From NCBI GenBank assembly GCA_000004695.1, contig CM000155.2, positions 96,001 through 160,000 on the forward strand: a stretch of 64,000 nt of DNA, in the 5' to 3' direction. Below the pieces are notes generated by a model. The model saw nothing but the letters and a program-made list of their open reading frames with translations. It searched no databases and had not been told where the DNA came from. The stretch is from Dictyostelium discoideum (taxonomy: Eukaryota). Of the stretch, positions 1 through 64,000 are shown piece after piece. The translations under genes and the position numbers were made by a program. Every line of letters begins with the position of its first letter. Positions within the stretch are counted from its first letter, which is position 1.

Positions 1-1507
1 GCCATTTTCTAATATTTGATAAACTATATAAACTAATTGTATTATTAGTCATTGGGTCAAGTGTTAGAACAGCCTCTGATGAAATACCAAATAATTGTTG
101 ATGATTATGATGATTATGATTATTATTATTACCACTACTACTATTGCTACTACTACTACTACTACCATTACCACTACCACTACCATTACCACTACCACCA
201 CTACTACTTAAATTATTATTAACAATACTAGTTTGTCTATTTGTTACTTTAAAAAAAGTATATCCATAAGTTTTTAAAGATTTTGCTAATTGAATATAAT
301 TTAATTTTGCTTTTTGTTCAGACATACCAATTAAACGTTGATATTGAATTAGAATTTCCTTTAGGATATTCTTTTGGTTGATGAATTCCATCGGAAGGAA
401 ATCTCTTTGTCTAATTTGATCAATCTCTTTTGAACCATGAACATAATCACCAAAACAAATTTGACATTGTAATGCAGCAAATAGAATTGATTCAGTGGGC
501 GAGCATGGATGCGATGTATCGATGATTGCATCCAAACATTGACAGAATACAAAATGTAACATTTCGGCATCCATGCTGAAATCGATGATAATATCTTTGC
601 AAAAGAAGAATTGTCGTTTCAATAGGAATATGGTATAGAGTGGATCGATTCCTTGTTCTGGTAATGTTAAATCGGCCGATAACCAAATTCCCCTACCATC
701 ATCCTCCTCTTCACATTGTACTTTTAATGATAACTCCTCTGGATATTTCAATTGTAATTTCTTTGCCAATTCCATTGATATCTCTGACACTGTCTTACTC
801 TCGTCGAAAACAAATGTCTTTATTGTCTCATCCAACATTGTCGATTGATGTAATGGATGTACTACTCTTTCCCATGGACCAAAGAATCGAATCTTTAACA
901 CACTCTTACAGGTCTTAAACTCTAATGTCTCATTTGAATCAATTTCATAATATGCTAGTGTTTTATCCAATTGCAACCAACGTGCATTTCTAAATGATCC
1001 TGATTGTTGAAATAATCCATAATTTTCGATTGATCCCCATAAAATTTGTTTACTACTACTACTACTACTACTACTACCACAATTACTATTATTATTATTA
1101 TTAGTTGTTGTTGTTGTGGTGGTAATAATTGAACTATTATTATTTTGATTATTGTTATTTAAAGTTAATAATGATAATAAATTATTATTTGAAGAATTCT
1201 TTTGTTTTTCATTTTGTTCCATCTTTTCTTCATTAATAATTCTTTCATAAATTTGATGTATAATTTTATCGATAGTATTATAGATTGAGAATCTCATGGT
1301 GATCACTCTATTTTGTCTAACCAATTTAATCCTTATTGGTTTTGAAATCGTTTGTAGTGATAAATGATTTGGGGGTAATTTGTATACCATAAAATTTATT
1401 AATCTCTCTATCAATTGTGGTGGTATTTTTTGGAGTGCTTGGTTATTATATTCCATCCTCTCCATAATACTGATGAAACATAATTCAACCAATGATAATA
1501 CTGCCAT
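1..1507 (-). CDS. Talin/kindlin-type FERM domain protein, N-terminal ~502 aa (partial; CDS runs off the window start). Lobes F0-F1-F2-F3 with a PTB-like F3.
   Basis: ATG on the minus strand at 1507-1505, preceded by an in-frame TAA. Continuous minus-strand reading frame to position 1, with no stop in the window. Motifs: MAVLSL... start (cf. talin MVALSL), an F2 lobe (ESILFAALQCQICFGDYVHGSKEID...FLPMEF), the F2/F3 junction (KLNYIQLAKSLKTYGYTFFKV) and an F3 PTB-like stretch (LFGISSEAVLTLDPMTNNTISLYSLSNIRKW). A poly-N/S/T linker comes from (AAT)n/(AGT)n. Missing from the ORF track because there is no stop inside the window. Confidence 0.8.
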   Translation of the reverse strand, partial: MAVLSLVELCFISIMERMEYNNQALQKIPPQLIERLINFMVYKLPPNHLSLQTISKPIRIKLVRQNRVITMRFSIYNTIDKIIHQIYERIINEEKMEQNEKQKNSSNNNLLSLLTLNNNNQNNNSSIITTTTTTTNNNNNSNCGSSSSSSSSKQILWGSIENYGLFQQSGSFRNARWLQLDKTLAYYEIDSNETLEFKTCKSVLKIRFFGPWERVVHPLHQSTMLDETIKTFVFDESKTVSEISMELAKKLQLKYPEELSLKVQCEEEDDGRGIWLSADLTLPEQGIDPLYTIFLLKRQFFFCKDIIIDFSMDAEMLHFVFCQCLDAIIDTSHPCSPTESILFAALQCQICFGDYVHGSKEIDQIRQRDFLPMEFINQKNILKEILIQYQRLIGMSEQKAKLNYIQLAKSLKTYGYTFFKVTNRQTSIVNNNLSSSGGSGNGSGSGNGSSSSSSNSSSGNNNNHNHHNHQQLFGISSEAVLTLDPMTNNTISLYSLSNIRKW

Positions 1508-1514
1508 TTATTTA

Positions 1515-1561
<47 letters not shown>

Positions 1562-2811
1562 TTTCTTTTTATTATTATTATTGTTTATTATTATTTTATT
1601 ATTTTTTTTTTTTTTTTTTTGTTTCTTTCTTTTTATTATTATTATTATTATTATTATTGTTTATTATGTTTTTTTTTAAATTTTGTTCAGTGTTGTTTTT
1701 TTTTTTTTTTTTAAAAAAAAAAAACAAAAAAAAAATAAAAAAAAAAAAATAATAAAAATAAAAAAAAATAATATTTTTTAAAATATTAAAAAAAAAAAAA
1801 AAAACAATAAAATTCAAAGATAAATAGATATTTTGGGTATGTTCTATTTTTAAATTTTTATCCTAAATTTTTTATTTTAAAAATTTTTAAATTATTTATT
1901 TATGTGAATCCAAATTTAATTTTTGTACTCTCTCTTTAATTGTTAACACTACACAAACATTGACACAGGCACACACACAAAATAAAAAACCACCCCCTTA
2001 ATTTAATTTATTTTTATTATTATTATATTTTTTTTTTTTATTTTTTTATATTTATTTTTTTTTTATTTATTTCAACTTTTTTTTTTTTTTTTTTTTTTAA
2101 AAAAAATAATAATATTAGTGATAAAAATAATATACAATTAAAACTATTTTCCCAAATTTTTTTTTCCCCAAGGTACAAATTAATTTTATAATAACCCATT
2201 CAAAAAAAAAAAAAAAAAATTTATTTTTATTTTTATTTTTGTTTTTTTTTTTTTCTTTTTTTTTTTTTTCTTTTTTTTTCATTTTTATTTTAATTTTTTT
2301 TTTATTTATTTATTATTACTATTTTTTTTTTTTTATATACATCCTTCTTAAAACCATTTATTAGTAAGTATTTTATTTGGTTTTTTTTTTTTTTTTTTTT
2401 ATTTATTTTATTTTTTTTATTTTTTTTTTCTCTATATAGGATTTGTAATCTTTTTTTAATCACTTTTTTATACAAGGGTAAAAAAAAAAAAAAAAACGAT
2501 GGGGAGCCACCTTTTGATTCAAAAAAATAAAAAAAAAAAAAAAAAAGAAAAATTATTTTTTAAAAAAAAATTAAATTTTTTTTTTTTTTTTTAATTTTTT
2601 TTTTTTTTTTCCAACCAAAAATTTTTTTCATCACAAAAATTTTTTTTTTTTATTTTTTATTTTTATACACACATATATATATAACACTTTGTTGTTTTTA
2701 TTTATTTATTTAATAACCATCACCCAACCAAATTGTAATTTAATACATTCAACTAATTAAATAATTTTTTTTAATTACATATTATATTTTTTAAATTATT
2801 ATAAAAATAAG

Positions 2812-2846
<35 letters not shown>

Positions 2847-2913
2847 ATCTATTTTCAAAAAACTTTCAAAACTCAATAAAACTAAATAAAAGGAAATATA
2901 TATTATAAACAAG
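1508..2913. promoter_or_regulatory. Divergent intergenic/promoter region between the FERM gene (minus) and rapA (plus). Extremely AT-rich with very long poly(T) then poly(A) runs.
   Basis: No ORF with sensible composition. The listed ORFs at 1380-1817 are poly-F/poly-K artefacts of homopolymer runs. Both flanking genes start codon-outward from this region. Confidence 0.4.
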
Positions 2914-3176
2914 ATGCCTCTTAGAGAATTCAAAATCGTCGTTTTAGGTTCAGGTGGTGTAGGTAAATCTGCTTTGACTGTGCAATTTGTTCAAGGTATT
3001 TTTGTTGAAAAGTACGATCCAACCATCGAAGATTCCTACAGAAAACAAGTCGAAGTTGATAGCAATCAATGCATGTTAGAAATTTTAGATACAGGTAAGT
3101 TTAAATTTTACTGTTATAAAGTGAACATAAAATCATTTGATTTTTTAATAATGAAGAAAAAAAAAAAAAAAAAAAT

Positions 3177-3217
<41 letters not shown>

Positions 3218-3707
3218 CAAAATTTTTTTTAAAGTGGTTAATTAATTTAACTATAACTCAATATTTATTCCTTTACTAATTTATTTATTATTTTTATATA
3301 TATTTTTTTTTTTAAAAAAATTATTAGCTGGTACTGAACAATTTACTGCAATGAGAGATCTTTACATGAAAAATGGTCAAGGTTTTGTTTTAGTATATTC
3401 AATCATTTCAAACTCCACTTTTAACGAGTTACCAGATCTCCGTGAACAAATTCTCAGAGTTAAGGATTGTGAAGATGTTCCAATGGTTCTTGTTGGTAAC
3501 AAATGCGATCTCCACGACCAACGTGTTATTAGCACAGAACAAGGTGAAGAACTCGCTCGTAAATTTGGTGATTGTTACTTTTTAGAAGCATCTGCCAAGA
3601 ATAAAGTTAATGTTGAACAAATTTTCTATAACTTAATCCGTCAAATCAACCGTAAAAACCCAGTTGGTCCACCAAGCAAAGCTAAATCAAAATGTGCTTT
3701 ATTGTAA
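2914..3707 (+). CDS. rapA: Ras-related small GTPase Rap1, 186 aa. Two exons: 2914..3094 and 3328..3707 (intron GTAAGT...TTATTAG, split codon g|ct = Ala).
   Basis: Full match to the Rap1 family: GSGGVGKS P-loop, effector loop [15 protein letters not shown] regenerated across the splice, NKCDL, SAK and a C-terminal CAAX box (CALL, geranylgeranyl type). The sequence reads like the known Dictyostelium Rap1 end to end. Confidence 0.95.
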
Positions 3708-4036
3708 ACAATCCATCAACTCTCCAACACCCTTCCATACTCACCCACCCATTTCAAATGTAACAATTGAAAAACAGAAAAAAAAAAAAAAAAAAACAGG
3801 AAAAAAAAAAAAACACTTTTTTAAAAAAAAAAAAAAAAATAATAATAATAATAATAATAACCAGTAATATAGTAAATATATATCGTAAAGATACCAAAAT
3901 ATGTAATAAATAAATTTTTTTGTTTTTTTTTTAAAAAAAAATTAAAATTTTGAGCAAAACATACTTGTTTATTATAAACCTAATTCTATTTTTATATGTA
4001 TATATATATATTTTTTTTTTAAAACTGACAACAAAC

Positions 4037-4070
<34 letters not shown>

Positions 4071-4152
4071 TTTTCTTTTTTTTTTTTTTTTAATTATTAT
4101 TTTTTTTTAATACATACATTTTTATTTTATATATATTTTAAATATAAGAAAG

Positions 4153-4812
4153 ATGGAAGAGGAATTTGAAGAAGATACAACTTCCAAAGAAATTAAAAGG
4201 GATTATTTATGTACAGTACGACAACTATTTGATAAGGAGTATATGGATTTAGAGGTATTATTTGAAGGACTTGTGCTAAATGATCGACCTAAAGGTTGTA
4301 TTTTCAAGACTCAACAACTTAAAATGCTAAATGATATGGATCAACTTAAATATTATAATAATAGAATGAGAGTTATAGAGAAAATGTTAACAAAATACAA
4401 CAAAAACATTGTTGATGATCAATTTTGTTTAGACAACATTAAAGATTTAAAATTAACAAATTTAAAATTAGAGTTTGGTTATAATATTGCCATCTTAACA
4501 CCAAATAGAGATGATTATGTCATTACAATTGATGAAATTGCTTCACTAACAAATTGTTTTACAATTTATTCAAATAATGTAATCATTAAAATGTTTATTG
4601 TATTAGAACATTTTATATATTATTTTGATAAATCAATGCCATCTTTAATTAATCACAAAGAATTTATAAGGTTTTTATCAAATATTTGGTTTGATAATTC
4701 ACCTTTAATACGTTCAACATTATTTTTTTATATATATTATTATGAATATAAATTAAATTTGTTTTTACTTTATTTTAATATATTTAGTGATCATAAAAGG
4801 GTAATTATTTAA

Positions 4813-4902
<90 letters not shown>

Positions 4903-6198
4903 TTTTTTTAAATCCAAAAACATGTTAATAATTTTTTTTTTTTTTTTTTTTTTTAAAATGGGAAATAAAGTTAACGCAATTTTTTGAATTGGACAATGGT
5001 TTCAAAGAAATGGAATATTTGGTAAAGTTAACATTTTGTTCTTTAAATGGTCAACTAGAAGAGGATGAATTTTTAATGAATTTATTATCATGTAGACCAA
5101 AATATAATTCTCAATTCCATCTAACCACCATTTTAAAAGATAATTTACAATTTGGTGGATGCAATAACGGTGCTATAAAAAATGATTCATTATTTTCTTT
5201 TTATTTTTCAGAAATAATTAATTTTGAGAAATTTTATTTGTAAGTAGTTTTTTTTTTATTATTTATTTCTTTTTTTCAATATTTACTATGGTTACTAATT
5301 ATTATTATTGAAATTATTATTGTTTATTACTTATAAAAGGCCATTAATAAAAAAACAAAATTTACAATTACCAAATGATAATGATGAAATTAAAATAGCA
5401 ATAAAAAATTTAAATGATGTTATTTTATTAAATATTTTCAAGTATTTAATATTGATCAAGGGTGAAACGAATGAAAATGATGAAGATGAAAATATTTATA
5501 AAAAAAAGTATTATGGTTTTAAAAATGGAATAGATATTGTCAATGTTTCAATGGTTTCAAATAGATTTTTTAAGTTAATGAAAACTGCACTATCATTAAT
5601 TGATTGGAGTCAATATGACAATATAGAATTATTAAAGAGTGAGGTCGATTATGATTGTGAAAAATGTTTAATTAAAGAGCCACCATCCTTCACAAAGTAT
5701 CATATATTATTAAGAACAACCAGTGGCACTTTATTTAAACGAGTTTCTCAATCAATTGAAACATTGGTAATTGATACAATTGGGGTATGCCCACGCAATT
5801 TTTTTCTTTTTATAGTGGATTCTTGTAATATTGCCCCTCCATTTGGTTCATTTGAAAATCTAAAATCTTTGGTTATTATTGGTAGAGTATCTGTAATGGG
5901 AAGCCAAATTAGTTGTGGTGTATTTGGTTTACCCATCCAATATATAATACTTAATGGAAATGCCAAACTGGTCAACTTTACTTTGGTAGATAAAGTTAAT
6001 GCTGAATCTTCTTATGATATCGATTTCATTAAACAACTTTTAAACTGCCATAAAAATACCTTAAAATCATTTAATTTGGTTTGTAATAGTATGAAATCAA
6101 AATATCACATGGATAAAATTATTAAATTAATTCATGCCATACCCACAATTAAATTAACTCTTTATAAAGGTAATAAAATAGTAGAAAAATTGATGTAA
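4153..6198 (+). CDS. Hypothetical protein (~591 aa) with an F-box-like motif and LRR-like C-terminal region. Proposed exons 4153..4800, 4971..5239, 5340..6198.
   Basis: Three same-strand ORFs join in frame through GT...AG introns (donors gtaatt at 4801 and gtaagt at 5240; acceptors aaataaag|4971 and ttataaaag|5340). Total 1776 nt = 592 codons. Intron 1 is almost entirely a (TTA)n microsatellite. The motif DVILLNIFKYLIL resembles an F-box. No strong homology recognised. Confidence 0.5.
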
Positions 6199-6438
6199 AA
6201 TAAAATAAAGATAAAGTTTGTTATTATTATTATTATTATTAGATTATTTTTTATTTGTAATTATTTTTTAAATAATTTTTTTTTTTTTTAATTTTTTTTT
6301 TTTTTTAAAAGGTGTATCATGTGATTTGAAAATAGTTGCTAACGTTTCGTTTTTGTTTTTTTTTTTTTTTTTTTTTTGGTTGTTCTTTGTTTTTTTATAT
6401 ATATATATATATATGTATGTATTTTTTATTTTTTATTT

Positions 6439-9116
6439 TTAAAGGTCATTCATTTCCAAATTGACATCATTTGGTCTAACCATACCTGGAATCATTGATT
6501 GTTTCTTTAAGGCTAAAGCTTTTTCAATATTTTTCTCATCAGAGTAAAGGTCAGCATTTTCATGACTCTTCCATTCTTTGAGGGTAATAAGGAAATCACG
6601 AGTTGCAGATTTGAAATCATTGTTGTTAATGTTGGCGAGATTAAAGAGACGAGTGACGAAAGCCTGGATTTGTGGTCTTGAGACATTTGGAGAAGCTGAA
6701 AGGAAAGTGACAACGATTTCTTTGACATATTCAGAGTTTGAAGGGAAGTTTGCTTGTTGTGGATCAAAGAGTGGAATTTTAACAACACCATTCTCAACGA
6801 CTTGGAACATCATTCTTAAGATATCACATTCTAAAGCAAAGCCACTCTTGTGGAAAGAATCTGTTAAGATGTATAGAATATCATTCAACAAAGAAACGAG
6901 ATAAGTCTTAAAGAATACATTGGCAACATCAGAGTTCTTTGAGACGTTTTCAATCAATTCTTTCAAAATATGAAGACCAGTTTCACTGATATTTCTTTCG
7001 GTATGTTTGAAAGCCCAAACGACACAATCAATCAATAGTTTGAATTGTTGTGGATGAAGATTGTGGAAAACGGTGAAAGCATTTGAATTGATTGCTCTGA
7101 TGAGATTGAAGAAATTGATACGATGATATGGATAATCTTCAAAGTTTTTGGTGATCATTGATAATGTGGTTTCAAAGACGGCCTCTAAAATCTTTGGTAC
7201 CTCTGGGTGAACCAATTGTTTGAGTGATGTGATGATAGCGGTCATCAATGAGAGAACCTCTGGATCTCTAGTCTCTGGAATGTTGGTTCTATAGTCACCC
7301 AAAACGGCCTCTAACAATGGTTGAAGGAAATTAGAGTAGATAACTTGTTTATCGGAAGATTTCTCAATAAAGGTTTCCAAGAGTTTAAGAGTTTCCTTCT
7401 TTACGGATCTCATTGCTTGACCCAAAGTTTCACGATAGATATTTGGATTTCTAGAGATATGGTCACTATAGGTACGGTAGACATTGAGAAGGTCCAAGTA
7501 AATCTTTGAGATTTGAGTGATATAACAATTTTCGAGTGACATGGCAGCACGGTTATTGGTTTTAATGAGATTAAGGATATCACGAGCAACTTCAACAGTC
7601 AATAAAGATTCAACCTTTACACTAGCGGCACCCATAATTTGTAACCAAGAGTGATTTGGTAATTCCATGAATTTATTTACCAATTTCTCACGGAAAGCAG
7701 CATCGGAAGAAGAGGCAATCATATAACCAACGGCTTCATAAAAGGTATGAATTTGTGATTGTTCCAAATGAGCGATAGTGGTTGAGAGTTGATTGAGGAG
7801 TTCATTAATGAATGGTTGAGATTCTTCGACTTGGAGTACAACAAACTTTCTCTTACATTGTTTGGAGATCTTTAAAAAGGTATCACAAGCCATATCTTGT
7901 ACACCAGGATGAGATTCGTGCATAAATTCAAAGAGTTTATTGACAACGGTCTTTAAGAATTTCCAATGGTCTTTGAGGAATCTTGGATATTGACCAACGA
8001 TGTACATGATATCACTTGCGATGACGGCTTTGTTATCTTTACCTTTTTTATTTTGACAAAGTTCCAAAAGATCCTTGATAACGGTGACAAGGAATCTCTT
8101 TTCTTGTTCTTTGTTTTGAGCTCCACTAATGGAACCGATAGCCCAACATAAGGTATTGAGACGTTGGAAAGTGAATTCACGACCAGAGATTAAGGTTTGT
8201 AATTTCTCCAACATGATATGTTGAGTATTTTCAGAGTCGAGATGAGTTAAAAAGATAAGAGTTTCTCTCATTGATTCATAGAGTGTAAGAGAGTCTGTAT
8301 CTTTGGTGGTTTCACGAACGATATTACCATTTTCATCCTCTACCACAATGACTTCCTCTGGTTTAGCCATATGATCTATTAAAACGACACGAACTTTGCT
8401 AAGAACACTTTTGTAAAGTTGTAATCTTGGTGGAGTTGATAAGAGTGTGGTTGTAAAGGTGGCAATGTCAGAGTAAAGATTGGAGCTAAGGAAATTCCAA
8501 TATTCAAGACAAATCTTAAAAAGTTCCAACTCATCGATATTTGAAATGTTTACCAAAATCTCATGGGCCAATGTGAGGTATGGGATGTTTAAACTGTTTT
8601 CCATGATCTTGAGATGACTCTTAAAGAAACCAGTGAGGAACAAAGAGACCGTGTGAATAAAAGAACGTTCACCTTGATCACCATCTTCATAATCTTGTGG
8701 AATCTTTGATGGATCTGGTTTTATGAATTTAATTTGATTCATAAACTTATCAATGATAGCAATAAAGACGGCGTCATATTGTTGATTACCCAAATTAAGA
8801 TTACCAATCTCTGTGAGACATTTCAATGTACTATTTCTAAATAATGGCTCTGGGAAATATTTGTGAAGTAATAATTTAACCAACTTGGATGGTTCTGCAA
8901 TACCACCATTCACTTCAATGATATAATGTAATGGTACCCAATTAAGAAATCTTTGAAGAGTTTCCAATGTTGCTTTAATTAATGATGCTCTAGTTGCATT
9001 CTCCAAAATGTAAAAACAAAGATCATTAATTAATGAAAATTCTTTTTCAAATGTAATCTTTAATGTTTGAATTTTTGTTTGAGTCATTTGTTCTTCTGAA
9101 AAGTTAAAAATTTCTA

Positions 9117-9160
<44 letters not shown>

Positions 9161-9968
9161 TATATATATTAAATAAAAACAATATATTACAAAAATATTG
9201 TTTTAAATTTAAATTTACCTTCACTTAAAAGTCTTAAGATAACCATATTATTTTCACACAATGATTCATTAGTTTTACTACTGCTAATGATTTCTGGAAT
9301 GAATGTGCTCCAATTAGTGGTCCATTCTTGTTTTAAAATCTATTTTAGATATAAAAAAAATAAAAAAGATTAATATCTTAAATATATTTTTTTTAAATCG
9401 AGAAAAAAAAAAAAAAAAAAAAAAAAACCATTTTGTATAATTATTTTTACTTACTTGGACAAAAACCAAATTTAATTTGTTAACTAATAATTTCTCACGA
9501 GAACTAGTTTGTGGATCAGAGGAAAGACGAATAATGAGAGATACAATGTAGTTTTTGATACCTTCACATTGTTCACGTGGTAAACTCTTCCAACGGTATT
9601 TGATTAAAGAGTCCATGATGACCAAGGCAATAAATTTGGTTTGCACAATTTTTGAAGTTTCCAAAATTGTATCAACTTTTGACCAAGCGTCTGGATGCTC
9701 TTGAAATTTACCAAGTACCATTTGAGCTGCTTTAATCTATTTCATTTTAAATAAAAAATTTTTTATAAAATAAAATAAAATACATTAAAGTAAAATTAGT
9801 ATGTGTGTAAACAGTGGCAATATTATTTGTATATAAATATATAAATATTTTTTTTTTTTTTTTTCTTCTTACATCGTTCTTGTTACTTAGTGGATTATAA
9901 AGAACAGAAACAATTTGATCCAACAAATTGATATCTAAAGGCTCATTGAAGTTTAAAATATTCTCCAT
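6439..9968 (-). CDS. xpo1: Exportin-1 (CRM1/XPO1), ~1051 aa. Exons on the minus strand: 9968..9873, 9736..9455, 9339..9219, 9095..6439.
   Basis: N-terminus [14 protein letters not shown] (cf. human LDINLLDNVVNCLY) followed by the importin-beta N-terminal motif [42 protein letters not shown]. The conserved block [18 protein letters not shown] lies in the large 3' exon. Introns of 136, 115 and 123 nt with GTAAGA/GTAAGT/GTAAAT donors. Phases check out; 3156 nt total. Confidence 0.92.
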
Positions 9969-10231
9969 ATTTTTTTTTTTTTTCTTTTGGTGAATTCAAC
10001 TTATTTCTCTCGAAAAAAAAAAAAAAGACAATAATAATAATTATAATAAAAAGTAAAAAAAAAAAAAAAAAAGTAAAAACTTATATACAATGAAAATTAA
10101 ATTTAATATATTATTGATGATTTATAATATATAACAACAATAATTATTATTATTATTTTATTTATTTATTTGTTTTGTTTAAAATTTTTTTTTTTTTCTA
10201 CAAAGTTAGGTAAAAAAAAAAAAGATTTTGT

Positions 10232-10312
10232 GTGTGAAAAAGTAAAAGTAAAAGTAAAAGTAAAGTAAAGTAAAGTAAAAGTAAAGTAAAAGTAAAGTAA
10301 AAAGTAAAGTTA
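10232..10312. repeat. (GTAAA/GTAAAA)n minisatellite, ~15 units, in the xpo1 upstream intergenic region.
   Basis: Direct reading: gtaaaagtaaaagtaaaagtaaagtaaagtaaagtaaaagtaaagtaaaagtaaagtaaaaagtaaag. Confidence 0.9.
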
Positions 10313-10747
10313 TCAAGTAAAAAAGTTAAATAAATAAGTTTATTTATTTAATCTTTTATTTTTTAAAGTCAAGTGGTTTTGTTGTGAAGAAGAAAAAAAA
10401 AAGAAAAAAAAAAAAAAATTTTGTTTGGGTATTTTTTTTTTTTTTTTAAAAATAAAAAATTAAAAAAAAAATTAAAAAAAAAATTAAAAAAAAAAAAATA
10501 ATTAAAAATAAATAAAATAATTCCCGCTCAAAAACAGGTGTCATAAAAAAATAAAAAAAAAAAACCCAAAAAATAATTAATAAATTTTATTTTTTTTTTT
10601 TATTTTTTTTTTTTTTAAAATTTTTTTTTTTTTAATTTTTTTTTTTTTAATTTTTTATTTTATTATTATTGAACAATTAAAAAAAATTATTTTCCAATAA
10701 ATAATAATTTTTTGTATAAATGGAATAATTTTTATTGTTCCCTTTTC

Positions 10748-10786
<39 letters not shown>

Positions 10787-10955
10787 AAAAAAAAAAAAAA
10801 AAACCTAAAAAAAAAAAAAAAAATTAGTAACAAAGTTATAGAAAAAGGATATTTTTTTATTTTATTATTTTTATTATTTTTATTATTTTTACTATTTTTT
10901 ATTATTTATATTATTATTTTGAACGATGAGTTAAAATTATTTCCAATAAATCGGA

Positions 10956-10992
<37 letters not shown>

Positions 10993-11009
10993 GATATGTA
11001 ATAAGAAAA

Positions 11010-16507
<5,498 letters not shown>

Positions 16508-16531
16508 TTTATTTTTATTTTATTTTTTAAC

Positions 16532-16563
<32 letters not shown>

Positions 16564-16762
16564 ATGAAGTGATATACCCTTATTCGATTTCTGAAAATTG
16601 TCGATAATGATTTTTTTTTTTTTAAAAAATAAAATATTTTTTTTTATAAAAAATTTTTTTATTTTTTTTTTCATTTAAAATTTTTTTTTATTTTCGTTTT
16701 TCGTCAAAAAAAAAAAAAAAAAAAAAAAAATAGAAAAGTCAAAATAAAGAAAAAGTCAAAAT

Positions 16763-17905
16763 ATGGAAAATAATAATAATAATAATAATAATAATAATTT
16801 AAATAATATAAGTATAGAAATATTTTCACCGCAAAAAAGGTTACCATTAAAACATACAATATCACAGACAACTAAAAATGATAATAAAATAAAAAAAGAG
16901 AGTAATTTAAAGAGTGAACAAAATGATAAAGATATGTTAAATGTTGATGAAATAAAACAAGAAGATGGAGTAGATGGTGATGATGATGATGAAATGGATA
17001 ATGAATTATTTCAAAGTAAAAAATTAGTAATTACAGGTCAAACAATATCAAGAGAAGGTGAATATTTAAAAGGACATGGCACATTTAACGATGGCAGTGG
17101 TAGTTTAGTAGCATCAGTTTGTGGTACATTAGATAAAGTCGACAGATTGGTGTCTGTAAAAGCATTGAAATCGCGTTACCACGGCGAAGTGGGCGACATC
17201 ATCGTAGGTAGAATCACAGAGATCACATCAAAGCGTTGGAAAGTCGACGTAAACTCACGTTTGGATTACATTCTAATGTTGTCAGCCATCAATTTGCCAG
17301 GCGGCATTCAAAGACGTCGTACATCAGCCGACGAGCTACAAATGAGATCCTTCTTTGTTGAGAATGATTTAGTTTATGCAGAGGTTCAAATGGTGATGGG
17401 CGATGGTTCGGTGGCAATTCACACTCGTAATCAAAAGTATGGTAAATTGCAAAATGGCCATTTCACAAAGGTCATCCCATCATTGATTAAACGTTCCAAA
17501 CAACATTTCTATAATTTAGAATGTGGTGTAGATGTAATTTTAGGTGTCAATGGCTATATTTGGATTGCAGATTCTGAGCAACAAAAAAATCAACAACAGT
17601 TCATTCAAAAACATGAAAAAGAACCAACTTTCGATCCAAGTATCCCTTTGATAATACCCGATGAAATTAAACAAGTCTCAAAGGAATCAAGAGATCGTAT
17701 TGCTCGTGTAAAAAATTCAATCTCTCTCTTGGAGAAAGGTTTCCTCTTAATTCATCAAAAATCAATTATGAACGTTTATAAATTATCTTTAAAAATGAAA
17801 TTACAATCAAAAGATTTATTACACCCACAATATATTAAACAAATTTTAACTGTTTTATCGACAACTGATTATGATAATGATGATAATAATGAAAATGATC
17901 AATAA
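16763..17905 (+). CDS. Exosome complex component RRP4 (EXOSC2 homologue), 380 aa, single exon.
   Basis: S1 and KH region: GDIIVGRITEITSKRWKVDVNSRLDYILMLSAINLPGGIQRRRTSADELQMRSFFVENDLVYAEVQ...HTRNQKYGKLQNGHFTKVIPSLIKRSKQHF...GVDVILGVNGYIWI, collinear with Rrp4. N-terminal poly-N and an acidic stretch. Shares a 255-bp bidirectional promoter with the large minus-strand gene. Confidence 0.9.
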   Translation: MENNNNNNNNNNLNNISIEIFSPQKRLPLKHTISQTTKNDNKIKKESNLKSEQNDKDMLNVDEIKQEDGVDGDDDDEMDNELFQSKKLVITGQTISREGEYLKGHGTFNDGSGSLVASVCGTLDKVDRLVSVKALKSRYHGEVGDIIVGRITEITSKRWKVDVNSRLDYILMLSAINLPGGIQRRRTSADELQMRSFFVENDLVYAEVQMVMGDGSVAIHTRNQKYGKLQNGHFTKVIPSLIKRSKQHFYNLECGVDVILGVNGYIWIADSEQQKNQQQFIQKHEKEPTFDPSIPLIIPDEIKQVSKESRDRIARVKNSISLLEKGFLLIHQKSIMNVYKLSLKMKLQSKDLLHPQYIKQILTVLSTTDYDNDDNNENDQ

Positions 17906-18037
17906 AATAAAATAAATAAAATAAATAATTTTTTTTAAAAAAAAAAAAAAAAAAAAAAACACTATAATTATTAGTTTGTTTTAAATTATAATATTTATAT
18001 TTTTGTTTATATAGGATCGCAATCTCTTTTATTATTA

Positions 18038-19324
18038 TTATTTTTTTTCAAATAAAGTTATTGCACCTTCATATATTAAAAAGTTTATGCTAACTGTTGG
18101 AATTACTTTTAAATATGCTGGTCTAATACCTTTATATAATGCTGAAATTCCTTCAGTTTTTGTAATTTTAATTATTGCGTCTATAAAATTTTTATATATT
18201 GGTAATTGATTTCTATCAAAATGTTGTAACATTATTCTTCTTTTTACAACATCTAATGGATATAAAACTTTTTTTTTTTTTTTTTTTTTTTAAAATAAAT
18301 TAGTATAAGCAACTTTTTTAAAAAGAAAAAGTTAATAAAATAATACCTACTTGTCATAGTTAAGCCACCAGATATTGCACCATAAATTGAAGGAGCATAT
18401 AATGGAGGTGATTTTAAAATGTATTGTTGAGTTTTTTCTTTTATAGTTTCATAAAATGTAAAGTTTAAAGCTGCAAATGGTGCTATATTTAAAATTCCTG
18501 CACTTAAACCTCTAAAGAAACCAATGATACCTAAATCTCTATAAATTCCTTTTGTAACATTCTTAATTGTCGCTGCAGTGGGTGCACTGTTTATTTGTTT
18601 GTTTGTTTGTTTGTTTGTTTGTTTGTTTGTTTGTTTGTTTGTTTGTTTGTTTGTTTGTTTGTTTGTTTGTTTGTTTGTTTGTTTGTTTGTTTGTGTGATG
18701 AGAGGTATGTTAGTCTTTCCCACATATTTTAGAATAAACAATGAAAAAAAAAAAGAGAGATAGAGAGGGTGTAGTGCTTGTTTGTATGTATGTATATTTA
18801 ACATACATAACAGTGATATGAGTTTTAATGACATCCAATGGATGAGTTAATGCAACTGAAACTACACCAGATGAAGCACCAGCCCACATCCTATTGATAA
18901 CACTTATTGAACCATCAGGTTCTGATGCCATCCTTTTAAATGCACCATATGAATAGAATCTAATAGCTGATTGTGGTCCTGCCTTTATAATGTTTACAAA
19001 GTTACCTCTAAATAATCCAGCTATACCTTCCTCTTTAATTATCACTTTGAATGCTGGTATTATCCTATTATATTTAGTTCCATCCTTTAATATCACTTCA
19101 ACTTGATTCAATATCTTTATTCTTTCTAATGGTGCTGTTAATGTTCTTGATACTATACCTGCTATTAATCCTGAAAAAAAGTCATTACTATGAAATAATG
19201 TTGATGATTTTGTTGTTGTTGCCGTTGTCGTTGTCGTTGTTGTCGAATTATTTAAATTATCATTTTTATTGTTATTATTTTGATTATTATTTTGGTTATT
19301 ATTATTTTGATTATTGATGACCAT
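18038..19324 (-). CDS. Mitochondrial carrier family (SLC25) protein, ~327 aa, three exons: 19324..18807, 18586..18351, 18267..18038. Resembles CoA/Leu5/SLC25A16-type carriers.
   Basis: Three tandem carrier repeats with Px(D/E)xx(K/R) signatures: PLERIKILNQV, HPLDVIKTHITV, YPLDVVKRRI. Introns GTATGT...AACAG (phase 2) and GTAGGT...poly(A)AG (phase 1). Total 984 nt = 328 codons. Intron 1 carries the (TTTG)n microsatellite. Confidence 0.85.
18589..18692. repeat. (TTTG)n ~26 units, intronic in the mitochondrial carrier gene.
   Basis: tgtttgtttgtttg... run. It creates artefactual TNKQ-repeat and LFVC-repeat ORFs in the track. Confidence 0.95.
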
Positions 19325-20086
19325 TTGATTTCGCTTAAAACTCTAAAAAAAAAAAAAAAAAAAAAAATTAAAAAAAAAAAAAAAATCAACATGCTTTTTT
19401 AATTTTGATAATTCACAAACATTTCAAATCACTTTTTTTTTTTTTTTTTTTTTCTAATTTGTTTTGTTAAACAAAAACAAAAACAAAAACAAAAAGAAAA
19501 AAGTAAAAAAAAAAAAAAAAAAAAAATAGAGGGCATATAAAAATTTAAATGATAATTATCATTTAGATTTTTATTATAATTTTTTTTTTTTTTTTTTTTT
19601 TTAGTGTCTTAATTAAATTTATTTTAAAACTATTTTATTTTAAATTGATTATTACTTTAATTAGTATTGTTTTTAAAAATTCATTTTTTTTTAATTTTTA
19701 TTTTTTATTTTTTAATTTTTTTAAATCTTATTCAAAAATAAATAAAAAATAAAATAAAAATAAAAAAAAAATAAAAAAAAAATAAAAAAAAAATAAATGA
19801 ATTTTTTTAAAAAATTTTCTGAAATTTCCTTTATAGGACTGTGGGGATATTTTTTTTTATTTTTATTTTTTATGAAAATATGCAAACTTAAAAAACTATT
19901 TAAATGAATTTACAATTTTTTTTTTTTTTTTTTTTTTTTCATTAATAAATAATAATTAAAATTTGCATATATAAAAGAAATAAAAATTTTTTATTTTTTG
20001 TAAACATATTATTTTCTGTAAATAAATCATATAATTTTTCAACATACATATATATATATATATTTTTAAAATAAAATAAAATAAAA

Positions 20087-22838
20087 ATGTCATTTAATCC
20101 AGAAGAATTTACTGATAAAACAAATACAATTTTGTTAAGAACTCAAGAATTGGCAAGAGAAAAATCAAATGTACAATTAGCACCAATACATTTGGCTGTT
20201 ACATTATTAAATGATGAAGATAATTTAGCAAAATCTATATTTGAAAAAGCTGGTGGAGATGTACCAAAAATTGATGCTGGTTTTAAAAGATTATTAGCCA
20301 AACAACCTGTTCAAAATCCAGTACCACCGTAAGTACTTATTTTTTCAATTAATTTTTTTTTTTTTTTCATATTATTCTTATATTAACCTTATTATTTTTT
20401 TTTATAATTTTTAATTTAGTGAAATTTCTCCAAATTCATTATTTTTACAAGTTTTAAGATCAGCAGCACGTCATCAAAAGAATAATGGTGATTCTCATTT
20501 AGCAGTTGACCATTTAATATTGGGATTATTGGATGATAGAGATATATTATCAGTATTGGGAGATGCTGGTGCAACCAAAGAACAAGTTATACAAGCAGTT
20601 AAAGAGATTAGAGGAAATAAAAAGATTACAAGTAAAACTGCAGAATCTACCTATGAAGCATTATCAAAATATGGTTATGATTTGGTTTCACAAGCACAAG
20701 AGGGTAAATTAGATCCTGTAATTGGTAGAGATGAAGAGATTCGTCGTGTTATTAGAGTACTTTCCAGAAGAACCAAAAACAATCCAGTTTTGATTGGTGA
20801 ACCTGGTGTTGGTAAAACTGCAGTTGTTGAAGGTTTAGCACAACGTATTGTACGTGGTGATATTCCTGATAATTTGAATGCACGTGTTATAGCATTGGAT
20901 ATGGGTGCATTAATTGCCGGTGCAAAGTATCGTGGTGATTTTGAAGAACGTTTAAAAGCTGTACTTAAAGAAGTTAAAGATTCAAATGGTGGTATCATTT
21001 TATTCATTGATGAAATCCATTTGGTATTGGGTGCTGGTAAAACCGATGGTGCAATGGATGCTGCAAACTTATTGAAACCAATGTTGGCAAGAGGTGAACT
21101 TCGTTGTATTGGTGCTACAACATTGGATGAATATCGTCAATACGTCGAAAAGGATCCAGCATTTGAACGTCGTTTCCAACAAGTGTTTGTAAATGAACCA
21201 ACAGTAAATGATACCATTTCAATTCTTCGTGGTCTTAAAGAGCGTTATGAAACTCATCATGGTGTTAGAATTACCGATAACGCTTTAGTGGTTGCTGCTC
21301 AATTGTCTCATCGTTACATTACCAATCGTTTCCTTCCTGATAAAGCAATCGATTTGGTTGATGAAGCTTGTGCCAATACTAGAGTTCAATTAAATTCTCA
21401 ACCAGAGGCAATTGATAATCTTGAACGTCGTAGACTTCAATTGGAGGTTGAATCGGCTGCACTTGAAAAAGAAGAAGATGATGCTTCAAAACAAAGATTA
21501 AAAGCTGTTCAAGAGGAACTCAATCAAATCAAGGATGAACTTCAACCACTCGAAGCAAAATATCAAAAAGAAAGATCAAGAGTCGATAAAATTCGAGAAC
21601 TTAGAAAGAAGCTCGAAGATATTAAAGTTAAACTTTCAGATGCTGAAAGAAGATATGATACCTCTGCTGCCGCTGATTATCGTTACTTTGTAATTCCAGA
21701 TTTAGAGAAACAAATTGAAGTTTGTGATAAAGAAAGAAAGGAAAATAAAAAGGATGCAATGGTTAGTGAAGTTGTAACACCGGAACAAATTGCTGATGTT
21801 GTCTCACGTTGGACTGGTATTCCAGTAAGTAAATTAAGTCAAACAGAGAAACAACGTCTCTTATCATTGGCTGATCATCTTCATAATAGAGTCGTTGGTC
21901 AAGATGAAGCTGTAGATGCAGTTGCCGATGCTGTATTACGTAGTAAGAGTGGTTTGGCAAGAGAGAATCAACCATTGGGATCTTTCTTATTCTTGGGTCC
22001 AACTGGTGTTGGTAAAACTGAATTGGCAAAAGCATTGGCATTGGAATTGTTTGATGATGAATCTCATATGGTTAGAATTGATATGAGTGAATATATGGAA
22101 CAACATTCGGTTTCTCGTTTAATTGGTGCTCCACCAGGTTATGTAGGTTATGATCAAGGTGGTCAATTAACTGAAGCCGTCAGAAGAAGACCATACAGTG
22201 TAGTATTGTTTGATGAAGTTGAAAAAGCTCATCAACAAGTTTGGAATGTTCTCTTACAAGTATTGGATGAAGGTCGTCTTACCGATGGTCAAGGTAGAAC
22301 CGTAGATTTCTCAAATGTTGTTATCATTATGACCTCAAATTTAGGTAGTCAATACATCCTTGGTGAACAAGCAAACAAAGAAGGTGGTAACAACTCTTTA
22401 TCACAAGCTTGTAAAGATAAAGTCATTGATGAAGTTAGAAAACATTTCCGTCCAGAGTTTTTAAATCGTCTCGATGATATAATTGTCTTTACTCCATTGA
22501 GTAAAGAAAACCTTCATAGTATTATTACTCTTCAATTAAGATCCGTCGAAAAGAGATTAGAAGATCAAAATATGTCTTTAAAGATTTCAAACGATGCTTT
22601 AGATTCAATTATCAATGCTGCATATGATCCAATCTTTGGTGGTAGACCATTGAAACGTTACATTGAAAAGAATATTGTCACTGAACTTAGTAAACTCATC
22701 CTTGGTGGTAAATTAAAAGAAAATCAAGGTGTTGTTGTCAATGAAAAAGATCATCATCTCAACTTTGATATTATAGATTTAAAACAACAACAACAACGTC
22801 CAGCTTCTCCAACCAAAAAACAAAAAACTATTAAATAA
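20087..22838 (+). CDS. ClpB/Hsp104-family AAA+ protein disaggregase (HSP101/HSP104-like), ~886 aa. Two exons: 20087..20328 and 20420..22838.
   Basis: Clp N-domain, two Walker A sites (GEPGVGKT and GPTGVGKT), a coiled-coil middle domain and a C-terminal D2 small domain. Intron donor cc|GTAAGT (phase 2), acceptor TTAATTTAG; the ClpN repeat [18 protein letters not shown] continues in frame. Confidence 0.93.
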
Positions 22839-22974
22839 AAAAAAATAAAAAATAAATAAAATCTATCTGTTTTTTTAAAATTAAAATATATATTTACAAG
22901 TTTATTTATTTTTTACATAATATCAATAATAAATTATTATCTATTATTATTATTATTATTAATTATTATTATTA

Positions 22975-23876
22975 TTATTTTGATTGTATTAATATTAAAC
23001 CACTCCAATTAAAAAAACTTTGAGTAATACTAATAGATTTTAAACCTTTAAGAACTACATTTGATTTACAATAAATTTGATCATTTGTTAATCTACCTTC
23101 AATTGGTTCACATTCAATTCCTCCTATTGATAGTGTATCGATAGGTTTGTTTGAATTAAAATTACCAACTAATAAATATAATTGTGAATTATCATATTCT
23201 TTTAAAGTAATAAAATAAACTTCTGTGACATAAATTTGAATATAATCACAGTTATTACCAACATATCCATAATTACAATGACATATTCCTGTATTTCTAA
23301 TTTAATTTTTTTAAAAAAAATAATAATAATAATAATAATAATATAAAAAAAACATATATTAGTATAATTGTTTTAAATATTTATATATATATATATATTA
23401 TATATATATATTATTTTTACATACTCGTCAGAAAAACCATTTTCGCAAGAATAAGGAATTCGATTTTGATAAGATACAGCTAGACCAGGTAAGAAAAACA
23501 CAATAAAATCATTTTGGAATATTGATGTAGTGAAAGATGCAGGAACACTTAAAATGTTACCATTATTAAAAGTTTTAAAACTATTACTTATGCTACAACT
23601 GAAACGAGAATCTGAAAGTGAATGTTTAATACATTCTTGACCATCCAAAGTAAAAATTAAATTTGAAAAATTCGAACCAAATGAATGTCCAATTACATCA
23701 AGATTTGTTGTATCCTTGATTGTAACTGAACTTGCCACTGGAACATTTGGATTCGTATTTAATCCTAAAACTATTATTATTAAAATTATTATTATTATTG
23801 TTATTATTTTATATAAAGTTAATAAAGGGAAAAATAAAAAAATAAAAAAATAAAAAAAAGAAAAGGTGGAAATTTC
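22975..23876 (-). CDS. Secreted EGF-like-domain protein (5' end unresolved). Exons ?..23425 and 23296..22975; reading frame open upstream to 23876 with no in-frame ATG.
   Basis: Hydrophobic signal-like stretch ...IIIIILIIIVLGL, then the ORF 23373..23738. Donor ga|GTATGT (phase 2), acceptor AAATTAG. Exon 2 encodes an EGF-like module NTGICHCNYGYVGNNCD followed by ~85 aa and a TAA. The true start codon is probably in a small upstream exon that I could not place. Confidence 0.55.
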
Positions 23877-24166
23877 TTACCCTTTGAAATTGGAAATTAA
23901 AAGGAAATTAAAGAAATTAAAATTTTTGGCATATATTTTATTTTAAAACAAATTTTTTTTTTTTTTTTTTTGAAGAAAAGGAAAAAAAAAAATAAAAAAT
24001 TAAAAATTTAAAATAAAAACCCTAAAATTTGTTTTGAAAAAAAAATAATTATTATAAATTTTTTTTTTTTTTTTTTTTTTACCAATTACAACTAATATCT
24101 TATTTTAATAATTATAATATATCTAAATTTTTTTTTAAAAACACCACATTGTTTAAAATTAATTTG

Positions 24167-24202
<36 letters not shown>

Positions 24203-24344
24203 TTTTTTTTTTTTTTCACTGTAATCAATTCGTTTTTTTTAATTTTTTAATTTTTTAATTTTTTTTTTTTTTTATTTTTTTTTTTCATTTCTCAATTTTT
24301 TTTTTTTATTTCAATCAAACACAAATAATTAAAGATCTACAACA

Positions 24345-24716
24345 ATGGGTCAAGATAGAGACGATAATCCATATAAACTTTCACCACGTTATAGAAACAA
24401 GGCACCAGTTATCAGAAACCCTAAATTTGATTGTATAGAACTTTTCAGTAAACTTGGTTCATGTCTTTCTAAAAGTGGTTTTGATATATCAAAATGTGCA
24501 CCTCAACTTGCATTAGTTAATGATTGTAAAAAACAAGCTGTAAGTTTAATATACTATTATAGCTGTTTCAAATATTTTGTTTAATATGATTTTTTTTTTA
24601 TAGAATTACTAACTTTTTTTTATGGGGAAAAATAGAAAATTGTAAGACGTGTTTCACCATTTGGTTTCCATTTCAATAGAATCGTTTCAAATAAATTTAA
24701 AATTCCAATTCCATAA
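24345..24716 (+). CDS. Small twin-Cx9C (CHCH) protein, ~91 aa. Exons 24345..24539 and 24636..24716; alternatively unspliced, 79 aa.
   Basis: Cx9C pairs: C-IELFSKLGS-C and C-APQLALVND-C. A canonical GTAAGT follows ...KKQA, and an AAAATAG acceptor gives KIVRRVSPFGFHFNRIVSNKFKIPIP-stop in frame. Confidence 0.5.
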
Positions 24717-24924
24717 TTTAATAAAAAAATATATAAAAAAAAAAAAAAAACAGAAAAAGATAAAATAAAATAAAATTAAAGATGATAATAAAAATTTAAG
24801 ATTTAAAAAAAAAAAAAGGAAAAAAAGATAAAAATAAATAAAAAAAAAGATAAAAATAAAGAAAAAGAAAAAGAAAACAGACTTTTTTTTTTTTTTTTTT
24901 GTAATTATTTATTTATTTATTATT

Positions 24925-25433
24925 TTAAGGTTGAATAGTTAAAATGATTGGATATAAAGTTTTGGATTTTGGATTTTGAATAAAAGCAAATCCTTTTGGT
25001 GAATAATTCTTTTCAGTTGATAAATTATGAAGACGAATGAAATCAACAGCAGAACAAAAACCAACTCCACTACCAAAACCTCTAACTAATGATTGTTCAC
25101 CATTGGTAACGTATCCAATTGGTTTTCTAGTCATTTCATCATAATACTTATAAAGTTGATCAATTGTATTTGGCATATTATTTTTTGTTAATTTTGGTGT
25201 TATCAGTTCAATTGGTTTATAATCTCTTTTATAGTATTTATATGATAATAATTGAATATCTGATTCCAAAGGTTCATAAATTATTGAATTTGGTAATGGT
25301 TTACCACGATTAAACATTTTAATACTAACTCTAACCAATCCTCTATCATTCGCTTCATTAATAGTTTCTTGATTAAATGGAATATTTATATTATCTAATT
25401 TTTATAAATTATTATTAATATTATTATTATTAT

Positions 25434-25498
<65 letters not shown>

Positions 25499-27655
25499 AA
25501 AAAAATAATACATTACTTTTCATAATTGGATAATTTGAAGGTTCTAAAAGTGATAGGGCTAATTTACCTCTATATACAAAGTATGGTTGTGGTGATAAAA
25601 TTAATTCGCCATCAGTACCAATTATATTTTTTAATTTTTTAGATTTATGTTCTTCTTGATTTGATTTTTTAGAGGTTGTTATTGTTGTATCATTTTGTTG
25701 TGGTTGTTTTGATGATGGTTGATTAAAATCCAAAATTTCATTTTTATTATATCTTAAAATCCAATTCCAACAAGGTCTAAATGGAAAGAAAACTGAATTT
25801 TTTAAATAATTTATTCTTTTTGAAGGTGGTGTTTTTTTAAATTTTTGTTCTAAAACTGTGGTTGTCATATCATAATAGGAATCACATGATTTTGAATCTG
25901 GATAATCTCTTGGAAAACTTGGTAAACCTTGTTCCAAAAGCATTCTATCTCTATCCTCTAAACCAATTGACCATGCACCAGCATAAATTAAAGGTATCCA
26001 AAATGCTAAACCCCAACCACCTGGTACAATTATATCCCAACCTGATCCATATCCTCTTGTTAATCCACCATCCCTTTGAATTAACATAATTGTTGGTGTC
26101 GATGGTGGTAATTGATTTTTGGTAGTGCTATTATCATCTTTAATAAATGAATTTTTTTGATCATTTAAATCTTTAATTCTTTTTCTTCTTTCATTTACTT
26201 TATGATTTTCTTCAATATTCTTTGACATATATGATCTCTTTTCTTCATCCCAAAGCTCTGATACTGCTACTTGTTTACAAATTTTATTCCAATTAACTAT
26301 GATTTGATTTATTGAATGATTAATTTTAGTGGTGGTGGTAGTAGAATCTTTAATATTTGGTTTTGCAATTGATCTAACTTGAAGTGCAACCTCTTCTGGT
26401 ATTCTACAAACTAATCTTGGATCATGAACTCTTAATGAAATAACAGTACCTTTTGGTAATGTTGCAGGTGTTCTTAATGTATTTAATAAACTCCAAACTT
26501 GATTTGATTCCAATTGATCTTTATTTTCATTATTTTGTTGTTGTTGTTGATTTAAATATAAAATTGAATTTAATATTGAGTGTGATTTTGAACCTGTTAA
26601 TTCAAATCTTTGTAATTGTTGCTCCAAGTTATTAATATTCACTAATAATTAATTAATTAATAATTAATAAATTTATTTATTAATTTATTTTAATAATACA
26701 ATAATAATAATATTTTAAACTTACAATTAAATTGACTTGCACTTTTTTCAAAAATAAAAGTAATTTCATTTAATGCTGCTGGATGAATCCAAACCCAAAT
26801 TTTTCTTTGATTGTCATTATTGTTGTTGTTATTATTATTATCTTGTTGTTTCCATAAATATTTAGCAGGACAAATAAAATGAAATGGAAACCTGTCAATA
26901 TAATAAATATCAATTGTACCTTCTCTTGAACCTGTTAAATAAGATTTATTTGAAATTGGAGTTGAATTTGGATCTGTTATGGTTGAAAAGAAATTTATGA
27001 TATTTGATTCTAAACCTGTGATTTCAATGCACTGATAGTATGAACAATCATATAATGTACAAAAATGTGAAGATGCTCTAAAAGTTGATCTAACACCTTT
27101 ACCATTGATTGATTTAGCAATCTTATGTCCCCAAATACTTAACATCTTCATCCTTTTTGCATGCCAAATATGTGTCTCTAACCATTTAAATGTTTTTTGT
27201 CTTCTTTCATAATCTCTTAATAAATAAGCTGGTCTTCTCTTTGCTTTTCTAACAACTGTTTTCTCTCTTAATAATTTACCACCTTCCGATTTATTAGTTT
27301 GTGCTGATTTTTCAATCTAAAAAATTAAATAATTATTAATAAAACAATATATGTATATATCAGCGGTTGTAATAAATATAAATTATATACTTACTTCATT
27401 TTGTGCTCTTTTTCTTAAATGGACTGGTAATCTGTAAACATTATGACTCATTGTTCTTCTTCTAAGATAACGAGGTAAACTTTGAAATGCTCTTGTATTA
27501 CTCTTTTTGGTGGTAATAGCTTTGAGGAATTGATTGATCTCTGATTTTCTTGAATTTACATAGGATAAAACACTCAAAGATGCTGGTGCTCTAAAATCCT
27601 TTTTCTTCATGTCAGTTGAATCTTTATATTTTTCATTTCCATCATTATTATCCAT

Positions 27656-27658
<3 letters not shown>
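24925..27658 (-). CDS. Ribonuclease P/MRP protein subunit POP1, ~816 aa. Exons 27658..27395, 27316..26725, 26641..25517, 25394..24925.
   Basis: POP1 N-terminal domain: KTFKWLETHIWHAKRMKMLSIWGHKIAK...FRASSHFCTLYDCSYYQCIEITG. POPLD domain: GGLTRGYGSGWDIIVPGGWGLAFWIPLIYAGAWSIGL. Introns of 78, 83 and 122 nt (GTAAGT, GTAAGT, GTAATG donors). Phases check out; 2451 nt total. The ORF upstream of the first ATG (27658) is a poly-T 5' UTR artefact. Confidence 0.85.
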
Positions 27659-27691
<33 letters not shown>

Positions 27692-27983
27692 AATCTTCCT
27701 ACAATCTGTGAAATGACAAAAAAAATGTAATAATAAAAAAAAAAACTGATTTCGTAATAATTTCTTGAAAAACAATGAAATATCAAAAAAAAAAAAAAAA
27801 AAAATAAAAATGATCAGTTTTTTTTTTTTTTTTTGTCGTCTATTTTTAATTTTTTTATTTTTTTTTCTTTAAAAATTATTAATTTTATTGTATTATTATT
27901 ATTTATTTATTTTTATTGTTTTTTTTTTTTTTAAAAAAATTCACAAATAAATTAATTTAAATTATTTTGTAAAGAATAAGAAA

Positions 27984-28098
27984 ATGGATTTTGCATCAAG
28001 TGAAATTTTATTTTTTAAAATAATTAGAAATACATATCTTTTTAAAAAAATTTTAAATCATTTAAATACAACTAATAAATATTATAAATACTATAATG

Positions 28099-28158
<60 letters not shown>

Positions 28159-30614
28159 TCCAAGAATCAATTAAAGAAATTAATTTACTTAAAGTTAGAA
28201 AATATGAAAATATAATTTCAGTTGATTGGATGATTCAAAACAAATATTTTTATTTATTAAAATGGAAATTAAATGACAATAATTCAAATCTTAAATTTCC
28301 CAATAAAATGGTAGAGAAATTTTGTATGAATTTTTCAGATTCATTCCCATTGGAATTATTTAAAGATATCTATTCAAAGATTGGTTATTATTTTATTGAC
28401 GATAGAGATACCACTCTATTTCATTTTTTACTTATAAACAGACTTGATATAATCAAATTCTTAATAATTGATCAAAGTGAACATTTTAAAATAAATTTAA
28501 ATCTTTCAATTGTAAGAAATTTGGATACTTTTAAATTCCTTTTTAATATTATAGAAACTAAAGAAAAGGAAGGATGTAATGAAAGTAAAGAAATGAAATT
28601 AAAATATCTTAAAAATTTCTTACCAACCATATCATCACAAATTGAATACTCTAAAGAATTTATAGAGTATGCATTGAAAATTTATAAAAGTTTTATGGAT
28701 GAAAATGGTGTTAATAATACAATGTATTTAGGTGATTCTGTTTTTAATATAATTATTAATTTTGGAGATTATAGAATATTCTTGGAATATTTAGTACCAA
28801 TTGGATATTATTTTTCAGAATTATTTAGTAAATTATTTTATAATATTTTATATAAATTAAAACAGAATCGTTTAAATTCAATTTCAATGGATCATTTATT
28901 AATATTAGAATATATTAGAATCCAAATAATACCTGAACAATCATTATTATCATCATCAGAAGAAGAAGAAGAAGAAAAAGATTATATTTATATAGATACT
29001 AAAATAACAAATACTAAACAATTTTTTATTGAACCAACTTTTAAAGAATTTGAAAAACTTTACAATAAACAAAATTATTCAAATACATTAGAATCTGAAT
29101 TATTAGATGAAAATAAACAACCAATTCAATTGATGAAAATAAAAGAATTATCTTTAGATAAAAAGAAATTATTTCAATTTTTTATAAATTATTTTAAAGA
29201 ATCAATAATATCAAATTTTAAACAAACAATTATAATTACTGGTGGTAAAAATGTTTCTCAACAATTATCTCTATTAAATGCTTTGAAAAGTTATTTACAA
29301 ATGGCAATCGATTTAGAAGATTTACAATCTTTAAAATTTTTAATAGCTTTATTTGATACCAATAGATTATCTCTTCATTATAACCTATATAGTGAATGTT
29401 TAGAATATATTTTTAATAGTGGAAATAATACTATTGATTTTTTTTGTAATTTTTCAAAAGAGGCAGAAGATATTCTATCATTTTTACTTGAAAACCATCA
29501 ACTGGAAAAATCATATATATCTTCAATTATTAAAAACTCTAGCATTAAACCCCTTCAATATCTATACTCATCTGAATATAACTCTAGATTGATTCAAGTG
29601 TATCCTGAATTACTTTTTGATGCAATTAAAATTTCAACCAGTATATCATTTATCAAATATTTATATTATTATAATTTAAAATTTAATAATATTCAATATT
29701 CAAGTGAAACTACAGAGGTTTTGAATGTTAATTGTCGTGCTGATAATCATGACCTTTTTGAAATTATTAAATTTGTAAATGAAAATATAATAAAACTACA
29801 ACCATTAAAAATTCAATTCGATGCATTATTAATAAATAAAATTGTTAATCATAAAGATGGTTTGAAAATATGTAAATATTTATTAGGTGGTGAAGAGAAT
29901 GCTCTTGGTAAACAATATCTTTTAACAAATATTTCAATTTTGGTTCCTACAATTTCAAATAATTCAAAATTGGATATGCTAGAGTATATATTATCTATTT
30001 ACTGGACCATTTATAAAGATATCGACTCAACACTTAAAACAGAATGCTTTTTAATTGAAAAATATTGGAATACAGCCGAAAATGATGATGTCATCAGATA
30101 CCTTTTTTCAAAGAATCCTGAAAAAATTCCATACATTCATTATGAATCTATGATTAGTTCAAATAATGTTAATCTTTATAAACTATCAACTCAATATAGA
30201 CATTTACCTTCAAAACAAGCTGTTTGGTCATCAATATCAATTGGTCATTTAAATATGAGCCTTTTCTTAATAAATGATTATATTGATCGAAATAATTTGA
30301 AAACTAATGAAACAATAATATTTCTATTTACTTGTATTGAAAATGCAATTACATCAAGACTATTAAAACTAACTAAAATCCTCCTATCAATGATTCATGA
30401 TAAATTAGAAAAAGAATCACCTCCATTAACCCTATCAGAAACTCAAATTAATTCATTAATAGCTAATTCTGTTAACTCTCAAGATTTTGAAATTTTTAAA
30501 TTTATTATTGACACATATAATTTAGATAATTCAGATATTAAAAAATTAATTCTTTTTAAATTAACAAAATCAATGAATAATTATTTAGAAAAAAAAAAAA
30601 AAATTGAAAAATAA
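27984..30614 (+). CDS. Hypothetical protein, 876 aa, single long ORF (N-terminal poly-N; Leu/Ile/Lys-rich helical protein).
   Basis: Uninterrupted 2.6-kb ORF with Dictyostelium-like codon usage. No recognisable catalytic or domain motif. Confidence 0.6.
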
Positions 30615-30720
30615 ATAATAATAATAATAATAATAATAATTAAAATAAATATTATTTAAATAAATTTTATTTAAATTATTGTTTATATTTCTTTTATCTT
30701 TTTTTTTAAAAATTAATTAA

Positions 30721-31419
30721 TTAATTTAAAGCGATATTACCAAAATAACTTGGTACATGGAAACATGGTGGATTAGTATTATCAGCATGATAACATGAAT
30801 ATTCTTTATAATTATATAATGGTACATCAATACGGAACATGTTAAACTTGTAAATATATCCTTCAGTTTCAGAATATTGACTTGCTTTTTGAATTAATTG
30901 GAATGGAATACGTAAAGTACCTTCCCAACCATCGTTGATTGTTGATGCACCATAAATAATTCCTGATTGACCACAATCTACCAAAGTATCTTGAATACCA
31001 TCACATTGATCATTTGGATTATTAACAAGTGATACAAATAGAACACCGTATGGAGATAACTCAACTTCTAAATAATTCACTGCAACTTGATCAGCTGGTC
31101 CATAAGAAAGAAAAGTTTCAAATACATCAGCATTAAATAAATCTTGATTACATGAATCGTATGGTGAAATAATATTATTATCAACACAATAGGCTTTAAT
31201 ATTTATATATTGATCATCATAACAAATCGATGCAAATGTTTGTTGAATTGCAAGTCCATAATTACTTGTTAATGTAAAATCGGTAACAGATGTTGCATTA
31301 CTCCATTGATTGGTTGAATTATTACTACATCTATAAATATTTAAAGTTTCAACAAATTGACTTGAAACAAAATAACTATTTATAAAAATAATTAAAATTA
31401 CAATTAATATTATTTTCAT
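30721..31419 (-). CDS. Secreted Cys-rich protein of unknown function, 232 aa, with signal peptide.
   Basis: N-terminal MKIILIVILIIFINSYFVSSQ (signal peptide). Ten Cys in the mature part, and a WEGTLRIPF motif. Convergent with the upstream gene; 106-bp spacer. Confidence 0.65.
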   Translation of the reverse strand: MKIILIVILIIFINSYFVSSQFVETLNIYRCSNNSTNQWSNATSVTDFTLTSNYGLAIQQTFASICYDDQYINIKAYCVDNNIISPYDSCNQDLFNADVFETFLSYGPADQVAVNYLEVELSPYGVLFVSLVNNPNDQCDGIQDTLVDCGQSGIIYGASTINDGWEGTLRIPFQLIQKASQYSETEGYIYKFNMFRIDVPLYNYKEYSCYHADNTNPPCFHVPSYFGNIALN

Positions 31420-31765
31420 TTTTTTTTTTTTCTTATTTATAATTATCGAGTGTGTGATTAATTCGAATTGTTTTTTTTTATTTTTATTTTTATTTTTTTA
31501 TTTTTATTTTTTTTTTTTTTTTTTGGAAAAAAAAAAAAATCTTTTATTCCCTGGGGGATTAAAAAAAAAGAAGATATTTTTTAATTTTATTTTATTTTAA
31601 TAATTTTATTATTTTATTTTATTTTTTTTTTTAAAAAAAATCATAAAAACAATAATATTGTTTTATTTTATTTTATTTTGATTTTGATTTTAATTTTAAT
31701 TTTAATTTTATTTCATTTTTTTTTTTTTTACTATTTACAGTTTTATTGATATATATATATTTTTA

Positions 31766-31996
31766 TTAATTTTGGGATTTTTGGGATTGAGTTGTACTTT
31801 CTTGAGTAATTTGTTGTGTTTCATTTGGTTTATTTGTATATTTAGCTAAAAAGTTTTCTTTTTCAATCTGTTCTTCATCTTTTGTTGCAAAGTAAAAACC
31901 TACTGAACCAAATATAATTGTTGCATATGCAAACTTTTCCATAACTTTAAGATATCTAATCATTTTTGATCTTGTAAATAATGAACTTCTACCCAT
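31766..31996 (-). CDS. Possible small single-pass membrane protein, 76 aa.
   Basis: ORF with one hydrophobic helix ([17 protein letters not shown]) flanked by charged residues, in an otherwise empty ~900-bp gap. No homology recognised. Confidence 0.35.
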
Positions 31997-32307
31997 ATTT
32001 TCTTTTTATATATATTATTTTGAATTTTTTTAAATTCCTTTAAATTTAAACCTTTGAAATATTAAACTGTTTTTCAAAATGAAAAAAACTAAAAAAGATT
32101 CTTAAACAAGTGGTGATTGGCAACCAAAATGAAAAAAAAGAAAAATGAAAAAATTGAAAAAAAAAAAAAAAAATTTAATCGCTTTTTTAATCACTTTTTA
32201 AAAAAAAAAAAAAAAAAAATAAAAAAAAAAAAAAAAAAAAAAAAATGAAAAAAAAAAAAAAAAACGAACAAATATCAATTTAAATAATTGTGATTAATTT
32301 TATAAAT

Positions 32308-33161
32308 TTAATTTTTTATTTGATTTGAAATTAAATTTGAACAATACTTTTTAACATAATCAGATAAAATTGAAAATATTTTTTTACAACCTTTTTCACC
32401 CAATTCTAAAACCGATTCAAAAAGATCTTGAGGTACTTTTGAATCCATATTTAAAGAGATGACACCACCGATTTGAGGTTGAATTGAGAGTAAACAATCG
32501 GGACCACCCGAACGTTCTTCGATATTATTTAAATCCAAAACTGCAATACCATCAATACAACTAGTTGAACAAGCACAAATAAAATCTTTCATTGAAATAC
32601 CTGCATCTATCAAAGCCAATGTAGAGGCATTGATAGCGGCAGCTTTTAAGCCACCATCCGATTGCAAAACTTGTAAATAGATATTTATCTGTGAACGTGG
32701 GTATAGATGAGTGTGAATTGTGCTTTCAAATGCTTGTTTTACTAAATTTGCAATCTCTGTCGTGACTCTATCTCCCTTGGTTTTTTGTTGAGGTTTTCTC
32801 TCTGTTGTGCTAAAACTACTGCTTGAAAATTCACATTTAACAACTGCTCTATCAAATACTCCTTTTCCACTCACTGATATTTCACGTGGTCCATAAACTG
32901 CTGCTATGATTTTTGTATTACCCTGTTCATAATATGCTGATCCATCTGCTCTTTTAAATATACCCATCTCAACATTTATTCTTCTTAATTCATTTGCTCT
33001 TCTACCATCAATTCTTAATCCTTCTGGTGATATATATGATAATTTACTCTATATATATACACATACATAAAAAGTGATTAATAATTAAGTAATATATTAA
33101 AATTTTAATTATTATTATTTTTATACTATTAAAAAATATGAAATTTACCATTATTTATTAT
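32308..33161 (-). CDS. Exosome complex component RRP41 (EXOSC4/Ski6 homologue), RNase PH-like, ~247 aa. Proposed ATG-only first exon 33161..33159, a 110-nt intron, and main exon 33048..32308.
   Basis: Main exon encodes SKLSYISPEGLRIDGRRANELRRINVEMGIFKRADGSAYYEQGNTKIIAAVYGPRE..., collinear with the Rrp41 N-terminus (GYRVDGRRAGELRKIQARMGVFAQADGSAYIEQGNTK). The in-frame ORF opens right after a TATAG acceptor at 33049. The only upstream ATG is followed immediately by GTAAAT (a start-codon-only exon). Alternative start at Met 32967 would delete the conserved DGRR...ELR block. Confidence 0.8.
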
Positions 33162-33262
33162 TTATTTATAGATATTATTTACAAAAAAAAAAAAAAAAAA
33201 AAAAAAAGGGTATTTAATTATTTATGATTTATTATTTACAATTATTTTTAACCAAAAAAACG

Positions 33263-33300
<38 letters not shown>

Positions 33301-33597
33301 ATTTTTTTTTTCTTTTTTTCGCATTTTCAACCAAAAATCAATGTTTTAATTAAATAAATATAAAAAATAAAATAAAACAAAATAAAATTAAATTAAATAT
33401 TCAAATATATAAAAAAAAAAGTACTTTTATTTTACACTTTTATTATTAGATTTTATTTTTAAATATATATATATATATATATTTTTCCCCACTAAAGTCC
33501 CATTTTCTTTGAAATTTTTTAAGTAAACTATTTTAATTGATAAAAAAAATATAATAAAATTAGTTATAAATAGTACTTAAACCCTGATTAAATATAG

Positions 33598-33635
<38 letters not shown>

Positions 33636-33710
33636 CCGTCTATTTATAGACCCAATTTAACTTTTCTTGTTTTTTAATTAATAGAAAATTTTTATAAAAA
33701 AAATATTTCC

Positions 33711-33758
<48 letters not shown>

Positions 33759-33875
33759 AAAAAAAATTTTTTCCCCCCCCAAAAAAAAAAAAAAAAAAAA
33801 CCCCAACCCGGTTTTTTTTCGGGGGGGAAATAATTTTTTTAAAAAAAAAAACCTTTTTTAATTTTTTTTTTTTCC

Positions 33876-33908
<33 letters not shown>

Positions 33909-34124
33909 ATAAAATAATAAAAGAAAAGTATTCATTAATTTAAATCAGTTCTTTTTTTTTTTTTTTGTATCCTTTTTTTTTTTTTTTCCTCACACAAAAA
34001 TAAATAAAAAAATAAAAATAAAAATAAATAATTATAATTGAAGAAAAAGAAGAATAATAATAATAATAGAATATTAAAATAATAAAATAAACTTATAAAA
34101 AAATAAAAAAAGTTTTTTAAATAA

Positions 34125-35591
34125 ATGTTATCCTCAATGACAGATATTAGAAAAAGAGTAACAGTATTTCAAAATGGTAAAAGAGTTGGGGGTAAAGCTA
34201 TAAGTTTACCAAAGAAATGGTCAGAATTTTTAAAGATTGTATCAAAGAAATTAAATATACCAGCCTCAAGAATCTATAATGAAGATGGTGGAGAAATCGA
34301 TGAAATTGAATCAATAGTTGCAAAAGAGATATTATATGCAAGTTGTGGTGAACATTTTATACATATACCAAAGGATATTGGATATTTTGGCCAACCAACA
34401 ATACCTAATCCTTATCTTATTGGACCATCCCCACCACCAAATATTTTCCCATTTCATAATGGTGGCGGTAGTGGTGGTATTGATATTGTACCATCAGGTT
34501 CATCATCTACTAATAGCACAACTACAACTACAACTACAACATCATCATCATCATCATCATCAAATACAACAACATCACCAAACAATCTTTTAACATCACC
34601 ATCAATAGTAAATACTGGTGTTGGTGGTGGTGGTGTAAATCATAATATGATACAATTACTTGGTGGTAATGGTTGTATCACTGGTTTAAGTAGTTGTGGA
34701 GCAATAATAAATAATAATGAATGGATTAGTTTAAATGTTGGTGGTCGTATATTCTCAACTACTAGATCCACAATTATTAGAGATAAAGATAGTATGTTGG
34801 CAAAGATGTTTAGTGAAAGTTGGGATTCAGCAAAGGATATCAATGGTGCCTATTTGATTGATAGATCACCCGATTATTTCACACCAATATTAAACTATTT
34901 AAGATGTGGTACTATAGTTATCGATGAATCGCTCAATGTCGAAGGTGTATACCAAGAGGCAAGATTCTTTAATATCACTGGTATGTTGGATAAATTGGCA
35001 TCATTGGTTGAAAGAAAATCAAGATCGACAGATGTATTCACTAGAAAAGATGTGATTTCAATTCTCTTAACTTCAAGTTCAAATTCAAGTTTAAGATGTC
35101 AAGGTTTAAATTTAGCGGGTGTGGATCTATCAAAATTGGATTTAAGAAATATTAATTTCAAAATGACCAATTTCAAAGAAACCAATCTTTCAAAATGTAA
35201 TCTAGATAATGCCCTCCTACAGGAGGCTGATCTATCAGGTGCAAATTTAACAGGTGCAAGTTTAAGAGGTTCAAATTTAACAGGTGCAAATCTAGAGGAT
35301 TGTATATTAAAAGGTGCAAACTTTGAAGATAGAGGTGGTCAAAGAGCAACCCTCGAAAATGTAAACTTTAAAAATGCTTCACTCGAAGAAGCAAACTTTA
35401 GTGGTGCAAACCTTAGAGTTTGTAATTTTAAAAGTGCAAACTTGGAAAATTGTAATTTTCGTGGTGCTGATTTAGCTGGTGCAAATTTAGAAAAATGTAA
35501 TTTTAGAGGAGCAAACCTTCATAAAGCAAATTTAATTGGTGTAAATTTAAAAGGTGCAAATTTCGATATTAGAACTGTTAGTTCAAGATAA
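34125..35591 (+). CDS. KCTD9-like protein, 488 aa: N-terminal KHA-like domain, BTB/POZ (T1-type) domain, C-terminal pentapeptide repeats.
   Basis: KHA-like: VTVFQNGKRVGGKAISLPKKWSEFLKIV...RIYNEDGGEIDEIESI. BTB: EWISLNVGGRIFSTTRSTIIRDKDSMLAKMF...DRSPDYFTPILNYLRCGTIVIDESLNVEGVYQEARFFNI. Then about 30 A(N/D)LxG-type pentapeptide repeats. A Ser/Thr/Gly-rich linker comes from (ACA/TCA)n. Confidence 0.85.
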   Translation: MLSSMTDIRKRVTVFQNGKRVGGKAISLPKKWSEFLKIVSKKLNIPASRIYNEDGGEIDEIESIVAKEILYASCGEHFIHIPKDIGYFGQPTIPNPYLIGPSPPPNIFPFHNGGGSGGIDIVPSGSSSTNSTTTTTTTTSSSSSSSNTTTSPNNLLTSPSIVNTGVGGGGVNHNMIQLLGGNGCITGLSSCGAIINNNEWISLNVGGRIFSTTRSTIIRDKDSMLAKMFSESWDSAKDINGAYLIDRSPDYFTPILNYLRCGTIVIDESLNVEGVYQEARFFNITGMLDKLASLVERKSRSTDVFTRKDVISILLTSSSNSSLRCQGLNLAGVDLSKLDLRNINFKMTNFKETNLSKCNLDNALLQEADLSGANLTGASLRGSNLTGANLEDCILKGANFEDRGGQRATLENVNFKNASLEEANFSGANLRVCNFKSANLENCNFRGADLAGANLEKCNFRGANLHKANLIGVNLKGANFDIRTVSSR

Positions 35592-35649
35592 TTTTAAAAA
35601 AAAAAAAATATATAATTCAACATATAAATACAATTACAATATATATATA

Positions 35650-35683
<34 letters not shown>

Positions 35684-35804
35684 ATAAATTAATATTAAAA
35701 AAAATTAATATTAATAAAAATAAATGTACATATTTTTTAAAACAAAAGTTTATTTTTATTTTTTTAATCTTTTATATTCATTTATTTTATTATAAAAGTT
35801 TCGC

Positions 35805-35893
<89 letters not shown>

Positions 35894-37039
35894 TTATAAA
35901 CAACCAAACCAATTTAAACCAGAATAAACAATATAACTGAGAAGAGTTAAATAGATAACAGTACGAGAAATACCAGTTTCAGAGAAAGTTTTATAATCTA
36001 CTGGTTTAGTATGAAGTGATTTTAACATTTCAATTCTAACTTTTTTACTAATTGAATCAACTGTATCATCTTTTGAAATTTTAATTGGTGGTAAACATCT
36101 TACACTAAAAAAATTAAATAAATAAATATTTAATTAATAAATATTTATATATAAATTTTAAAAAATAAATATGAAAATAATAATTAAATATTTACACTAA
36201 AGAACCAGAATGTGGAAAAAATGTATTTGCATTCCAAATTTGATTATTTCCAAAAAATACAACTGGAACAATTGTTGAATGTGATTTCATTGCTAAATGG
36301 AATGGACCTTTTTTGAATTCCATTAAATTACCATCTTTTGAACGAGTTCCTTCTGGTGAAATTGCAATACAATATTTCTTAGTTTCAATGATATTTGCGG
36401 CATCGTTGATACTTGAGATTGCTGAATTCTTCTTTCCCCTATTAATTGGAATATGACCAACGAAATAAGCTAATAAAAATAACCATGGGAATAAATAAAT
36501 CAATTCCTTTTTATAGATATATTTACATGGAATTGGTGAATAACCTTGCAAAACAATTGGATCCAAGTATGATGAATGACTATACATCAATACTGATGGT
36601 TGTTGTTTAAAATCTTTATATAATTCAAATCCTTCGGTTCTAACTTTAATATTTAATATCCATAATATACCTATTGACCATGCTCTAGATGCCATCTCCA
36701 ATGGTGAATACCATTTTGATATATTATATTTCTTATAAATTGGTCCTAATATAAATCCAAATGGAATTGATAACCAAACTAAAGCTAAAATTTTAAAAAA
36801 AATAAATTATATAATTTAGTTTACTTTTTTTTTTTTTTTTTAAAAAAAAAAATGGGTGAACTTCAATTGTTATTATTATTTTACATACTTGTTACTATTA
36901 TAGCCCATGTAATAATTACAAAAAATCTTAAAATTCTAAATCCAAAAAATTCATGTGGGACTGGTCCAAATATTATTTTCTCCTCCAAGGCAGATTCATC
37001 AATCTCTGTTATTTTATTTTCTTTTTTTCTTTGGGACAT
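35894..37039 (-). CDS. 1-acyl-sn-glycerol-3-phosphate acyltransferase (LPAAT/AGPAT family), ~316 aa. Exons 37039..36889, 36784..36196, 36104..35894.
   Basis: Acyltransferase motif I HSSYLD (HX4D), motif III ISPEGTR, and an N-terminal TM helix. Introns: a|GTATGT to TTTTAG (phase 1, 104 nt) and gt|GTAAAT to TTTTTTTAG (phase 2, 91 nt). Total 951 nt = 317 codons. The plus-strand ORF 36852..37109 is antisense to exon 1 and rejected. Confidence 0.85.
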
Positions 37040-37113
37040 TTTAAATCAATATTGCAACAATAATAAAATAAAAATAAAAAAGTTAATGTTTAAACATTAC
37101 TATTACTGAAAGC

Positions 37114-37150
<37 letters not shown>

Positions 37151-37564
37151 TTTTTTTATTTTTTTATTTATTTTTTTATTTTTTTTTATTAAAATTACTT
37201 TCACATTAACCGATTTCCCATTTGAATTTTTTTTTTTTTTTTTGATTTTTTTTTTTAATTTAAGACCCTGCCACTTTTTACTTGAATTTTAAGATGACCA
37301 TATAACCTCAACATTAATCACTAAATTTAGAATTTAATTTTCTAGGATTATTACTTTTGTTTTTATTTATTTATTTAAATAATTAAAAAAAAAAAAAATT
37401 TATAAAAATAAATAATTAATCCTGATGTAAAATACAAAGTTTAATTTTTTTTTTATTTTTTTTATTTTATTTTTTTTTTTTTATTTTTTTTTTTTTTCGT
37501 TCGGCATTTTTTTTTTTTTTAATTTTCTTTTAAATAAAAGGGCAATTTATAAATATCTTTTACA

Positions 37565-38139
37565 ATGTCATCCTTAGAAAAATATGCTACAAATGATATA
37601 CAAATTGAAAATATAATTTTAAAAAGTAATACACAAACTGAAATTTCAGATGGTTTATCTTTTGAAATTGATTTTAAAAAATTAAACCAAGATAATTTAA
37701 ATGGTTTATACTGTAGAATTGAATTTGTTGTTGACATTGCTTTAAACAAATTTACTTTTGGTATGTACACAAATAAATACTTTGTTTAATTTTATTTATT
37801 ATTTTAACATTTATTTAGTTTTTATAATTTATAATTTCATTTATTATTAGATATATTAAAATCATCAACAATTAATTATGACTCAACACAATCAAATATA
37901 TCATTAAAGTTCAAAGATATTGAATCATTAGAAGAATTAATGAATAAAAATAATATTGATAGATTATTTTGGTGTAATATCAGTTGTTTAAATATTTATA
38001 TAAATTATAAAAAAGATGGAGATGATGAAAATACACCTGAAAATTCTTTAAAAGTTTCAATTCCAACAAATATTTATAAAGATAAAAGAACTGATAACAT
38101 AATTTATAAAACAACATATAATCCATTTGATTATTTGTA

Positions 38140-38140
<1 letters not shown>
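37565..38140 (+). CDS. Hypothetical protein, ~161 aa. Two exons: 37565..37760 and 37851..38140.
   Basis: Two track ORFs join via a g|GTATGT donor (phase 1) and an ATTATTAG acceptor; the downstream ORF's frame is recovered exactly (486 nt = 162 codons). No family recognised. Confidence 0.5.
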
Positions 38141-38177
<37 letters not shown>

Positions 38178-38281
38178 TAAAACATTTTAAAAACACAAAA
38201 ACAAAACAAATACAAAAACCTTTTTTCTCTCCTTTTTTTTTTTTTAATTCTTTTTTTTTATTTTTTTTTTTTTTATTATTA

Positions 38282-39368
38282 TTATTTAATTAATTTCAAT
38301 TCAGAATCATATCCTAATGTTTTCAAATCTTTTAAAGTCTAGAAAAAAAAAATAAAAAAATAAAAAAATAAAAATAAAAGTTAATAAAATAAAAATAAAA
38401 GTTAATAAAATAAAAATAAATAAAAAAAAAAAAATACACACTTCTGAAGAATCTTCAATTGTTTGATTAACATATAACTCAACAAAACCAGTAAAAGTTA
38501 AACCATTTCTTGGATGTGAATCATATCCATCCAACATTGATTGTAATGATTGTAAATCTAATTCTTGACCATTAACTGCTTTTGAATATAATTTCATCTC
38601 TGCTTTGTTCAAACAATTATCTTTATTTCTATCAAATCTATCAAAAATTTCCCTTAAAACTGTAATAAACTTTTTTGTAACACCACCATTCTTTTTTTTT
38701 TTTTTAATTTAAAATTATTTTATTTATTTTTGTTAGTAACGAAAAAAAAAATTATTATTATTACTTCTTAATTTACTATTATTATTATTATTTTTATTTT
38801 TATTTTTATTTTTTAATAAAGAATAAAATTTTATATTTACAATAATAATAAAAGGAATATTAAGGTTTGGAACACCTATATCCATAACTGGTTCAAAATC
38901 AGGAACAGAGTCAACTTCATCTTGAGTTAAACTTTCTTGTTCTAAAGTTTGTTTCATAATATTTACTCTTTCATCTGATGGATCTATTTTATTTGCTTTT
39001 TCTAATAATTCTGAAACTGATTCATAATTTCTTTGCATACCTTTAACATATGCAAGACCTAAATATGCATCAATACATTCAGAATCCATTTCAATTGCTT
39101 TGGAAAATAATTCTGTTACTTTTTCTATAATTTCAATTTCATTAAAATCATCATCATCATCAGTATTATCATCATTATTTATTGAATTTTTATTTTCATC
39201 TATATTGGTTTGTGAAAGATTTGATGCAGTTTCATCCAATATATTTTTATCTTCTCTATCTTTTAATTGTTTAATTAATTTATTTGCATCTTCACAATAT
39301 TCAATTGCTTTTAATTCTCTATCCTCTTCACTTAAATTATTAGTTGTTGTAGTTGTTTGATCTGTCAT
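38282..39368 (-). CDS. Small TPR-like plus EF-hand protein, ~277 aa. Exons 39368..38841, 38690..38442, 38338..38282.
   Basis: Exon 1: acidic N-terminus and a TPR-like helix pair (CIDAYLGLAYVKGMQRNYESVSELLEKANKIDPSDE). Donor GTAAAT after ...NIPFIII, a 150-nt intron, and an acceptor after poly(A)AG. Exon 2 has a canonical EF-hand loop DRFDRNKDNCLNKAEM. Third exon via GTGTGT...TTTCTAG (TLKDLKTLGYDSELKLIK-stop). All phase 0; 834 nt total. The ORF-track start at 39548 is a TTG inside the poly-K 5' leader; the first ATG is 39368. Confidence 0.55.
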
Positions 39369-39539
39369 TTTTTTTTTTTTTTTTATACAAATTAATAATA
39401 AACTTTGGGATAAGAAAAAAAACGAATTAAAGTTTTTTTTTTTTTTTTTTTCAAAAACGGACGAATTTAAATTAATCTTGATTTTTTTTTTTTTTTTTTT
39501 TTTTTTTTCATAAAGATAAAAATAAATTATAAGAATAAA

Positions 39540-40271
39540 ATGGTTCAAAGTTTTAATATTGAAGCAATTAAATGTTTAAAACATGTATTTTTAAATAGAT
39601 CATTAATTATACCACATTTAGAAGTTAAAGATATTAGAAATATAAATTTTCAATCACTTTACGATAGAGGATTTAAAGGAGTATTATTTGATAAAGATAA
39701 TACATTAACTGAACCTTATAAAAATGAAATCTATAATCCCTATAAAGAATCACTTAATAAATGTTTAGAAATTTTTGGAAATGATAATGTTGTAATTATA
39801 TCCAATAGTGCAGGTTCAAGTGACGATGCTCCAAATTTTGAAAAAGCAAATCAAATTGAAAAATCATTAGGTATAAAAGTATTAAAACATAATACAAAGA
39901 AACCAGATGGTATTGATTCTGTTAAAAATCATTTCAAAACTGATCCAAAAAATTTAATTATGATTGGTGATCGTTATTTAACTGATATTTTATTTGGTAA
40001 CCTTTATGGAATGCTTACAATTTATACACATCCAATAACTTCTGTTGGTGATAATTTTTTTGTAAAATTGGTAAGTATCTTTAATTTTTTTTTTTTTTTT
40101 TTTTTTTTTTCTTGTTTAACAAAATTTTTTTTTTTTTTTTTTTAGATAAGAAATAAAGAAAGACAAATTGTTTTATGTTTAAAAAATTATTTTAAAATTG
40201 ATGCTCCAAAAAATCTATTATGTTCTAGTGAATTTGAAAAAATTAATAATGATGATCAAAAGAATAAATAA
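39540..40271 (+). CDS. HAD-superfamily IIIA phosphatase of the YqeG/GEP4 (phosphatidylglycerophosphatase-like) type, ~218 aa. Exons 39540..40070 and 40146..40271.
   Basis: HAD motif I VLFDKDNTLT, motif III K...IMIGDRYLTDILFGNLYGMLTI. GTAAGT donor after ...FFVKL, and a TTTAG acceptor giving IRNKERQIVLCLKNYF... in frame. Confidence 0.75.
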
Positions 40272-40447
40272 ATAAATAAATAAAAAAGTTTTTTTTTTTT
40301 TTAAATTTTTAGTTTATTTAATTTAATTTAAATTTTTCTTTCTTTTTTTTATTTAATATTTAAATAATATTTAAATATTTTAAATGATTATAAATAATAG
40401 ATGGCATTACTTTTTTTTTTTTTTTTTAAATTTTACTAAATCTTTTT

Positions 40448-41910
40448 TTAAAATGATTCATCATAAGATTTAGTAGTAATTGAAGAGTATTCTTCAGAGG
40501 AAGTTTTAGTTGCAGAAGCGAGATATTCACCAGATCTTGATGGTGATAAGAGGAAAGAAACACCAATGAGAGCGAGAGCATTAGTGGTGACATAGAAAGC
40601 GAGAACTGTTTTTTCACGTACCCATGGTTCGACTGCGGCGGCAATGATACAAATAATTGGAAGGATTAAGAACCAAGCAACAAATGCAATACCAAAGACA
40701 GTGTAAAAGTTACGTTTGGCTGGATGAGTTTCTTCTAAATATGTATTATAACCACACCACATAAACCATAACATTGCTAAACTACGTGCTACCAATAAAA
40801 TAATACCTGGTACTGTATCATACATATAGGTGGTTGCTGCTGGATTTTCACCTGCTTTAATCCAAACAAACATAATGAAATATAATACTGTTAAAACACC
40901 CATAGCACCTAATACAATTCTCTTTTCATCAATTGTAACACGTGAAATTGCCCATCCTTTTGCAATTAAAATTAATAATAAAATAAATAATAATTGTGCT
41001 GCTAAATCTAAAACTATTAAATTTAAAAAAAAAAAAATAAAAAATAAAAAAATAAAATAAAATAAAAAAAAAGATTAATATTACTTCATATATATTTTTT
41101 TTTTTTTTGTGTGTAACTTAAAAATCCAATTTTTTTTTTTATTTTTTTTTTTTTTTTCCGAAAAACGAAAAAAAAAAACAAGAAAATAATTAAGAAAAAA
41201 AAATAAAACTTACGTTCACCAAAACCTTGAGCACCTTTACCACCAGTACCATTATGAGAATAAGAACCATAATTACAAAGGAGTACAAAAACAGAAAGGA
41301 ATTCTAAAACGATGACACCTGAAAGAATTTTGATCATTGGATGGAATGCATTTGCTTTATATAATTTGAATGCTGTAAAGGCAGTGTAACCAGTTAAGAC
41401 TAAAAATACGAAAAAGTAAACCAAATATAATGCTTCGAGACCTTGTTCATCGTAAGAGAATTGGGCTGACCACAAACCACCGCCATTTAAGAGGGTGAGG
41501 GTGAAATCAACTTCACCAACTTCACTATCACAATTTGCTGCAACGACATACCAAAAATGGGCACGTTGGTGATCCTCTGGTAATAAGACTCTTGATGAGT
41601 TGGCTGAAAGTTGATTCATATTGGTTTGTGGAGTACTTGCTGTCACTCTTTCCAAACAACTATATTTACTATTACCACCTACACCCCATTCAGTGGCCCA
41701 ATCGTTGTAAATGTAAATTGATGTACTTGCGTTTGCTGCTGTTCCAACGTATGATAATGAAGCACCTGGTGTTGTACTGTAACAGAATTTTGCTAAAAAT
41801 ACAAAATTATTATTACTATTGATTTTCTCCTTTACAACCATACCATTGCTGACATTGCAAATTAAAAATCCAATTAAAATTGTAAACAAAATACTTGTTT
41901 GTTTTAACAT
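40448..41910 (-). CDS. GPR107/GPR108-type (Lung_7-TM_R / GOST) seven-transmembrane protein, ~420 aa. Exons 41910..41214 and 41013..40448.
   Basis: Signal peptide MLKQTSILFTILIGFLICNVSNG, a luminal Cys-containing domain, then seven hydrophobic helices (...LYLVYFFVFLVLTGYTAF..., ...LILIAKGWAISRV..., ...WFMWCGYNTYLEE..., ...FVAWFLILPIICII...). Intron c|GTAAGT to TTAATAG (phase 1, 200 nt, poly(A)-rich). Confidence 0.75.
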
Positions 41911-42043
41911 TTTGTTTTTTTTTTTTTTTTTTTCCTACTTCTTTTAATTAATTATTGTTTTAAGTGCGCAATTCAATTTATTTATTCTAAAAAAAAAAAA
42001 AAAAAAAAACTTAAGGCTCAAAAAAAAAAAAAAATTTAGATTT

Positions 42044-42081
<38 letters not shown>

Positions 42082-42458
42082 AAAAAAAATAAAATAAAAA
42101 AAAATTTCAACAATCTAGTAGATTACTAGATATTTTAATTTTGATTTTAATTTTTTTTTTTTATTTATAAATTTTATTTTTATTTATTTTTTATTTTTTT
42201 TTTTTTGGTATTTTTTTTATAATTTTATCTCTTTTGAATTGTTTTTTTTTTTTTTGTTTGGTTGCCTTCTTTAAGATAAAATTTGGTCAATTTCTTTTTG
42301 TCATTTCCACTTTTGTTTTAAAAATTTTTATTTTTGAATTCAACCACCCAATTATTTCCTTTTTCTTTAAATATAAATTCTGAGTTTCATACTAATTACC
42401 CAAAATTTTCATTTGAACATAATCCAAAAAAAAAAAAAATTTTTTTGTTCTTTCAAAA

Positions 42459-42680
42459 GGTGGGGCAATGGTGGGGTTTTTTTTTATTTTTTTGGATTAT
42501 TTTTTTTTTTTGGATTATTGCTCTGCCAAGAATTGCAATAATCCAAAAAAATTCTTGCTCTGCCAAGAATTGCAATCCAAAAAAAATAAAAAAAAACCAC
42601 CATTCCTCTGGGGAATTTTGTTGGATTATTTTTTTTTTTTTTTTGGGTTGCAATTCTTGGCAGAGCAACAAAATTCCCCG
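42459..42680. repeat. Cluster of nested direct and inverted repeats (hairpin-forming). Candidate MITE-like element or structured ncRNA in the GPR107-gene upstream region.
   Basis: TTGGATTATT / AATAATCCAA inverted pair flanking GCTCTGCCAAGAATTGCAA (42511-42549). A second direct copy of GCTCTGCCAAGAATTGCAA at 42556-42574, and its reverse complement TTGCAATTCTTGGCAGAGC at 42649-42667. Outer inverted pair GGGGAATTTTGTTG (42611-42624) / CAACAAAATTCCCC (42667-42680). The track ORFs 42334..42764 on both strands are palindrome artefacts (LQFLAEQ on both strands). Confidence 0.6.
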
Positions 42681-42932
42681 TAATTTTTTTTTTTTACGAA
42701 AATAAATCAAAGGAATGGTAGTTTGAGAAAAAAAAAAAAAAAATAAAAAAATTAAGTTCCCCAAAAGAAGAACATCAAAAGAAAGAAAAAAAAAAAAGGT
42801 TTTAAATTATATAATTTAACAAATATTTATTTAATTTTTTAAAAAATACTAATAAAAAATATAAAATAATAAATAAATAAATAAATAAATAACAATTTTG
42901 AAATAAAAAAAAAAAAAAAACAAAAGATACAC

Positions 42933-43991
<1,059 letters not shown>

Positions 43992-44828
43992 TTTTTTTTA
44001 TTTTTTATATTATATATATATAATATTACAATATTGCCACTTAAATAAAATTTAAAGAAAAAAAATTTGTTTTCAATTTTTTTTAAAAAAAAAAAAAAAA
44101 AAAAAAATAGAAAAATTAATTAATTGCTTTGGCACAAACAGAAAAATTAATTACCTTTTTATTTTATTTTTTTATTTTTTTTTTCTCAATCAAAGATCGG
44201 AAAAAGAAATTTAAGGGGAAATAATCCAAAAAAAGCTTTTTACAAATTTTTTTTTTTTTGTTTGTTGTTATTATTAGAAAAAAAAAAAAAAAAAAAAAAA
44301 AATAATTAAAAAAAAATTAAATTAAAAAATAATTTTTAAAATAAATTAAATTAAAAGAAAAAAAAAATATTTCAAAAAAAAAAAAAAAAAAAAAAAAAAT
44401 TTATAACTGTCATTCGCACAATTACGGAGTGTTGTCACTTAACTTTTAAAAAAAAATGAAAAAAATAAACAAAAACAACAAAAACAACCACAACAATTGA
44501 TTGAATTGATTCATTTGTCTCCACCACTATACACACACCATTCACCCATAATTATCCTGTCACAAAAATTTTAATATCTGTCATAAAAAAAAAAAAAAAT
44601 AAAATAAAATAAAATAAAATAAAAAAATAATAAAATAAAATAATAAAATAAAAACAAAAAAATAATATACACACATACTATTTTTTATAATAATAAAATA
44701 ATTTTTTTTTTTGTTTTGTTTTTTTTTTTTTTTTTCCTTCTTCTCTCTCTTCTCTCTCCCTCAACTTTATCACATATAAATAATAATAAATAACAAAAAT
44801 CAAAATCAAATAATAGTAGTATAAATTA

Positions 44829-45084
44829 ATGATTAATATGATTGATAATAATAAAGGCATCAATAAATTAGATGCAGCAATTTATTATTATCTGGTTGAA
44901 AAAGGGATGGCAAAAACAGCTCTATCATTTTCACAAGAAATGAACTTTGATATTGGTGGGCTGAGTCCACTACTCTCAAATTCATCCCATTTATTATCAA
45001 AAGGTTGGGAACAATTAAATTCAATTGGATTTTTCAATAATCAAAATATTCATATGACAAGTAGTCCAATTAGTATTAATAGCA

Positions 45085-45117
<33 letters not shown>

Positions 45118-45154
45118 GCAATGGCAATAATATTCATTTAAATAATAGTCCACC

Positions 45155-45190
<36 letters not shown>

Positions 45191-45605
45191 CAACCCGCCA
45201 AATTTCTTAGGTAACAACAATACAAATAGTAATAATAATAATAACAATAATAATAATAGTAATAATAAAAACAGCTTTTTATTTCAAAATCCAAACCAAA
45301 TAGCAAATCCTTCTTTTTTTTCATCAGCCAATCCCTCAACTAATAATATAATACCGCCAAATCCAAATCCAAATTCTAATAATAATAATACTGGTAATAG
45401 TGGAGGCTTAATTTTAGATAATTCAGCCACAAACTTTTTCCAAAATGTAAATAGTAGTGACAATAATAATAACAACAATAATAATAGTGGTAATAATGTT
45501 AATAACAATAACACGAACCAATCCATTTTTCTCTCATCTCAAAAACAACCGATTCAAACCGAACCAAAAAATAATACTAACAACACCAATAATATTAATC
45601 CAAGC

Positions 45606-45658
<53 letters not shown>

Positions 45659-47261
45659 CAGTAGCAGTAACAATACCAATAATAATAATAATAATAATAA
45701 TATTGATAATTTACAAAGTTCAATTTCATCACAATTACAATTATCATCCCCACCGTCAAGTTCCCCAATTGCAACATCAGCAATGTCCCCAAATAATTTG
45801 GATACAAACCAAATACTCCATACAATAGGGTGCAATATCGAGCATATTCACAATCAATTTTGTAATATGTTGTTTCAAAATCAAACAAATTCATCACCTT
45901 CTTTGTCTACCTCTCATACTTCAATGAACATAACTAACGAGCCAGCAAAAATTTTAGATAAAAAATCACAATTTTCAATTCAATCTCAAAATGATGATAA
46001 TAATACTACTAACAATAATAATAATAATAATATTAGTAATAATAATAATAATAATAATAATAGTAGTAATAGTAGTAATAATAATAATCATGGTAACAAT
46101 CGCAATATTCATAATCATTCACATGGACATAATCAACACAACCATGGCCATGGTCATAATCAACACAACCATGGACATAATCATGGCCATCATAATCATG
46201 GGCATGGACATAATCATGGACATCACAATCATGGCCATCATAATCATGGTCATAATCATAATCATAATCATGGTCATAATCATAATCATGGAAATCACAA
46301 TAATGGCCAAAATACTCCAATTCACAATCATTTTTCTAGTGCACCAATACCAATTGGATCTAATAATAATAATAATAATAAAACAACCACTACAACAACT
46401 ACTACAACAACAACAACGAATAGTTCATCACCAAGTGATGGAATTAATTTCAATTTAAATAGTAATAGTAGTGATGTTGAAAGTTATTTAATAAAATCCA
46501 TTGGTGAAGGAGGTGAAGAGAAATTCACATGTGACTATCAATCATGTGGTAAATCATTTAGTACATTGGCTATATTTAAACGACATTTAAAAGAACATAC
46601 TGGTTGTAAACCATTCGTTTGTACTGAAGAGGGTTGCAATAAAAGATTCTCAAGAAAATTCGACTTAAAGGTACATTTACGTTCTCATACAGGTGAAAAG
46701 CCTTATCTTTGTACATTCCCTGGTTGTAGTAAAAGATTTGCTCGTTCCTCTGATTTACGTCTTCATCAAAGAATTCATACTGGTGAGAAACCTTTTGTAT
46801 GTGATTGGGAAGGTTGTTCAAAAAGATTTATTCGTCAAGCTGATTTAAAAAAACATAGAAAAACACATCAACTTAATAATAATAATAATGCAGCAGCAGC
46901 ATCATCATCATCTTCATCATCTTCGTCACATCCACATGTTCATAGTGTTGGTTGTGGTCATACAGCAATAGCTCATGAAGGTCATATCGATTTTTTACAC
47001 GATCGCCATTTACATTCAATGAATCATGATCATGTTGATCATAGTATTGAAGTATCCGAAACCAATCCTACAAGTTGTACTCCTAAATTCGTTTGTAGTC
47101 ATCATCCTGATGGTTCTTCTCATTCAATGGATTGTGGTCATGAAATTGTTCCACATTTTGACCATTATGATTTCTTGGTCGATGGTCATCTTCATCATGT
47201 ACATGAAGGTCATTGCGATAATCATGGTTGGGTTGAAGTAATAAATAACTTTATGAAATAA
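44829..47261 (+). CDS. Putative transcription factor, 810 aa: N-terminal LisH motif, long poly-N/poly-S linkers, an ~75-aa His-rich (HGHNHGH)n tract, four tandem C2H2 zinc fingers, and a His/Asp-rich C-terminus.
   Basis: LisH: INKLDAAIYYYLVEKGMAKTALSFSQEM. Zinc fingers: CDYQSCGKSFSTLAIFKRHLKEH, CTEEGCNKRFSRKFDLKVHLRSH, CTFPGCSKRFARSSDLRLHQRIH, CDWEGCSKRFIRQADLKKHRKTH with TGEKP linkers. An imperfect CATAATCATGGN repeat encodes (HNHGH)n. Internal or antisense track ORFs (45284-46458) are rejected. Confidence 0.85.
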
Positions 47262-47652
47262 TCAATTTTTTTTTTTATTATTTTTATTCTTTCAAAAAAA
47301 ATAATTTTTAAAAAAAAAAAAATCTTTTTGAAAAAGCAATAAAAATAAATAAAAAAATCTTTTTGAAAAAGCAATAAAAATAAATAAAAAAATAAAAAAA
47401 AAAAATATCCACATTGGTAAACTAATTTTCATCATCATAAAAAGATATTTTCAAAAAATCCATTGAATTTTTTTTTTTTTTTTAAATTTTTACTTTCACT
47501 TTTCAAAATATCTGTTTCGTTTGAAAGATATTTTTTTTTTTTTTTCAATTTTATTTTTTTTAATTTCAATTTTAATTTTTTATAATTAAAAAAAAAAAAA
47601 ATCATCATCATAAAATTTTATTTTTTAATATTTATTTTTCAATTAAAGCAAG

Positions 47653-49741
47653 ATGTCAAAACTATTAAATATTATTTTTATTTTAATTTTAACAATTTCA
47701 TTTATTAATTGTCAAGAAATTATTAATATTTCAAATGGTCCAATTAGAGGTATAGTTTTTTTTTTTTTTTTTTTTTTTTAAATTATAAAAGTATTAATTA
47801 ACTAATTTATTTTAAATCAATAAAAGGTAATTCATTTGATTCACATAAAGAATTTTTAGGAATTGGTTTCGCACAACCACCAGTCGATCAACTTCGTTGG
47901 AAATCACCATTAGCACCATCACCATGGTCTGATGTTTATGATGCAACCTATGAAAGATTACCTTGTGCACAAATTTGTAATTTACCACCAGAACTTTGCA
48001 CAAATACATCAACAGAAGATTGTTTATATTTAAATGTTTTTACACCAAATATTGATTTCTCAACAATTCAAGAACCATTACCAGTTATGTTTTTCATTGC
48101 TGGAGGAAGGTATATATTTATATTTTTATATTTTTATTTTTAGGTAATTTATATAATAATAATAATAATAATAATATTATTTCAAATCATTTGTTATTAT
48201 AAATTTTTTTTTAATTTATATTTATATATAGATTTGAAATGGGAAGTGGATCAGGAGAGCTTTATAATGGAACTAAAATGGTAAATTCATCAAATATTGT
48301 TTTTGTTAGTATAAATTATAGATTAGGTATTTTTGGTATGCTTCAAACTGATACAATTTCAGGAAATTTAGCATTCGAAGATCAATTATTAGCATTGAAA
48401 TGGGTTCAACAAAATATTAAAGCATTTGGTGGTGATCCTAATCAAGTTACAGTTTTTGGTGAAAGTGCAGGTGGTACAAGTTGCGCACTTCATTTAACAT
48501 CACCAGCTTCTGCTGGTTTATTTTCAAAGATTATCATTGAATCAAATCCATGGTCTTTACCAATCAAAACAATTGATGAAGCTAAAGATTTGGCTAAAAT
48601 TTTCGCCAAAGATTTAGGTTGTGATATTAATGATAATGCTTGTCTTTACTCTAAAAATCAAGAAGAACTTTTACTTGCAATGAATATTAGTCAAAATCAT
48701 TTTAATGTTTTGGCACCACTTTTAACTTTTCTTCCATGGACTCCAGTTGTTGGTAATTATTATAATTAATAATTTTTTTTTTTTAATTCTTATTTTTTAT
48801 AATTATTAATAATTTTTTATTTTGTTATTATTATTATTATTTTAAAGATGGAGTTTTAATTACTGATCAACCATTAGCACTTATTCAAAAAGGTGATTAT
48901 AATAAAGTACCAATTATTGTTGGTACAGTTCGTAATGAAGCATTGGTTTTTGTTGCTGGTGTAAGTATAATCAATAATTATTATATTTAAATAATTTATA
49001 ATATTATTCATAATATATTAATATATTTTTTAAAAAAAGATTGCATTAGATATTAGTAAAATTGAATATATTGGTGGATTAATTGATATATTCGGACTTT
49101 CTCATGAAATAAAGATATATGAATTATATAAACCATTTATCAATGGTTCAAACTTTATGGATACACTTGGAGTAGTTGGTACTGATTATATTTTTGTTTG
49201 TCCAGTTAGAAATGCTGCAATGTATTTATCAACCAATTCAGATTTTCCGGTTTATACTTATCAATTCCAACATGTTTCAAGTTTTAATCCATACGGTAAT
49301 GGTTATGATTATTGTGCTGATCAAGTTTGTCATGGTAATTATTTTATATTGAATATATACATATATATGTTTATATTTATTAATTTTTTAAAATCAATTA
49401 TCACTTTTAATTGTGTTTATATTAATAATAATTTCATTTTATTTTATTTATTTTTTTTTTTTCATTAAGGACTTGAATTACCATATGTTTTTGGTAATGC
49501 TGGACAATATACATTTAGTGCACAAGAACAAATTTTATCAACAAATATGCAAAATTATTGGACAAATTTTGCTGTAAATGGAAATCCAAACATTGGTAAT
49601 CCAGTTAATATCCAATGGACTCAATATAGTAAATCAAGTGATGATATGTTAACTTTAGACACACCAAGTTATATGCAATCAAATTATTTAAAAAATTATT
49701 GTGATTATTGGGATTCTTTGGGTTATCAAGTTGGTTGGTAA
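47653..49741 (+). CDS. Type-B carboxylesterase/lipase-family protein (cholinesterase-like; similar to Dictyostelium D2/crystal-protein esterases), ~526 aa, six exons: 47653..47749, 47827..48109, 48232..48752, 48848..48960, 49040..49334, 49470..49741.
   Basis: Signal peptide MSKLLNIIFILILTISFINCQ; EDCLYLNVFTP; nucleophile elbow FGESAGG; catalytic-triad acid region; C-terminal YVFG. All five introns are GT...AG (GTATAG, GTATAT, GTAATT, GTAAGT, GTAATT donors) with consistent phases. 1581 nt = 527 codons. Confidence 0.88.
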
Positions 49742-49940
49742 TATTTTAAAGAAAAAAAAAAAAAAAAATAAAATAAAATAAAATTATTAGATAGATTTTA
49801 AAAATAATAATATTCTTTATCTGTTAATAGATTTTAAAATGTTTTTTCAAATAAAATTATACATTTAAATTTTTAATATTTAAAAACTTTTTATTTATTT
49901 ATTTTATTTAAAATTAAAATGGGTGATAATGAGTTTGAAT

Positions 49941-52900
49941 TTAAAAACCTGGTGGTTTAGCTTCTTTGATTACAGCACCATATTGATTACTAAGAACAAG
50001 AATTGATAATTTAGAAACATTTGAAATATCTAAAGATGAAACTGTTGAATAATCAAAGTAACCAGCAATATCTGTGTAACCATCTTTAAAGAATTCAACT
50101 GAACCATTTTTGTTTTTACTATAAACTTTGATATAGGTCTTTGAGATTGGTTGAGATTTTTGTTTATGAACAACTCTGAGTTGACCAACCTTTTCAGTGA
50201 TATATACGGCAAGATTATTGGAGTAAACGGTAATATTGTGATGAATTTGAGCTGAAACTACATCAATAACAACATTGCTATTGGCAAATTCATTTGGAAT
50301 CTTAAAGTTAAAGGTACCAGATTTATCTTTGAGTAAGAATGATTCCTTCTTATTTGGAGTAACATAAAGGAAGTGACCCAATTCTTGTTGAACGAATGGA
50401 TTGGTTGAGAAAAGATGTTCAATATCCATTACATAGTAACTAACGGTAATATCAACCAAATTACTATAGTTGACAGAGATTGTTCTATTTGATTCAGAGG
50501 AAATATCAAAAGTTGGTTCATTTGAGGCCATTTTATTTTGTCTTCTTTCTCTATCAATTTCTTTTTCATAATCAATTTCAACGGAATCTTTATTGGAAAC
50601 TTGATCAACTTTGTTTCTTAAATCTTTAAATAATGAATTCCAACGTTGAACTGGATAGTTTTCATATTTCTTGCTATTCTCTGCAGCAACTGTTGGATTT
50701 GGATTAAAGAAGTCTAAATAGGATAATAAGTAATCATATTGAACTTTCATTTCTGGTAAACAACTTGGTTGATTAAATTCTGACATATCAATTAATGGTT
50801 CATCGTCATCATCTTCTTCATCATGTTCATCATGATGATGATCATCATGTTCATCGTCACTTGCAATTTTCTCTGGTTTAATTGATTCTTGAGAGGTTGC
50901 AGTGGTAGTAGTAGTGGTAGTAGTAGCTTCGGTTGTTGTTGTTGTTGTTGGAGTAGCTGGATCAACTGATGGAGAAGTTGCTTCAGAACCAGATTTCTTT
51001 TTCAATTTCTTTTCTTCTTCTTTCTTTTTCTTTTCTTCTTTTTCTTTTTTCTTTAATTCTTCTTTTTCTCTCTTTTTATCTTCTTTTTCTTTTTGTTTTC
51101 TTTCTTTTTCTCTTTGTTTTTCTTCTTTTTCAAGTTTCTTTTTATCTTTTGAACTATCAGTAGTGGTTGATAAATTTGAAGAGGAAGAAGAAGAAATTAC
51201 TGATGAATGAGTTGATTTTGAATCAGTAGTGGTTGAAGAAGAAATTAATTTTGGAATTGAAACTGGATGTTTACCAATTCTCTTCATAATTTTAATTGAT
51301 TCATCAAATCTATCTTGAAGTAATAAATAATAAGCTAAAGAAAGTAATTCAGTATCGGATGGATTTAATTTCAATGAAAGTAAACTACAGAATTCATAAT
51401 ATTGATTTGATAATTTATTATTAAGAATCTTTCTTTCATCACCAATTTGATGAGTTCTTGAATTAACCAATGGAGAGTATTCCAAGAATTTGATGAAGTT
51501 ATTTTCAAATGGATCAACATAAATGGATGGTGCATCGATTGATTTCATTGATAAGGAATGAATTTGTTCAGAGAGGTAATCTTTCAAGTAAACGAAATTC
51601 TTATGATGAATAGAGAATGACCAAGTGATAGATTCATAGAATTTCAATTTCTTTAAGAGTTCAATTACTTTATCCCAAACTTTCTTATCGGTATATCTAT
51701 GATAGAGATGATAGAAATCAACACGATACAAATTGTTCTTTGATAAATATTCCAAGATTGATTCCAATGTACCTTGATTTGCAATGTATTCCCATGATAA
51801 ATGATTGACAATAGATGGTTTTAAAACTACACTAAAGGTGAATGGTGTAACATTGGCAATAATATTTTGTTTCTCTGAAACGTGAGCAGGGAAATGTGGG
51901 AATTTACCAGCTTCTGGGAAATAGAAATAATATTGTAAACGAGTGGTACTATATGCAGATAGATTAACAGATTTAGAACGTGTTACAAATGGTGATGGAC
52001 CAACAGCAATTGAACCCTTTGGAATCTCTAAAAGGGCATCCAATTTCTTTTGTTTTGAAGAAAGATTTGCAATTACAACCATTGCACCATAAACCTTTGA
52101 GACAAGGAATTGGTCATTGATATAGAGTTCCTCTTGTTCACCATCTATATAGGTGAATTGATTTTGTGGATCAAAGAAATGTTGAGTTACCAAAATATCA
52201 GATTGTTTTTCAATGCTTCCAGATACCAACTCTTGATGGAAAACAACGATTGGTGTAGTTGGTTTCATTGATAATTTTCCATTCTTTGGTCTAACTTGAG
52301 TGGTATTATCCTTTACAGTGAATGGGAAATCCAATACTGAAAGAGCCATCATTGATTCAGCAAATGATGAACTAATGAATGCAATGTATTTACTAACAAA
52401 TGGTGTTTTGCTTTGGCTCTTGATATGATTTGCATAGTCTAACCAAAATTCATTGACTGGAATCAATGACGAATGTGGATTCAATTGTTTATAATAGTAA
52501 GTTTCTGCTAATTCTTCAGTTTTTTCAATTGGTTGATAGATTTGTGCTGCTTCATAGGCACGAGTAATTGGAGCTGGTGGTGCTGGTGATGCTGATGCCA
52601 ATCTGGCTGATCTCAATGCTGCCATTGGAACTGCTCCAGGTGCTGGACAAGGTGCTGAAGCCATCATCATCATTGGTGCAGCACAATCCATCATTAAACT
52701 TGTTGATTCTTTATTTACCATTTTCTTTTTCATTGGAGCTCTCTTAGCATCACCAAAAGAATTGCTATTAGTAGTATTATTGTTATTGTTGCTATTGTTA
52801 TTGTAGCCGAAACCACCACCACCTCCAACACTCATTGGTTCTAAATTACTACCATCATCATAAAGATCATCATCACCACTCTTTAAACTTTCAATATCAG

Positions 52901-55892
52901 TATCTAATTGATTTAAAGCGATCTTGAAATTTGTATCATATTGAGATGGTGAAATTGGAGAGAAGCCAACTTTTTGTTTCAAAAGATTTGAAATTGAATC
53001 TGAATGTTCTGGGAATAGCTCACCTAATAAAACCATTTCCAAAGCATTTAAAGTGTTGAATCTATTTGAATCGATAACAAATATTTCCAATTTCTTTCTA
53101 TCGGCACATAAATAATGATCAATGAATGTTTTATAACCTTTAGTTTGAACCAATGGTAATACAACTTGATCAAAGAATTCCTTATCCTTTTTATAGATGA
53201 AAAAGTTTAATTCATGGCAAGTGAACTTTGAGAATTTCTCTTTCTTCTTTTCAAATGATAATGATTCCCATTCTGCAATGAAAGAAAAATCTTGAAGATA
53301 ACTCTTATTCAAAGTTTTCATTAAAGATAAAACTTTATCTAAACTATCGTATACTGTATATTTTGAAGAGTTTACATTTAAGATTTCAAATGGTGAATTT
53401 GGTTCAACAGTTGTAATTAATTTCTCTTCTTTATAATGTAAAGATGAATCCAATGGTCTAACTAATTTAGTATCTTTGAAATGATTAATCGATGATGATG
53501 ATGATGGATCAGAAATAACAATCTCTTTTGTAAAGATAGAATCATTATCAACGGCATGGATATGAATTGTTGAACCAGCTTCTACTAATTGAGAGAGATC
53601 AATATTTACTATACCATCAGTTGATGATGGTTCAAGATTTAAAAGTAAAATTGATGGATGTGAAAGAAACTCTAAAAATGGTGAACGATTTGTTGAAGAA
53701 ACTCTTCTCTTTTCAACTTGTCTATTTCTCATTGATTTTTCATCCTTTACTTCAGATTCATTGTATTTACTTGCTTGTTTGAGTGTGTTTGTAGAGTTTG
53801 TAGTTTTACCAATTGACCATGGTTGAACCAATAGACTTGGTTTCTTTAATGAATTACCAGGTAATAGTTTTTTACTAGTTTTTCTATTTAAAATGTAATT
53901 AACTTCATCACCTAATGATCTACCATTGAAATATAATGATTTTGGTTTAACGCTATATTCTTGATAAGATTGAGAAGTACCACGTGATAAAGATAAACTT
54001 GAATTTAAAGAATTTGTTGGTTCAAAGTAACTTGAAAAAACGTGAACTCTAGTTGAAGGGCTATGATTCTTAAATTTAACTTGAAGTTGATTATGTTTAG
54101 TATCAATGTTTGTATCAAAGAATAAAGATTTTACATTTGATTCATTGTATGAAACAATTCTTGATGGACCAACTAAATAACCTTCTCTAAATTGACCATC
54201 GACAACATCAATTAAAATCTCAACTGTATTACTTGATTGAATTGAACCTGCTAAAATCAATAAATATCTACCAACACCTAAACCATTGATAAGTAATTCA
54301 TTTTTATTTTCAATTGTTACAGATTTCTTTAAAAGGTCATGAACAACGAAATTTCTATCATCAACACCACCCAATTGGAAAAAGTTGATTTGTGAATGTG
54401 AAACTGATTTTTCATTACCAAGATATGGTAAACGAATGGTTTCACCCAATTTAATGTTAATTTGAGATGGATAAGTGAATTGTTGTTGTCTTTTAATTGG
54501 GAAATTAAAGGTTGCATAGGAACCATTTACATTTAATTGTTCGATATCAGCCAAAGAACCTAAATGAATTTTACCATTTTTATCGGTTTTCAAAGTGGTA
54601 TAAATTCTTTCAGAGGTTAACCAATGTTGGAAATCCATTGAGACATCCAAATGAGAGAATGGATCACCACCTTTACCAAGATGACAAAGTTGATAACCTA
54701 ATGAACACCCATCTTTAGCTAGACAACGTTCTAAATAGAATTCAGAGATTTGATCAGTTTGATTGATAGTATTAACTTGGAAAGTGGATTCAAATGAAAG
54801 AGTCTCTTGATTATTATTTCTACTAAGAGCACGAACTTTAGCTTCGAAACGAACAGTCAAACTATTTAAACCTTCTTGAACTTTATATTGATATACAGAT
54901 TCTTTATTATCGAATAGAGCAAATGGTTTAATTTCCTTTGAGTTTACAACTGGTGATTCAGAATTATCAGAACTTGTAATGGTGAGAGATGGTTCCTCGA
55001 GATAATTGTTTGAGATTTGAGTATCACCCAAGAACAATTTAACTCTTACAACGATTGGAGCCTTTTCATTTTGAAGTAAACTTGAGTTTTCAACGAAAAT
55101 ACCACCACTTAAAGAGTAATGTTCCGATTGATGAGTGAATTTCTTTAATGAAGCAAATACATCGGAATCACCAATCTTTGCCATTAGAATGATACTCTTT
55201 TGTGAGGTAGATGAAGAGAATGGTATTTTAATATCACCATCATCATTGCTATTGTAGGCATTTCCATCGATGTAAACTGAACTCTTTTGAACTTTGATTG
55301 AATCTTGATCAATGATTTTAATGACTTGACCAATTGGTGAGGTTTCAACAATGAAATGAAGGTCACCCTTTTGAATCATTGATCTACTACTCTTACCATT
55401 ACCAATGAATTCAATTACGAAAATACCTCTCTTTCCTTTAAGATTTGGAAAATCGAATTTCTTTTCAACCTTTTCAATTGGTGCTTGCTCTGAATAATCA
55501 AATGACAACTCTTGACTTGCAATTAAACCATCCAAGTTAATATTTGAATCGATTTTCTTATTTTCACTCTTATAATAATTGAATGTTGAAATTTCAAATA
55601 CTTTTACCAAAAGAGTATTTACATTTTTAATTGCACATTCAATGACTACATCATCATCTGGATGATAATATTCTCTATTGGTTGGTAAGAATTCAATATC
55701 AACACGATCTTTCAACTCTTGTACCTTTGTATGATTATCAATCATTTCAATCCATTTCTCTGGTGAACTATCATTTGATAATAATTTACTCTCTGCTAAT
55801 ATTAAATTTAAATAATTTGGTCTAAAATAACTTTGATATGATTTAATACTATTTTCTTTTAAAAATAATTTTTTTAATAAAAATGAAATCTA

Positions 55893-55932
<40 letters not shown>

Positions 55933-57138
55933 AAGTTAATAATAAAAAAAAGAAATTTAATAATATTATATATATTTAAAAAAAAAACTTACTAATTTTT
56001 CATCATCATCTTGTGATACAGATTTTAAACCATTAAAAGAATCATTAAATTTTGATAATTGTGGATTTGATTTTAATCTATCTGGTTCAACATAATAATA
56101 TGTATCTCTTGGTAATTGAAAATATTTTTCAATTATTGATTGATCATATTTATTATCAGAAATTTGGAATTTAATATAATGATGATAGATTAATAATTTG
56201 AAGGTGTTTAAAGATGTTGGAAGATTTGAAACAAATTTTGAAGCAGATTGATAAAATTGTTCTTGTACTGGTTTAAGAGTTTCCCAATCATGTAATTCAT
56301 TGGTTGGTAATAATTTCTCTAAATAAAGTTTAACATAGGCTGAATCTAAATGCTCTGGATTCTTTTCAATGTGTTTCTCCATTTGTTCCAATGTTAAATT
56401 TTCATGAATTTTCAAAGAACCAAATGAACCCTTATGATGACTTAACAATTGTTGTAATTTATCATTTGGTACAATTGGGTACTTTAATTTTTGTACAATC
56501 GATTTCTCGGCAGATTCTGGTAATGTGAAATTATTTAATACATATTCGAATGAATTTGGTGAAATATAATCAACCTTGTATGGATACTGATTGATAATAC
56601 TTTCAATTACTGTTTTTTTATTTACAAGTGATTCATCTAATGTTGATTCTGATTTATCGTCATGTGATGATGATGATGATGATGAAGGTGTAGTTGTTGT
56701 TTCTGTGGTTGGTGAAGTTTGATGAGTAGTTTGAGTATATGAAAATGTTAAACTAAGGAGGTATCTTAATTCTTCAAACATGTCATTTACATTATTTGCT
56801 AATGCTGATGGATTTACATTATCTTGTCTAAAAGATAATAATTTTTGTCTAAGATCAACTGATTTATATTGTTGAGTGGATTCGTAATTGTTATTTCCTC
56901 CATATGGTGTTACTGGTATTGGTTTTGATTCTGGTGACCAATCTTTCATTAACTTTTGATACTTTTCTCTATTTTTACTGTCGGATAATGTTGGATCAAC
57001 ATTTAATAAATGAATAACATTATAATAGAAATATTGTGGACTACCACCTATCAATGTTCCCAATAATTTCTCTTTCTCTTCAATATCACTTGCTAATACA
57101 TAATTTTCTTCAAATTTTTTATTATTTGAAACTGTCAT
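49941..57138 (-). CDS. Very large uncharacterised protein, ~2364 aa. Two exons: 57138..55993 and 55889..49941.
   Basis: The 416-aa ORF, read from its first ATG at 57138, ends in ...DDDEKL|GTAAGT (phase 0). A TTTTATTAG acceptor opens the 5.9-kb ORF at 55889, in frame (ISFLLKK...KWIEMIDNHTK...). 1146 + 5949 nt, both divisible by 3. Features: beta-rich N-terminal half; Gly/Asn and Ala/Pro/Met-rich low complexity; TPR-like helices; a Lys/Glu coiled-coil low-complexity run (KEKEEKKKKEEEKK); an acidic HDDHHHDEHDEEDDDDE tract; a beta-rich C-terminus. No family recognised. Confidence 0.65.
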
Positions 57139-57391
57139 TTTTTGTTTCCTTTTCCTTTTTTCTTTTTTTCTTTTTTTCTTTTTTTTTTTATATAAATACA
57201 AACAAATAAATTTCAATGATTAGAAAAAAAAAAAAAAATATAATTTAATAAAATTAATTAAGAAAAAGAAAATTAAAAAAGTTTTATAGTGAAAAAAAAA
57301 AAAAAATTTAAAAAAAAAACAGTGTTCTTTCAAACCATGAACAGGCAATAAAATTAAATTTAAATTAAATTTATTTTATTTGAATTATTTT

Positions 57392-57425
<34 letters not shown>

Positions 57426-57844
57426 AAAAAAACAAAAAAATCAAAGGAAGATAACCCAAAAAAACAATAAAAATCTTTCTTCCATAAAATTCTATGAAAC
57501 CTTATAATTATATATAAGGTATTAAATTCTTTTAAAACTTGAAAAATTTTTTTTTTTTTTTTTCCGTTCCTTTTCATATTTTTTTTTTTATTTACATTTC
57601 CTAAAAATTGAAATAGTTGACAGATCTTGATCTTTTTCTTTTTTCAGAGAATGTCAAAAAAAAAAAAAAAAAAAATTTATTTAATTTTATTTATATAATA
57701 TGAATTCAGTGAAGAAAAGTAAAAAAAATTAATAATTATCAAAAAGTTAAGGTTTTTAATAATATTTTTTAATATATAATAAAAATAATAATAATAAAAA
57801 ATATGGATTATAATATATTGGAATAGATAATGTAATTGGTGCTG

Positions 57845-58025
57845 TTACTTCATGCTGCCAAAACCAACTAACTAAAAGGGAAGGTGGGGGTGGAAAAGGG
57901 ACAAAAAGAATTTTCTTCTTTTTCCAACTTTCTAATTTGTTTTTTATGTTGTCTTCTTTTTCTTTTCTATTTTGATACCTATCGACCCCTAACCTTCATT
58001 CTGCCAAAACCTACTAACTAAGAGA
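57845..58025. other. GC-richer island with two diverged direct copies of a 31-nt motif. Candidate small ncRNA gene(s) or a regulatory element between the 2364-aa gene and the LeuRS gene.
   Basis: CTTCATGCTGCCAAAACCAACTAACTAAAAG (57848-57878) and CTTCATTCTGCCAAAACCTACTAACTAAGAG (57993-58023), ~28/31 identical. GGGAAGGTGGGGGTGGAAAAGGG follows the first copy. Local GC content is clearly above the ~15% intergenic background. Confidence 0.4.
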
Positions 58026-58262
58026 GAACTATTTTATTTGTTTTTGTGATACTATATCTGTTAAGTTCATAAAAGAATTTTTTGAACTAAACAAATATTG
58101 CATATTTTCATAACAAAAAAAAAAAAATGGTATAGGTGCACTTGGAAAAATCCATATTAAAAATTAATAAAATAAATAAAATTAAATGGTTGTAAAAAAA
58201 AAAAAAAAAAAACTTTTTTTCTAAACAAATCCAAATTATTAAGAAATAATAAATTCAATTTT

Positions 58263-58305
<43 letters not shown>

Positions 58306-58475
58306 CCCCCAACTATTTTTTTAATAATTTATAAATAATTTTATCTTTATATAAAAAAATATTCAATTGGATATATTTTTTTTTTTTTTTATTTTTTTAT
58401 TCTGATATTCTGAAAACTATTTAATTTTTCCTTTTTTTTTAGCTTTTTTTTTTAGTTTTTTTTTTAATTTTCATA

Positions 58476-58508
<33 letters not shown>

Positions 58509-58546
58509 TGATTTGTGATTTTTTAAAAAGAAAACGAAAGTAGAAA

Positions 58547-59708
58547 ATGTTTAATTTATACAGGAGTTCATTAAAAAATCTAAAACTACCAAATATAAAT
58601 AATAATATTAAATCAAATTTGGTAATAAGATCATATACTACCAATATTAATGGTAATATTAAAAATGATGATGATAATAATAAATTTTATTCATTATCAC
58701 AATTTCCATATCCATCAGGAGCATTACATATGGGACATGTGAGAGTTTATACGATATCAGATTGCATTGCAAGATTAAAGAGAATGCAAGGTTATGATGT
58801 AATTCATCCAATGGGATGGGACGCATTTGGATTACCAGCTGAGAATGCAGCAATTGATAAACAAGTTTCACCAAGTGAATGGACAAATTTAAATATAAGT
58901 TCAATGAGAGACCAATTGAAGTTATTGAATTTCCAATTCGATTGGGATAGAGAGCTATCAACATGCAATAAAGAATACTATCGTTGGACACAGGAGATAT
59001 TTCTAAGATTATTGAAATCAGGATTAGCCTACAGAAAGAGTGCTACCGTAAATTGGGATCCAATCGACCAAACTGTGCTTGCCAACGAGCAGGTAGACGC
59101 ACAAGGTAGGTCATGGAGATCAAATGCGATTGTTGAAAAAAAAGAAATGAAGCAATGGTTTTACAAAATCACATCGATGGCAGATAGATTAACTGACGAT
59201 TTAGACCAGTTGCCAGGCTGGTCTGACGAAATTAAAAATATGCAAAAAGAGTGGATTGGCAGATCGTATGGTCACTTAATCGAGTTCCAAAGTTGTGCCC
59301 AAAAACCATTATCAAATATCACAGTGTTCACAACACGTGCCGAAACTATCTATGGTGTTTCATTTTTAGCCATTTCTCCACACCATTCTGAAATCAACCA
59401 AATTAGAGCCAATTTAATAAATGATGAAAAAAGATTAGAATTGGATCAATACTTAAAAGAGATTCAAGAAATTAAAAATAAAATGGGAACACAAGAAGAT
59501 GTTGAAAATTTAAAAACTTTTAATACAGGTTTAACATTTTATCAACCTATAACTAAAAAATACATTCCATTAATACTTTCAAATTTCGTACATGCCGATT
59601 ATGGTACAGGTGCTGTTATGGGTGTACCATCACATAATCGTTCAGATTATCAAGTTGCAAAACAACAAAATTTAAAATTATTACCAGTTTTAGGTATTGA
59701 AAGAGAGC

Positions 59709-59746
<38 letters not shown>

Positions 59747-61369
59747 CTAGAAATAGAAGAGGAATGTTATGATTATTCAAATACTGGTAAATTAATTAAT
59801 AGTGGACAAGATACAGGTATTGAATTTAAAGAATTTATTAAAAGATTAGAAGATCAACAATTAATAAAGAGACAAACAAATTATAGAATTCATGATTGGT
59901 TAATTTCAAGACAACGTTATTGGGGTACACCAATTCCAATTATTGTTTGTGAGAAATGTGGTGATGTACCAGTACCATCGGATCAATTACCAGTTGAATT
60001 ACCAATCGATATTCAATTCACTGGTAAAGGTAATTTATTGAATCAATTAGATCATTGGAAGAATGTTAAATGTCCATGTTGTGGATCACAAGCAACTAGA
60101 GAAACTGATACAATGGATACATTTGTTGATTCATCTTGGTATTTCCTCAGATTTTTAGATAGTAAAAACTCACAATCCATTTTCTCTTCGGAATTGGTCA
60201 ACAGATTCATGCCAATCGATGTTTATGTCGGTGGTATCGAACATGCTATCCTTCATTTACTATACAGTCGTTTCATTACAAAATTCTTAAAAGATCAACA
60301 ATTAATTGACCATTCTGAACCATTCAAAGTTTTATTAGCACAAGGTTTAGTTAAATCACCAACTTATCGTGATTCGATAACAAATAAACCAATTCATCCA
60401 TCAAATGTTGAATTTAAAACTATTAAATCAAATGAAAGCGGTAAATCTCAACAACAAACTATAAATAAATTAACGGGTAATCAAGTTTCCGTTACAATTG
60501 AAAAAATGTCAAAATCAAAATTAAATGGTATTGATCCAAAAGAAATCATTGATAAATATGGTTCTGATACTTTGAAAACTTATATTCTATTTAAAGCACC
60601 ACCAGAGAAATCATTAGATTGGGATACTCAAGGTATTGAAGGTTGTAAGAAATGGTTAACAAGAATCAATGTTTCAATTCAATCATTTTTAAATCAATTT
60701 GATGTAATTGAAGGTAAAGAGCAACACCAACATCAACAACAACAACATCAACAACCATTACCTTCATCAGAATTTAATGAACAACAATCTAAAGAAGTTA
60801 AAGATATTCTATTTGAAACTCATTTAACTATGAATAAAGTTACAGAATCAATTGATAAACATTCTTTTAATACTGGTATCGCTGCATTAATGGAACTTTC
60901 AAATACATTACAAAAATCATCTCCACAAATTAAATTAACCAAAGAATATTATCAATCATTGAGAGCATTGACTTTAATGTTATTCCCATTCTCTCCAATA
61001 TTTTCACAAATTCATTGGAAATCATTAATTGATGATTTACCACAATCTTGTAAATCATTTTATTCTGAAAACTATTCATCATTTGAGCAACAATCATATG
61101 GTAATTCAAATGATAATGATGTCTTTAATCAACGTTGGCCAAAACCAACTCCATCCGCTTTAGTTAGAGATTTCAATAGTTTGGTCATTCAATTCGATGG
61201 TAAAACTAAAGGTGTTGAATCAATTCCAACTTCAATCACTGATTTCTCAAATTTTGTTCAATCAAATTCAAAATATTTAAATAGATTCAAAGATAAAACT
61301 ATTGATCAAATTTTCATTGGTACAACAAAAACTGGAAATTCTATTAATTTCACTTTTAAAAAAAAATAA
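58547..61369 (+). CDS. Leucyl-tRNA synthetase, bacterial/mitochondrial type, 940 aa, single exon.
   Basis: Class I aaRS signatures: PYPSGALHMGHVRVYTISD (HIGH-type HMGH) and KMSKSKLNG (KMSKS). LeuRS-specific blocks: WDAFGLPAENAA, GRSWRS, DWLISRQRYWGTPIPI. The N-terminus (MFNLYRSSLKNLKLP...RSYTT) looks like a mitochondrial presequence. Poly-Q insertions come from (CAA)n. Confidence 0.93.
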
Positions 61370-61375
61370 ATTTAA

Positions 61376-61520
61376 ATTAAAATCAAAATTAATTAAAATT
61401 AAATTTAAAATTAAAATTAATTAAATTTAAAATTAAAATTAATTAAATTTAAAATTAAAATTAATTAAATTTAAATTAAAATTAATTAAATTTAAAATTA
61501 AAATTAAATTAATTTCGTTA
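61376..61520. repeat. Tandem repeat of a ~22-bp A/T unit (AAATTAAAATTAATTAAATTTA), ~6 copies, just 3' of the LeuRS gene.
   Basis: Direct reading: aaaattaattaaatttaaaattaaaattaattaaatttaaaattaaaattaattaaattt... Confidence 0.85.
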
Positions 61521-62616
61521 TTTTTTATTATTATTATTTTTATAATTTTAATTAATTATTTTTATTATTATTATTATTATTAATTTTTTAATTGGAAAGA
61601 ATTATCTACCCACACTTTTTCAATTAAAAAAATATTGTTGTCAGTATATTATTATAATTATTATTGTTATTAATTTATTTATTTTAATTATTAATTTATT
61701 TATTTTTTTGGATTTTTAGTACTTTTTATTTTTTTTTTATTTTTTTTTTTTTTAAACAAATTAAAATTTTATTTTTTATTTTTTTAATATTTTTTTTTAT
61801 TTTTTATTTTTTTTTTAAAAACAAATAAAAATTAAAATTGTAATATTACTGAATAAGAATTTATTTAAAAGATATTAGATTTAAAATTTAACATCATGTT
61901 AAATGTTTTTTTTTTATTATTTTAAACTCTATTTTTTAATCATTGAATTTTTTTATAAAGAAAAAAAAAAGTGACGAAAAAACACACAATGTTGATTCTG
62001 ACTTTAATAAAATCATTTTTTTCTAATTATTAAAAATTGGTATAAAAAAAAAAGTTCCTCAAAATTTTATTTTAAAAATTTTAAAAATTAATTGGGGTCA
62101 AAATCTAGACTCACGTGAGTTTTAAATATATTATTTCGTTTTAATTTAAAAGATATATTTTATTAATATTAAAAAAACAAAATAATAAGAAAATAAAAAA
62201 AAAAGCATTGCAATAAAATCTAAAAGACTTTAACGCAACCCACAAAAGTCTTTTATAGATGGAAATAGCATTTATCAAAAAAATAATTGGGTAAGATACA
62301 ATTACCTTTTACAGCATTGATATTATATAAAATTTAAAAAAAAAAAAAAAAAAAAAATAAATAAATAAAAACAAAAAAACAAAGAAAAGAAAAAAAAAAA
62401 CAATAAAAGAAAGAAAAAAAAAGAAAGAAAAAAAAATATTGTTATTTTCTACATAAAAAAATAACCTAAAAGTAAGGGTCAAGTAGCAAATATTTATTAA
62501 ATTTAGGTAATTGTTTAAACACAACATTTAATAGAATTTTTTTTTTTTTTTTTTATTATTTTTTTTTTAATTTTACTTTAATATTTACGAGTAATATGAA
62601 TAAAATGTTTTTTATT

Positions 62617-62660
62617 TTGTTTGTTTTGTTTGTTTTGTTTGTTTGTTTGTTTGTTAATAA
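62617..62660. repeat. (GTTT/GTTTT)n microsatellite, ~10 units.
   Basis: ttgtttgttttgtttgttttgtttgtttgtttgtttgtt. Same motif family as the intronic (TTTG)n at 18.6 kb. Confidence 0.9.
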
Positions 62661-64000
62661 TTAAATGTACAATTGTAAAAATGTTATTTTTTTTTTATTT
62701 TTTTTAATCTATCTCATTTTTTAATAATAAAAAAATAATTGTAAATGTTGGTTGCTGTGATCAAAATTTGTTTATTTAATATTAAAATGAAAATTTTGTT
62801 TCATCGATTTTATTTCACTTTTTCATTTTTGTCACCAAAATGGAATTACCAAAAACAAAATTCATTTTTTTTTTTTTTTTTTTAAACTTTAAATTTTATT
62901 TTTTTTACATGTATGTATTAAAAAACTATAATCAAAATAAAAAATTTCATAATAATAAAAATAATATTTAACATAAAACATAATATTGTGTTTGAAAGAT
63001 GAAATAAAAAAAAAAAAAAAAAAAATAGATGTCTTACTAAATATCTAACGATATTTAATTTTAATTTATATTTATATTTGTTTTTTTCATTAATAATAGT
63101 GGTGAAATATGTGGTAATTTTAAAATTTTTTTTTGTGGTGTATGTGGTTTTATTTTTAAATAAAAACATTTTAATTATTTTAAATTTGGCTACCGCTATA
63201 ATGTAGTGCTACTGAAATAATTAAAAAAAAAAATTTTTTTTTACATGTATAAAAAATATTCTATTTAATAAATATTGAAAATAATTTTTAAAATATATAT
63301 ATATATTTAAAAACCCCCGCCAACCACATTAAATAATAAAAATAAAATTATTTATTTTTGTGTTTTAAAAAAAAAAAAAACACACATAAAAAGTAGATGA
63401 TTTACGAAAATAAAGTATTTTAGAGAATGAATTTACAATTTTCAATTTTATTTTTTAAAAAAAAAATAAAAAAAAAATAAAAAATAAAAAAAATAAAAAA
63501 TAAAAAAAAAGATTATTAATAATCAATAACAATAACAATATATATATATAAACATAATTTATTGGTATTTTTTAAAAAACCAATACATAACCACTAAAAA
63601 AATTAGTCATCATAAAAAACTTAATAATTATAGTATTTAAATTATTTTATTCGTACAGTATTCGTTTTAAGTGTTAACACAAACATTTTAAATTATTATT
63701 TTATTTTTCATTTTCCATAAACATATGTTTATCCTCTTCATAAAAATATAAAAAAAATAATAAATAGTGTACCATTATTTTTTAAATTAGAAAATACTCT
63801 AAATAATTTTTTTATGTTAAATTTTTTTTTTAAATTGATTAAAAAAAAAAATTAATTTATTTTCAATTCAAAAATAAATAAAAAGATTGTCAAACTGTAA
63901 GTAATTTTTTTATTTAATATTTATTTTTTATTTTAAATCTTAAAAAAAAAAAGATTGGGCAGTTGGCAATAAAAAAAAAAAAAAAAACTATTGTTATTTA

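Follow-up and report, generated by a model that had tools for sequence, protein, structure and literature searches.

Why does the spacer between two genes of Dictyostelium discoideum hold three identical copies of one short palindromic sequence, two in direct and one in inverted orientation, and how did they come to be there? The cluster lies in the window, by which the whole 64-kb stretch of DNA analysed is meant here, and a preliminary description of the sequence had put it forward as a candidate mobile or RNA element. These two readings are weighed below together with those of a small-RNA gene, of a regulatory module and of DNA expanded in place, using the structure of the cluster itself and the same locus in sister isolates and related species.

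The repeat cluster and its genomic setting

The cluster is built on a 19-nt sequence, GCTCTGCCAAGAATTGCAA, which had been reported as occurring twice directly and once as its reverse complement. All three occurrences are exact (42520-42538 and 42557-42575 on the plus strand, 42648-42666 on the minus strand), and the true shared length is somewhat greater: the inverted pairs agree over 21 nt (TTGCTCTGCCAAGAATTGCAA) and the direct pair over 22 nt. The three copies are as follows.

42518-42538, plus strand: core copy 1, the tandem partner of copy 2 (period 37 nt, 26 nt at 96% identity)
42555-42575, plus strand: core copy 2, duplicated from copy 3 in inverted orientation; it provides the base of the main hairpin and belongs to a lineage-specific block
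42648-42668, minus strand: core copy 3, exact TTGCTCTGCCAAGAATTGCAA on this strand; the ancestral copy

Every core is itself a small palindrome (TTCTTG-N6-CAAGAA, TTGCAA..TTGCAA). The 64 kb contain no further match to GCTCTGCCAAGAATTGCAA at up to three mismatches, and three matches to the 19-mer were reached in none of 100 shuffles. In a window-wide scan, the core pairs were the only exact inverted repeats of at least 14 nt that are not of low complexity and are spaced by no more than 400 nt. Shuffles and scan thus bear out the earlier impression that the cluster is not a product of chance. The preliminary description also gave each copy a pair of flanking inverted arms, which is correct for copy 1 only. 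This copy is directly flanked by TGGATTATT (42511-42519) and AATAATCCA (42537-42545) and is the only one so flanked on both sides, whereas copy 2 has different neighbours (AAATTCTT on the left, TCCAAAAA on the right) and copy 3 a distant one, the nearest TGGATTATT being 17 nt off with a T-run between. TGGATTATT alone is weakly enriched, with nine occurrences in the window against 3.2 expected.

The same structure is found in a second, independent D. discoideum assembly (L004, GCA_054883475.1), which is 99.8% identical over 41801-43100; since it carries the same three copies, an assembly artefact is excluded. Besides L004, syntenic loci comprising methyltransferase, spacer and 7TM gene were taken from six other assemblies: D. 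discoideum ACTFIW (L001) and ACTFIR (L006), D. cf. discoideum ACTFIZ (L005) and ACTFIY (L007), D. dimigraforme (L002) and D. firmibasis (L003).

Composition and coding content mark the window as Dictyostelium DNA, and it is of the D. discoideum chromosome 6 type. The placement of the cluster in an intergenic spacer upstream of the 7TM gene was confirmed. The spacer between both genes measures ~1 kb, and the cluster lies 550-770 bp upstream of the 7TM start codon and ~250 bp downstream of the stop codon of DDB_G0291654. The 7TM gene (exons 40448-40903 and 41086-41910, minus strand, ATG at 41910) encodes a 420-aa GPR180/TMEM145-type protein. On the other side, the ORF at 43014-43991 (minus strand) is exon 1 of a class I methyltransferase and, together with a short last exon, matches D. 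discoideum AX4 DDB_G0291654. The methyltransferase intron contains a ~170-bp AAT/ATT trinucleotide tract (43018-43190), which a naive ORF reads as poly-Leu; the true last exon (IVNHVDQLLSKGEFIGSEATYIVCTK, then stop) ends near 42933.

Several further features of the neighbourhood were recorded. At the left edge of the cluster (42459-42476) stand two tandem G-rich heptamers, GGTGGGG-CAAT-GGTGGGG, of which ACTFIW has one (GGTGGAG). These tandem half-sites may correspond to the paired G-box/CAE sites bound by Dictyostelium GBF, which they resemble. Further away, an 810-aa ORF (44829-47261, plus strand) encodes a zinc-finger protein of the C2H2 type that contains very long runs of Asn as well as a tract of HGHN/HNHG repeats. 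An exact-protein look-up found no record of the 810-aa product, and its orthologues measure 807-900 aa across isolates, the differing lengths suggesting rapid repeat-length evolution. Exact-protein look-ups of two spurious ORFs that run across the hairpins gave no further assemblies or transcript contigs, and no searchable paper names the genes of the locus by their identifiers.

Hairpins and inverted pairs

That the region can fold into long hairpins was expected from the repeats, and the fold check agrees: the segment 42440-42730 folds far better than its shuffles on the two strands (z = -8.4 and -8.5). The paired elements are listed here.

42552-42671: main hairpin, with 43-nt arms (42552-42594 and 42629-42671) that are 93% complementary and a 34-nt loop
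42510-42547: small near-perfect hairpin around copy 1, TTGGATTATTGC ... GCAATAATCCAA; the segment 42508-42550 folds at -18.3 kcal/mol, z = -5.9
42610-42623 and 42666-42679: 14-bp inverted pair GGGGAATTTTGTTG/CAACAAAATTCCCC, enclosing copy 3; an alternative to the main hairpin
42474-42498 and 42574-42598: outer A/T-rich inverted pair with 25-nt arms (88%), the left arm ancestral, the right arm new in the AX4-like lineage
42679-42698: mini inverted repeat CGTAA-T(n)-TTACG, in which CGTAA is lineage-specific and TTACG ancestral
42599-42607 and 42711-42719: 9-bp inverted pair ACCATTCCT/AGGAATGGT, ancestral, with both arms kept in ACTFIW and ACTFIR; it brackets the right half of the cluster
42440-42460: decayed remnant of an older inverted arm, TTTTTTTGTTCTTTCAAAAGG, where ACTFIW has CAATTTCTTGTTCTGCAAAGAGCC

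The main hairpin is the strongest: the segment 42548-42675 gives -60.7 kcal/mol (z = -10.7) on the plus strand and -58.8 kcal/mol (z = -11.2) on the minus strand, with pairing over 42555-42668, which amounts to about -0.47 kcal/mol/nt (-60.7 kcal/mol over 128 nt). The base of its stem is nearly perfect over 24 bp and is not of low complexity, and pairing of A-runs with T-runs makes up more than one third of the stem. The 14-bp inverted pair had been described as bracketing the entire cluster; the pair exists, but it surrounds the third copy and nothing more of the cluster's cores. Several of the hairpins are mutually exclusive, and the two tandem 5' arms (copies 1 and 2) compete for a single 3' arm (copy 3). 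The two strands fold equally well, as is expected of a DNA palindrome and not of an evolved RNA.

Over the whole window, Rfam returned no match at gathering score. In a permissive scan of the locus, the matches below threshold were to generic models of long-hairpin miRNAs on both strands, at no more than one third of their gathering scores (the best, MIR9471, scoring 49.8 bits against a gathering score of 150). A scan for tRNA and tmRNA found none.

The locus in sister isolates and related species

Conservation in other Dictyostelium species, which had been proposed as a check on the element, was looked for, and the three-copy structure proved to be confined to the AX4-like lineage: among the loci compared, only the window and L004 have all three cores. 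ACTFIW and ACTFIR possess one copy each, with 2-3 mismatches, at the position of 42648-42668. No core copy within four mismatches was found in D. dimigraforme, D. firmibasis, ACTFIZ or ACTFIY; the ACTFIY alignment holds a more diverged homologue of the core at the 42648-42668 position.

The sequence around the cores differs in the same way. ACTFIW is 87-89% identical to the window on both sides of the cluster, and a counterpart of 42494-42583 is absent from ACTFIW, ACTFIZ, ACTFIR and ACTFIY according to the alignments and, for ACTFIW, to two BLAST segments; at this site ACTFIW has ~20 nt of unrelated sequence (CGCACCAAATCGAAACCAA). AATTCCCC (42672-42679), part of the right arm of the 14-bp pair, is lineage-specific, its place being taken in ACTFIW and ACTFIR by a homopolymer A/T run (poly-A in window orientation). 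ACTFIW has the left arm of the outer pair (GGAGT9AT9GGAT) and lacks the right one. Its CAATTTCTTGTTCTGCAAAGAGCC, at the 42440-42460 position, is an inverted relative of the core that agrees at 15 of 17 positions, an arm that has decayed in AX4. A weak foldback thus existed before the new copies. Only the AX4-like sequence folds strongly, with z of -6.1/-6.9 in the window vs -2.7/-1.2 in ACTFIW, -1.2/-1.4 in ACTFIZ and -2.5/-3.3 in ACTFIY.

The one ancestral core shows 2-3 differences in 21-24 nt from the sisters, which are ~88% identical overall, and is therefore no better conserved than the spacer around it. With D. firmibasis and D. dimigraforme, BLAST alignment is limited to 41801-~42300 and ~42885-43040, and the cluster lies outside both segments. 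In a neighbour-joining tree built on the methyltransferase exon, ACTFIW and ACTFIR are the sisters of the AX4-like lineage, and ACTFIZ, D. dimigraforme and D. firmibasis fall outside this group; the position of ACTFIY is uncertain, and the ancestral state is read from the assemblies of few isolates. On this tree, parsimony favours one gain in the AX4-like lineage over repeated losses.

The same spacer has been rearranged elsewhere in the complex. In ACTFIR, a ~230-bp inversion relative to ACTFIW and AX4 (L006:4270-4600, about window 42326-42600) includes part of the 7TM upstream region. It has inverted duplications at both breakpoints, GAATGGTGGTTGGTTTCGATTT/AAATCGAAACCAACCACCATTC and TCACTTTTTTTTAAAAA/TTTTTAAAAAAAAGTGA, and is an independent event. 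Such an independent rearrangement of the same spacer points to a site prone to palindrome-mediated rearrangement. ACTFIY carries the methyltransferase 3' end twice (L007:3808-3997 and 5724-6048) and has a spacer of 2.7 kb, and the D. dimigraforme spacer measures 2.8 kb (L002:1240-4062) vs 0.6-1.0 kb in loci other than ACTFIY.

Two observations concern the isolates and the gene family more than the cluster. ACTFIW and ACTFIR, both deposited as D. discoideum, differ from the AX4-like lineage by ~4-5% in the methyltransferase exon and by 10-13% in the spacer, and on the methyltransferase side the ACTFIR spacer diverges by ~20%. Divergence of isolates on this scale far exceeds what is expected within a species, so ACTFIW and ACTFIR may represent cryptic sister species. 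On the same contigs, every species of the complex also has further methyltransferase paralogues (~71-77% identity), and since their locus tags are near that of the orthologue, the family is apparently a local one.

Origin of the extra copies

The sequence gained in the AX4-like lineage is centred on one block.

42494-42583: AX4-like lineage-specific block of 90 nt, holding copies 1 and 2 and two GGATTATT motifs

This block tiles onto its own flanks in forward or reverse-complement copies. The 21-mer, present twice in the block, is the reverse complement of 42648-42668; an 18-mer (GGATTATTTTTTTTTTTT) is a direct copy of 42623-42640; a 10-mer (AATAATCCAA) is the reverse complement of 42621-42630; and a 19-mer (T12GGATTAT) corresponds in reverse complement to 42419-42437. 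Three or more other changes specific to the AX4 lineage are each complementary to an ancestral neighbour: the new AATTCCCC (42672-42679) pairs with the ancestral GGGGAATT, the new CGTAA with the ancestral TTACG, and the new AATCCA8TA9CC (42574-42598) with the ancestral GGrGT9AT7-9GGAT.

The ancestor of the D. discoideum complex thus had one core copy, at 42648-42668, and a few short imperfect inverted repeats nearby. The AX4-like lineage has since gained at least four segments, each a direct or reverse-complement copy of sequence within ~150 bp, and from these result the three identical 21-mers as well as several hairpins that are near-perfect and in part exclude one another. The added copies and arms represent the derived state, are of recent and local origin and lack conservation. 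Their recent date is indicated by the copies being 100% identical at a locus that is ~11% diverged from its sisters.

Two of these features are expected of replication template switching. What is new has been copied in reverse complement from the vicinity, and, as judged from their assemblies, the sister and outgroup lineages appear to retain the ancestral state, which lacks the extra copies. Template switching creates perfect hairpins in one step (PMC10710096), expands inverted repeats in promoters (PMC13100816) and is known to homogenise their arms. The cluster is therefore probably a lineage-specific expansion of inverted repeats in place, driven by template switching during replication, and most likely neutral DNA. 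A replicating polymerase would have changed template, within a strand or between strands, from one arm to the other of imperfect inverted repeats, and one tandem slippage would have been added to these switches. No single switch-and-return (four-point) event covers all segments; several segments and one tandem duplication are involved. A ~114-nt hairpin with the architecture of D. discoideum pre-miRNAs would have arisen as a by-product.

Neutrality is judged most likely because the cluster occupies the least conserved part of the spacer and its core is no better conserved than the surroundings; it is read from the lack of conservation alone, and a very young functional element would have the same appearance. 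The repeated gain of hairpin potential, first as the older arm that has decayed and later as the new arms, might alternatively stem from selection in favour of a hairpin. As to origin, the cluster is most probably an ordinary, new instance of a known mutational process.

Could the hairpin be a new small-RNA gene?

The cluster could be a new-born hairpin small-RNA gene, that is, a proto-miRNA or a hairpin siRNA locus, transcribed through 42552-42671 as a ~43-bp stem, from whose GC-richer base the Dicer-like protein DrnB, acting with RbdB, would cut a ~21-nt duplex, UUGCUCUGCCAAGAAUUGCAA/UUGCAAUUCUUGGCAGAGCAA. We consider this unlikely. The known miRNA hairpins of D. discoideum measure ~105-180 nt at -0.51 to -0.73 kcal/mol/nt, with near-perfectly complementary 5p and 3p strands, and come mostly from single intergenic loci that are less AT-rich than their surroundings (PMC6161686; PMC11014262). 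Almost all are species-specific, and the origin of these near-perfect intergenic hairpins is unexplained (PMC11014262). At ~114-128 nt and -0.47 kcal/mol/nt, with its nearly perfect stem base, the main hairpin comes close to this class; its energy is below the -0.2 kcal/mol/nt, and its duplex pairing at or above the 60%, that Liao et al. (2018) ask of high-confidence hairpins. Their criteria also call for ten or more reads for each of 5p and 3p, a 2-nt 3' overhang, a shared 5' end and dependence on DrnB. Upstream there are T-rich runs ending in G (the G at 42256/42264 on the plus strand and at 42773 on the minus strand) that resemble the reported pri-miRNA start motif, although such runs are common throughout the D. 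discoideum genome. Template switching is, moreover, a documented source of new miRNA hairpins (PMC10710096).

The small-RNA record points the other way. The sequences are absent from the miRNA tables of Liao et al. (2018) and from the searchable supplements of Meier (2016), both of which report deep small-RNA sequencing of AX2/AX4-type cells. No mature miRNA listed in the tables searched maps to the window, the core does not occur as DNA or RNA in the searchable full text of the literature, and no candidate target was found in the 64-kb window. The share of the stem that is A-run/T-run pairing, over one third, also speaks against a processed hairpin.

A fuller version joins the two readings: template switching would have turned a weak ancestral foldback into the ~114-nt hairpin, which would now be transcribed, for instance as a read-through product of DDB_G0291654 or starting at a T-rich motif, and processed by DrnB, so that a miRNA or hairpin-siRNA gene would have been caught at its birth. 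This conjunction is distinctly improbable. If true, it would be the first documented small-RNA locus born by template switching in Amoebozoa, with the state before birth kept in sister isolates.

Could the cluster regulate the 7TM gene?

The cluster might instead act as DNA, as a cis-regulatory module of the 7TM gene or as a spacer element between the tandem genes, which we regard as improbable. The three cores and the G-rich GGTGGGGCAATGGTGGGG box would then be multimerised sites for dimeric transcription factors, and their expansion would have altered expression. No Dictyostelium factor is known to bind this core. The position, -550 to -770 from the ATG at 41910, and the palindromic nature of the cores would suit such a role, as would the recurrence of related TTCTTG-N-CAAGAA palindromes in the orthologous spacers of ACTFIW, ACTFIZ and ACTFIY and the possible kinship of the tandem GGTGGGG half-sites with those bound by GBF. 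In yeast, expansion of inverted repeats by template switching in promoters can change expression (PMC13100816). Against this reading, the ancestral core is conserved no better than the neighbouring spacer, and the cluster falls outside the promoter block that is shared with D. firmibasis and D. dimigraforme.

Could it be a mobile element or a conserved RNA?

Insertion of a MITE-like non-autonomous element, or of a fragment of a dispersed repeat such as thug-S, upstream of the 7TM gene would fit a cluster that is compact, has many inverted repeats and occurs in one lineage but not in others, and some D. discoideum miRNA loci belong to the multicopy thug-S element. The comparison of loci makes it very unlikely. 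The core pre-exists at the same position in the sister lineages and the added sequence comes from the flanks; the 'empty site' of ACTFIW is not clean, with its ~20 nt of unrelated sequence. Target-site duplications, which the preliminary description suggested seeking at 42459/42680, are not visible there or at the block edges 42494/42583, beyond homopolymers. Neither the 64 kb nor the flanks of the seven related loci (~60 kb) contain a second copy. A metagenome scan for the 19-mer gave eight matches in four unrelated contexts, which were taken as chance, and a scan of viral contigs gave none; neither scan is informative on copy number in the Dictyostelium genome. On these grounds the proposal of a MITE is not supported.

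A reading as a structured non-coding RNA under conservation, for example of the snoRNA, class I or riboswitch-like kind, is scarcely credible, for although the folding energy is very low on both strands, no Rfam family claims the locus, and the orthologous loci lack both the paired segments and the structure (z -1.2 to -3.3), so that the suggestion of an RNA element is not supported in its conserved form. By the tests run, which covered the 64 kb and the related loci, the cluster belongs to no known RNA or transposon family.

Significance

Taken alone, the cluster is a small structural variant and probably neutral. Its interest lies in the availability of both the state before (ACTFIW, ACTFIR) and the state after (the AX4-like lineage), which makes the birth of a hairpin in place visible in an extremely AT-rich genome. 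Loci of this sort suggest a concrete route by which the miRNAs of D. discoideum may be born.

Comparison with known systems

MITEs and thug-type repeats are, like the cluster, short, non-coding, rich in inverted repeats and found in one lineage but not in others. Unlike them, the cluster has no terminal inverted repeats delimiting the block and no target-site duplication, is derived from its flanks, and has no other copy in the sequence available.

Plant miRNA genes can originate by inverted duplication, which gives a long near-perfect foldback. The cluster shares this step, an inverted duplication leading to a long near-perfect foldback that could evolve into a miRNA, but its source is neighbouring intergenic DNA and not the future target gene.

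The miRNA precursors of D. discoideum itself (mir-1176/1177, mir-1178 to mir-1185 and mir-7095 to mir-7105; PMC6161686, PMC11014262) are comparable in length, energy per nt and arm complementarity. Like them, the cluster is a single intergenic locus with a GC content above that of its surroundings, is found in one lineage and has upstream T-rich runs ending in G. It differs from the listed miRNAs in that no small RNA is reported from it, in that much of its stem pairing is homopolymeric, and in having two 5' arms for one 3' arm.

The closest parallel is with template-switch mutations (Monttinen, Frilander and Loytynoja, 2023, PMC10710096; Rozenfeld et al., 2026, PMC13100816). The cluster departs from these in comprising several nested events and a tandem duplication in place of one clean four-point event, and in lying in an amoebozoan spacer of 80-87% AT, where A/T runs provide much of the pairing. 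In common with them, it contains the reverse complement of sequence from tens of bases away, its imperfect inverted repeats have been made perfect and longer, it is lineage-specific, non-coding and promoter-proximal, and it yields hairpins of the size of miRNA precursors.

Follow-up and report, generated by a model that had tools for sequence, protein, structure and literature searches.

Two open reading frames on the minus strand of the window, the whole 64,000-nt stretch of DNA analysed here, constitute a single gene, abpF (DDB_G0291229), with two exons and one intron. Its product, 2364 aa and ~270 kDa, has already been described as the subunit of the Dictyostelium CAGE complex, and the gene model is that of the reference annotation. 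Sequence comparison shows the spliced product to be residue-for-residue identical to D. discoideum AX4 XP_635154.1 (UniProt Q54ET6), whose database name is “Actin-binding protein F” (AbpF). The protein had been called uncharacterised in the sequence-only reading, a label that gives way to a named gene with a native cryo-EM structure (bioRxiv 10.1101/2025.09.22.677704).

The complex was named CAGE in the preprint of McCafferty et al., in which AbpF is the sole Dictyostelium CAGE and the query of Table S2 is XP_635154.1, 2364 aa (bioRxiv 10.1101/2025.09.22.677704). Native AbpF was resolved there by cryo-EM as a D2 homotetramer at 3.58 Å, later 3.3 Å (PDB 11KT / EMD-75780), forming a hollow shell that measures 22 x 16 x 12 nm and has a mass of ~1 MDa. 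Slit-like openings give access to a cavity of ~600 nm3, in which no cargo density was seen. The same source counts homologues in the thousands, among protists and bacteria of the PVC type, and places the family in many eukaryotic supergroups. All of this is preprint work.

Protein structure and family were both described in 2025–26, and our scan adds little to them. Three observations appear to go beyond the preprint: the lack of an operon partner at 86 bacterial loci, the lack of a thioester or nucleotide-binding motif, and the lineage-specific nature of the low-complexity tracts. Taken together, they speak for a self-contained container or trap that works without ATP. An account that combines the abpF gene model and the CAGE assignment, with a passive container as a tentative addition, is, with high confidence, the best overall explanation of the data. 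Few megadalton protein cages are common to bacteria and eukaryotes; CAGE is one of them, and it is abundant in Dictyostelium, where the literature ranks AbpF within the top 50 proteins by abundance in the stable proteome throughout development. A single copy and genetic tractability make this organism the obvious place to test CAGE function.

Gene model of abpF

Exon 1 (55993..57138, minus strand; codons 1–382) starts at an ATG at 57138 and is open from there to a GTAAGT donor. In the alignment, its residues 8–40 (FEENYVLASD...GSPQYFYYN) pair with the N-terminus of the mature bacterial homologues. The single intron (55890..55992, minus strand; GTAAGT...TTTTATTAG) is 103 nt long and in phase 0, and is followed by exon 2 (49941..55889, minus strand), an open frame of codons 383–2364 with its stop at 49943–49941. 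The listed ORF of 1934 aa (49941..55745) corresponds to the stretch of exon 2 from an internal Met onwards. Joining 57138–55993 and 55889–49941 on the minus strand (1146 + 5949 nt, each divisible by 3) yields one frame of 2364 codons. The sequence-only reading had linked the two ORFs in frame through the GTAAGT donor and an acceptor, and its coordinates proved exact, equalling the RefSeq model; a stop codon at the junction, which it named as counting against the link, was looked for, and the spliced frame is intact, its sole stop being terminal. A tRNA scan of the 64,000-nt window found none.

The splice site is supported by composition, stop codons and homologues as well as by the RefSeq match. 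GC content falls to 5.8% in the intron, compared with 27–30% in the exons, and stops occur in all three intron frames, read-through from exon 1 ending after nine intron codons. Across the junction, where DDDEKL|ISFLLKKLF is aligned with NDEPLVRAYLSHFF, the intronless bacterial homologues are colinear and show no gap, and D. purpureum has an 87-nt phase-0 intron (GTAAGT...TTTAG) at the identical codon boundary.

The alternative that the splice signal is mere coincidence, and that the ORFs represent either two separate genes or one pseudogene interrupted by a stop, has some basis in gene calling. A prokaryote-style gene caller lists them separately, and the Logan collection has a matching product for each, P0004 of 1936 aa and P0043 of 390 aa. 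Against this stand the identity of the spliced product with the RefSeq/UniProt protein, the presence of both parts in one chain of ~2100–2400 aa in every bacterial and dictyostelid homologue with a gap-free junction, the D. purpureum intron at the same site, and canonical intron signals in sequence of such low GC content. We give the two-gene reading virtually no chance, and it can be regarded as effectively refuted already.

Domain layout and motifs of AbpF

AbpF was modelled with AlphaFold2 in two halves (N-half pLDDT 77.5 overall; C-half pLDDT 65, pTM 0.36), of which the C-half model is of modest quality. The N-terminal region, residues 1–443 (55707..57138, minus strand), is all-alpha in the model with pLDDT 80–93 over most of its length; it spans the intron and contains a disordered Ser/Thr-rich loop at approximately residues 125–160. 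Residues 444–1230 (53346..55706, minus strand) form an array of MG/Ig-like beta-sandwiches according to predicted secondary structure and Foldseek, interrupted by a disordered loop at ~1049–1114. A helical domain follows at residues 1232–1385 (52881..53342, minus strand), defined by the alignment and the model and carrying the motif (A/T)CHELNFF.Y.KD..FF, in which H1274, E1275, K1283 and D1284 are invariant among the 20 sequences aligned. The Cys of this motif is replaced by Ser in two members (P0021 and P0034) and is therefore not obligatory.

A variable, disordered linker rich in Gly, Asn, Pro, Ala and Met occupies residues ~1386–1500 (52536..52880, minus strand; pLDDT <50 over 1378–1520), and bacterial homologues have a linker of ~100–140 residues and unrelated sequence at the same place. 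Beyond it, the alignment and the model place short helices and then a beta-sandwich at residues ~1501–1737 (51825..52535, minus strand), with an invariant FYFP at 1704–1707, followed by a helical region at residues 1745–1919 (51279..51803, minus strand). The C-terminal part, residues 2091–2364 (49944..50765, minus strand), consists of a helical segment (alpha 2094–2169) and beta domains (beta 2175–2359), and holds the most conserved motifs of the family, YYxMDxExLFSxNPF and FxKDGYTDxxGxFDY.

Between these last two regions lies a low-complexity insertion at residues ~1924–2090 (50766..51266, minus strand), with, in order, a Ser/Thr run, a Lys/Glu-rich segment, a Thr run and an acidic His/Asp tract. 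One long K/E helix is predicted at 1966–2014, and the rest of the insertion has pLDDT <50. In the alignment, the bacterial residue index stands still across Dictyostelium residues 1925–2090, so the K/E and His/Asp tracts belong to a dictyostelid-only insertion outside the conserved fold. AbpF thus combines two disordered linkers found family-wide with one low-complexity insertion confined to dictyostelids. Of the domain sketch given by the sequence-only reading, the Lys/Glu-rich segment (~1962–2015) and the acidic His/Asp tract (~2060–2079) are borne out; its beta-rich N-terminal third is not, residues 1–443 being all-alpha in the model. We share its view that the protein is a good target for structure-based annotation, and its failure to recognise a family is matched by our sequence searches.

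Pfam assigned no family to AbpF, no NCBIfam model matched the bacterial homologues, and a PDB sequence search, run on copies that lack PDB 11KT, returned no family. Matches to CAF1A_acidic (the only one in Pfam), TolA and LpqN were rejected, being sub-threshold and a reflection of the composition of the insert, with its K/E-rich and Thr-rich stretches. Motif scans for CGEQ, HExxH and Walker A found no motif family-wide: the thioester motif CGEQ is absent from 191 family members and Walker A from AbpF. The conserved CHEL motif was considered as a thioester and rejected on account of the Cys-to-Ser replacements. In these scans, AbpF lacks any catalytic signature, whether for nucleotide binding, a thioester or otherwise. 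Pfam likewise found in AbpF no recognised actin-binding module (CH, gelsolin, ADF-H, WH2, I/LWEQ and similar).

Homologues, export and genomic context

Full-length homologues that align end to end with AbpF (26–31% identity, E = 0 to 1e-200) are present in metagenome-assembled genomes of Planctomycetota and Verrucomicrobiota. The family profile matches 4702 cluster-50 representatives at E ≤ 1e-3, and a search with an alignment of the C-half found the family in at least 553 GTDB species genomes, the cultured Chthoniobacter flavus Ellin428 being one carrier. PVC bacteria dominate this distribution. A profile search with the 20-sequence full-length alignment recovered the same 41 proteins as the single-sequence search, with one swapped. 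Eukaryotic homologues outside the dictyostelids were taken from Table S2 of the preprint (bioRxiv 10.1101/2025.09.22.677704).

Bacterial members carry a hydrophobic leader, mostly of 21–37 residues, before the conserved F.E.FAL motif, whereas only 4–8 residues precede it in dictyostelids. By this hydropathy heuristic, used in place of SignalP or another trained predictor, the bacterial homologues are predicted to be exported through cleavable-looking signal peptides, which dictyostelids lack. The result agrees with the DeepTMHMM analysis of the preprint, which predicts signal peptides in bacterial CAGE members and none in eukaryotic ones (bioRxiv 10.1101/2025.09.22.677704).

The bacterial CAGE gene stands alone. 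Clustering of flanking ORFs across 86 bacterial loci, with inspection of six of them, found no conserved operon partner; in loci L007–L086 the upstream flank extends only ~2.6 kb past the gene start. The most recurrent neighbours were DUF1501-like (9/86) and PSCyt2/PSD1-like (8/86) proteins, both from families with very large numbers of paralogues in PVC bacteria. Peptidase_S9 lay near the gene in two of the first six loci and did not recur among the 86.

The dictyostelid gene could have been gained horizontally from PVC-type prey bacteria instead of descending from a eukaryotic ancestor. Its best matches beyond Dictyostelia are indeed hundreds of bacterial proteins at 29–31% identity, and other eukaryotes come much further down the ranking, Mortierella first (29%), with Tetrahymena at 25%. 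These identity differences of 1–5% are, however, within rate variation, and a crude NJ tree that sampled 45 bacterial sequences places the dictyostelids, together with one signal-less homologue (P0040), outside all of them instead of nesting them in a bacterial subgroup. Spliceosomal introns, host-like composition and the occurrence of the family in many eukaryotic supergroups also argue against transfer, to which we assign only a slim probability.

Function and relation to known systems

We propose that the conserved activity of CAGE would be passive and ATP-independent, macromolecules being enclosed or sequestered in the cavity, with the particle serving as a trap, holdase or container. A passive activity is the most likely one because most members are exported to an ATP-free compartment and nothing enzymatic is conserved; catalysis or ATP-driven folding would be unlikely, and actin binding probably reflects contact with a partner, the core function lying elsewhere. 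We advance passive enclosure as a class tentatively, at somewhat less than an even chance.

Fold searches offer one more specific lead. Foldseek matches of the beta array, in a PDB copy that lacks 11KT, are, at the top, almost all alpha-2-macroglobulin (A2M), C3/C4/C5, CD109, A2ML1, TEP1 and bacterial A2M, with E-values of 1e-9 to 1e-7 over 650–980 aligned columns, but ~10% identity and a global TM of 0.1–0.2. FN3 arrays, pilins and accessory domains of glycosidases are also among the matches, and proteins without any relationship often contain arrays of beta-sandwiches. The beta domains of AbpF resemble the MG domains of alpha-2-macroglobulin at the fold level only. An MG-fold beta-sandwich array is present in the AbpF model, whereas a CGEQ in an alpha/alpha-toroid thioester domain was not found, and Pfam models of the A2M family (MG, A2M, thioester and receptor-binding domains) did not match AbpF.

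Read literally, this likeness would make CAGE a highly diverged member of the A2M/thioester-protein family, a bait-and-trap protease inhibitor whose tetramer closes on a protease once the latter has cleaved an exposed loop. Besides the missing Pfam domains and the missing CGEQ in 191 members, no thioester-domain or C3d-like structure occurs among the matches listed, and the helical domains and the domain order differ. Bacterial A2Ms are lipoproteins, and bacterial CAGE leaders lack the lipobox Cys; the 86 bacterial loci show no conserved neighbour, of PBP1c type or otherwise, and eukaryotic CAGE is cytosolic. We consider such membership distinctly unlikely. A narrower version, in which CAGE is a thioester-less, ATP-independent relative of the A2M traps, would use the two positionally conserved disordered loops seen in the model and the alignment (~1049–1114 and ~1378–1520) as bait or cavity-lining capture segments and, as an exported protein in bacteria and a cytosolic one in protists, would sequester proteases or other proteins. 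The fold similarity favours it; an architecture unlike that of A2M, the lack of a thioester and the lack of cargo density disfavour it, which leaves it doubtful, a little more so than full membership. If true, a family of orphan 2000-aa proteins, thousands strong, would gain a function.

The preprint raises the possibility of a folding chamber of the chaperone type, or of a holdase, acting on proteins or RNA (bioRxiv 10.1101/2025.09.22.677704). Such a role would suit a symmetric hollow homo-oligomer found in bacteria and eukaryotes and its high constitutive abundance, and AbpF is, as a weak pointer, in the pull-down list of the p97 cofactor UBXD9. It is at odds with the absence of an ATPase motif, of cargo density and of a co-chaperone-like conserved neighbour, and with a cavity that is undivided and much larger than that of GroEL (bioRxiv 10.1101/2025.09.22.677704); we rate it unlikely, though the foremost of these specific alternatives. 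The name AbpF itself suggests a mainly cytoskeletal role, as an actin-binding, centrosome-associated structural protein: it goes back to biochemical co-purification, a thesis of 1993 being cited for the purification of a 270-kDa actin-binding protein found at the centrosome, a review lists AbpF among centrosome-associated proteins, and an actin cross-link is reported for Tetrahymena CAGE (bioRxiv 10.1101/2025.09.22.677704). Yet AbpF has no known actin-binding domain in Pfam, most members are exported proteins of bacteria, organisms without actin, and the centrosome review gives no orthologue in other model organisms. Abundant megadalton particles, moreover, often co-purify with the cytoskeleton, which we count against this role, and we hold it to be very improbable.

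CAGE can be compared with several known systems. The A2M superfamily (A2M, C3/C4/C5, TEP and CD109, with E. coli YfhM/ECAM and Salmonella A2M) has no sequence-level kinship to AbpF, lacks its large helical domains and differs in overall arrangement; in turn, AbpF lacks a thioester motif or domain match, bacterial CAGE leaders lack a lipobox, and a bait region is only a candidate. Vaults, GroEL/GroES, encapsulins and carboxysome shells are, like CAGE, megadalton, symmetric, hollow and abundant, and the vault also resembles it in having no established function. Their folds and stoichiometries are unrelated, however: CAGE is a tetramer of very long chains, where the others use many small ones, and it lacks an ATPase, a known cargo-loading peptide and partner genes.

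Within the CAGE family, Tetrahymena CAGE1 (~25% identity) and the bacterial members lack the ~165-residue insertion of dictyostelids (1924–2090). Tetrahymena CAGE1–3 and Dictyostelium CAGE have in common the absence of Pfam domains, the length class and an alpha / beta-array / alpha / beta layout, and the helical N-terminus, central Ig/MG-like cluster and interleaved helical and beta regions that the AlphaFold2 models and fold searches give for AbpF fit the description of Tetrahymena CAGE1. The protein encoded in the window is the Dictyostelium type member of this family itself, and nothing differs in identity.

Gene model and identity of abpF

The gene at 49941–57138 on the window's minus strand is abpF (DDB_G0291229; XP_635154.1; Q54ET6), which encodes the Dictyostelium subunit of CAGE, a family of hollow homotetrameric complexes, and is already known, with a near-atomic structure reported. 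The sequence-only reading had called the product uncharacterised and its family unrecognisable, a fair judgement on sequence alone that has since been overtaken. In the CAGE preprint (bioRxiv 10.1101/2025.09.22.677704, also PMC12485934; latest version 2026-04-03), a hollow elliptical particle in the Tetrahymena ciliary matrix is identified as a homotetramer of I7MLD7 (CAGE1), and the native Dictyostelium orthologue, “aka AbpF” and the sole CAGE gene there, is purified and solved at 3.58 Å (3.3 Å in a later version). The tetramer described there has D2 symmetry, measures ∼22 × 12–16 nm and encloses a cavity of ∼600 nm3, which opens through S-shaped slits at the sides and a Z-shaped gap at the top. 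The BLASTP query of its Table S2 is XP_635154.1 (2364 aa), which ties the window protein to CAGE at the accession level.

The window is strongly AT-rich (GC ∼14–33% in 2-kb bins), and its ORF listing shows two minus-strand frames here, 55966..57216 and 49941..55745. From an ATG at 57138, exon 1 (57138–55993, 1146 nt) ends GAT GAT GAT GAA AAA TTA; a GTAAGT donor at 55992, a T-rich tract and the acceptor TTTTATTAG at 55890 follow, and exon 2 (55889–49941, 5949 nt) opens in frame with ATT TCA TTT TTA. Joined, the exons translate as a single frame of 2364 codons with a terminal stop only, bearing out the coordinates, splice sites and protein length proposed earlier. The 103-nt intron has 5.8% GC, compared with 27–30% in the exons, and carries stops in all three frames; read-through from exon 1 ends after nine codons.

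The locus can nevertheless resemble two independent genes, because an intron-blind gene caller reports two products: P0004 (1936 aa) and P0043 (390 aa), from the public assembly collection Logan and in the same protein cluster as AbpF, correspond to the two ORFs read as if no intron existed, a gene-calling artefact. Against two genes, all homologues found are one chain of ∼2100–2500 aa spanning both exons, and intronless bacterial proteins align (MAFFT) gap-free across the splice junction, where the shared motif reads DDDEKL/ISFLLKKLF in AbpF (slash, junction) vs NDEPLVRAYLSHFF, IDEPLVRSYLKQFL and similar in bacteria. The D. purpureum orthologue has an 87-nt GTAAGT...TTTAG phase-0 intron at the identical codon boundary (DDDEKL/ISFLLKKL). 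These comparisons effectively exclude separate genes and argue for one spliced abpF. Intron content differs among orthologues: besides the common intron, D. purpureum carries a second at residue 192/193 (introns L087:2077–2162 and L087:2694–2780), and Acytostelium subglobosum has several at positions other than that of abpF, with tblastn interrupted at ∼4 other places and an annotated gene span ∼276 nt longer than the CDS.

Divergent from abpF, with start codons ∼1.4 kb apart across a very AT-rich spacer, lies a 940-aa intronless leucyl-tRNA synthetase ORF (58547–61369, +) with class I catalytic, editing and anticodon-binding domains. Converging on the abpF 3′ end, ∼470 nt away, are two COesterase (carboxylesterase) family ORFs (48239–48769 and 49157–49468, +; profile positions 116–287 and 385–436), probably exons of one multi-exon gene. 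An 810-aa ORF (44829–47261, +) encodes C2H2 zinc fingers surrounded by extended runs of Asn and by an unusual block of His-Gly-His-Asn repeats (HGHNHGHH...). Of the ORFs at 41086–41910 (−) and 43014–43991 (−), one is GPR180/TMEM145-like and the other a class I SAM methyltransferase, whose real 3′ end probably lies earlier or is reached by splicing, since the ORF continues through low-complexity sequence that translates as a long run of Leu.

Domain architecture of AbpF

AlphaFold2, run per half on 15-sequence sub-alignments, gave pLDDT 77.5 and pTM 0.71 for residues 3–1200, and pLDDT 65 and pTM 0.36 for residues 1201–2364. The models predict an all-alpha region (1–443) with a disordered Ser/Thr loop at ∼125–160, a beta-sandwich run (444–1230) interrupted by a disordered loop at 1049–1114, a helical region (1232–1385) with the motif (A/T)CHELNFF.Y.KD..FF, a disordered segment (∼1378–1520), short helices followed by beta structure (∼1500–1737), further helices (1745–1919), a low-confidence segment (1924–2090), a helical region (2094–2169) and a final beta region (2175–2359). 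The domain sketch drawn from sequence alone thus held in part, but the N-terminal region it took as beta-rich is predicted to be all-alpha over residues 1–443.

Its Lys/Glu-rich “coiled coil” and acidic His/Asp tract are present but do not belong to the conserved fold: when the family is aligned, bacterial numbering stands still between Dictyostelium residues 1925 and 2090. The absence of bacterial residues there indicates that these tracts and the Ser/Thr runs are a dictyostelid-specific loop insertion, outside the conserved machine (window 50766–51266, −; residues ∼1924–2090). Two other disordered segments are conserved in position across the family and variable in sequence, one of ∼47–51 residues after LLxxPW and one of ∼100–140 residues ahead of T.E.AE..YY.

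Against Pfam, nothing in AbpF scored above threshold, the only match being CAF1A_acidic on the K/E-rich tract (22.6 bits; cut-off 26.4); this and a TolA match were rejected as spurious, the insertion being their sole source. The preprint likewise describes CAGE as lacking Pfam or SCOP domains (bioRxiv 10.1101/2025.09.22.677704), and no NCBIfam model matched the bacterial homologues. A PDB sequence search returned compositional noise only, with no AbpF structure because the copy searched lacks 11KS and 11KT.

Distribution, origin and genomic context

Dictyostelid orthologues were found in D. citrinum (90% identity), D. dimigraforme, D. firmibasis, D. purpureum, Polysphondylium violaceum, Acytostelium subglobosum and Cavenderia fasciculata. 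The C. fasciculata protein (DFA_06970) carries a ∼200-residue N-terminal extension (residues 1–200), absent from other family members, ahead of an internal MSNNFKFEELY... that is the counterpart of the usual start; the annotation of its upstream exon or start is probably wrong. Full-length relatives of ∼2100 aa occur in Planctomycetota and Verrucomicrobiota MAGs (26–31% identity, E 0 to 1e-200). An exhaustive search with an N-terminal-half profile gave 4702 cluster-50 representatives at E ≤ 1e-3 (1761 at E ≤ 1e-30), and the C-terminal motifs FxKDGYTD[LIP] and Y[YF]xMDxE[FLH][LS]F picked out relatives in no fewer than 553 GTDB species genomes, including, among the matches listed, Pirellulaceae, Gemmataceae, Phycisphaerae, an anammox planctomycete, Opitutia, Kiritimatiellia, Lentisphaerae, Akkermansiaceae, Desulfobacterota, Myxococcota, Elusimicrobia, Ozemobacter and the cultured Chthoniobacter flavus Ellin428. 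Both the counts and the taxonomic range match those of the preprint, which reports 3,521 homologues, more than two-thirds bacterial (Planctomycetota, Verrucomicrobiota, Thermodesulfobacteriota), the others including ciliates, other SAR lineages, green algae, kinetoplastids, choanoflagellates, and mucoromycete and chytrid fungi, with none reported there in animals or flowering plants (bioRxiv 10.1101/2025.09.22.677704).

Bacterial homologues bear hydrophobic leaders, mostly of 21–37 residues (maximum Kyte-Doolittle 10-mer mostly 2.2–3.4) and with no evident lipobox cysteine, directly ahead of the conserved N-terminal motif (E)IGF.E.FALA.DR...L..LIPGT.DYYYY, and dictyostelid proteins start just 4–8 residues ahead of it. 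The preprint likewise assigns signal peptides to bacterial members only.

In our own search and in the preprint table, hundreds of bacterial proteins (29–31% identity) rank above Mortierella (29%), the highest-placed eukaryote outside the dictyostelids, and likewise above Tetrahymena (25%). In a crude NJ tree built from 45 bacterial and 7 signal-less sequences, the dictyostelids and P0040 fall outside all sampled bacteria rather than nested among them, a placement that lends no support to a recent origin of the dictyostelid gene in bacteria. P0040, a 2282-aa Logan protein without a signal peptide, has 28% identity to AbpF, neighbours the dictyostelids in this tree and probably comes from a eukaryote.

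In six bacterial loci inspected with 8–10 kb flanks, the CAGE homologue stands alone among unrelated neighbours, typically behind an upstream spacer of >130 nt. Clustering the flanking ORFs of 86 bacterial loci revealed no conserved gene that could encode a partner, cargo or maturation factor, and no family in more than ∼10% of loci. The most recurrent families, DUF1501-like (9/86) and PSCyt2/PSD1-like (8/86), are massively paralogous in the phyla concerned. A Peptidase_S9 gene adjoins the homologue in two of the first six loci (L003:16599–18602 and L006:5324–7426), probably by chance, as the cluster of ORFs to which the L006 gene belongs occurs in just 2 of the 86. The consulted parts of the preprint contain no comparable genomic-context analysis.

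Possible activity and relation to alpha-2-macroglobulin

The preprint assigns CAGE no function and speculates on a chaperone, a container or transport vehicle, or a protease trap (bioRxiv 10.1101/2025.09.22.677704). The name AbpF goes back to a 1993 thesis, which dealt with an actin-binding protein of 270 kDa located at the centrosome; a centrosome review entered AbpF without orthologues in other models, a 2026 proteome study ranked it in the top 50 by abundance within the developmentally stable proteome, and a UBXD9 pull-down list includes it, weakly enriched. An actin-binding, centrosomal core function is the less likely reading, because most CAGE family members reside in organisms without actin.

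The most plausible activity class, if a tentative one, is passive enclosure or sequestration of macromolecules, given the ATP-free compartment in which most members would work and the architectural nature of what is conserved. One gene encodes one long chain of MG-like beta and helical domains, and the literature reports its assembly into a homotetrameric hollow shell and its high constitutive abundance. The export signals of bacterial homologues suggest the ATP-free compartment, and the conserved features appear architectural, with no catalytic, nucleotide-binding or thioester signature and no partner genes; a motif scan found no Walker A motif in AbpF. Passive enclosure would then be the common activity; it could take the form of an A2M-like trap, a holdase or a container for storage or transport, with none of the three favoured so far.

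The preprint reports Ig-like beta sandwiches in CAGE, the best match of two being alpha-2-macroglobulin. Foldseek of the modelled AbpF N-half against the PDB gave 97 matches at E ≤ 1e-3, of which the best 35 are almost exclusively from the alpha-2-macroglobulin/complement superfamily (complement C5b, C3 and C4b, CD109, A2ML1, human A2M tetramer states, mosquito TEP1, E. coli ECAM and Salmonella A2M). The superfamily matches have E 1e-9 to 1e-7 over 650–980 aligned columns at ∼10% identity, and global TM reaches just 0.1–0.19. No C3d or thioester-domain match is among those listed, C[GA]EQ occurs in 0 of 191 family sequences, and the conserved Cys of the CHEL motif is replaced by Ser in two members. 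AbpF thus falls outside the superfamily by sequence and by lacking the thioester, whereas its modelled MG-like building blocks appear to be shared, and CAGE and A2M both form tetrameric cages.
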